From the NCBI GenBank assembly GCA_001179505.1, contig CDMY01000535.1:1-56405 (forward strand): DNA of 56,405 nt. Direction: 5' to 3'. Of this stretch, positions 1 to 56,405 are shown one piece after another; position 1 is the first letter of the stretch, and each line of letters begins with the position of its first letter. The notes beneath the pieces are model-generated. The model was given only the letters and a program-made list of their open reading frames with translations, was not told the origin of the DNA and searched no databases. The position numbers and the translations under genes are program-made. This DNA is from Vitrella brassicaformis CCMP3155. Lineage: Eukaryota; Protista; Chromerida.

Positions 1-281
1 CCCTCCCTCCACCCCTTATCGACACGTGTCGGCCCCCCTCTTAAAACGCGGCTAGCGGTGGTGTGTTCTGTCTGGTCGTTCTTCGTGTGTGTATGTGTGT
101 GTGTGTGGTGGCTACAGTCGTGGGAATCGGCGGACAGACAGACAGACAGAGGTTGCAGATCAGTCGACGAGACGGCCATCTCATTCCACGGGCAGCCAGG
201 CGGCCAAACAGGCAGACAGCCATTTCGAGCAGCCAGCCACTCGAGTAGTGTTGTGTGTATTCTAAGTGAGGTGCGCTATCA

Positions 282-1152
282 TTAAATCTGCCAACCACCA
301 AACAGACAGACAGCAGGCAACACGCAACCAATCAACGTCGTTCAGGGACCACGAGTGCGTTATGAATGCGTACCGGCTTGCACTTGCCGTCCTTACAGAT
401 GCAGGAGTCGACCTCCCATGTCATAAATTGCCCGGGCCGCGGGGGCAATTTGTACTTGTATGAGCCGCAGTACGTCAGGCCTTTCACGCCCTCACAGTCG
501 TGGTCAAACTGGCTACAAGGAGAACCTTACCCACAACGAGCACGACAGACAGACACATCTATGCATCTGTATGTGTATTGCCCGCCCCCGCGCAGTGCTT
601 ACCCCCATCAGTGTTGCCCCTCTGCTTCTTGGTGATGGCCTTCATCTGCTGCTCGGCGGTGTGGATGGCGTCGAGGGCGCTCGTGGCCATCTCTTTGGCC
701 GCCCGGCTCATCTTGTTGGCCGCCACCATCATGGCCTTGGCCTGCTGCACCTGCCCCTGCACAAACGCCGCCGCCCCAGAGCCCTCCGACAACGCCCCTG
801 CACACACAGCACAGCACCACACACACGCGGGATGCACCCCACCCAGATCCAACCATCCATCGCATCTTCCCATGCATCCCGGCCGCACCTGTGTTGCCCG
901 CAGCCATGCCGGAGATTTCGCCGGTGCGGTCCACAAACGACCCCCCTGCACACAGCAGCAGGTAGGACAGCCACATATGAGCCAGGAGTGATGGGTGTGC
1001 CGTAGGTCTGCCTCCCTCTCGGAGCCAACCGTTAGGGACCTACCGTCGGCAGGGCAGTCGTATCCCTCCTCACAGTCGCCGCGCGTGGCCGTCGCCATGG
1101 CCACTGCCGATGTGGCCGCCAAAGCGATGAGGAGCAAAAACTTGGTAGCCAT
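282..1152 (-). CDS. Small secreted cysteine-rich protein, copy 1 (5 exons, ~180 aa)
   Basis: Phase-compatible splicing gives MATKFLLLIALAATSAVAMATATRGDCEEGYDCPAD|GGSFVDRTGEISGMAAGNT|GALSEGSGAAAFVQGQVQQAKAMMVAANKMSRAAKEMATSALDAIHTAEQQMKAITKKQRGNTDG|GSPCSQFDHDCEGVKGLTYCGSYKYKLPPRPGQFMTWEVDSCICKDGKCKP|I*. It has a hydrophobic signal peptide, and the same exon layout is present in the paralog at 1868-2761. Confidence 0.75.
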
Positions 1153-1867
1153 GCCCATCATCGCTGCCAACAAGCTCTCGGAGAGAGATCTATGGGGAGA
1201 CACGCCCCCGCCGCAAATTTCATCTGGAATCTCCCCCCTTCGGCGGCAACGGCCTTGCGAGGATCGGAAGATCACGGGGTCTTCGGCCCCTGCCGTACAT
1301 ATTCATCCCATCACGCTCTGAGACCCTCATCTGCCCTCGAAGCCGCGGCGAAGAAGCGCCGGTTTTTCCACCATCCCATCAGCTTTTCGCGTCAGCTCCC
1401 ACCTCTTCCACGACTCCCTGCCCCTTCCAGAGGTCTTCAGCGCTTCCCCCGCAGCCTCCCCCTCCTGGATCTATTGCTCCTGACAACGTTTTCCATCAAG
1501 CCGCATCACATGAGAGCCCCCTCAGAGCCTTTTGACTCAGCGCGGGGCGGCGGGGCGGCGGGGCGGCAGAGGCGGGCTTTGTTCTTCCTGCGCAATGGCC
1601 AGCCGCCACGAGTCTGCCCAGCAGCCGAAGGCCGGTTATTTGGCACCACGCTTCGTTGTCAGCAACTACTGTACCGTCCAAGGCGGGTGCTGGCGATGGC
1701 ATCGACGGACGGCCACGGGCACCAGACAGCAACGGCCAGCCGCAGAGCGGCTATCAACAGAGCGGCCATGAACAGAGCAGCCGCAAGAACTCCGCTTGTA
1801 TCGCGATGTGTCTTCCGGCCTGCAGCCGCGTTCGAAGCTACACAAAACGCATCCAAAGACGGAGGGG

Positions 1868-2761
1868 ATGGCTACAAAGTTTTTGCTCCTCATCGCTTTG
1901 GCGACCATATCGGCAGTGGCAATGGCGACGGCCACGCGCGGCGACTGTGAGGAGGGATACGACTGCCCTGCCGACGGTAGGTAATGGTTGGCTCTGAGAG
2001 GGAGGTAGATCTACGGCACACCCATCACTCCTGGCTCATATGTGGCTGTCCTACCTGCTGCTGTGTGCAGGTGGGTCGTTTGTGGACCGCACAGGCGAGA
2101 TCTCCGGCATGGCTGCGGGCAACACAGGTGCGGCCGGGATGCAATGGATGGGCGGATGCGATGGATGGGTGGATCTGTGGTGCATACCCGCGTGTGTGTG
2201 TGGTGCTGTGCTGTGTGTGCAGGTGCGTTGTCGGAGGCCTCCGGGTGGCATTTGTGCAGCAGCAGGTGCAGCAGGCCAAGACCATGATCGTGGCGGCCAA
2301 CAAGATGAGCCAGGCGGCCCACAAGATGGCCACGAGCGCCCTCGACGCCATCCATACCGCCGAGCAGCAGATGCAGCCATTCTTGGGTGAAACGATAGGT
2401 GAAACACTAGGTGATAAGCAATGCGCGGGGGCGGGCAATACACATACAGATACACACATGTGTCTGTCTGTATGTCTGTCGTGCGCGGTGTGGGTAAGGT
2501 GGTCCTTGTAGCCAGTTTAACCACACGTGTGATGTCCTGAAAGACGGAACGAGGTGCGGCTCATACATTCGGCTCGAGCCCCGCGGGCGCAACACTCATG
2601 TCAAGTGCTACTGCAAGAACGCGAGTGCCAGGTACGCACGCCACACACTCTAACACACACATTACATTCACAACGCACCCGTCGTCTCTGACTCTCTGCA
2701 CGACATTGATTGGCTGCGTGTTGCCTGCTGTCTTTTTGTGGTGGTTAGGGATGACCGTTGA
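1868..2761 (+). CDS. Small secreted cysteine-rich protein, copy 2 (possibly frameshifted or pseudogenic)
   Basis: MATKFLLLIALATISAVAMATATRGDCEEGYDCPAD|GGSFVDRTGEISGMAAGNT|...AFVQQQVQQAKTMIVAANKMSQAAHKMATSALDAIHTAEQQM...|GGPCSQFNHTCDVLKDGTRCGSYIRLEPRGRNTHVKCYCKN... The introns are homologous to copy 1. Relative to copy 1 there are apparent -1 frameshifts near 2243-2247 and 2621-2623. Confidence 0.65.
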
Positions 2762-3739
2762 GAAACACTTCCAAGCCAGCGGTGGACCGATAGCGCACCC
2801 ACACCGGCTGTAACTGGCTGGCTGGCATGGATATGGACGATTGATATGTCGGGCCGTCACATAGCCATGCAGTGTGTGGGTGGTGTGTGTGGAATGTGTG
2901 CTGCTGCTGCTGCTGTGGTGTGTGGTTTGTGTGGCTCCATGGCCATGGTTGATGCAATGGACCCATTGCATCCAACCACGCAACGTGATTGCGGACGTGG
3001 CGTATGTGCTCTGGTGCAGTACGTACCATGGACGACGGACATGGATAGACACACACAGACCATAAATACCGCACACGCCAGGTGTTTCAGTCAGCAGGCC
3101 GTCACTGTTACACTCATCTGCAACAAAAGGAAGCCCTCTCGTGTGTGTGCGTGTCCATCTCACTCACCGACACACACGGGGGCTGCTCGTGTTCTATCGT
3201 TTTCCGTGAACCGACACCTCTCTCTCTCTCTCTCTGTCTCTGCAAAGGAAAACAGCAGAGAGACACCCAAGCGTCCACTCATCCACCGATTCCAACGAAC
3301 TTGCAGATCTAGAGACGTGTGGGTGTCTGTCTGTCTGTCTATGTGCTTGTCATCGGCATCGCCACGCCGCCACCGCCATCTGACACACACAATTGTTGCA
3401 TTTATTCGTCCATCAACGAATTCACACGGATGCGCCGGCCGATGACATAGATGGCTCAGCCAGTCGATTGGTGCATGGAGGTTGCTGCTAGCTATCCATT
3501 TTGCGAGCCTCCATTCTTCCCATCCGGGTCGGAAATTGCCGACGAATACCTCCGGCTTCACCGACGGCACGCAGCATAAAGGCACAACAGATTGTCCCTC
3601 TGTCTGTCTGTCTGTCTGTCTGTCCATTCGAATTCTGCTATCCGCGTCTCTCATTCAGTCACGCATACGCCACCTGTCACCATCGCTTCCCCCACTCGCG
3701 TCTCTCACTCAGTCATCCCCCACTGCCCGTCAGTCGCCG

Positions 3740-5765
3740 TCACTCCTTTCGCACTTTCTTCCTTTGCCCGTCGCTACGATCGTCCCTCTTCCTCTTCATA
3801 GCCGTCGGACGGTCCCGGCCACCACCACCACCAGCACGGCCCGTGTCCTCGAAGGGCGGCGACGCGCTGTGGGCCGGAATGAGCGGTGGCGGCATGAGCG
3901 GTGGGAAGTTGACTGGCGAAGGCATCTCGAGAGGCAGGAATGGCGCAGGGGGCACATATGGCTCAGCAACAGCAGCAGCTGCTGCGGCCGCTGCCGCTGC
4001 GGGGGGCGAAGGCTTCTTCTGGCTGCACAGCACAAGACAGAATGAGACGAGAATCGACCAGTAGGCACTCGTCCATGAGTCGATGTGTCTCCTCTACCTG
4101 CCGTACTTCGGTGGCTCCTCGTACTCGTTCTTGTCCTCCTGTTTGGCAAAATACATCGACTCGCCGTCGAATACCCACTTGCGCGGGGGGCTGTCCGCCG
4201 GCTGGGCCACCGCAGCGGCCGCACAGGGAAAAGGTGAGCTCTTCTCCCCCCTAGATACACACAAATGGAGACAAGAGAAAAAATGGGAATACTTGCATTA
4301 AGTGATGTCTGTCTGCTGTGGGTGGGTCTCACCTTTTGCCGCACATGTCTTCGTCTCCCACTGAATACTCCTCTGGACATCCCTTCCCCTTCAGCGCCGT
4401 CGGACGAGGCGGCGACACGGATCGCTCTCGGCCGCCAGCAGCACGGCCCCTGTCCCCGAATAGCGGCGACGCGCGCTGGGCCTGGGCGGGAATGAGTGGC
4501 GGGGGCATGGGGGGTGGGAACATGAACGGCGGGGGGATCTCGGGAGGCAGGAATGGCGCAGGGGGCACATATGGCGCAGCAGCTGCTGCTGCGGCCGCGG
4601 CAGGGCCACCACCGTTGGTCTCCTCGGCCTCAGACTCATTGCCCAGTGCCACGGCCATCTCATGGTCCTCCTCGAGCTGATCCTGTCGTCGGACTTCCAT
4701 GATAGCGTCAAGGAGCTGCCTGCCGTCCTCCCGTCGCTGGCTGCACGCAGGTCCGCGGGGAGCGGGGGCGAACAATCCAGGCGATGGCGGCGGCCGCAGA
4801 TCGATCATCGGCGACAGACCTGATGAACAGAGCAAGGGAGGGACACACACATGCAATAGATACCACGAGTCAGACAGACAGACAGATGGCATGAATTTGT
4901 CTATCTATCTCTTTGCGCCTTTCGTCTGATCTGTCGGGGCGTGCTGACCTTCCTTGTTGCGATTGGGTGTGTGTATGTCGGGGACGGCAGCGGCAGCGGC
5001 AGCACACGGGGAATGCCTGCATGAGCCATGAGGGGGAGAGACAATTTATCCAAAATACACGTGTGTCTCACGCCTCAAAAAGTCCCTTTGCATACTTTGG
5101 GCGCTTGATCGACTCCATACGGTCGTCCATCTTCTGCTCCTTGGCCAGGCATACCGCCTCACGATACCCTCCCACCAACCCCCCCAGCATGACGTATCCA
5201 CTCCCCCCATTCGACTCATCTCCCCGAGACCCACTCACACCGTCGGCGCACTTCGTGCCTTGGCCGAGGTGTGGGGGCTGGATGCAGCCCGCTGCTGCCG
5301 CTGCGGCCGGCTGCCTCTGTCGGCGGGCAGTGACCAGCCGATTCATCTTCTTCTGCAACGGCTCTTCGTCCCCCTTGTCCCCCACCTCGCCCTTGGATCC
5401 CTTCCCACCCACGGCACGCCGGCTGTCCGGTTTCTGTCTTTGAGCAGCAGCGGCGGCGGCTGATGTTGCGCGAGAGGTCTTCTTGTGCGCCTTGGCGGCC
5501 GTGCCATGTCTTTGCTGTGGCCTGGGGTCTTCAGGCCCAGCTGGATGGGCAGAGGTCAAGTCAGCCCCGTTCTGGGACTGTTTGGCAGCAGCAGCAGCCT
5601 GATTGATTCGAATCACAGGCAGGGAGCAAGGACACACATCCCATGAGGGGGCCATGCAGCTTTCATGCATCGGCGTCTCGGCGAGGCCGAAACGCCCATA
5701 TTTGCCCGAATGTAGTGGTCATTCCCTCTCCTTACCTGTGAGCGTGTCACCATCGGGTGCACCAT
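3740..5765 (-). CDS. Hypothetical low-complexity Pro/Ala-rich protein with an internal duplication and a basic C-terminal NLS-like tail
   Basis: Spliced model MVHPMVTRSQ|AAAAAKQSQ...KYAKGLFEA|HSPCAAAAAVPDIHTPNRNKE|GLSPMIDLRPP...DMCGKR|GEKSSPFPC...EEPPKYGS|QKKPSPP...MKRKRDDRSDGQRKKVRKE*. The junctions I checked are phase-compatible. No recognised domain. Confidence 0.65.
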
Positions 5766-6499
5766 CCCGGCAGACGACTGGCGATATGACTTCAAAGACT
5801 CCTGCCGTGAGCAACAGCAACAACACAACTCGAAAGGCAGTTGTACAACTGAGCAGACTCCGAGACGCCTCGGAACAGACGGGCCAGCTCCACTGGCAAG
5901 CGGACGACAAGAAGGCAAGAAAATGACGGAAGACAAACGTGAGACGCCCCAGACGCCCAAAACCACTAGCCCCCAATGCGAGCTTGAAAAGGGGGCTGTT
6001 TTGGCCAAGTTGGTTTCGGCTCTGGAGAGCATTTTTGAGTCCATTTGCCGCCGTGTACGCGTTGAGCCGTCCAACACTGGAGGCTTCGGTGTCGACCATT
6101 TGCCATGCACATGCCCCTCCCCCTCCCACTTCCCCTATGTCGCCCCTTTGCGGCAGAAGCGCCGCAAACAACATCCATACCGTGCAATGCAAGCAGCTGC
6201 CCGAAACGGACTATGCTATCCACAGGTCGTGCTGTTCCTTCAAGCTACACATCCCCCTCTTACCTGCCAGCCTCTAGCTCTTCATGCGACGAAACGCAAT
6301 TGGTGCTTGTCGTGTCTCATGTGCGTTGGTTGACTTGTTACTTGTTGCACACACACATCACCTCCATCCATGGGTTGTATGTACGGCTTATATGCGCACA
6401 TGGCAGAGCTGAGTCTAGCACACATAGACACTCATGCATGAAGCCGCCGTGTCTCCTTCTGTGTGCGTGTACGTTCCACCCTCTCTTAACCCGTGAACA

Positions 6500-7694
6500 T
6501 CATTTCGGTGGCGCGAGAGACGACACACACGATGCATGCCTCAGCTTTTGCAGCAAGACGTCAATGTCCTCCAGGGACATCTTCTTGGACTCAATCTCTG
6601 CACGACTCGACCCACACACACAGCACACAGAGAGACACATACACGCACACGAAATCCGCCTGCGGTCGTGTCTCGTTGTCACACCTCTTATCGCTTCGTC
6701 GACGGCTGCTCGATCCCCCACTGTGTCAGCAGGGAGAGAGCAACACAGCGGAATGGGCACCGCAAAAGATGCCGTACTCCCGTCTTCGTCCCCCCGGCCA
6801 GCCCGACCATGATATGCAAGTATCAGCTCCATCAAGCATCCCTCAGGGATCATGCCTTCCTCCTCGTCCTCCCCCCCTGCATGGTGCAGCAGAAAGAGGC
6901 CTGGGTCATTGACGGTCTGCTGGCGCCATTCGGGCAGGGCCGCCAAGACCATCCAGCTCGTGCAATCGCCGATCTCGCGCAACTGCATACGAAAGGAGGA
7001 GGAGACACATGGATGTACGCAGCAGCTCGTCCGCTTCTGGTGCTGACTTTCCCACCTGCTGCTTGACGTCATCCAGCCTTTGGAGCCTGAAAGGGTTGTC
7101 AGTGAGGACCGTGGCAAAGAACCTCCCCCACCCGCCTTCATCCGCCTCCTGCGACAGCCCCTCAGCCCTCTCAGTGACACCAAATTCTCCCTTGCAATGG
7201 CGAGACCCCGCCGCAGGCACATCACTCGGCCTCAGGAGCGAGGCCCCAGTGAAATTTGGAGGCTCCTCAGCTGCTGCTGCCGTGTGGTTGTCGTGACTGC
7301 CACTAGAGTCAGAGCGACTTATCGAGCGACTGACAGCCTGAGGGAAGGGCGAATTGGGAGGTGGCGGCAGCAGTGGGGGGCGCCTCAGCGAAGCTCGGTG
7401 GGTCTTCAGCCTGCATACACAGCCACGACACATGCCCAAAGATTGGCTCGCTTTGATCATCACAGCATACCAGATGAGGCAGAGGGGCCACCAGTCCAGA
7501 ACCGACAGGTAGGGCGCTGGAGGGGGGGGCGGCCGACGTCTTCGCTTGTCGCGCGGAGCTGGGCCAGCTGCCGAGACCGCAACGGAATTCATCGCCACTC
7601 GGGGAATGTGGGAATCGGGAGGGCGAAGACGGCGAGCTTGGTTGGGGGCCCCCAAGCGATCCTCCGATCTTCTTCGAGCACGTTCGAAGTTCAT
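6500..7694 (-). CDS. Hypothetical protein (multi-exon; C-terminus uncertain)
   Basis: MNFERARRRSEDRL...WWPLCLIW|LKTHRASL...DNPFRLQRLDDVKQQ|LREIGDCTSWMVLAALPEWRQQ...|GDRAAVDEAIR|EIESKKMSLEDIDVLLQKL, joined through GT-AG introns with the typical microsatellite content. Confidence 0.55.
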
Positions 7695-7883
7695 AGCGAA
7701 GGAGAATGTCAGCCGCCGACATAGAAAAAAGCACACGTGCAGCCACACAGGAACATCCCGCAAAAGTGCAATGCGCAAGCCCCACAATCATGGGGGGGAA
7801 ACTGTCATTAACCGTAACACTCGTCTGTGTGTCCGTGATACTCATACAAATACAGTCCCATCAGCACGCAGACTCAAACAGGC

Positions 7884-8745
7884 TCAAGGGGAGGAGGGAT
7901 CAATCCCCGCCCCATCAGCACACCCCAGTCCCGCAAACCCTCCCCTCCCTCCCCCACGCAGACAGAAGCTAGTCGCACGCGCGAGGGCGATAGACAAGCG
8001 AGAGCGAATCCATCCAGACACATGACTGAACCCCCGACCCTTCCACCCCTCCTTCTCCAACAGCGCATGAGCCATGTGGGCGATGAACACGTTGGCATCG
8101 TGTCCCCACACACCGTCACACGTCACCACCAGAGGGCAGAAGGTCACGCGGGAGTCGCAGACGGCCGAGCGGTATTTCTTCTTCTTGGCGGTCTCGTGCT
8201 GCTNNNNNNNNNNNNNNNNNNNNNNNNNNNNNNNNNNNNNNNNNNNNNNNNNNNNNNNNNNNNNNNNNNNNNNNNNNNNNNNNNNNNNNNNNNNNNNNNN
8301 NNNNNNNNNNNNNNNNNNNNNNNNNNNNNNNNNNNNNNNNNNNNNNNNNNNNNNNNNNNNNNNNNNNNNNNNNNNNNNNNNNNNNNNNNNNNNNNNNNNN
8401 NNNNNNNNNNNNNNNNNNNNNNNNNNNNNNNNNNNNNNNNNNNNNNNNNNNNNNNNNNNNNNNNNNNNNNNNNNNNNNNNNNNNNNNNNNNNNNNNNNNN
8501 NNNCCCCGAGCGACGATGTCCGCCCTGACCCCACCCTCCCCCTCCTCTCCCTCCTTCAACACCACCTCCCGACGCACACCAGCGTCCCCCCACGCCATCC
8601 CAATCAGCTCGGCAAAAGTGTCCCGCAGCTCGTCGTGGCGACGAATCACCAGGCCGTACCGCTTGCAGCACAGCGCATGGTCGACATCATTCCCGCACCA
8701 CTGCTATGTACTGCACACACGCGGCGGCATGCACAGCTCGTCAGC
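7884..8745 (-). mobile_element. 5'-truncated non-LTR retrotransposon fragment, CRE-clade-like (Zn knuckle plus restriction-like endonuclease domain)
   Basis: Translation reads MPPRVCST*QWCGNDVDHALCCKRYGLVIRRHDELRD...RADIVAR [gap] HETAKKKKY...FCPLVVTCDGVWGHDA...WIRSRLSIALARATSFCLRG...ADGAGI. These match the CCHC, RH-D, R-x-D, E-x-x-K-x-x-K-Y and RLS-AL-R motifs of RLE-type retroelements. There is no RT domain, and one in-frame TAG. Confidence 0.85.
8204..8503. other. Assembly gap (300 N)
   Basis: A run of exactly 300 N inside the retroelement fragment. Confidence 1.
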
Positions 8746-8772
8746 CCCTGGCCTTTGTTGGAGCCACGTTGA

Positions 8773-10219
8773 TCACTTGCGTCCTCCCCGTCTGTCCGCC
8801 GGTCCAGCCATCCTGACGCCGTGCTTCCTGGCCTGCTTGACGAACTTGCGCAGCTGGTGGCACTTGCCCATCAACAGGTCGAGCTTGCGCATCAGCTGCT
8901 CTTCTGACAGCTGCCACACGTAGTCTGACAGGGTGTCACCATCTAACTCGTGCTGACAGGGACACACAGACACAGAACAGGGAGAGGGAAGGCCGATGGG
9001 CATGGGAGAGAGAGAGAGAGAGAGGAAGAGTTGTTGCGTGTTGGTGTGTAAAGCAATGTGTGCACCTCACCTCCTTTATGATGTCGGTCAGCTCCACGAG
9101 GGCCTTGCGGTCGCTCTGCCCCAACGCCTTGACTAATTCTTCGCTCGTCATGCCCTCCAGCGACCTGCTGTCTGAGCACGACAACACACACATGATGGAT
9201 GCACAAAGTGGGTGGTCTTGGCGTGCTGTCACACCTTTGTTCGCGGCCCCCTCCCTGTCGCTCACGGCGCCATCGTCGCTCCGGTCGTCGTCATCCCGAG
9301 TCCGTTTGCGACCCCTCCTCGGCACCAGCAACGAACCGTCTACCTGATCAAAGTCGGTCGGTGACAAACAGACAGACAGAACGGGATGTGAGGCGACCAA
9401 TAAATGCAACCCCCCAAGTGTCACGCACTCACCCCCTGGTCCCGCGCGTGTTCGACGAATAGCTCCAACTCAAATCCCTTGCCCATAGAAATATCTAGCA
9501 GCGTCTAAAAGCAGCCAGCCAGCCAACACATGAAATGAATGCCGGATGCCAAGCAGATGGGCACTGTTCGCACAGCATAGCATACCCACCCGCAGGTCCT
9601 CCCGCGAGTGCCGGTCCATCAGCTCACTCAACACCTTCCCACTCAGCTCATGCTGCACACATACAACAGCAATCGATTGGCCATGCGCCACTCCCTTGTC
9701 CTCCCTGCCTCTTCGCACCTTCTCAACGATAGTAGCCAGGCCGCGAAGCTCTTTCGACTCGCTCTGCTCGAGTGCGAGAGCCAGCTGTCGAGAGCTCAGC
9801 GCCTCCAGCGGCTTATTCTCAACTCCTCCCTCCTGCCCCTGCGATGACGAGTTGGCTCCTCTATTGGCCATGGGAACCTCAGCAGCAGCGGGTGCAGCCG
9901 CAGGCGGTGAGCCGGGTGACTTCGGTGGTGAGTCGAGAAGAACCTCCTCACGCCGCTCACGAAGTCTCGGACTGCTGCGCTGCCGAGCGACTGGCTTCGG
10001 TTTGGCTGCGGCGGCCTTGGCTGTCGCCTTCGCCTTCGCCTTGGCTGCTGGTTGCGGTAGCGCTGCTGGTGGCGGTGGCGGCGGTAATGCTGGTGGGTTG
10101 CGGGCGGCGGCTTTGGCTTTCGCTTTGGCTGCCGGTGGTGGTGCCACAGAAGGTGGTGCAGGCAGTGCGGGAGCCTCAGGGTGCTTGGGATATCGTTTGA
10201 GGCGCTGCTTAGGCGCCAT
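8773..10219 (-). CDS. Protein with a Pro/Ala/Lys-rich N-terminus and two tandem SAM-like helical repeats
   Basis: Repeat 1 is KPLEALSSRQLALALEQSESKELRGLATIVEK|HELSGKVLSELMDRHSREDLR|TLLDISMGKGFELELFVEHARDQG. Repeat 2 is RSLEGMTSEELVKALGQSDRKALVELTDIIKE|HELDGDTLSDYVWQLSEEQLMRKLDLLMGKCHQLRKFVKQARKHG. The HELxG-x-L...S-EDL pattern resembles the SAM motif eIdG-LL-Lt-edL. Confidence 0.65.
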
Positions 10220-10602
10220 AGAAGGCCTGGTGGCGCCAGAAACTCATGGGAATGCCACCATCACGCCATCATCGCTCGCAGTGGCAAGCCGCTCAAAATT
10301 GGAGCCGCTCGCAGTTGCGTTTCGCGAATGGGTTGAATCCATGCTTCACCCGCGTTGCTAGACACACATATACATTAGACACCCCGCGTACGCACACCGC
10401 CAGCCCTCACGCACACAATTCGCATGCAAAATTTGCACACACAAAATGGCATCGATTGCACCGAACGTACCGAAGCAAGTGCTAGTCACTATCTACACAC
10501 ACACACACACACAGACAGATCCCTTCTCTTCTCTTCTTTCTCTCTCTCTCTATCTCTCTCTCTCTCGCACCCCTCATGCGCAACTCTCGCTCTCCCTCCC
10601 TC

Positions 10603-13600
10603 TCATAGCAAGTCGTCAGAAGAGTCTGACACATCACCGGTGTCACACAAAGGGTCGGCCGGCGTCCCCCCTCTCCCCCGCAAGCGCCGCGTGCTCCACG
10701 CACCACGCCGTGGGCTCATCCTATCATGTCTATGGACACCTCTGCTAACAGGGGCTGGGGGGCGGGAGGGGTAATCGGGGCGCGCGGAAGCTACTGTCGG
10801 TGGCTGCGCTTCTGGCGGCTGGGAAGGGGTGGCTGGCGGCTCGCCTCGCAGAATGCGGGCCAATCTCATTGTCTGCGGATCCATCGCATACCTGACACCA
10901 CACACACACACGCACGACAGACACAGGTACGAACCAGGTGGCCGGCTGAGCAACTGACAAACATACGCATACGGATCTCTCCCCCTCACCTCGCGGCCCG
11001 TTTCGAGTGTGCTGGTGCGCTCTGTGTGGGTGGCGCCGGTCTTGGCGGCACCCGTGTCTTGGGCCGCTCTCCCTCCCTCTCCCCAGCCACAGCAGCCGCC
11101 CGTGGCGGGGGCAGCGGGTGGGGGGATGCAAAGGGTGCCTCGGACTCACGAGGAGGCTGCGATTCATCACTATCATCCATGTCGTCAAACAGCAATGGGC
11201 TCTCCTGCTGCTGATGCTGCGGCAGGGTGACCGGCAGCGACGAGGGGGCGGGGGGCTGCTGCAGGGTCGTGACGAGCCCTTGCAGCATGTTGAGGATGCC
11301 CTGCTGCAGCTGCCCGTGGTCGAGCAGCGTCGGCGGTGGCGGTCTCTGCTCAGTGGGGGGTGGTGGGTGCTGCCTCAGGTAGTCAAACAGGACCCTCTGG
11401 ATCTCGTCGCTTTTGCCCCCGCCGGCACCTGCATCTCTATCATGCCCATTGGTGGGCGGCTCGGGTCCTCTACTGGCAGCAGATGCCGAGGGCTCGGCTG
11501 GCTGTTGTGATGAGGCGATCACGTGGTCAGCACATGAGGGAATGAGGCTGCCCTCAGCTGCCGGCTGCGATGGTGGCGCTACGTGGTCGGTGGGGGGCGC
11601 TGGCTCGGCAATGGTGGGAGGTGTTGGTCCTAAATGGGGCCCATTCGGCTCACTGGCAGGGAGGGGGGGCTGAGGGGGAGGGGGAGGGGGAAGGGGCGGT
11701 GGAGCCACTATACTCGACGAAGGCTGAGGTACCGCCTTGGTCGCTCCCTCATGGTCGCCGGCTCGCGATATCTCCTTTGCCGCCTGTCCACTTGCCACTG
11801 CCGCAGGTTGCTCCGATGTCACTCTCTGCCGCTCATCGTCTGTTCCGCTGTCCTCTTTTAGCCCCTCGTCTCGCTTGGCGGCAGTGTGTGTGGGCTGTGT
11901 GGGCACTGGGTGGGGCGGCAAGAGGTCCTCAACAGTGGTGGGCCGAAAAGTGTCCGCATTCTGGTCGCATGTGTGCCCCGGATGACCGGCATCTGGGCTG
12001 GCGGCCGCCGTGTCGGGATGGACACCCCGTGTGGCCTCCGCCTCTTCTTTCACTGGCGGTGGTGGGTGTAGGTCTCTGCTCGTCGGCGGCCTCTGTGGGG
12101 GCGACAGGAGGGGCGATGACGCCCCGGACAGAAAGGAAGAGATGAGCGATTGACGAATCGACTGGGCGCTCTGCGAGACGTCCTGTGGGTGGTCGACGGA
12201 TGGCGGGGAGGGGGACGAGGAGAAGTGGTCGATGGACGGCTGTTCCAGCGGCCGCAGGGGCGGCTCCTCGTCTGCATCCTTGAATGGCGAGAGGTCGGCA
12301 CGCGACGGGGATGAGGGCGAGAGCTGCAGCACCGAATCGGCATCGGTTTGCGGCGGGTGGAAGGGAGGGACCAGCTGTGGCTGTGGCTGTGGAGCATCAG
12401 GATGCGGCTCGTCTGCAATTGAGAACCCTCGTGGTGTCCCATCCCTCCACTTCTGGATGGTCTCGAGTGCCGCCATGTTCTTCATGTGCTGCGCTGTCAA
12501 TTCCTCAAGTGGCGTGTTTCGCAGATGCTCCTCCAGTGCAGACAGCTCCTCCCTCGCCCGCAAGGACAGCGCCCGCGCCTCATCCATCGCGCTCGTGCCC
12601 TCCTCCCCTGCTGCTGCCGTGGGCTCTTCTAACGGCCTCGCCTGTGTCGCGTCAGACCGTCTCAGGGCGGCGAATGGCCCGGGCTGGCCGACTGGCGCTG
12701 AGGGGGTGGTCGACGGCGGGCTGGTGAGGGACACCTGTACACGCAGCTGTCCGCAGCTCTCCTTGATGGTCGTGTCGAGCGGTACTGCTGTCGGCTGATC
12801 GCGTGTGGCCGCATGGCGGACGGCGTAGTAGCCGTCGATGGGGAGGCCGAAGGTGAGTGTCTCGAGGGGCACCTCCGCCACGCCGATGAGGGTGGACTGG
12901 TTGCTAACCGCCTTGTCCAGGTGCCACACGAGCAGCCGCAGCTGCAGCCACCGCAGGTCCGACACCTCCTCTATGACACGGTCGCTCCCCGACGCCTCAT
13001 CAGGAGCGAGGCAGATGGTGTGGTGGGAGTGCCAGGTGGGCGTCGGCGTTCGATGCACCACCGCAGTGCCGCCCATCTCCGCTGACACGTCCTCGATGAC
13101 GACCCCACGTGGCGGCTGGCCGTGCGGTGTGTCGTCGTGCTGTGTCTGTGTCTGTGTGGGGTGGTCGGTTGCGAGCTGGATGGAATAGGAGACCATGGCA
13201 TTTGGGGGGCGGCCGTCGATGAGCGGGAGATGTGTTGCGTTGAGGACACAGATGTGCAGCTCCAGACCCGGCCCACTCGTGGCTGAATGCGGCGCCTCCA
13301 CTGCAGCTACTGGACGGGCCAGCCTCTCTGTTGCCAACTCCTCACTGTCGTCGACCCCCTCTGTTGCCACCTCCTGTCGGCTGGGCGGTGGTGGTGGTGG
13401 TGCGAGTGTATCGACGTCTCGCAATAAGTTGGCGTAGTCCACCCACTCCTCCCCCTGGCCACCCCTGTAAACCTCGCCCTTCCACGCCTTCCATCGCCTG
13501 ACGAACGCCCACTCCCATGCAGTCAGCCCGGCGACGCTGCCGCTTCCCGGCTGCTGCTGCTGCATCGACTGCTGCGCCAGGAGGACGGCCTGCTGGAAAG

Positions 13601-16600
13601 CGCTCCACGGCAGGCACCCTGAGGGGGGGAGAGAGGTGGTGGCGCTGGTGCTATTGCGGACAGAGTCGGCCAGCTCGCGTGTCAGCGGCTCCTTGAGCTG
13701 CAGTAGCTTGGGTGCGATGGTCCTGAGGATGAGGAGGTCGATGAAGGGGCGGGAGCACTGCAGATGGTGACGCTTGGATGGGGTCTGGTCTGCTGACGTC
13801 GGTGTCTCTGTGTCGGCTGTGAGGATGCTCTTGAAGGGGGGCGGCAGGGGGGTCAGCAGGTGCAGCACGCCGTGCTTCCTGAACGAGCAACGAGAAGCGA
13901 AGAAACAGCGGGCCTTCCACTTCGTGTGTGTGAGTGGTGCATGTGTGTGTGTGTGTGTATGTGTCCATCTCACTTGAGCAGTGATCCCAGGACGGTTGCC
14001 GTGGTCGGCGCATCCAGCCCCACCATTGCCCTAGCCCCCTTCGGCCGCCCCTCCAATGGCGGAGTGTGGAGGTCATGCCACAGCCGGCCAATCAGCGCTG
14101 AGTATAGGTCGGCCGCCTCGCCACTCACCGCCTCCTTGGCTGCACTACGTGACCGCAGCCGCAGGTCTTTGCCCTCCCAGCAGGTGGCCGCCCACCCACT
14201 GGGCATCATCTGCGAGGCCGTCGATGGCGCCACCTCCTCGTGTGTGGTGGCTGAGGTGACAGTGACCGTGGCGAAGAGACGTCCGGCGATCCTGCCGTCG
14301 GAGCCCTCGAGTGGGATGGACAGCGACCACCAGGAGAGGCACTTGGAAGTGGCAGCGGTAGCGCTTGTCGGTGGTGGTGGTGGTGGGATGGATGTGGCGC
14401 CCTTGGCCACTTGTTTGGACTCGGTGAGGGCTGCCCGGCCGATGAGGAGGTATAGCTGCAGCTCCATCTCTATCTCAGCTGTGGCGCAATCACAATTGGA
14501 CACCGACCTTCACACACAGCAGGGAGGGAAGCAAGACAAGCATCGATCGCATCGTGGTGGGTATGGTTCTCACGTGCAGTGCAGAGCTCACCACTGTGAG
14601 AACTTCTCGCTATGGCCAACACGCAGCCGAGCCAGTGTGCCGCAGAAGGGCCGCCAAGCTACGGGCGGTGACCCACCGCTCCCCTCTCCCTCTCCAGCCT
14701 TGTCATGCCCTCTCGCAAACACAAGAGGCTGCGGCGCCGATGAGGACCTCCTCTCTGTGGCGACGGCCGCCTCTCTCTCTCCCTCTCCCTCTCCCTCCCG
14801 CTCATCGTCGGCGTCTGACTTGATGCGCACTGCCGTGTCGAGATAGTAGGATGCCGGTGGGAAGGGCCGGTCTGTCGAGAGAGTGGCCGTGAAGACGCTC
14901 TCCTCGATGACTAGGTCGTGAAGGCTCACACATATGTCCAGCAACCCAACAGCTGGGGGCAAAGGGGGAGCCGGCGCCACCTCTCCTTGCTCAGCCTGAT
15001 CGGCCTCTATCGCCTCACCAGAGAGAACCACGGTCTCTAGCTGCCGCAAAGGGCATGTGGCGGCCACGCTGCTGCCGGTGAAGACCGTCTGGAAGACTGG
15101 CGGGACGGGCCCGCTGTGCCTCTGCCGCTGGTAGGAGACGGTGAGGGCGAGAGAGGAGGGGCTGCTGTGTGTGTCGGTGAAGGGGATGGCTTTGGGCAGG
15201 TGGGCGCCCACCTGGGCCTGCAGCGAGTCCAGAGAGCCGATGAAAGAAAGCGCCTCCACCTTGTGCAGCCGCGCCGTGGCCACCACACTGCCCCCGTGCT
15301 GCTGCTGTCTGGCCGTCGACCGACCATTGTCGTGGTCGCCATAGCTAACCAGATACACCAGCAGCAGCCACTCGCACTCGCCGAGCAGCGCTGGCAGGTC
15401 CAGGTGCACCGATGTGGCGAACTGGTGGCGGATCTTGAGGCCGATCGGGACCTCCCTTGCTGTCGCCTCCTGCTGCTGGTGGTGGTTGTGGTCGAGCACA
15501 CCTGTGATGCAGCCTTCGCTGCTGCTGAATATCTCGCACTGCAGCCGCAGCTGAGAGGGGACCACCGCACCGGAGAGGTGGAGCGACGAGAGGGTCAGCA
15601 CGAGGGTATGCTGCTCGTACTCCCCGATCAGGCCCAGCAGCACCGGCACACTCATGACCTCCGAGCCGCCCTCGCCCTCTCCCTCACCCCCACCGGCCTG
15701 CTCGCCCTCCCTGGCGGCCCTCTCCTGTGCTTTGGGCATGTAGGCACTCGCCACCCAGTCACACAGCTTCATCAGCGCAATCCCCACCGAGTTGTCCAGG
15801 TAAGACCCGTTCTCACGCCCATGGTAGAAGAGCGCGGCCGTCACCGACTCCCGGCGCACCCAGCCTGAGTGCTGGTGCGCCCTCAGCTCGGCCGCAATGG
15901 CGCTGGTGCGTGTGTGGAGTTTGGTGCGTGCGGATGAGAGCAGCAGCTCCTGTGAGGGAGGGGGCGAGGAGGGAGGGCGGTCGAGGGTGGGTGTGAGGGA
16001 GGGGGGAATGTCCATATGCTGCCGCATCAGAGGCGGAGGCTCGATGTCCAGCAGGTGGTAGTGCGAGATCAGGAGGGCCTCGCACTCCTCACGCCCGACG
16101 TCGTGGATGTCGTCGCTCCCCAGCTGGTTGCGCATGAGCTTCTGCCACACACCCAGGAGGTTCCTCGGCACACCCAGGTCCTCAAAATGCCGCCAGAACA
16201 CGCTCAGAGGGACCCTCTGGCCAGTGATGGCGGGGAGGCCATCGTCCTGTGAGGCGGCTGAGGTTGGTGCGGGGAAGAGCCTCGGCAGCTGTGTGGCGAG
16301 GTGGGGGAACCTCAGTTGCATGAGTGTCTGGAAGTCTGTGTGTGTGATGTGGACGTCGGGGACGTTGTCTGATGGCTCGTCTGCGGGGTGGGACCTGACG
16401 ATGGACTGCAGGTCGAGACTCCGGAGGTACCCGCGGTTGTCCGTGTCGAGGCGCCTGAAGACCTGCACACACACACACACACACACATGAACGAACACCC
16501 ATGCGGCCATCCATCCAGCAGCCATATCGGGGCGTTCCGTTCTCGGCGCACCTGTTCGAGGGAGGTGCCGCTTCTTCTGATTGAGTGCAGCACCCGCTCC

Positions 16601-19600
16601 AGTATCAGCAAAATGGCGCTGCTCGACAGCAGCCCGTCCATGGCTGACGAGGCATCACGTGGCGGCTGCTCCTGATCCCCAGCTGCTGCGATCATGGGCC
16701 TACTCTCCTCCTCTCCAGCCCCCCTGACCGACGATGAATCGACCTGCGGATGGCGAGAGGGCGGCGGCTGGGGCGAGGCTGCTTTGCTCGCGCCCTCGGC
16801 CGTCGTCAGCATGTGCCGATGCACCAGCCGCAGCACGTCCAGGTTGAGAATGTCATCCACCTGAGCAATACATCAATCACCTTTTTTCATTTTGATTGTC
16901 GCCATGCTCGACTCAAACTCAGCTCACCCTCACCTCTCTGCGGACGAGTGCCAGGCTGAGGTCTCTCCCAGGGAAGGGATCGGCATACGTGTTGATGGCC
17001 TCGGCGAGTTTCTTGCGCCACCTCTCCCCCGCCGGCCCGTCAAGAGAGCATCCGCCCTCCCTCTCACGCAGACGGTGGCCGTGCTCGGCGGCGATGACCC
17101 TCAGCTCCTGCTTGTAGGACTGGCACTGCTCGCTGAGGGCCTGGTGCAGCTCGTCCAGGTGGAAACCTTCCAGCGGCTCGAGGGCTCGGAAGTCGTGCAT
17201 CATCGAGTCGTGGGAAGCAAACCTGACCCACACGTAAGGAACAGAACACAGAATGGGTCGTCGACTGATGGATGGATGGATGTGTCTTATGCTTATGTCG
17301 TGTGTACCGTTCGAACAGCACTTGGCAGTCGGCTTTGCTGAACATGCCGGGCAGCACGTCCCGCGCGGACGCCACCAGACAGGCCAGGAAGGGGTGCTCC
17401 TCGGCCGAGCCACCGGTGACCCGCCTGGCCACCATCGACTGCAGCGAGTGGATGTAGTCCTCCGGCAGGTACCCCGCACCACGCAGACACCGGTAGAGCC
17501 GCACCGTTACGCACTCAGCCAAAGCGAGCCGGAACTCTCTGCTCGCCAACAGCTTGGCCGTCGCGGCCATCCATGTGGGTGAGGCACTGAGCGACTCGTA
17601 CGCCGCTTTGATCGCGCTCTCGTCGGGCGGCCGGTCGGGCAGCAGACGGGCGATGAGTGCGCTGAATCTGGTGCGCGAGATGGGTGTGTCGCTCTGGTGG
17701 TCGGTGTTGTTGAGCCGGAGTATGTCTTCCATGAGCATGCCGCGGCGGATGACGGCCTCCCGGACGGCCAGCCATACCCCCGCCGCTCCCTCCCCCTCCC
17801 CCTCTCCGTGCCTCTCCTCCCTCTTGGTCTTGACGTTGAGCACGGCAGCCAAATCGAGATCTGACAGGTCCGTCATCACAGCTGCAGCTGGGCCCTCCTC
17901 GCCGCTGCTGTCATGCATCTTGCCCGCCCGGTCGAGGACGTCTTTGAATATGGCCATATCGATGGTCTCGCCGTGCTGCTCGTCGGCCGCTGCGGCTGCT
18001 CCTCTGGGCGTCCTTCTGCCGTGCAGTGACCGAGATGCGGTGGTCAGGCACCGACACAGCCGATCGACGTCACGCAGGGAGGCCTCGCAATGGGGGGCAA
18101 GCAGCAGATGGAGCGCATGCACGAAGAGAGACGATGGGATGCTGGTGGGGGTGGCATTGCTGTCGCCGCCGTCTTCAGTGCGGAAGAGGTCTTCTGGTGA
18201 GAGGTGCAGCCGGGAGAGTGCCCGTGTGGTGGCCTGGAGGGTGGTGTAGACGGATGTCTGATATGAGGCGAAGCACCGGTCCAGTTCGGAGAGGAAGATG
18301 CGCCCGCGGCCCTCACGGTCGAGCACCTGCAGATCAGATCAGATGAGGGAGGGATGGACCAAGAGAGGCAAAATGACATGTGCCTGTGTGGCGAGGGTAG
18401 GGAGGGTAGGGTGCAGTGTTGTCTTGTGGTGTCTTGTGTGTGACCTTGAGGGAGTCCCCGAATTCGTCTAGTGGCATGTTGAACCCCTTGGCGGCGAAGG
18501 CCTCGTGCAGCTCGTCCAAAGACACATGACACGAGGAGGAACCATCGGCACCCTCACCACCACCGTCACTGTCGCCATAGCTGACACACCACACCACAAC
18601 ACCGATTTTCAACACGCGTGTGCTCGCCGGCCTCTCTCTTTCTCCCTCTCTCCATCCATCCATCCGGTATGTCTCTCACCTGCCGCTGCTGACGCAAGAT
18701 GATGGCATGGCTGACGGCATCTTGGCAAGCCATGCGCCCATGACGTCACCGAGGTGGTACAGCGACAGTGCCTGTGCCTCGCCGAACCACGCAATGAGGT
18801 CCTGGTAAGTCATTGGGGGGGCCGCTGATGCCGGTGGGTGTGGGTGTGTGTCGGTCCTGCCCATGTTGGGCTGCAGTGTGAAGGAGGGGTGCGCTGCGGT
18901 CCACTGCGCCAGGGCCGTGACGTCCAGCCACACCGATTCCATCGCTGCCGCCTCCAAACCAAAGGCACGCTCCAATGACTCCAACACCTGTCAGCACCAG
19001 AGAAAGGGGCACGAGTGTAACATCCATCCACCATCCCATCCACCTCACACCCACACGCAATACACACGCACACACACACACACAGACCTGCTGTCGAGTT
19101 GTGTCGTCAGTGGCTGGCGAAGCCAGTGGCAGGTTTCTCTCTGAGAGTGCGTCGAGCATCTTGCTCTCGGTGCCGCAGCAGGCCAGCCGCATGTAGTGCC
19201 AGCCCGTCTCGAGGGTGTTGGTGAGGGAGGGGGTGAGGGAGGGCGGCAGGGGCGCCGTCGACCGCCGCTTGAGCGCCCGTCGCGTGGCGTTCCACCAGTG
19301 GCGGAAGCGGGGGTAGTGCACTAGGTGGCTAGTGTCCTTGGTGGCGGAGGACGGCAGGCACAGGAAGGGTACTATGGACTTGACCGCCTGACAGACACAG
19401 ACAGATATTCTTAAAGCATTGCAGCAAGGAAACGTGTGTTGTTCAATCTTTGTGTGTGTATACCGGTGGATCGAGCTGCAGGAAGTTGCGCAGGAGCCCC
19501 TTGATCCGCTCCTCCCCCACACCAAGAGTGAAGACGCTCCTGCCGTCCTTTCCCCCTCCCCCTGGCTCCCCTGCCTCCCCGCCGCACCGTACGAGTGCCG

Positions 19601-22600
19601 CAAACACCACCTCACTCGGCATCGACAAGAACCGCTTCAGTAGCGCACCCCGCCCGCCATCAGGCAACGCCCCACACACCAGCGCCCCACCTGCGCCAGC
19701 CTCACCCGCCTTGGCCCTCACTGCCGCACTCAACGACGGTATGTCGATCGGCATCGACGGCAGGTCGCCTGGGGTGATGATCCGCCGCTGCCCGGCCAGC
19801 GGGGAGAAGGCCGACAGGGCGAGAGAGAGGTCCGCTTGGGGAAGGGAGATGTGGGCCTTGTGTAGCACGTCGGTGACGCTGCTGGCGTCAGCTGACGCGG
19901 CCGGGATCGCACTGAGCGCCGTCAACACCGATTGGCGGACCGGCCAGATCGCCTCCACCAGCCGGTTGGCAGCGTCCCGCGCCAGGCTACCGCCATGGAT
20001 GGACACTCTGGCAAGCGCCTTGTCGATCATCTCTGTCGTGATTCGGCCGGTGGAAGGATCGCCGATGGCCTCCAGGCCCTCCACAGCGGCGAAGAGGCCG
20101 CACCTGATGCCGAGAGTGCTCCACACGCCCACCAGCCGGCCCTCGATGGTGGCAATCTGGGCCTCAATGGCGCCTTTGGATTGTCGGGTGGCCCACAGCG
20201 CCTGATAAGCCGAATTGAGGGATGATGCTGCGGTGTCTACGTCGACCCGGCCGCACAGGACAGCCGCCTTCAGCCGCAGCAACACACCCAGCTGCAGCAG
20301 CGGGCCAGAGGCAGAGCCCCCTGCTGCTGCTGCTGCTGCTGATGCTGTCGCCTCTCTCTCGGCGCCCAAAGCTTCTCCTCCCCTCTCACCGGCCGGGGGG
20401 GCTTTCTCTTCGCCAGCTGTGGCTTTGGCGCTGGAGATGGGCTGCCGTGAAGTCCAATACCGTTGGTAGCCGTCGACGAGAAGGGATGAGGGGATGGAGA
20501 GCGACGGGGATGCGCCGACAGTGACAGTGTCGTGTGGGGGTGCGGCTGCGGCTGGGGGCAGGGCGAGGTAGCGCGCGAGCCGCTGCAGCTCGCTGCGGGT
20601 GGGCAGCTGGACTGTAGCCGATGCTGGCAGTGTCGCTGCCGGCTGCTGCACCTCATCATCTTGACGATCGTCATCTGCACAAGGGAGAGGTACAGAGAGG
20701 GGGGAGGATCACTCACAGACGCCCCGCACTCACCCCTGTGTGGCGATGATGCCGACTGTTTGTCGGCGTCTGTGAAGAGCTGGTTGATGGCGAGAATGAA
20801 GGCGTCCTTGGAGACTCGGTCGCCTCGAGGGTCGCCGGCCGCCCTGCGCTCGGCGAACATGTTGACGATCGAGGCCACGTGGAGGGGCGGCACACGCAGC
20901 TCCCACAGGGCCGTGAACACCTTGAGCAAGATGTGCTTCGCCCTGTCAGTCACGACACATACACACACACAGAGACAGTCTCCATGTGTTGTGCTGTGTT
21001 GTGTTGTGTTGTGTTGGGCTCTGCTGTGTCGCTTGCGCGTGTGTGTGTGTGTGTGCGTCTGTCCTTAGTTACTGACTTGACTTGTGCGTGTCTGTGTCTG
21101 CCGATGGCGTAATACACCATTCGCTCCAGCTCAGTCAGGTCCACCCAGCCGCCCTCCTGCCCGTCCACCACCCGCCACAGCCCCTCGACGCTCTGAGGCG
21201 AGCACCCCACACCCACGCGACGCAGGAAGCCGACCAAAGCACCCGGCCGCAGCACGCCTCTGCCGCCCTGGAGCTTCTGCCACAGACCCTCGATGCGAGC
21301 CAGCTTCCCGTCTGCATCTGTGTCGGTGCGTGGCGGTGTTGGAGGTGAGGGTGCTGCTGCGAGGTTGGCGATGGCCTCGTCTGCCTGGCGCTCGAGGTCG
21401 TCGAGGTAGGCCCCGAGCTTGACAATATCGATGGCGTCTGCGTCGAGGATGCGATCGGCCTCCAAGGACTCTGTCAATGTCTTGGTGCTGCGGGTGGGTG
21501 GGCAATCGACAGGGAGAGAGAGGGGACAGGGGAGAGGGAAGGTGGTCTGTGTCTGTGTGTGGGTGGGTGGGGGGGAGTGGGTACGGTACCCACCTGTCAG
21601 CTGCAGTTTGTTCGATGATGTCCTCGACGAGTGCGACCACCTCGTTGTGTGCGATGCCCTTGCGCTTCAGATTCTCGGACAAATGCCTACACACCCACAC
21701 AGACCAACACACACACACACACACACACATCAATGCCTTAAGGATGTGTGTGTGTGCGTGTGGTGTGCTCACGATAGTCTGACGTGTCCGGTGGTGCGAT
21801 CCATCCCCGGGGTGACGTCACACAGCTGCACACACCGACACAGCAGCTGCTGCCGGGCAGACAACAACGCCTTGCGCGACGAACGGCCACCTGCACACAC
21901 ACACATACACCAAGGAGAGGGAGGGGGCGAGGGAGAGAATCTCACACACACATGAGTGATGTGGCTGCTGGATGTGCCAGCAGTTAGTTACTTTTGGTTC
22001 TGTGCTTGGGCGGTGGTTGGAGGCTGGCGGGGTCGAACGACCCCTTGAGGTCGTCCTCAGACACGGCGTGAAGCGACAGCTCCACCGCACCTGAACAAAC
22101 CGACAAACCGAATCGACATGAATGCGTCTCTCTCTCTCTGTATGGCCCTCCCCCCGTCCTTCTCACGACTGACTCACCTGCCATGCCCTCTAACTCGCCG
22201 CTGCCCTCCAACTCACACCACTCCCGACACAGGTACACGCCCACAGACGAGGAGGGGACCTTCCTCCCATCACCATCACCCTCCCTCTCCGCCCCAGCGG
22301 CAGCACCAGCACCAGCACTCGTCTCTCTCAGCTGCTGCACCGACCGCCCCTTGAGGGCCGGCACATCCACAGCCACATTCCCGAGCAGCACGGGCTCGCG
22401 CCCATCGGTTGACTCCCACGCCTGGACGGTTATCTGTGGGTGTGTGGGGGGCAGTGGCTGGTCCTCTGGTGATGGCTCAGGGGGCGTGGTGACGGTCCAG
22501 AAAGGGGCGGTGGACTTGCTGACCAAGTGGGGGGCGGCCGATTGTGTGGAGGGCTCGATGGCTGCGACGGGAGTCTCGTACTTCTGACAGACCAGCAAAG

Positions 22601-25316
22601 GATGGGTGGGGGATGGATGGATAGATGTGTGCAGTCCCTCGTTTACCTGGTCGGTGCCCATTCGGAAGCTAAAGTAGAGTTTCCTCCTCCTCTGCGTGTG
22701 GGGGATGGCGGGGTGCCCCACCAGCTGCACCCGCTCCACACATGCGAACAGGTGCACACCCTTCACCACAGGCTCCTCGGCCTCGCCCTCGCCCTCATCT
22801 GCCGCTCCCTCCTCATGTGCCGCCGAGTAGTGGGGCTGCTGCTGCTGTGCGTCTTCTCCTCCTCTGTGTCTGCTCTCCGCTCCCTCCTCGAGGAGCTGGA
22901 CGGTCAGGTGCAGCCTGGCGATGATGTCTATGTCGTTGTGGTGGTGCTGGTGGAGCGAAGGAGAGGTGCGGCGGACAAACAGGGGCGGGGGGCTGATGAA
23001 GGGGTCCCGAAGGGCTACGGTCGTGCTGCACGTCCACCTACACACACGCACATATACACACACACACGGTGTGCTATCCTATGGAGGCTTCCACTGACCC
23101 TGGCGAGAAGAGCACCCTCATGCCGTTGAGCTGCCCCTGTGCCAATGCCTCAGACCCAGCGGGCAGCCCCCACTCCTTCGCGAGCTCAATTGCCTCGCCC
23201 CCGCCGCCACCTCCAGTACTACCGTCCTTCTGCCCCTGGCTCGGCTGCCGCAGCAACGCACCCCTCGCACCCACACCAGCAGCACCACCGGCACCAACGG
23301 CACCGCCGCCGCCCTTTTTCTGTGCAGGGGGGGTGGGCACCCGGCCCTTAGACACTGCTGGCTTCTTGGCCGTCGCCTTGGGTGTGTGTCTCGGGGTGGT
23401 GGTCTCCTGCCGCACCACGGCGAGGCGGAAGGTGAAGCCTTCGTCTGCGAGCTTGGGGAAGGCGCCTCCCTCCTGCTGGTGCTGGTGCTGGTGCTGGTGG
23501 TGGGCCGTCATGCACTCGCTGAGCAGGTCGACAGGGTGCTTGGACGAGGCGAAGTTGAGCGAGAGGTCGTGGGGGGATGATGCTTGTGATGATGATGCTG
23601 TGTGGGTGGCGGGGGGGATGGGGTACTGGCAGCGGACCTCCTGGGGTGGCAGAAGGGGGCGTGTGTCCGTGTCGTGGGTGGGGGCGTGGGCCGCTGGCAT
23701 GGCTGGGGCTGGCGCGGGGAACGAGTAGGCCATGTAGAAGAGCCGCGGCTGGAGCTTATCGAGAACCTGACACACACCACACCACACCGACAACACCACA
23801 CACGAACAACGTCGCCAAGACATAGACAGGTATATCTTCAGGCGCCCCCACCCCCCCGCTCTCATTGCTCACCTGCCATCCCCTCTCGGTGAATTCGAGC
23901 CTCCTCAGCTGGACGGACACCTCCGTGACCCTGGCCAGCACTCCAGGTACGTCACGCGCTATCGGCGCCACACCGACACCCATGCCAACGCCCACATCTC
24001 CGGACGACGGGCCCACTGGCGGCGGGGGCATGGCTGAAACTGGTGCCGCAATGGGCGGCGGGGGGATGAGCGGCATCGGACCCCCACCCTCTTCATGACG
24101 GTTGTGGTCTTGCTGCTCAGCTGCAGCAGCAGCAGCAGCTGTCTGTTCTTGTGCTGTGGCGGCGACGGGGGCAAGGGGCTGTGGCTGTGGCTGTGGCTGC
24201 TGCTGCATGGCTGCAGCAGCAGCGGCAGGGGGGAGTGGTGGTCCCTCTTGTGAGGGGCCTGGTGAGGGTGACGGCATGGGTAGGGGCTGCGGCGGTGTGC
24301 CGCCCATCGACAATGTCCCCTTCTGCAAGACGCCACGCAGCAGCGAACCTGCAACCAAACCCACACAGATCCCCCCATAGCTGCGTTCGCCCTTGTGTGT
24401 CTGTGAGCTCATCATCTCATCATCCCCACCTGAGTGCAGGAGTTTCCTCAGTGCACTCGCTTTAGCCACGTTGCCCCCCGCAGCGGCATAGGCCATGGCG
24501 TGCTCACGCACCGGCAAAGACACAGAAGTGGACGCCAGCTGTCGCGTCTGTGTCTGTGTCTGTGGAGGCGGTGGGGGCTGTTGCTGTTGCTGCTGCTGCT
24601 GACGTGGCGGTGCAGCCACCAGGGCCCGCTCACGGTCGAGTCGCGTGTCGGTGGCCGGCATGGGCATTGGGGGCGGGCAGGGCTCGTCCGGGATGTGGTA
24701 GGGGGACGGCTCATTTTCCAGCCGATACTGCTGCTGATGCTGCTGGTACTGCTGCTGGTGGTGGTGGTGGGCCATGTGTGGTGTGCCTGTGAGGGAGGAA
24801 GGAGGGGGCTGGTCGAGAGAGTCAGCCTGTTGGGGGTCGTAGTGGGGGTTCTGCAGAGCGACCACCATCCGCACGCTCGCGGCGCCGAGCACGGGCATCG
24901 GGGTGTGTGGGCCCTCACCGCCACATGTCAACACGCTGCACGGCCTGATGTACACACGCCTACACACACACATCCATCCATCCATCCATGTGTGTGTGCA
25001 TCTCTTTGTTTGTGTGGCTCACTCCACTCACTGGTCGCTCTGCGCCCAGATGTGCATCTGCGGGCCGCCCGGCTGCGGCACCCTCATGCGCCTGTCGAGG
25101 TCGTGCCATCCCGTTTGCAGTTTGTGTGCCAGTTCGGCCAGCATGATGGGGAAATAGCCCCTGGGCTCGTCGTCGCCCCCGTCCAGCGAGTAGACTGTCA
25201 CCTTCAGGTAGTGCTTGTCGCGCATGTGGCTGAGAAAGGCGGCGGGGTCGCCGCACACGGGGAATAGGAGGGTGCGGCAGTTCTGGTACCCGGGCGACGG
25301 CTGGCAGCGCACCCTG

Positions 25317-25348
<32 letters not shown>

Positions 25349-25599
25349 GTAGATGGGACAACAATCAATCAGTCCATCGTATCGTGTGGCTGATCTATCT
25401 GTGTTGCCTGCAGGCCCCACGTGCAGGTGTGTGGGTCGAGCGAGTCGTCCCAGAGGATGGCATATGCGGGGGTCTTGAGGAAGACCGGCAGCAGCCCGCG
25501 ATACTGCACATCCACCTCCAGAGGCGCAACCGTGATCTCAAACACCCCGATGGGCTCGCCGCCCTCGCCGGGCGGCAGGGCCATGGCCGATGTTCCCAT
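10603..25599 (-). CDS. C2CD3: C2CD3-like centriolar/ciliary multi-C2-domain protein with an internal EF-hand array (~15 kb, many exons, roughly 4,000 aa by estimate)
   Basis: The N-terminus ALPPGEGGEPIGVFEITV...TLLFPVCGDPAAFLSHMRDKHYLKVTV...PRGYFPIMLAEL resembles the C2CD3N-C2 domain. The last C2 domain (NATHLPL..PNAMVSY..PTWH..LLVWH..LIGVAEVPLETL..IDGYYAV..GQLRVQVS) is followed by LEELTAQHMKNMAALETIQK. The C-terminal DPQTMRLARIL resembles the C2CD3 terminal motif T-L-R-I-A-R-I-F. EF-hand-like loops include DTDNRGYLRSLD, DREGRGRIFLSE and DGQEGGWVDLTE. Confidence 0.75.
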
Positions 25600-25902
25600 C
25601 GATATCTCTCTCCCGTCGCCGCAGCCGGAGAATAAAGGATAAAGAGGAAAAGGGCAGATCAGTCACCAGGAGGAATGAAGAGTCTTGCTACTCATCTCAT
25701 CGTCCATCCATCCATATCTCCCGTCAGTCGTTCGGAAGCTGCAGCCGATGAAGGCCGTGAGCAGCCGATTCCATGGCCTTTTCGCGCTGCATTCTGCTAC
25801 AGACGCTCGCTGCATCCTGTCACCCATCAGTCACGGCTGCTTTCTCCAACGCAGCTCCTTCTTTGCGAGCTAAGCTTCCGAGGTGAAGCGTTGTTCTGCC
25901 AA

Positions 25903-28480
25903 ATGCAGCTTCATTTCATCCGCTTGGTGCTGACATGGACTCTGATCTCATGCTGGGCCACAGATGCGCTCGCCTTCCTCTCTGCTCTCGTGCGCCAAGC
26001 TGCACCACACCGGACTCGGCGGCGGAGCGTCGTCCGGGCAGCCAGCAAGGCGCACGGGGAGCACAAATCGCTCAAGGAGAGAGAGGTCCGGCAGATGCAT
26101 CGACAAAAGAGGAAGATCTGTGCATCTGCGCTTGTGTGTGTGTCTGGCTTGTGGCGTCAATATATTCCATTAGGGTCTGAAGCTGAAGCCCACGGTGTGG
26201 ACGGAGTTCCAGGGGCTGGCAAGGGAGACCCAGGCCGTCAACCTGGGCCAGGGCTTCCCCAACTGGCAGCCGCCCTCATTCGTTCTCGCCGCTGCACATG
26301 GAGGTTCGTGAAGAAGGTTATCTCACTCAGCTGAGATGTGGTGGGCCGCTGGATGTGTGTGTGTGTGTGTGTTGTGCAGCGTTGACCGGTCCTCATCACC
26401 AGTACACTCGGACAGCCGGCCATCCCCCTCTGGTGGAGCTGCTCGCAGAGAAATACTCGCGACACTTTGACAGGTGCGTCGTACACGCGACGGACGATGC
26501 AGCCACGTGTGTGTGTGTGTGTGTGTGTGTTTGCAGGGATATCGACGCCGACACTGAGGTGGCGGTGACGATCGGCGCCTCCCAGGCCCTCTACGTGGCC
26601 ATGCAGAGCCTCCTCTCGGCAGGCGATGAGGTCATCCTGATGGAACCTTTCTTCAACCTCTACGACGTACGTAAGAAGCTGTCCCAGACACACAACACAC
26701 CCAAACCCACACCACACTCGCAATCCAATCAATCGACAGAGAGAGTGAGAGTGTGTGTGGATGTGATGTCACTCATCAGGGCCAGGTGCGTCTGGCAGGT
26801 GGTGTGCCGCGTTATGTGCCGATGGACTGGCGTGAGGGCAGTGGTGGGCAGCGGGGCAGCTGGAGGGTCGACTTCGATGTCCTCAGACAACAGATCAACC
26901 CACTGTGAGTAAGCCACACAGATAAGGGAAGGGAGGAGGCCGGTGCCGTCGAGTCGAGCATACTGTGTGTGGTGTGGTCAGGACGCGATTGATCATCCTC
27001 AACACGCCGCAGAACCCCTCAGGCAAAGTCTGGGAGAGGTGGGCAGGGCACGCACACACACACACACACACTCACCCTCGTTTGTGTGTGCCATCCATCC
27101 ATCCATCCATATCAGGTCTGAGCTCGAGGAGCTGGCGTCGATCGTCCGTGAGCACCCCAACCTGATGGTCATATCAGACGAGGTCTACAAATTCATGGTC
27201 TTCGACGAACCATCACAAACAGCAGCAGCATCACCACTACCAGCAGCATCAGCAGGAGAGGCAGATTCCGACAGCAGCGATGACGGCGAGGGCGAGTACA
27301 GGGGCAAGCCCGCCGGGCACATCCACTTCGCGTCTCTCCCTGACATGTGGGAGCGCACCCTCACCGTATCCAGCGCTGGTAAATAACCCTCCACACACAC
27401 ACACACACACACGCACACACGCGGGATCAAGGCATTGCGTGTGTGTTTGGCGGTTTATCGGATGCTTTGCAGGCAAGACGTTCAGCATCACGGGGTGGCA
27501 GGTCGGTTGGCTCGTGGGGCCGGCCCAGTGGCTGACGAGGGTGCAGCTGCGGCTCCCCTTTATGCAGTTCTGCGCACCCACACCACTGCAACAGGCCCTC
27601 TGCAACGTGCGGACGAACGCGTCAACTCACACCAGACAGACAGACAGACAGACAAAGGGGCTGGCTGATGTGTGTGGATGTGTGTGCAGATACTCACAGA
27701 GGCCAGCGAGCCGTACCGCGAGTTCTCGACCTACTACGACTGGCTCAGACACGAGTACCAAGACAAACAGGCAGGGAGGCGCACACACACACACATCCAT
27801 CCCCCCATATCTGTCGGTCGGCGATCGGATCTGTGGTCAGGGCAAGTTGTGTGCGGCGCTTGAGAGGGCGGGCATCGAGGCCCGGCCCGGCAACGGGGGC
27901 TTCTTCGTCATGGCAGAAATACACGTGGGTGTGTTGGGTATGCGGCTGCATTGCATCCATCGGCACGTCGCATAGCGTAGACAGCCGGCTGCTTGTGTGT
28001 GTGTGTGTGTCAGAACATCGCTGTGCCTGACCATTACCTGAGGGAGGGCACCCCCGCCAGACCCGAGATGACCAGGGACTGGGCCTTCTGCAGGTCTGTA
28101 CACCACACCGCCCGCTCCAGTCCGATGTGTGGCTTATGTCTGTCAAGTGTCCAGGTGGTTGGCCAAGGAGATCGGTGTGGTGGCCATTCCGGCCTCGGCC
28201 TTCTACTCGATGGAGAACAGACATAGAGGGGAAAACCTCGTCAGACTCGCTTTCTGCAAAACCGACGACGTCCTCGACGAAGCTGCCAGGTCAGGTGGAC
28301 GGACACACCACATCACCCACCCTACCATCCCACTCACACACATGAGTGCTCTCTCTCTCTCTCTGTGTGTGTGTGTCTAGGCGTCTGGAGCGTGTCGCAG
28401 AGTTCCGTCGCCTGGACAGCGGTGCGAGCAGTGCCCACACACTCACTGTCACTGGAGCCCTCCGGGGTGAGGTGACCTGA
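25903..28480 (+). CDS. PLP-dependent aminotransferase class I/II (kynurenine aminotransferase / glutamine transaminase K type), predicted plastid-targeted
   Basis: Motifs TVWTEF..LA..AVNLGQGFP, HQYTRTAGHPPL, EVILMEPFF, LNTPQNPSGKV, ISDEVY, SSAGKTFSITGW (PLP lysine) and VRLAFCK. The leader MQLHFIRLVLTWTLISCWATDALA-F... is a signal peptide with Phe at +1, followed by an Arg/Ser-rich transit segment. Confidence 0.92.
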
Positions 28481-29450
28481 GCCAGACAGAGCCGATGTGG
28501 TGTGGTGGGCGGGGGACCGTGCTGTGGGGCGGTGTGGTGTGGCGGGTGGGCCTGTATAGCTGAGTGAGAGCATGGTGAGGCTGATGCCTATCTGGTCTGC
28601 TGTGGGACAGACAACTATGTGGTGGTGTGTGGTGTGACGCGAAGCGAACGACACTTGTGGTGCGTGTGCCATGATCGTGTGTGTATAGCTGCCTGCTTTG
28701 ACACTAAGCGAGTGCCCGGCCGCACTAAAGCTCGTTGTTGAAGCTTCGATGCGCTGCGCTGCTCATGCGTGTGTGTCTCTCCAGTCCGATCCATCCATCC
28801 GTATGTCTCTGTTGCTCTCGCTCGCTATCATACCTCTCCGAACAGACAGGCAGCCAGGCCACTTGCACCCAGACACACACTCACACACGGGGCAGAGAGA
28901 TAGCATGAGACGAAGTAGCCAGCCAGCCAGCCAACCGGACGTCGTGTAGGAGGGTGCTGCGTCGTGTGCGTCAAGGGCTGATGCCGTCGGTCAGCCAGGC
29001 ATAGCATACTGTCATCTCAGCTTATCTGATCTGCCTTCTACCTTGCCGTCACACATCCATCCATCCATCCATCCACTCTTCCAGACAGACAGACAGACAG
29101 TCAGCCAGGCGGCCCGTCAGGTGGGCAAAGAAAAAATCCCAACACACACACCAGCCAGCCAGCCATCCGGTGCATTGAAAGTCGCCCTCTTATCTGTCTG
29201 GATCTCCCCCTCTATCTCTCTCTCCCTGTCCCTCCCTGCCGCCTCTCTCTGTTCTCAGTCACGCTAACGAGAAGATACAATATGCAATCAATCCTCCAGT
29301 CAGTCAGTCAGTCAGTCTGCCTATCAGTCATATCAGCCCCCCCGCCCCTCGCCCTTAATTCGGTGGGTGTGGTGGGTGGATCAATCAAACTACACTGTCG
29401 ATCGTTGCAATGCATGCACTGGAATGAAATGTGTGTGTGTGTGTGGATGG

Positions 29451-32400
29451 CTAGACGAAGAGCGATAGTGCGCGTGCTGCTGCGGCCTGGCAGATGGGGC
29501 AGAGACGATCTTCCGCCTGAGTCCGGCTCATGATGTTGTTGGAGCACTGCTGGCACACGCACAGGTGTCTCTGAGACACACACCACCACACACATAACCT
29601 CTCTCTCAGAGCGCTTGTGTGTCTGGCCTGTTCTTTTCTCACACATGGAAGGAAAGCGACGCACTTGTCCCGCTCGAAGCAGACGCAGCACTGCTGCTTC
29701 TCATCGTGCTTGTCTTTGGCCTCCTTCAGCTGCGCATCGGCCTCCTTCTTGATCTGGTCATTCTCCGCCTGCATTGTGTCCTGGACCGTCCTCAGGTGCT
29801 CCTGGAAGTGCCGCTCCCGCTCCTTGGTCTGGAGGTCCGTCTGCTTCACCATCTCCTGCATCTGCTGCTCCATCATCTGGGCCTTGCAGTTGGCGGCGGC
29901 GGCCTTCTGGTTGGCAAAGGCGACGCGGAAGTCCGTGGCGCGGTCTTTGAGCTTCTCCATGTGCTTCGCGACGTGCCTGCTGGCTTGCGTCAGCTGTTCC
30001 AATCGAGCCTCGTCGTGGAGGGACTGGATCTCCTGCTGCACGGCGTCAGTCATCTGGCCCTCACTGCTATGACTGCACACACACAGAGACAGGAAGAGAG
30101 AGAGACGTGACGCCCATGACACCCCCCACCCACCCCCCATGTGTCTCTGTCCTCTTTCGACTCACCCGAACTGCAAACTCATTGCGGCAACGTACTCCCG
30201 CTGAAGCTGCGCCAACATGTCCCCTCCACCCACACCCACACCCACACCCACACCCCAGCCGCCAGCCACTCCCTGCCCCATCTGCACCTGCTGCTGCTGC
30301 TGCTGCATCGGCTGCTGCATCATGTCTAAGGACGACCCGCTGTGCGAGAAGTGTCCACTCTGGAAGGGCGTGCCCGGGGATGCCGACGGAGACGCACCAG
30401 CGGGCGGTAGGGGGCCGGATGGGATCATGCCTGGGGGTCCAGCGCCAGGGGGCACCATGCCCGGGGGCGCGGTATGCATGAAGGAGGGAGAGGGGCCGGG
30501 CTGCTGGTACGGAGCTGCTGCCACGTTCTGAGAAAACCTGCATACACACAGAGAGAGACCAGAGATGCAGCGTGGCGTCGCGTGGCGTGGGTGTCCATCC
30601 AACCATCCATCCCAGTGTGTGTGTGTGTGTGTGTGTTGCTGGTGCCTTACTGCTGGTTCGCGAACGGCGGCTGCATCTCAGGGGAGGGCTGGGGATGGCC
30701 GTACTGCTGCTGCTGCTGCTGGCGTGGGGCCTGCTGCTGATGGCGCACGGGGCACACAATGTGCTCTCGAAGATGCTCCTGCTGTGCGTGCAGCTCAGCT
30801 GCATGGCCAATCCCAATCCCCATGTCCATCCCGCCATAGCCCGGCTTGCCCACAGCCATGCCGCCCGTGTGCATGATGCCCCCAGGGATGAAGGGCTTTG
30901 TGTCGTGTGTGAGGTGGTGCGGGCCGGGTGAGCCGCCGAGCGATGAGGTGGAGGGGAGGGAGCCATCGGCGTGGTACATGTTGGGCTGGAGCATGAGAAG
31001 GTTGTGGAGGTTGCTGGAGGCGAGACTCGGCGACGAGGCGGACGGCTGGTCGCCGGAGCACGAACCGTTACCCCTACACGGCACGACACACAAAGAGAGA
31101 TAAAGTGCGTGGTGCTTTCGTGTGTCTGTCCTTCTTTGTGTGTGGTGTGTGTGCAAGGCTTACACGTCCTCCTGCTGAGTCGGTTCCTGAGCCTCTCCCT
31201 CTTCCTCGTCAAACATGTTACCTTGAAACTCAGGGACCTCCTCACCCTCACCCTCACCCTCCTCACCACCGACGCCCTCGCCATATTCGCCACCATACCC
31301 CTGCTGGTCGTCTACCTGGTCGTGGTCATCGAAGGCCACACGCAGAGGCTGCTCGCCATCGCTATGCTGCCAGGGGGAATGGGCCATCTCAGGCACCGCC
31401 GCCGCGGCCGCAGCAGCGGGGGGGAATGTGGGTGCGCGGGATGGGTGGGCGTACTCGCCGCTATTGCCGTGGTTGTCGTCACCAAAGTTGCCCCACCCAT
31501 CACCCTCACCCTCACCCACCGCCACGCCCACACCCAAACCTTGCTGCTGCTGCTGCTCCTCGTGCACCGTGTCGCCCTGCTGCACCTCCTCGGTGTCGTC
31601 GAGGTTGCTGCTGGTGGAGGGCCCAGGGTGGACCAGGTCGTCCCGCTCGTGGTCTTGGTCTTGCTCCTGGTCGTCCTCCTGCTGCTCGTTCTCGTGGTCG
31701 TCATCCTGCTCCTGCTCATGGTCTTGGTCGTCGGCGTCGGGAGTGTTGGCGGCATCTGGGTGCTTGGGCCCCTTGTTCTTGGCCCCGCCCCGCTTGCCGA
31801 ACTTCTTCTTGCCTTTGCGCTTCTTCTCGCCCCCACCCCCTGGCTGCTGCGGCTGGTTGGGCTGGTTCTTGGCTTTGGGGTTGTTGACCCCACCGCCACT
31901 ACCGGCAGCAGCTGCAGCAGCAGCCCCCTCCAGAGCGAGGAGCTCCGCTTCGGCCCGCTTGGCCCTGGCCTCGTCCTTCGCTCGTTTCTGCAACTCCTTC
32001 TCGACCTCCTCGGGCGACTTCTGCTTGTCCTTCTCTGGTCCCGCCTCGCGACGCTCCTTGTCGCGCTGCTCGTATCTGCGCTGCAGGCGGGCCACGGTCT
32101 CGCCACGGGGGGCGGCCTTGGGCTGCTGCTGACACACACCAACACACAAAGACACAAACACAACACACAAGATGGCAGACGTCAATGCCATGTGGCTGGG
32201 GAGTGGGCGTGGCGTACCTCGGCGAAGGCATGGAGGACGTCCTTGTCTTGGACGGCCCCGCTGCGCAGCTGCTGCATCAAGGCGCCAGAGGGGTCCCTGA
32301 CACACAAAACAGCACACACAGAGAGAGACACGATAGGTGGATGAGGTCCTCCCTCCCTCTCTCCCTCCCTCCCTCAGGCTCGCCCCAACGTGGCTCACTT

Positions 32401-35400
32401 GTCATCGGGTGCGGGTTGCTTGCCGGCCTTGCCGCCGCCACCGGTGAGCGGCAGTCGGCTGGCCCGGCGCAGTTGGTCGGTGGGGTCTAGCTTGAGATAG
32501 CGGTCGTACTGCTCCATCAGCTGCGTGAAATCCATGGCCCCATCCAGCCACGGAAACGCCCAACGAATCGTGCTAACTGCAGTGCACACACCATCATTCA
32601 TCCATCCATCCATCGACACAGAGAGAGGGAATATGTCTGTGTCCGGCTCTGTGGATGTCTCTCTCTCTCCCTCTCTCTGTGGGGGAGCGAGGGAGTGCTC
32701 TCACTCACATACCGTCCACATTGTCCGCCACAGGAGTGCATCGCCGCAGCTCGTCCAGCAGGAAGACGGACCCCTTGCAGCTGTTGGTGAAGCCGTTGAG
32801 GGTCACGTACCGCCCGAAGATGGCCAGTGGCGCCACGTCGTTGTTGAGCTTCTCACTCGAGGCCGGCTCCTGCTGCCGCCCTTTGTCCAGCATGTTGAAG
32901 CTTTCCTCGACCTGTCTGTATAGCAACGGCGTCACTGTAGTGGGCTCCATACGACTCTGCACACACAGAGAGAGGGAGAATGGCGGCATGTGGGTGGGGG
33001 GAGGGTGCGTGTCCGTGTTGGGAGTTTACGAGTGCGAGGAATGACACGACTTCGTAGTAGAGGTTGTCCGTGAGGCGTCGGTACTCTGCGGCGTTGGCCT
33101 CGTTGTTGAAGGAGCCCAGCGTCATGCACTCGTACAATGTGATCGCCTGCACACCATCACCACCACACACCACCACACACAAACAGAGAAATGAGGATCC
33201 ACATGCACACACACGCATCCCTCTCCCTCTCTGACTCTCTCTCTCTCTCTGTCTCCCTCTTCCTCGGCGTGTGTGTACCTACCTGTTCGATGGTGGTTGA
33301 GTAGCGTCGCGGCGCCATGGTGTGGTTGGGCGTCATGTCAGGTATCATGAGCATGCGGCTGAGCATGGGCATGGAGAACATGACGTCCGGCCGGGCCTCC
33401 GCAATGCGCTCGTTGATGGTGTAGCCGCGCGTGTACGGCTTGCGCAACGGGGTGAACATCTTCATATACCTGACACACACAGATGGACACACAGAGAGAG
33501 GAAGAGAGATGGACGCGCGGTGTCTGTGTCTGTGTGTGACGGGAGTGGGTGCCTACGCTAGCATGATCTCCGGCTGCGATGCGTTCTCCAACAAGTCGGC
33601 AAACTGAGCCACTGAACACACAAAACACCGAGCACACAAACCGCACGCAACACATTGATGATACCGCACATGGCTCCCATCTACCCCCCTCTCTCTCTCA
33701 GTGTCGACTTACGTGAGGCGTCGATGCCATAGATGGTGCGGATGGTGAGGAGGCTGCCCATGAGGCCCACCCGCCCAGTGGGCCACTGGGTGCACCCTGA
33801 GTCGTAGCCCATGTGCTCGTTGACCGCGTCGGCGATCCCCTGGGCCTCGTCGCTCGACAGCGGGCTGTTGTCGTGACCAAACTCATCCTATAACCAACAC
33901 ACAACACACACACACATGGATGGATGGATGGATGTCTCCCTCCCTCCCCCTCCCCCCTCTCGCCCACCCACCAGTGTCTCGAGGATAGCGACGAGGAAGT
34001 GCCAGGCGATGTGCGGCTCCCCCTCGGTGGCGAGTTCCTCCATCTTCATGCCGAGGAAGAGGCAGTCGTTATACAAGGCGCCCATGACCTTGCGGTAGCA
34101 GCTCGTGTACGGCTCGGTGCCGGGGGCGTCGTGCATGCGACAGAGGTCCCCACACAGCTGGTCGAAGGCACGCTGGTACGCCGACATGCGGTCGCTGTCG
34201 GGCGGACGAGTGGGGGTGATGTGCTTGGGCACCGGCGACGCCAGAGGGGGCAGCTCCTTGCCTTCAAACAACGCCATGCGACTGCATACACCACACCCAC
34301 ACACATAACACCACACACGACACAGAGGAGAAACGGTGTCTTTGGGTGGTGGGTGTGAGGGAGAGGGCTGTGTGTGTGAGTGTGTTGGTTACGCCTGGAC
34401 GGATGCGCGCAGTTCCTCTGTGGCTGAGAGTGTCTCGGTGTCCTTCATCTCCTTCTTGAAGGTGGGGAACTGGGTGGTGGGGTGGTTCACGTCGTCTATC
34501 AAGATCTTGACTATGTCATCTGCACACACACACGCCACAACGCACACACAACACACACACAAAGAGATGATGCCCACCACACACACACACACCTCCCCCT
34601 CTCCCACTTACCCGGCCAGCACCACCCCGTGACCCTCTGGAGCATGAGCTGCGTGTTCTTCACGTCGTAGTAGCCCCGCACCACCTCACGGAAGTTGGCG
34701 AAGATGTCATGCCGGAACAGCATGGGGAAGAACCCCGTGTGGTCGAGGGGCCCCTTGGATGGCGTCCCGCGGCCGTAGGGCAGGGGGGATGGCTTGGGAT
34801 TCTCCTTGGCGATGGGTACCAGCCGCTCCACCAGGGCCTTGGTGCGGTCCATCGCACACTGCCACGGCTCGTACAGACGCTCCTCCTTGCTAGGACGATT
34901 CGCAGCACCACCCTGCACACACCACACACCACACCACCACACACAACACAACACACCACCACACACATCTCTTCCCACGTGTGCAGACGTCTCCCTCTCT
35001 CCCCCTCCCCACCCGCACTCACCGCTAGCACAAAGCAGGCGGCCCGTAGGTCTAGCTGCGCCTGGACGGAGTCCTCCGTGCCCAGGTTGAGTTTGTGCTC
35101 TATCTTGCTGAGCAGCTCGTCCACCTTGGGCAGCACCTCCTGCTCCAGCTGCTCGAACCCCGCCTGGTTGTTGCCCTCCATCATCATGTTACGCGGCTGG
35201 TGGAACGCCCCCTTGCGAGGGTAGTTGCGGCGGGGCGCTGGCGTCTGGCTGCGCGGGCTGTCGGGTGACGAGTTCTCGTCGGGCGAGGGGGCGCGGGAAC
35301 GCTTCTCGGCAGGCTGGACGGCTGAGGGGGTCACCTCGGCTGCCGCTGCCGCCAGCGCACCTGTAGCGGAAGACGATTCCTGTTGCTGGTGAGGGTTCTG

Positions 35401-35894
35401 GGGGTGCTGGTGATCTTCGTGGGCGGCAGCGTTGTTGGATGCACCCTCCTCAGTCTGCTGGGCGGAGGGGTTTGTGTGCCCGACAGCCCTACAAGGACAA
35501 TACAGGAGACACCACACAGATCTCGTTGAAATGCGTCCATGGAATCCGTTTTCCTTTCATGAAATGCTCATCTGTGCCCTCCCGCCCTCCCCTGTGTGCC
35601 CTTTCTCACCGTCTGTTTGGTATGGGCTGCGGTGCAGCCCTCGAGTCGGGGTTTGTGTCCTTCATGGCCTTCTCCGACGCGAGTGAACCGTCAGAATCGT
35701 GATGGGACTGTTGAAATCGCGATGGGTCATCCGAGTGCTCGTCCCTCTCCCCTCCGCACAGCAACTCCAGCAGGTCTCCCCCTGCGTACACACATGTCAG
35801 AGTCAGACGGACACTCCATGACGGCTTCGCCGGGGGCCGGGCGCTTACCATCTTGTGGCGCTCGAGCCGCCTTTCTCTCACAGCAATTGCCCAT
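29451..35894 (-). CDS. Large (~1,580 aa, 18 exons) protein with a C-terminal C3HC4 RING, coiled coil and predicted N-terminal acylation motif; putative E3 ligase
   Basis: All 17 junctions were checked and are phase-compatible from MGNCCERKAARAPQD to CCVCFERDKCVAFLPC|RHLCVCQQCSNNIMSRTQAEDRLCPICQAAAARALSLFV*. The start codon is uncertain because the frame stays open upstream. Confidence 0.8.
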
Positions 35895-36631
35895 TCTCGT
35901 GTGCGTGCTGGGTGGGGGCTGGGGGGCGAGCTTTGGGTGTTGGACGCTCAGGAAGAAACAGGGAAACGAGGGAGTCCGCCCGTCAGGGAATGACCGGGCA
36001 GCCAGATAGTCGCCCACCATGACACCGGCATGGCAAAAGGATGCCATTTGGCTGACGATCGCCACCAGCACCATGCGATGCTGCACACTATCCTCCGCCC
36101 ACCGCCCCTCCGCCGCCATGAACCTGCGCGCACACAGAAGGCAGCAGACACACCATATGGCCAGATTCATCCGTTGCACTGAGATCTCCCACTCTCTGGC
36201 AGCCACCCGCCCTTGAGGAGTGCGTACAGGTCAGATACACCCACCTTCTTGCTGCTATGGCCGCCGACACGAGGCCCAGAAAACTCCGCCACCACTGAAT
36301 GGAGCCATCGCTCCGCGCCCTCCCTTCCTCCCTCGACTCTTGTGGCCCGGCCGCAGCAGTACGGAGGAAAACGAGAAGAGCGGGAAGATTTGAAAAAGCG
36401 AGCTCAGAAAGAGAGATCCCGGAAAAGGTAAGACGATACCGGCGTTCGCGAAGCGCCGCGGCGCCGTGGCGCGCCGCGAGGCGCCATGACACAGAGCAGC
36501 TCAGCACTTGGAAGCGCCAGAGCGCCAAAAGAGAGAGAGTCCAACGGCAGCATCGGCGTCACGGCAACGTTCCAGCCATTCACCAGTCTGGAGCGGAGCG
36601 CTGCTGCGAGTTGCAAACGGTGGTTCTATCA

Positions 36632-36770
36632 GCCAACAACCTGTTTGGTCGGCCTGCAACACCCATTCGTTGCTTGGCAGCTCGGCCAACAACCCTTCGG
36701 TTGGCCGCATCACCCATCTGTTGCTTCCCAGCTGGGCGGCCAGCGGCCCATTCGGTGGCTATTTTGTTCG
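36632..36770. repeat. Degenerate ~53-54 bp tandem repeat (about 2.5-3 units)
   Basis: Units start at gccaacaacc (36632), gccaacaacc (36685) and gccagcggccc (36739), and share acccat(t/c)..gttgctt..cagct.gg. Confidence 0.6.
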
Positions 36771-38045
36771 GTGGATGCAACACCGATTCGTCGCTTCGCA
36801 GCCCGGCCACTGCCGCGCAGCGTCCACTCAGGTTCTTCTCATGGTTTGTGCTTCTGGTGAGGTGATTCTGCTGCGATTTGGCATGGACCATGCAGGCACT
36901 TACATTCCTCTGCTGGCCATAGTTCGGTGGACACTGTGACAAACACACGGTAGAAAGACACATGCACTCTGTCTTCCATCAGCCGTCCCAAATGCATCTC
37001 CTCTCATTCTTTCAGCCATGTGTCAGGCAGGCCGCATGAATCTGGATGGCTTACCGAGACAGGGGGCCAGCTTCCAGGGTAAGACACGGCGTGATTGACT
37101 GCAGGATATGCTGAGGAGCTTTCTCTCTACTTGCCTGGAGTCTGCCGGACGTCTGGGATAGTTCTGCGGGCAGACACGGAGAGAGACACACAAAGCAAAC
37201 AGAGAGACACAGGCATTGTGTTTTCCCTCAGCTGTCTCAACGGCATCTTTTTATTCTTTCAGCCTCGAATGTGAATGCCTTACCGACCAAGAGAAGCCAA
37301 GAAGCCAGCGTCTGTCAGTACACAGTGGGCTTTCGGGGTTGAAGTGATTGACACCAGTGGGGGAGATGCTGAGAAGGCAATGCAGAGGGAATTCAGCGGC
37401 AGCTCGCGGCACTCGAGACGCTGAACAACAACAGGAAGACGGCTCCTGCCGGAGTCCCCTTGCACCCCTGGGAGACCATGGGATGGCACTCCGTTCTGAC
37501 CCTGATCTTGATCAACCCTTAGCTACCCTTAGCTCGACACCCCTTACACGCAGAGACACGACAATAAGTGCACATCGCTTCCACAGCAAGACGAAGATAA
37601 ACTTCATTTGTACCAACAGATAGAGCCGCGTATAAGCCTCAAGAGAATGCTCTCTAGACAAGGGCCAGCAACTTTGTCGTTTTGTAGTGGCCAGCACAGT
37701 GCACCATCGCCAAGTAGTGGGGGACGCTGAGCCACCCCCATTGCCTAGCGATAGTACTGTCAGTGAGGCTCGGCGCCTCATGACGCCTAGCGGGGCGTCG
37801 GCGTTGGTGCACGGAAGTCGCATGTGTAAATTTTTGCTTCCACTTATCTGAGCATTTACTGCAGACGCCTCTCATCTTCGCATAGATGTCCGCCGGGCAC
37901 GTGGCGTGTGCAGAGGCCATCAATGAATGATGTGGACATGAATTCTTTTGACAAGCATATAGGCCCACTTTGTGCAAACTGAGATCCCTGACCTCGCTCC
38001 GTCCCTAGCCGCGCCTGCATGAATATGTGTACCCAGGATGTCCAC

Positions 38046-38156
38046 GCATCCGCAGCTAGCTGCGGATGCCTCTCCATCAACAGACGTTCAGCCGACATCC
38101 GCCGGTGCCATCTCCATCAACAAAGACGTTCAGCCGACATCCGCCGGTGCCATCTC
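38046..38156. repeat. 24 bp perfect palindrome directly followed by a 40/42 bp tandem duplication
   Basis: gcatccgcagct|agctgcggatgc at 38046-38069. The unit tctccatcaac(aa)agacgttcagccgacatccgccggtgcca occurs at 38071-38110 and 38111-38152. Confidence 0.95.
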
Positions 38157-38365
38157 TTGATTCTAAGCAGAATCTGCGGACGTTGCCAGCTATCTATCGC
38201 CTCTCCTGCTTTTGCGATGACAGCTGGTTGACATACGGATGTCTGCCGTGCATGCACCGTGCAGAGGTCATCCATCGTTCCTTCGACGGACATTGTGCCA
38301 GCCATGAAGCGCAGACACACACGCACACATGCATGTACATTATCATACATGCATCAACACCTACA

Positions 38366-39520
38366 TCATGGCGCCTCCTGCCTTCCCCAACAAACATGCT
38401 CAGCCGACGTTCGCTGGTCTCCCTGTCGTCTGTAACCATCAAAGCTGGAAGCCCTTCTCCCCCACCGCCACACCAGGCTGTGTCTTGTGTGGCAGCTCAC
38501 GGCCACTCCCCTTGAGGGCGCCACGCCGCCCTCACTCCCCCACGCCGCCCTCACTCTCACCCAGCTTGTTGGCAGCAGCTTGCGCGAAGTCGCCCAGTGA
38601 GGTGTCGGCCGTCAACTGGATCTCAATGGTGGATCCCGAGCCAACCATCAGCTGGACCTTGACGGTGAAGGAGCCGTCCTTGTGGAAGCGGTTGGTGTCG
38701 TCTTGTGTGGTGGGGTGGGGGGCGTGGATACTCTGCCTGAGATCCGGCAGATAGACAGACAGACCGACAGACAGGAATGGTCACGCGTGTGGTTGCGGGG
38801 TGTGTCTGCGTCTGTCTCTGTGTGTGCTGACCTTCCTCTACGTCATTCTTGGCGTCGAACAGCATGCCGCCTCGATTCTTGTAGGGGGCCTCGGCCTCGT
38901 CATCTTGTCAGGTGTCATACTGACACACATACGAACAGCCGGCATGAGTGTGACACCATGGTGTGGTCTGTGCCTGTTTGTATCATGATGTACCAGATAG
39001 CGAATCGATGAACTGATGGCTATGCGTGACATCATGCGTGTGATGTGTTGATAATATATGTCGCCCATGCTCGTCCTCTCGAGGAATCTGTCGGCATTGA
39101 TGGGTCTTCTGCGGCACCCCGAAGGTCGAAATGGCCATGCAGCCATCCGAGCGTCTTCCAACACTGTACCGCACACACACCCACATAAGAGTCTTCGTCG
39201 GTGTGTGGGTGGCGCACTGCGTGTTCACCTTGAGGTTGTCGCCGAAGAGGGCCACGCTCTCCATCATGAGCACCGACACGTGGCGGTTACACACTCGATG
39301 TGTGTATGGACGCATTGCGTACCGGCAGCTGGTCTGAGCTGCTGTGTGGGCGGCTGCATTGGGCCGTCGCTGCGAATCGAGCAGACAGATGTGGTTGAGT
39401 GGGAAGAGCGTGTTTGGCGACACCCAGCTCCTTGGCACCGTCTCCCTCTCGTCCGGCGGCTCCCACGCAGACCAGCCGCCCCACACCATCGCCTCGAAGT
39501 CAACAAGGCGCCGCTAGATC
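38366..39520 (-). CDS. Hypothetical spliced gene or gene remnant; one exon resembles a ubiquitin-like fold
   Basis: Coding-like segments are RRLVDFEAMVWGGWSAWEPP...LFGDNLK, DDEAEAPYKNRGGMLFDAKND and SIHAPHPTTQDDTNRFHKDGSFTVKVQLMVGSGSTIEIQLTADTSLGDFAQAAANKLG, flanked by GT/AG sites. I could not resolve a single unambiguous exon chain. Confidence 0.35.
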
Positions 39521-39858
39521 AGCCGGAGAGGTCGGCCGTGTTACTTGGTGCTGGGCGGCAGATGGCTACAGATGGCGCCAGCTGGAAAGATGCTGTAGCT
39601 GTCCACTTGAGCGCCTTGTCTGTTCGGCAGACTCACACGCGGCAAAGTTAGGCGGTCAGTCCATGTTCTTCTCTCGCCATGGATTCAAGTAGCGATGCCC
39701 ATAGATTCAAGTAGGAAGTAGACGCCTGCGCTCTTCTCTTATGGTAGATTCAAAGTCCGCTGCTCCCTTCCTTGTGCGAGCTGTCAGTCATGGCGAGCTT
39801 TTCAGATCTGCCGAAGCGTGAGAATCAGAGGCGGCATAAGTGAAGAAAAGGTGTCAAG

Positions 39859-42800
39859 ATGAAGCTCAAAGGTGAGTTTGTGGCAGATCCGAACATGAAC
39901 AGACCTGAGAAACCATTCTCTGTGTGTGTGGCGTTGCTGTGCGTCAGAGGGCAGCAAGCGCCAGCCTCTCGGCCGCAAATACAAGGTTGGTAGGGGATGC
40001 CTACGCTCATCGGTTGTACTTCCCCTCACTCACTGCTTGGTGTTTCTCCCCTCCGTCCCTTTGCGTCAGATCCAGAAGAAGGCCCGCGAGCACACCCGCA
40101 AGATGCGCAAGATCGCCAAGACGGCTCCCGTCAAGAAATGTGAGCATGTGACGTCAGCACCCACGTGAAAGAAAACACACACACGCAACTGTGCATGTGT
40201 GTGTGTGTCTGGTTGTTGTGCAGCGAAGCGAAAGGAGTCCGGGATCCCCAACAACTGGCCGTTCAAGGCCGAGTGGCTGCGGCACATACAGCAGCAGCGG
40301 GAGCGGGACGCCCAAGAGAAAAAGGAGAGGCGCGAGGCGCTAAGACAGCAGCAGATCGCCTTGAAGGAGCAAGAGAAATCGGCCTCCAAGAAGGGCAGCC
40401 GTGCTGCCGCTGGTGCTGGTGGTGCGGCTGCCGATGAAGAGGACGAGTGGGAGGACGTCCCCGATGATGACGACGATGGTACGTTTGCTTCCACAAGCTC
40501 ACATACACACACATTGATTGATGCGTGTGTGTGTATGTGTGCATTCATTGGTCTGTCTGTCTGTCTATCTGCAGATGTCATCGATGAGGAGATGGATGAC
40601 GAGCCAGCGCCCAAGCGGAAGAAGACGTCCAGAGAGCAGACAGGGGCAGCCGGCAAGAAGTCCGCATTGCCGCCATTCGCCGACCCCAGTGGGGCCGCAT
40701 TCAACGTCACCAAGGGGTGGGTGGGACAGTCACATCTCGTCACGCGTGTGTATCAACCAAAGTGCCTTCTCGGGTTCGTTCGTTCGTTCGTCAGGGTGAC
40801 GTACGAGATGTTGGCGGCCGACGCAGCGCAGCGACAGGGCCTCTTCGGCCCTGCAGGAGCCGGACCACAACCAGAGGCACAGACCAAGACAGCAGGTGAG
40901 AGGAGAGAGGCCACGTGCACACACCAATGACAGCAGCCACACAGCCGGCATGGCCCCCCTGCATTCGATCAGACTACCGGGGCGAGTCTTCTCGCAAGAG
41001 CTGGTACAAAGATCTGCAGAAGGTGGTGAATGAGAGCGACATCGTGGTGGAGGTGCTCGATGCGCGTGACCCCAACTCGTGTCGGTGTCGCGAGCTGGAG
41101 CGCAGCATCGTGGCCCAGAGCAAGAAACTCGTGGTCGTACTCAACAAGATCGACCTCATTCCAAAGTGCGCACGCACACACACACACAGACACACCCCTC
41201 TACCTCGCTGCGCGTGTCTGTGTCTGTGTGTGCGTGTGCAGATCGGCGCTTGAAGCGTGGCTTAAGTATCTGAGACGTGAGTACCCCACAATTGCATTCA
41301 AGGTCATCACACACCTTCGCGCACACACAACCAGACAGAGAAGCCCACTTGTCCACCGTCCGTGTCATCCCTCTGTCTGTCTTTCAGGCCGCGTTGGGCG
41401 GTGATAAAGTTCGTCACGCCAAGACATCGGCACAGCAGGCGTCAGACGCACTACTCAAGTGAGTAACTCACCCCCCCCCCATCCATCCATCCAGAGAGCA
41501 CCCGATCGACCCCTGAGCCTCTCTGTTCGTGTGTGTGTGTTTGTGTCTCCAGGAGTGGGAGTGCGGTGGTGGGTGCGGACGCGTTGATGCAGCTGGTCAA
41601 GAACTACGCCCGCACGGGCAGCAGCAACGTGGCCAAGAGCAAGCAGTCCATGTCGGTGGGCATCATCGGCTACCCCAATGTGGGCAAGTCCTCCATCATC
41701 AACTCGCTCAAACGCGCCAACAACGTCGTCAAGGTAACCGCCACGAGGCGGCGTGTGTATGGGTCTGTCTAATGGTGTGTGCCATGTGGCGTGTGTAGGT
41801 TGGCGCTGAGGCGGGTGTGACGAGGGGCGTGCAGGAGGTGCAGCTGGATGCTAAGGTGAAGCTCATCGACTCGCCGGGGGTGGTCTTCGGCAAAAACGAA
41901 AACGACCCCAGCACCGTCCTGCGAAACGCCGTCAAGGTGCGGCTGCTCATGCGCACCGCACCTGGCCAATCCGTGTTTGTACGTGTGTGTGTGCTGCTGA
42001 CCGCAGATATCGTTGGTCAAGGACCCCCTGACCGTTGTGGAGGCTCTGCTGCAGCGATGCCCAAAGCCGTCGCTCATGAAGTTCTTCCAAGTACACACCA
42101 CACCATACCCACGGAGAACACTGGCTGGCACAGACACAAATGAATGAATGAACCCGACCCATGTGTGTGTCTGTGTGTGTGCAGGTGCCCGTGTATGAGG
42201 ATGCGTCAGAGCTGCTCGCCGAGGTGGCCCGGGCCAGAGGCAAACTCAAAAGGGTCAGACACCACACACACACACACACACATATGCACACACACATGCA
42301 CACGTGTCTCTTCTCCCTCCCTCCCGCACACACACACACGCATCCATGACTGACAGGGCGGCAGTCCGGACATCGATGCCGCGGCGCGTCACGTGCTGAC
42401 GGAGTGGGTGTCGGGCAAAATCAGATACTACACTATGCCGCCACATGAACAGCCCAGCGAGGTACCTACACATCAAAACACAGCCACGCACGACTTGCAA
42501 CCGCGAATCTTCTTGCTGTCTGTCTGTTCATCCATTCATCTCATCTCTTGTGTGCGTGCAGCATGAGCACGCCGAGATCGTGTCATCGTGGGGGGCGGAT
42601 TTCAACATCGACGCCATCTTCGCGCAGAACGACGCTGAGATGAGAGACCAGGAAATGGAGGCCACGTCATCCTCCTCGCAGCACACCGTCGCAAGTGAGG
42701 GAGGCAACATTCCTCCCTCCCTCCCTCTCTCTCACACGTACTTCTTGTTGTCATGTCGGCGTTCAGTGGAGCTGTCTTCTGCTGGGTTTGGCGACGCAAT

Positions 42801-43413
42801 GATGGACCATGATGGCCCTGCTGCTGCTGCTGCTGGTGTGGGCGAGTTCCTCATGGACGACCGCCGGCACTCAGACAAGAAGGGCAAGCGCACAGCAGCA
42901 GCAGCAGCAGCAGGGGAAATGATGACGGACGGCCCATCGTCATCGACACCACAGCCGAGACGAGGCACCGAGGCTGATTTCGACATCAAGGTACGGGAGC
43001 ATCTGAAGGCTGTGCGTATTCAACACACTTGTAGTCTATGTCCATGTGTGTGTGTGTGTGTGTGTGCAGAAGAAGCGGCGTCGCTCTGTGTTGCGTGGAG
43101 GCGACGAGCTGTCAAAGCTCAAGAGCCCAGCCATCCCGCCCAACATGAAAAGGGTCGAGAAGCAGGTCAGTTCGGACACACATCGATGGCGGCTTTGTCT
43201 TCCTTGTTCATCCATCCATCCATCCATCCATCCACACGTCAGATGCGCAAGAACCGTCGTCGCGAGAAGGCCCGTGCACTCGAGGACGAGCAGAACCGAA
43301 TGACGGACGACTCTGGACACACTGCAGCCATCTCACACACGGCAGCTGCCGGCAAGGGCAAGGGCGGCAAGAAGGGCGGCAAGGGGACGGACGAGGACAT
43401 TATCATGGCCTAG
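39859..43413 (+). CDS. GNL3: Nucleostemin/GNL3-like (Nug1/Grn1) circularly permuted GTPase, 60S ribosome biogenesis
   Basis: GN3L_Grn1-type N-terminus ([11 protein letters not shown]|[14 protein letters not shown]...GIPNNWPFK), then DARDP, G4 NKID, G1 GYPNVGKSS and G3 DSPG in circularly permuted order. Confidence 0.93.
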
Positions 43414-44174
43414 CAGTCATAGCCGTGTGTTGTGTTGCATGGTGTTTTGGGGCGGCTGTGTTGTCTATTCGTGGTTCGTTCCTATGTGAGTGGTGAGGTT
43501 GGTGACCCACGTGTGATGGCGAGATCCGGCGGTGCAGCTCTTCGCCGTCACGTAGAGGTTGCCGACCTTACCACTCACAGGGGATGGGATGACACCCTGG
43601 CACGTTTGTCGGTACTTGGCTCCGGCTTTGGTCGGTGTGTGCGATTGAGTGAGTGCTCCTGAGTGCTGGTGTGAGAAGGGGATGACGTACCCCAAGGTGT
43701 CTTGTGTTGACCCACAAGATGTCCTTGAGGTATGTCACGGCCCTCCGACACACACGCACTTTGAAGCACAGTGTGCACAGACGGCACAGACAGACACATA
43801 CTTGTGGACGGGACGGTGGATCGGTGGGTGTGTGGGTGGGTTTGAAAGGTATGTGGCCTGGCCGTCGGGTGCACTGCACGTCACGTGTGTCGGTCCATCT
43901 GTCTGTCTGTCTGGGTGAGGCGACGCGAGGCGAGGGATCCCTCACAGCAGGCAGGCAGGCGACGATGTGGCCTGGCCGCTCACTCAGGACAGGACAGGAC
44001 ATTCAACCATCAATCAAGCACCGTGGTAGTTCGTCCACTCAGTCACATGCACCGCACCCAGCCATGACCGCACCGCTATCCCTTCCCCTCCCCGTCTGTC
44101 TGCACACACGGCCACCATCCCTCTCACCGCACCTCACCCGCTAACATCATTTCTGTCACCCGCTCAGTCACCCA

Positions 44175-44901
44175 TCATACTGACGGCAGCTCGATAGGCC
44201 GACTGACGCACACAGCACACAGAGAAGACCAGACCGGGGGCATGCACTCACGCCGCCCATTGATGCGTGTGGGCACCATGCTGTGCTGACCTGACGATGG
44301 CGGCCAGCAGGGCCTCCTTCTCTGCTGAGAGAGGCCGAACACCATGAGCCAAGTCAACCCTGCAGGTAATCAAGAAGAACACACAGACACTCGCCATCCA
44401 GTCAACACACCAGCAGAGCAGTGCAGTGAATCCATCCATCCATCCGCCACCCACCCACCTCTCAAACGCGTCCTTGCCCCTCCCCGGCGACCCCCCTCCC
44501 CCCTCCATGACCTTGACCCGCCTCCGATGCATCTGCAGCACCCGCAACCCCTCACGCAGCATCCGCCGCCTCAACACACGCCCGACCAGCGCCGCATCCG
44601 CACCAGCCATCCGCTGCTGCTGCCCCACCACAGTCTCCAGCACGCTTCTCATCAGCCCGACGAGGTTGGCAAAGCCGACGGGATGGCTGATGAAGGGGAT
44701 GTCGGTTTCCGTGGCCTTGGTCTCGGTGCGATGGGTCAGGAGAGCCAGGCCTGTGTGGTCCCCAGGCGGCAGCATCGATGGGCTGTGGTGCTTGGCGGCC
44801 TCCAGGGAGGCCCGGGACACCTTGACGGGAGTCGAGAGGTCTCTGCGCCTGGCTGCATTTCCCTTGGTGCGGCTCAGGGGGGACTTATGCGGGTGCATCA
44901 T
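44175..44901 (-). CDS. Hypothetical protein (~190 aa, 3 exons)
   Basis: MMHPHKSPL...GKDAFER|VDLAHGVRPLSAEKEALLAAIVS|RPIELPSV* with phase-2/phase-2 GT-AG introns. Confidence 0.5.
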
Positions 44902-44972
44902 CCCATCAGCGCCGCATCGTCACTCGTAAATCTCCATGCGAGCTTGAAATTGCTGCTGAGCAGATCTGCCAA

Positions 44973-45738
44973 ATGAAGTCGCATTCGAGGCACAGACGAA
45001 GGAGGAGGGCAAGCTCACCGCTCGTCAGGCTCCCCGCCCTCCTCGCAATCTCATGCACCCTCCTCTCTTCTCTGTGCTGGTCCTTCCAGCTGCACCCCTC
45101 CTCCCCCTCCCCGTCGCAGCAACAGCAGCAGCCATTCAGCACACTCAGGAGGCCGTCAATACGGCCCCTGGCTGCCAAAGCCAAAGGTGGCGCAGATGTG
45201 GCCACCAGAGAGAAGAAGGAGAAGAAGCAGAATGCGGCGCCGGCTGGTGCACCAGCCGCTGCTTCTCCCAGGGTGATGCCGCTGCCGGCGTCGATCGTCG
45301 ACTGCATTGCACAGGCTGCCGAGGCGATTGAGGCGGGCTACCGTGACCGCATCCCTTTGATGGAGGTCGACTTCCCCCCGCTGCCAGCTGATGTGCTCAA
45401 CTCGGCGCAAACTGCTGATGATGACGTCTTCCGGGTCAGCCAGCCGGACAACACGAAACGCCACGCCTGGTTGGTGTGTATTGCGTCTGTGTCTGTGCTC
45501 GCGGTGTGTGGGTTGGGTCGATATATCAGGCGAATCTGAAGTATGCCGTGGATCTGGCTGTGGCGCTTGTTGATGAGATGCGGCTCAACGTGACGGTGTA
45601 CTTCAAAGACGCCGTCGACTGCGAGGCGGCCATGAAGCTGCAGGGGGGCGGCAGCCAGCGGCCATACCCCAACGTCACTCTGTCGTCCATCAGAGTGGGA
45701 TATGGACCCGCTGAGTCGAGATGGGTCAGTCAGTGAGG

Positions 45739-45771
<33 letters not shown>

Positions 45772-46574
45772 CAACACACGGTGTGTGTGTGTGTGGGTTC
45801 TGTGTGCTGCATACAGGATTCGGTAGCCAAGTTTTTGCAGGAGAACGTCTTCAACGTCAAGGGTGACCTGAACTATGACGTGGCTGCCGCCGACATCTAC
45901 CTGCTCGTGGGCTTCGGGGGCTTCGCTTACGAAGACATCCGGTGGCTGCACCAGCAGCGGCCCGACACGCCTATCGTCTTGATCAACTGCCTTGTCGACC
46001 GAATCAGGTCGGCGATCGATGCACACATAATTGTGCTGCTTGGAAACGGTCCGTCTGAGCGTGTGTGTGCCTGCAGGGGTGACCTTGGTCTTGGCCGGTA
46101 TCCGCCAAAAGAGTTCCATTACCAGTTCCTCTCACAAATCAAACCGGTGAGACTGATGAGATAGATCATCGAGAACCACACAGACACTGGTCCCCATTTC
46201 TGCGTCAATGCGCGCCTTGCCTTGTGAACAGGTGTACTTTCTCAAGTTCCGCAACTTTGCGGAGACGGGGTTCGGCAAGGCGCCCATCTTCTTCAACGGC
46301 ATCCTCTTCAGGGCCTACCCTGGCACCTGGCAGAGCCTGCTCGAAGTCGCAGCTGGCGAATACAAGTAAAGCGACCATCCAGACCTACACATGGGTGCAT
46401 TGCATCTCTCGTGTATGCAGGTTGATCAAGAACGAGGCAGACCGTCCGTCGTTCACTGATGTGCGGAACGACCTGCTTGAGGCGGTGGGAGGTGACCCCA
46501 GCTACAGGGACAACGCGAAGCCGTGGTGGGAGGAAAATTTTGAGGGCGAGGCCAGCGACGCGTGGAGGAAATGA
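44973..46574 (+). CDS. DUF1995-domain (LPA3-like) protein, predicted plastid-targeted
   Basis: PLPASIVDCIAQAAEAIEAG...LMEVDFPP, PIVLINC and GILFRAYPGTWQ...GEYK|LIKNEADRPSF match DUF1995-type motifs. The hydrophobic signal LLAISCTLLSSLCWS-F is followed by a Ser/Arg-rich transit segment. Confidence 0.8.
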
Positions 46575-48677
46575 TTGGATGGATGACCATGGGAGAGGGT
46601 GGCCATGGGGGGGTTGATCGCATGGTGGGGGACTGCATCATGTGGACGTGAGAGAGATCTTCTGTGAGAGGATGGGACCGACACCCAAAGGGTCGTGGGT
46701 TCGTGTGGGTGGGCTGGGTTGATTTGTTCTGACTTACGGCTCACTCATTTTGTTTGCCAAGACGCATTGCAATGGACGCACCTGAACCAGACTGACTGTT
46801 GGTGCCTGTCGTCCTTTGATCTGACCGTGCCACACAGCGCCGTGCGTCCACATGTCTGTCCACATGGAACAGCACACCCCCACCCACCGTCCCCATCAAT
46901 GCGCCCTGCCTTCGCCTCACTGCCCGCCTTCCTTGTCCGATACTGATGCATCAGTCGATCCATCGATTCCCGTTCGAAAAATCGGAGCCTGCAGCTACTC
47001 GCTGCTCCCTTCCCCAAAGAAGGTCGTTTGTTTCTGGCCCCTCCCTCCTTGGCTCGCTAACGCAACCAACATCAACAGACAGCAGCTGTGGCATCAGGCG
47101 ACCCCCTGCTGCTAGACAGCCCCGTGTCGCGTGCAGACGTATCTCTGGGTGGAGGATAGACAGCTGGGCGTGGCTGTCTCAGCTGATATGGGTAGATACA
47201 GCACAAACGGAAGAATGACCATCAAGGGGAGGGGGAAAAGGGGGATGGGGGGTCACGTTTGCTTGCATTGCACCCGGATATATGTTGCTCCCACGCACAC
47301 ACGACACGCAAGGAAGGCATGGTTGCTTGCTCGAGGGAATGGAAACAGTGTGGGGAACTGACCACAAGCAACCGCACAGCCCCCCCCTCATGGATTGATT
47401 AGTCAGTCGAATGAGTCAGTGAGTCAGTCAGTGAAAAGACCCTTCATCAGCCATGCAGGAGATGAGGGTCCCATCACGTAAAGGAAGAAGAGACAGAGGA
47501 CATGCCACACGCCACTGGAGGAGAGTGGGTCACAGCAGCCAGCCAGACTTGGACACACACGCAGAAACCGATAGACAGACAGACAGACAGACAGTGCCCA
47601 CCGAGAAAAATGAAGACGGAAAGGAATGAAAGCAGTGGCGGCCATGCCATGCAGGGTGTGAGTGTGTGTTGTCGACATGGTGATATCGGGATGGATGAAC
47701 GCAGCCCACACAGGTGCCTTCCCTGAGGGTGTGTCTGGTTGCCAGTCAGAAGACCACGGGCCCTCCGCTGTCAGCATCATGACGCCAGAGGGATCGTGTT
47801 GTCCTGTCCTGGTACCCTACACCCCCGCAGGAAGCGGCACATGGTCACATCAACAGCTCTCAGCAGAGCAGTGGCTACCTACCCTACCGCACCCACCCTA
47901 CACACGCCCTCTCTCTGTCTGCTTCGTTCGCCCCGCAGCTCATCCCTCCGCGTGTGTCTTCGCCCCCCGGCCGCCAACGAACGCCTCACGTGACTTGTTT
48001 CCTCACGCTGGGAGTCCGTTGCCGGTCGCTGCGAAAACACAACCAACGCGACGGTGGCTGTAGACATGGTCAGATATGCGCCCATGTACAGCCAGCCAGG
48101 CAGCCAGGCAGAAAAATGGGCGAGCGGAAAAGAATACTCGTGAGATGGTGTGAAATGCTCGCCCTGCAATGCAGTAGACAATTCCCCGTTCACACTCTCC
48201 CCTCCCCGCCCCGCCCCTCCCCACCACTTGCCAGCCTGAAGCTCGGTACAGGTACACACACGTGTGCACACGTAGACATGCATGTAAGCACGCAAGTATC
48301 ATCGCATGCATCAGTGAGACTGGTCGGTCGGTCGGTCGGTCGGTCGGTCGACTGCACTTCATTCACTCAGTGGACTGGCTCATGAAACGAATGCATCATC
48401 AATCACATCAGCCGTCTCCCGGCTGACGAAAAGACCCGCATGCACACACGCACTTCACTTATCACCCACCCACACCACAACCACACCCACACGCATGAGA
48501 GGATCCAACATGCACATGCAGCCCAGCCATTTATGTATGTGTTCATCTTGACGTCAAAAACTGGATTGCGTTGATTGAGACTGACTGGACCAAAAGGCAC
48601 GCGCTCCACTCCCTGACACACACATGCATCGCTCCCCTCCCATCCACTCCACTCCCTTCCTGTCATCAAATCTCTCT

Positions 48678-50672
48678 CTACATCTGCACAACGGCCGTCT
48701 GCGCCAGGTGGGGCGTGTTGCGGAGGTGCTCGACAGGCAGACTTGCGAAGTAGAACTGACAGCCATCAATCCAACCAACACACGCAGACACACACACAAG
48801 AGTGACCTCCTTGCTTTGATGTGCCGTTTTTGTAGGTGTTGTGTGTTCGGCTCTCATCTCACCTGCTCAGTCAGTTCCGGCAGCTCGCTCAGCTCCTCTT
48901 TCTCGACGCGCTTGAGGCCCAGCTCGTTCCAGATCTTGTCGAGGCTGTCGACGAGGTGCAGCAGGTCGGTCGCACTGTGCAGCGGCCCAGGGGTGGCGCG
49001 GAGCCGCTCGGTGCCCTTGGGGACCGTTGGGTAGTTGATGGGCTGGATATAGAGGCTGTGCTCCTTGAGCAGCCTGTCTGACGCCTCCTTGCACTTGACG
49101 GGGTCGCCCACGAAGACCGGCACGATGTGCGACGGGTTGTCCATCACCGGGATCTTCCGCGACCGCAGCAGGTGCTTCAGCTGGGCCGCCTTGAGGTGCT
49201 GCAGCTCCCTCTCGACCGTCGACTGCTTCAGGTGCCGGATGGACGCTGTGGCGCCCGCACACACCACGGGGGGGAGGGCGGTGGTGAAGATGAAGCCGGC
49301 GGCGTAGGAGCGGATGGCGTCGAGCATGGTGCGGCTGCCGGCGATGTAACCGCCGAAGACGCCCACGGCCTTGCCGAGGGTGCCGTTGATGATGTCGATG
49401 CGGTCGAGCTCGCCCACCTGCTCCGTGACGCCAGCGCCCCTGGGGCCGTACATGCCGACGGCATGGACCTCGTCGATGTAAGTCAGGGCGTTGTACTTCT
49501 TGGCGAGGTCAGCGATCTCTGTGATGGGGCTGATGGAACCGTCCATCGAGTAGACGGACTCGAATGCCACGAGCTTTGGCTTGGCGGGGTCGGCGGCCTT
49601 GAGGAGCTCCTCGAGGTGGGCCATGTCGTTGTGCTTGAAGATCTTCTTGTCGCACTTGGAGCCGCGGATGCCGGCGATCATCGAGGCATGGTTCTTCTCG
49701 TCAGAGAAGATGATCAAACCGGGGAACAGCTGACCCAACGTCGACAGCGCAGCCTCGTTGGCCACATAGCCTGCATTTCATACACACGACCGAACCGACA
49801 CACACACGGGGAGGTGAGAGCACACCCACATGCATTGCCTTCTGTGAGTGAGTGAGTGAGTGAGTGAGTGGCTGCCTGACCTGAAGTGAAGAGGAGTGCG
49901 GATTCCTTGTGGTGCCAGTCGGCCAGTTCCTTCTCGAGGTCCACATGGTAGCTCATGGTGCCGCTGATGTTGCGCGTGCCCCCCGCGCCCGTCCCAGCGG
50001 CGTCGAGTGCGGCATGGCTTGCCTCGAGGACCTTCTTGTGCTGGCCCATGCCGAGGTAGTCGTTGGAGCACCAGATCTTGACCTCATCCCTCTTGCCGTC
50101 CTTGAAGAAGGCCGCGTGGGGGAACCGGCCGCAGTTGCGCTGCAGGGTCGCGAAGACGCGGTAGCGGCCCTCCTGGTGCAGCTTCTGGATCGACTCCTGG
50201 ATGGCCTGGTGGTAGAAGAATTGATTGCCACTGCTGCTGTCGCTGCTCGATGCCTGTGCTGGGGCAGTGCCATTGGCCGCCATGGCGTCAGCGGATGTGT
50301 GGGCGGGCGATGCGCCGTTGAGCGTGGTGCCGTTGGCATGTGCGTGGTGATAGGGGCACCCGCCGCCGCCTTGTGGCTGAGCACGGTTGGCCTTCTCGGC
50401 TGCCTCGTGAATCACTATCGGCTGAACACACACACACACACAGCAGCAGAGAGAAGGCAACACACATGGTGGGTGTGTTGTGGCTCATTGAAAGGTGCTT
50501 TCTCCCCTCCCATCCCCCCTGCCCACCCACCGACCTGGTCAATTTTCGAGGCCACGGGGCACATCTGGGCGAAGACGTTCCAATCCCCTTTGATTTTGTC
50601 GCCCATGCGGCCCACAAAGGGGCAAAGACGCTGGATTTCGCTCGTGGCGAAGCTCAAAAATCGGCCCGGCAT
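48678..50672 (-). CDS. ALAS: 5-aminolevulinate synthase (mitochondrial C4/Shemin pathway), 4 exons
   Basis: [36 protein letters not shown]|[44 protein letters not shown] (PLP lysine), [20 protein letters not shown]. The last exon is [25 protein letters not shown]. Confidence 0.97.
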
Positions 50673-50900
50673 CCTGACGAGGCGAGAACTGTCAAAAACA
50701 GCTCCACAAGGGCTCCTCTGCCGAGTGGCTCACAGACACGCAGGCAGAGCGTGCACAGACGGCCAGCTGTGGAGGGCAAGGACTCGGTAGCCTGATCTGC
50801 AAGGCTATTGGCTCCGCTTAGGGAATGGTGCTGTTTTACGGAACCGTCTTCCCCGGAGCAGCGTCAGACGTCACTCGGTCCTCGAGATCCATTGAGTTTA

Positions 50901-51537
50901 ATGAGCGAACAGGCACGCGCCTCGAAGCACCAACACGTGACGCAACCATGCGCATCATCCACTCTCCTTCTTTCTCTGTGTGTTGGTACTGATTGGTGGA
51001 CCGTTTCAGATAGAACGCGGGTTCCTCGTGCAGCTTGTGGCCAAAGATGGCGCAGTCCAGGACGTCGCCCACGACTGGTTGAGCTTCACGAGTGGCATCA
51101 GCTCATCGAAACTGAAAGGACTCATCCATGCCGCGTGCGCACCGCTTTTGAATAATGTGGGACTCTGCGAGATGCGCATCCGAGACCACCCCGATTTCCT
51201 GGACCAAGTGACTGCTGACAGCTTTCCAGGCCATGGACGGGAGGGGCAGGAGCCAATTGTCATCACAGTTGCCCTTCAGCGTGAGATTACCTGGTCCGAC
51301 ATTCTCTCTGCTGTGCGTTCGGGGCTACAAGCATTACGTTTGTTTTTCTCGCCGGCTTCGGACAGCACCCCTGGGCAGGCTATATCCTCACCGCTGCCGT
51401 CATCTTCATTGGCGAGCTCAACGAGCGATTCCTGCACTGTGTCGGGAGGCCATTTCGTCAGAGCTGCGAGGGCCCCTGAGGGGCGGCAAAACAGGGAAGG
51501 CAGCGTGACGACGCCGCTTCTGTACAATCACACGTGA
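50901..51537 (+). CDS. Hypothetical protein divergent from ALAS (5' end uncertain)
   Basis: An open, coding-like exon IERGFLVQLVAKDGAVQDVAHDWLSFTSGISSSKLKGLIHAAC... follows the acceptor tttcag. A short upstream exon MSEQARASKHQH| fits in phase 0. Confidence 0.4.
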
Positions 51538-52591
51538 GTTGAGTGGCTGAGAGTGCTGCAGCCATGAGCATGGAGCTGCCGTCCTGCGCGGGTGTGGTGT
51601 GGTGCTGTGGTGGCCTACCCGGTATGCAAGCGCACCAAGTGTGCAGATATGTCTTGTTCGACCGCTGTATGTGTTTGTCGCGCTCAGGTGTGTCTGATGC
51701 AGTCCGTGGCCCGTGTGAGACGACTGTTGCTCTTTCATCTTCCCCTGCACACCGCCAGCGGCAACTTGAGTGAAGCCATGAAGAACTCTGAGGCAGCCCC
51801 AGTGCAGCAGGGAGGAAGAGTCGGGGGCGTGGTGTGTGCGTGTGATGATTCTCTGCGTAGCGGCTTAGCTGCCCGTCTCTGTTTTGTCCGAATACTGTTC
51901 GTGTCTGTCGTCCGTTGGTTGCGTTTCCGTTCCGCTGCGTTGGGGTGGTGTGGTGTGCGTCTTCTGCAGTGCCGGTGGGGCCATTGCATGGCTCCTGATG
52001 GCACTCAAATGGCTGAGATCACCATCGCAGCGGATGGAAACGACACGGGCGTTGTGTGTGAACGAGTCCCTAGCGTGCCTTCGTCAGTGTGCGTTTGCCT
52101 GCTTGTGTCCGTTGGCTGTGGCGGCTGGCTGGCTGTCCCTGCATATAAAATGTAGGCAGCGATGCGCACGTGCCGTCTGTACGCGGCATGTGGCCTATGC
52201 ACCGCTGTCTATGGGTTATATGGCAGGGCGGCTGGCGCTCCAACAAACAGCACATCTGCCGCCGTTCATCTGATTTATACACCGTACAGCTAGATTGGGT
52301 TCCCATTGCGCGTGTATCTGTGACGGGATTGCAGCTGTGACGATTGAGTAGTGTGCATCCGGGAGCTGACACGTGACAGAAGGCATTTCACGCCGTCTGT
52401 CTGACGTGTTGGTGACCGACGGCACACCACTCCGTCGACGGCAGCAAGAGGTGACATGAAAACTCGCCGTTTCTTTTCGCCATGTGCAGTTTTTTATGTC
52501 TTCATAGGGCCGTCTTCCTTCCTTGGTGTTTGTAGTAGGGACATTCATTACGAGCACAGCTATCTACATGTGGAGACATTTACGTGAGCGT

Positions 52592-54185
52592 TGAATGCGG
52601 TCAATAAGTCTTCTCTCGTGTCTCTTCAAAACAGAAGGCAGCGAGAAACACACGAGTGGCGCCCGTTCCCGGGCCCTCGTCCTGCCCCTCTCACCTCACC
52701 CCCTGTCCCACTCAGCTCACTGCATGAGTCTGAACACCTCTATCTCGTCAGCAACGAACATGCGCATCTGATATCCCATCACCGGAAGAAAGGGATGCAC
52801 GGTGTCAGCTGACCGCCGTCCTCTCCCATTTCACTCCTCCGCAGCACCTCCGGACTCCACACGGCTGGTTGTGTGCTCGCGAGACCGAGACGCACTGGAG
52901 CGTCACTGAGGGCGACTGGAAGGTTGGGGCAGATGGTCCGGATGCCTTGAAGATGAGACAGGCCGCCTCTTAGTGATTTAAGGCCCGCGGGCCTCGGGAC
53001 TCTCTACAAGACGCGGTGCGGCCGGCTGCAGGCTGGTGTTGATGTAGAAGCCGTCCATGTAAACCACACCCAAGTCCACGTCTCCATTTGCGCGGATGAG
53101 GAACAGCAGGGGGGTCGCATGGCCAACACGACAAAGCATGTCAGTGTATGCAAAGCCGTGCACCGTCGCCCTGCAGCCACATACGAGAGAAGAACATTGC
53201 ATGTCCAAGGTGACAGACCGCTTATTCTGTATACTCCACATTACTTGAAGAGCAGTTGGATGCGTGTGCCCGTCTTCCGTAGTACGGCCACCAGCTGACT
53301 GGCAGATGCGATCACAGAAGGACTGGGGATGCACGGCCCATCGCCATGCAGCCGCTCCATCGCCAGGCCGTGTCTCTCCATCGCCGCCATGAGTGGTGCC
53401 TTCAGCCGTCGGGAGGCATTGGAGGCGTCGACCACACTCATGGGCGCAGCAGCACGCATGCAGCCGGCAAAGTCGATGGCGAGCGCATCGGCTGAGACCT
53501 TGGGTGGGAGCCAAGGCAGGTAACGCGAGAGCAGGGCCACGGTGGCCGCCAGGTTGGTGTTCATCAGCTGCCTTTGATGCGGGCGTTCTGTTCGCATCAG
53601 TGTTGCCTCCAGCAGGTCGGCCATCGACGACAAGGCAAACGCCGCCCTCCGCATCTATTGGACAGATTGGAAAGCGACATAGATAGTGATTCGGAGTGCA
53701 CATCTAACTCCATTTCTCCCCCCCACCTTACAGTTGCGATGTCATTGGCTGTTAGGTGATGGCCCAGGTATCGGATGGACCTGCCCGTGCACCATCCGCC
53801 CGGGCGCAAATCGCCGGACACGTGCTGCCTTGAGCTCATCCAGATGGAACGGGTCAGATAGCACCACCGTCAGCTGAATGATGGACTGGATCTCGAGAAC
53901 CGACCACATGCTCGACAGAATGAGCGCCCGGATCGATGACATTGGCCGATGGCACTGAAATTAGTGAGACACGGAGACACAAAGATGTAACCTGATCAGC
54001 GGGTGTACATATTCTTCATTCCTCGAAAAATCCTTTATATATGAGAGTCTCATGTATGGCCGACGTGTCCCGATCGATTTCGGTGCGCTGTCGTGAGTCT
54101 TTCATTTCCGTGTATCAGCTTTTGTGTCTTTTTGTGAATGCGGTGAATAAGTCATCTTCTCTCATGTCTCCTCAAAACAGAAGGC
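52592..54185 (+). repeat. ~50 bp direct repeats (52592-52639 and 54135-54185) flanking the TLDc-like gene
   Basis: tgaatgcggtcaataagtc---ttctctcgtgtctcttcaaaacagaaggc versus tgaatgcggtgaataagtcatcttctctcatgtctcctcaaaacagaaggc. Confidence 0.85.
52978..53839 (-). pseudogene. F-box-like plus TLDc-like domain gene, C-terminally disrupted
   Basis: Introns 53655-53731 and 53171-53244 give ...IRYLGHHLTANDIAT|MRRAAFALSSMADLLE...RIQLLFK|ATVHGFAYTDMLCRVGHATPLLFLIRANGD...FYINTSLQP, which resembles the TLDc start LLYRASRDGF...PTLLLIK...FG.F. The frame stops at 52978. A plausible continuation (EAACLIFKASG...) lies in another frame behind a TAA. Confidence 0.55.
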
Positions 54186-54368
54186 TGCACGGCCACATTC
54201 CGAAATATCTTGCAGAGAGAGAGAGTAAGATGCGCAAGTCGTACAAACGTGTGCCGTGTGAATCTTTTATATATGAGAGTCTCGTTGATGGTCTTGTTGA
54301 TGGCCGACGAGTCTCGATCGATTTCGCGCGCTGTCGCAAGCCTCTCATTTCTTATCAGCTTTTGTGTT
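54029..54368 (+). repeat. ~100 bp degenerate direct repeat, period ~232 bp
   Basis: aatc(c/t)tttatatatgagagtctc...atggccgacg.gtc.cgatcgatttcg..cgctgtcg...tcattt...tatcagcttttgtgt occurs at 54029 and at 54261. Confidence 0.85.
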
Positions 54369-54519
54369 CTCCGACGTGTGTTGTGGACCACCATAAAAAA
54401 GGGACCGGCTTCTTTAGTCCGCTGGCTAGAAATCACGTCACGCGCTCCATCCGCTCCAATACGACGCCCATCTTTCCTGCAGCAAGGAAAACACACAAAC
54501 AACACCACATCTCTCGGTC

Positions 54520-55790
54520 TCAATTCGTATTCGGTCTGGTCACACCTTTGTTGTCGAAATATGCCGGCCGCGTCATTCGGAGTCCTTCCCGTTTAGTGAG
54601 CTTGATGAAGGAGTCGAAAAGCAGCTGCTTGCCAATGTCCTCATCCCTGAAGCAAGATGAGGAGTTCAAACCAGCAGATGACACTTCAGGCTGCTTGATG
54701 AAGGAGTCGAACCAGCAGATGTCGGCCTGAAGTGTTTTGTGGCGCGAGCAGACCGTGCCCGGAAGTGGCGCCTTGCAGTCGCATCCATAGCCGTCGAATA
54801 AAGCCTGAAGACACAAACCATCGGTACCCCCAACAAGCAAGAAATGTGTATAGATGTAAATATATGTCTTATTCCGGTGCATCGGAATGTTAGTGACAAT
54901 GACTATGCCGCCCTGACAGACATTATAGCCACACACATATACACACACAGAGAGATCAACGCTCTGTGTGTGTACCGGCGCGAGGAGGGACCAAATATTT
55001 TGCCAGAATGAGGTGGCGACCTTCCATCGTCGCGGCACGGTCTTACGCATCTCCTCGAGGCCAATCCCATCCAGCCAATGTGTCGCGATATCCCAAAAGA
55101 TGTCCTGCCGAATACGAAGCACGAGGGCAGAAATAAGAGAGAATACTTAATGTCTATTACCCTCAGTTTCTAACCTGATCACAATAGACGAGTACGATGG
55201 TCTTGAAGTGGTTGAGTGGCAGTCAGAGTGAAGTGTGCGCAGAAGAAATCTGCACGATTTTTATGGAAGAGATATGCTGAGTGAATAAGTAAGGATTCGT
55301 TTTTGTGTGTCTCTGATCTACCTGTCGAGTATTGGTAAGGTCGAGCTGCCAGAAGTGCGGCATGATGGGTAGGTCTGCAAGGTCAGACCAGGGCACAGTG
55401 TAAGCAGGCCTGTCTCAACCCCTGGCCCTGAATCTCGTTTCGTTAAAGTCCCTAGCATCCTCAACAAGGTGGTCGTCTGCCGTCTTGTACTGCACCAATT
55501 TTTCGTTTTTCCGGTATCCGCTGAGCTTGCGCGGCAGCAGCACATCTTCCTCATTATCGATGAACGCCAACTTGGTGAACATCGTGTCGATTGTCCTGTC
55601 AAAGTAGACGGACAGTGAACATATAATGATATGAGGACATGCAGTGCCATGCACAGCATGTGTCGACACGCATACGGCACTACGCATGCATATGCCGACC
55701 CGATGTGCATGTGTAACTCCTGGAAGAGATAGTAGGTCAGCTCCGTGCCCTGCCCGAGGCCGTGAATGGGAGCGTGGCATCCTGATGCAA
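54520..55790 (-). pseudogene. Spliced gene of unknown family interrupted by two in-frame TGA codons
   Basis: Phase-compatible chain GCHAPIHGLGQGTELTYYLFQE|TIDTMFTKLAFIDNEEDVLLPRKLSGYRK...RFRARG*DRPAYTVPW...TNTRQ|ISSAHTSL*LPLNHFKTIVLVYCDQ|DIFWDIATHWLDG...WSLLAP|GGIVIVTNIP...CDCKAPLPGTVCSRH... The TGAs are at 55415-55417 and 55223-55225. Confidence 0.55.
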
Positions 55791-56405
55791 GGAATAGCAA
55801 GGAATGTCACACTGCAGTGTTGCGTGCATGTAAACGAAGTCTATGCCACCGAGCAGAACGTCGGGGACGTCGGGAGCGACAGGCGGAGGCCCCTGCCGAG
55901 CCAAGCCGATGGCACTGGAGACATCGTGGCGGCGCCAGCCCAGAGTCACTGGGAGGCAGGTCAGCAGTGTCACTAGCAAGGCCGGCACATACAAGGCCGC
56001 CAAAGCAACACAATGATGGGGCGACATGATGAAAGGCTGCTTTTGATGCCTTCTCCCGTGAGGCATTTCACGGATTTCCTAAGCTCCGGAGCCCTCTGTG
56101 TCGGGCTAGAGAGCCAAAGCATAGAGATCCAGCCCACATTTTTTTTTATCCAAGTGGAGAGATAATTGACAGATGGCATCCATGCACTCGCTTGTCCAAA
56201 TCGCCTCCATGAATCTATCCACATATGCCTATGCACAAAGGGCACGCTCACTTATCCGATGAGAACACCCCAGCCCCGTCCATCGCCCTAACACCACGCC
56301 ATGACTGCCTCCCGCCCCTCAAACACAGGCTAGCAGCCCGCACCAATGCAACAGACAAACGAGCACGCAGCCACCCATGCACCCGCCCTCGCCCCCTATC
56401 TGACC

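Follow-up and report, generated by a model that had tools for sequence, protein, structure and literature searches.

Why should a protein-coding exon change faster between two gene copies than the introns on either side of it? This question is raised by a pair of genes in Vitrella brassicaformis CCMP3155, a coral-reef alga that is a free-living photosynthetic relative of apicomplexan parasites. The window, the whole stretch of DNA analysed, comprises 56,405 nucleotides of contig CDMY01000535.1. Copy A lies at positions 282-1161 on the minus strand and copy B at 1868-2761 on the plus strand. A sequence-only reading had described them as two inverted paralogs, and this arrangement is borne out by the inverted-repeat arms I1-I7 (for example, 868-1034 against 1982-2148, 95% identical) and by an alignment in which A and B are 87% identical overall. 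The features of the locus are as follows.

1044-1161, minus strand: copy A exon 1, with the start codon(s), the signal peptide (..AVAMA/TATR) and the CEEGYDC loop; phase-1 end at GACG/GTAGG.
946-1043, minus strand: copy A intron 1.
889-945, minus strand: copy A exon 2, 57 nt, encoding GGSFVDRTGEISGMAAGNT with the family-invariant SFVxRxxEIS motif.
798-888, minus strand: copy A intron 2, 86-94% identical among copies.
603-797, minus strand: copy A exon 3, an Ala/Gln/Met-rich heptad-periodic helix.
603-640, minus strand: variable tail of copy A exon 3, its last 38 nt (..AITKKQRGNTDG), identical in the transcript-derived proteins P0001 and P0002.
526-602, minus strand: copy A intron 3, with acceptor GGGTAAG/GT and the junction GNTDG/GSPC in P0001.
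374-525, minus strand: copy A exon 4, the hypervariable six-cysteine head, C-x6-C-x8-C-x21-C-x-C-x4-C.
288-373, minus strand: copy A intron 4, with donor CCG/GTACGC, acceptor GGCAG/AT and the junction KCKP/I in P0001.
282-287, minus strand: copy A exon 5, six bases comprising one Ile codon and TAA; P0001 ends in ..KCKPI.
1-281, minus strand: 3′ UTR and flank of copy A, conserved; identity to the C688, C284 and environmental copies is about 90%.
1162-1867, no strand: spacer between the start codons of A and B.
1868-1976, plus strand: copy B exon 1; in the annotated model P0005 the donor lies 4 nt further downstream, at 1980.
1977-2070, plus strand: copy B intron 1, matching its counterpart in the contig C688 copy at 100%.
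2071-2127, plus strand: copy B exon 2, read in a non-family frame by the P0005 annotation.
2128-2222, plus strand: copy B intron 2.
2223-2398, plus strand: copy B exon 3, with a tail (..PFLGETIG) unrelated to that of A.
2399-2498, plus strand: copy B intron 3; the annotation uses the donor ATAG/GT at 2398/2399.
2499-2631, plus strand: copy B exon 4, the cysteine head, with five cysteines in frame.
2632-2748, plus strand: copy B intron 4.
2749-2761, plus strand: short last exon of copy B.

Judged by its sequence, copy A looks intact. Its exon 4 translation matches the C-terminus of P0001 and that of P0002 at 100%; these proteins carry the exon-3 tail, exon 4 and exon 5 of copy A at 100% identity across the last two junctions; transcript support for copy A covers this 3′ part, from the exon-3 tail onward. 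The intron-3 acceptor is the sole choice that keeps the frame, and P0001 and P0002 confirm it; the alternative TTGTAG/CC was rejected because it breaks the frame. The exon 1/2 and exon 2/3 junctions, at the two ends of exon 2, are family junctions present in P0001, P0003 and P0004, and the N-termini of P0003 and P0004 match the translation of exon 1. Exon 5 has been shortened by deletion relative to the C22 copy, whose last exon has 23 codons. Both P0001 and P0002 are mosaics drawn from different loci, possibly as chimeras of assembly. Searches were run exon by exon, with full-length analyses done on database proteins, and they returned no annotated protein for the transcript-supported copy A. 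A genome search with exon 4 of copy A found copy B alone to be weakly similar. At the edge of the window, positions 1-402 are 100% identical to contig C341, where they directly follow an N gap, and tRNA scans of the flanks, prompted by a repeated 73-nt piece, found no tRNA.

Copy B is a different matter. Its exons 2 and 3 are not both readable in the family frame, since the G run at 2243-2245 is one base shorter than in the in-frame copies, and a further missing base near 2620/2621 puts its sixth Cys codon (2626-2628) out of frame. The homologous intron-3 donor has changed to GA, and the family 5′ leader of about 30 nt is absent upstream. Copy B is a short partial duplicate in inverted orientation and, given the two one-base deletions, the lost intron-3 donor and the missing leader, is probably decaying. 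Within the spacer, the proximal ~30 nt on the A side alone match other family copies, and the B side matches none. The expression and junction check suggested with the sequence-only reading was positive for the part of copy A that starts with the exon-3 tail; for copy B, the searches returned no transcript-derived protein with its exon 4. The same reading had the two genes driven from a shared bidirectional promoter. With copy B probably decaying, lacking the leader, carrying frame defects and having no exon-4 transcript protein, this proposal finds no support. In the public annotation, copy B (P0005) and the copy on contig C284 (P0008) are modelled with forced frames; the present analysis corrects the annotation for both and for copy A.

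Vitrella has at least 15-20 loci of the multigene family that includes the two copies. Among 1.84e9 representative proteins, the matches were Vitrella or environmental proteins only, and by these searches the family is known from V. brassicaformis alone. Its proteins, about 180 aa long, share a predicted signal peptide, a small C-x(3-5)-DC loop, the near-invariant SFVxRxxEIS motif, a heptad helix and a six-cysteine head. The helix spans about 55 residues and is heptad-periodic, probably a coiled coil by prediction: a 3.5-residue periodicity is the strongest in five of five family helices (shuffle p 0.0125 to 0.15), and helix indels measure 7 and 14 residues, with one of 11. AF2 places a helix at residues 65-122 at low confidence; the full-length model of P0001 (pLDDT 44) was unusable. 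The C-terminal head has 45-55 residues (modules 40-54) and six cysteines in a single exon, and its model, with a pLDDT of 81.9, is beta-hairpin-rich. These features support the proposal of a secreted-type precursor with a predicted disulfide scaffold. Regarding targeting, a plastid destination was rejected on inspection because a Phe-type transit peptide is absent after the point of signal-peptide cleavage, and a PEXEL-like reading of SFVxRxxEIS was rejected because its position 3 is not Leu.

The family had not been recognised from the sequence, and wider searches were equally blank. Pfam gave sub-threshold noise only for the exon translations and 10 family proteins, and a PDB sequence profile search with the head alignment had no match. 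Foldseek against the PDB had no match to the head model at E<=0.001, VIA-align wide reached a best Z of 2.6 for the head, and the best ESM Atlas score, 0.77, was uninformative. The head would be a new six-cysteine module without a known fold match. From the sequence features, we infer a secreted, possibly oligomeric stalk displaying a variable binding head, a protein that probably serves in recognising other organisms or in defence against them.

The claim that the Cys exon outpaces its flanking introns holds for A and B and is replicated elsewhere. In the per-segment alignment, A and B are 96.3% identical in exon 1, 95.7% in intron 1, 94.7% in exon 2, 89.7% in intron 2, 90.2% in the constant part of exon 3, 39.5% in the exon 3 tail, 89.6% in intron 3, 68.5% in exon 4 (34 gapped columns) and 82.1% in intron 4. 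Introns 1-3 and exons 1-3, the exon-3 tail apart, are thus 90-96% identical against 68% for the Cys exon. Across five copies, introns are 86-100% identical and exon 4 is 42-68% identical. In the independent pair C231/C356, the introns are 86-94% identical (the two flanking the Cys exon 92-94%) and the Cys exon 69.6%. The environmental contig L055 carries yet another head and the same contrast between variable exon and conserved introns.

Exon 1 is under purifying selection (dN 0.01-0.09 against dS 0.08-0.33), and dN in exon 2 is about 0. In exon 3, omega is about 1 in the constant part and about 2 in the tail, where Nd is well above Sd at normal dS. Intron 3 (77 nt, 86-96% identical) stands out as conserved, with variable coding sequence on both sides. 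Intron 1 is conserved further still: about 57 nt of its 3′ part are invariant in five close copies, its last 64 nt are 81-89% identical even with distant subfamilies, and the silent sites of exon 1 are less conserved than it is. An Rfam scan of window positions 1-4000, seeking a reason for this conservation, gave a chance miRNA match alone (E=0.59).

How the head differs from copy to copy can be followed codon by codon. The peptides quoted in the sequence-only reading are exact, and the cysteine codons are kept as it described, with one TGT/TGC change (the fifth Cys), except that the sixth Cys of B is out of frame. The loops, described there as rewritten, do differ, but part of the difference is due to frame-shifting indels and not to substitution alone; for example, A and B both contain GCCCC(C)GCGG but read it in different frames. 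Among the readable Cys positions of the heads, the exceptions are one replacement, in C284, and one shift out of frame, in copy B, and no stop codon lies inside exon 4 in six genomic copies and the environmental copy. Anchor codons in the head keep their silent states across copies, including the rare TGT, GGA and CCT. Codon bias could partly account for shared anchor codons. In the first 22 head codons of A and B, 14 conserved residues have no silent change, and the other eight codons are changed by 1-3 bases each.

Diversifying selection had been proposed from these loops. Compared with intron differences, nonsynonymous differences in the head show a 3-4 fold excess (odds 4.3 and 3.6 for the two pairs, p about 6e-5 each), so replacement change in the head does exceed intron divergence. 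Within exon 4, dN/dS is about 2 for A/B (p=0.34) and 0.56 for C231/C356, figures limited by head loops that are hard to align, and it does not significantly exceed 1.

Nor do the introns serve as a clean neutral clock, since the reticulate signal of the constant parts points to gene conversion. There, each of the 10 possible 2:3 splits is supported among 21 informative sites, so that on any tree at least 14 of the 21 are homoplastic; copy B itself combines the intron 1 of C688 with an exon 1 closest to that of A. We consider it narrowly probable that gene conversion homogenises the constant parts and that loop-specific diversification changes the head. Ectopic conversion among dispersed copies would hold the leader exons, introns and 3′ UTR about 90-95% alike. 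The inter-cysteine loops and the 12 codons before the head would turn over fast, by substitutions, in-frame indels and compensated frameshifts, with the cysteines and a few anchor residues retained. Loop turnover of this kind, with its anchors kept, would be the expected product of diversifying selection on a binding surface.

The best-surviving rival, unlikely in our judgement, holds that concerted evolution alone is at work: the copies are old, conversion equalises leaders, introns and UTRs, and the head shows its true age under ordinary constraint, with no diversifying selection. The reticulate signal fits it, as does the end of homology among copies about 30 nt upstream of the ATG. It also draws on C231/C356, where divergence at silent sites in the head exon exceeds that of the introns (p=0.02; head dS 0.54 against 0.07-0.08) at an omega of 0.56, so part of the contrast could be due to escape from conversion or to local hypermutation, with no need for positive selection. 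Old age sits poorly, however, with the rare silent states held at the head anchors, which favour loop-specific turnover, and with the first 22 codons of A and B, where kept residues lack silent change next to eight altered codons. It is also at odds with the conserved 77-nt intron between two variable stretches and with the excess of Nd over Sd in the exon-3 tail.

More doubtful is directed mutation or cassette exchange, whether by local hypermutation or by intron-anchored recombination that swaps or rewrites head exons among loci. Raised silent and replacement change together in the head of one pair would suit it, and so would the clustering of indels and frameshifts in the loops, the head of B, which is like A in its 5′ half and like C22/C688 at its 3′ end, and the mosaic proteins P0001 and P0002. 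Yet the assembly holds no donor copy of A's head elsewhere, the mosaics switch exactly at long identical paralog strings, like transcript-assembly chimeras, and no enzyme or sequence signal was identified. Comparable proposals have been made for conotoxins (PMC3862624). In its strongest form, the idea makes conserved introns and UTRs the homology anchors through which head exons are exchanged or rewritten among dozens of secreted-protein loci, with the P0001/P0002 mosaics as real products; we regard this form, too, as improbable. If it were true, this unicellular alga would possess a repertoire of variable binding heads, encoded in the germline and carried on a constant coiled-coil stalk, whose logic would resemble that of the variable receptor or toxin repertoires of animals.

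Neutral decay, in which most copies including B are pseudogenes with unconstrained heads, is the least probable of all: several close copies are defective (B; C688, with an in-frame TAG; C284, with no ATG and a broken acceptor; C147/C22, with an insertion), so part of the divergence may be decay, but decay cannot outrun flanking-intron divergence 3-4 fold, nearly all cysteines are retained with no exon-4 stop in seven copies, the head of copy A occurs in transcript-derived proteins, and the apparently intact C231 gene (P0006) shows the same contrast.

To place conversion with loop-specific diversification among known systems, we compared the family with other cysteine-rich proteins. For Conus, PMC3862624 describes conotoxin genes whose introns are conserved within a superfamily and whose mature-peptide exon carries most of the point mutations, indels and positively selected sites. 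The Vitrella genes likewise combine a signal peptide and a conserved N-terminal part with a C-terminal exon that is disulfide-rich and hypervariable; they, too, have conserved introns, show indels in that exon and form a multigene family. Unlike conotoxins, they have no sequence or fold relation to that group, their host is unicellular without a venom apparatus, their middle region is a long heptad helix instead of a short propeptide, and their Cys pattern has no adjacent CC. By analogy, the organisation may be called that of a toxin/AMP-type precursor (signal peptide, conserved N-terminal region, variable Cys exon between conserved introns). A dibasic cleavage site is not conserved: KKQR occurs in copy A and P0001 only, and other members have TKGQ, TKGP or AKGR. 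The cysteine-rich peptides MgCRP-I of Mytilus galloprovincialis (PMC4558851) likewise combine a conserved pre-pro region with a hypervariable six-Cys part, site-specific preservation of Cys codons and lineage restriction. The Vitrella proteins differ from MgCRP-I in Cys spacing, in their larger size, in having no conserved proprotein-convertase site and in a within-exon dN/dS not significantly above 1.

Other six-cysteine groups are more distant. The polydnavirus cys-motif family also has exons diverging faster than introns. Its small six-Cys domain (PDB 1xj1, the C-terminal domain of VHv1.1) is similar in kind, with a structural resemblance at noise level (Z 2.5, rmsd 3.2 over 38 residues) and no sequence relation. 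EGF-like domains share six cysteines, a C-x-C near the end and the beta-hairpin-rich model, but the assignment was rejected: there is no Pfam EGF match even at E=10, the C5-C6 spacing is 4-6 against about 8, and no EGF chain is among the fold matches, where small domains score low. The apicomplexan 6-Cys (s48/45) proteins have nothing in common with the Vitrella family beyond the cysteine count and an alveolate host; PF07422 had no Pfam match among exon-4 translations and 10 proteins, and the module has 40-54 residues against a beta-sandwich of about 120. The label '6-Cys' must not be taken to mean this family. An inhibitor cystine knot or conotoxin O-type framework (C-C-CC-C-C) was rejected because 10 aligned modules lack an adjacent CC and no knottin is among the fold matches. 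A CS-alpha-beta defensin-like fold was rejected as well, since CxC is present, CxxxC is absent and fold searches returned no defensin chain. The automatic UniProt name of one relative, P0015, is 'Invertebrate defensins family profile', which is a lead only.

Genes for venom, defence and recognition in animals are typified by hypervariable disulfide-rich exons lying between conserved introns. With five close copies and an environmental relative, the Vitrella family offers a compact system for separating gene conversion from diversifying selection. The occurrence of such a gene layout in a free-living alga suggests that diversification of secreted proteins of the arms-race or recognition type predates, or arose independently of, parasitism in this lineage.

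Two inverted paralogs of a six-cysteine gene lie in the window:

282-1161, reverse strand, copy A
1868-2761, forward strand, copy B

The inverted arrangement proposed by the sequence-only reading holds: a repeat search of the window finds arms at about 302-1156 and 1864-2739 with 77-96% complementarity, and pairwise alignment gives 87% identity overall. The exon-intron model was assembled by hand. The acceptor of intron 3 must be ...GGGTAAG/GT (the slash marks the splice site), since the reading frame closes no other way; the first cysteine thus enters exon 4, and the proposed six-cysteine module is recovered. Two transcript-derived proteins, P0001 and P0002 (UniRef/MMETSP), match this model, being identical over their last 66 residues to the exon-3 tail (the variable codons just before intron 3), exon 4 and the one-codon exon 5 of copy A, and crossing its last two junctions without a break. 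The exon 1/2 and 2/3 junctions of copy A are those of the family, as in P0001, P0003 (contig C147) and P0004 (contig C688). The database proteins returned include no annotated one for copy A. (GACA)n/(GTCT)n microsatellites occur in intron 3 and the flanks of the family unit (window 125-150, 302-313, 2446-2486, 3317-3350 and 3586-3627), and GGATG-like short repeats lie within intron 2. Window 1-402 is 100% identical to C341:46367-46768 (L054), directly after an N run; the assembly is probably redundant here, and the left end of our contig would fit the C341 gap.

We searched the Vitrella brassicaformis CCMP3155 assembly (72,700,666 bases in 1064 contigs as published; PMC4501334) with DNA queries and exon-by-exon protein queries; comparisons at full length relied on database proteins. 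Five close copies were found: A, B and those on C284, C688 and C147. The helix exon occurs at no fewer than 15 further loci; downstream of it, nearly all of them have a Cys-rich open segment that ends in C-x-C-x(4-6)-C. The aligned family proteins have in common a signal peptide, a C-x(3-5)-DC loop, SFVxRxxEIS and an AQM-rich helix. SFVxRxxEIS is invariant and comes from exon 2, which has a dN of about 0. The hydrophobic periodicity of the helix is strongest at 3.5 residues in all five members tested, and its indels measure 7 and 14 residues, plus one of 11; a coiled-coil stalk would be a reasonable interpretation.

The segments of the two copies have diverged very unequally.

Nucleotide identity between copies A and B by segment
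Exon 1: 96.3%
Intron 1: 95.7%
Exon 2: 94.7%
Intron 2: 89.7%
Exon 3, constant part: 90.2%
Exon 3, tail: 39.5%
Intron 3: 89.6%
Exon 4: 68.5%, many gaps
Intron 4: 82.1%

These values confirm the earlier observation that introns 1 and 3 (95.7 and 89.6%) are closer between the copies than exon 4 (68.5%), the hypervariable head. Among the five close copies, identity is 86-100% in introns 1-3, 87-98% in exons 1-3, 37-87% in the exon-3 tail and 42-68% in exon 4; intron 4, with C147 left out, shows 82-91%. An independent pair from another subfamily, C231 (P0006) and C356, has introns of 86-94% identity, with 92-94% for the two flanking the Cys exon, and 69.6% for the Cys exon itself.

By Nei-Gojobori counts, dN is 0.33 and dS 0.17 over the 30 alignable head codons of A/B, a count that omits the unalignable central loop, and dN is 0.30 and dS 0.54 over 41 head codons of C231/C356; neither dN/dS differs significantly from 1. 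In each pair, head replacement change is 3-4 times the divergence of the introns (p about 6 × 10^-5 for either pair), and in A/B it is also greater than silent divergence across exons 1-3 (p = 0.01); neutral decay cannot account for this. The earlier proposal of diversifying selection is partly supported: the excess over introns agrees with it, but neither dN/dS is significantly above 1.

The introns are not a clean clock. Silent sites of exon 1 (dS 0.08-0.33) have diverged more than intron 1 (0-7%), whose 3′ part has changed less than the coding exons on either side. Over the last 64 nt of this intron, conservation stays at 81-89% even where subfamily proteins are about 50% identical; the distant subfamilies tested were those of C231, C356, C303 and C276. 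In this part (window 946-1010 and 2007-2070), the five close copies share about 57 invariant nt, and no Rfam match explains the conservation. In the constant parts, 21 parsimony-informative sites support all ten 2:3 groupings of the five copies, so that at least 14 of the 21 are homoplastic on any tree; by a rough estimate, chance alone should give about 2 at such a level of divergence. Only one of the 21 groups A with B. This is the signature that recurrent gene conversion or recombination among copies would leave.

Could conversion alone explain the contrast between head and flanks? Several features argue against it. The conserved anchor codons of the head hold the same silent states across copies, among them GGA, CCT and the rare TGT at Cys1 and Cys2; TGT makes up 17% of head Cys codons elsewhere in the family. 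In the first 22 head codons of A/B, 14 conserved residues show no silent change, whereas the other 8 codons are each changed by 1-3 bases. In the exon-3 tail, replacement changes far outnumber silent ones (5-8 versus 0-2 per pair), and a conserved 77-nt intron separates the two variable coding stretches. Part of the loop rewriting consists of compensated frameshifts. In our reading the two processes act together: conversion would homogenise leader exons, introns and 3′ UTR, whose sequence stays constant, and scaffold-preserving selection would let the head loops diversify. Local hypermutation, or an exchange of cassettes, is also conceivable.

P0001 is identical to C147 through ...AEQQM and to copy A thereafter; P0002 begins as C231, continues as C147 and ends as copy A. 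The switch points lie in long identical strings common to paralogs, and transcript-assembly chimeras are the simplest explanation, true recombinant genes of another strain being possible. The last 57 nt of C147 are the first 57 nt of C22 (L005, C147:1398-1592; L053, C22:1-151), so the two contigs form one locus. An insert of about 289 nt, placed directly after ..CGG TGT AAG, interrupts its exon 4; the insert has 8-nt inverted ends (TGTCAGAA...TTCTGACA), GTAAG duplicated at both sides, and telomere-like CCCTAAACCC units. Annotated P0003 runs into the insert on C147 and then stops; the remainder of the head lies on C22, as does a last exon of 23 codons. The P0008 model (C284) absorbs defects by fusion to an upstream ORF and non-family splice sites, and P0004 is cut short by an in-frame TAG within exon 3.

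Copy B was judged against its in-frame relatives, C147 and an environmental copy. It is one base short in the exon 3 G run (2243-2245) and again in exon 4 after 2620; through the latter loss the sixth Cys codon falls out of frame. The family position of the intron 3 donor reads GA, and the exon-3 tail is unrelated to those of the relatives. The public model P0005 bridges the exon 3 defect with an intron 1 donor 4 nt downstream and exon 2 in a non-family frame. Copy B lacks the leader of about 30 nt common to A, C688 and C147, none of the other family copies matches its 500 nt of upstream sequence, and none of the database proteins returned is a transcript-derived protein with its exon 4. We consider copy B probably a decaying partial inverted duplicate; less probably, the apparent defects are homopolymer assembly errors. 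On these grounds, the shared bidirectional promoter suggested earlier is unsupported.

The sequence-only reading did not recognise the family, and the searches likewise put no name to it. Among 1.84 billion representative proteins, profile comparison gave only 20 matches at E ≤ 0.001; all named ones are from Vitrella CCMP3155, and the others are unnamed JGI/ENA sequences. Pfam gave no family for the exon translations or family proteins, a PDB sequence search no family match, and the ESM Atlas no family or fold. For the head, Foldseek returned no fold match and exhaustive structural alignment a best Z of 2.6, with no fold assigned. AlphaFold, from a 10-member alignment, predicts a fold that combines a short helix with a long β hairpin and a third strand (pLDDT 81.9).

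An environmental metagenome contig, L055 (ENA ERZ893784, k147_1008993, 2136 nt), carries a close family member whose constant parts and 3′ flank are 84-91% identical and whose head exon is distinct from the others, implying Vitrella-like organisms in that sample. The 3′ flank is about 90% conserved over about 190 nt in A (window 1-190), C688, C284 and L055, and downstream homology extends beyond 1 kb in the last three (L055:801-2136); on the 5′ side, family homology ends about 30 nt upstream of the ATG. A 73-nt piece of the 3′ flank (L055:1391-1465) recurs on at least five other contigs, with 80-85% identity in C319, C460 (two places), C223 and C405; ARAGORN does not identify it as a tRNA.

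In layout, the protein runs from a signal peptide through a conserved motif and a heptad helix to a variable disulfide head. By inspection, the net charge of the head ranges from about -3 to +6, and no dibasic site is conserved among family members. With these features, a displayed binding head would fit better than a released cationic peptide. We propose, with modest confidence, a putative role in extracellular recognition or defence.
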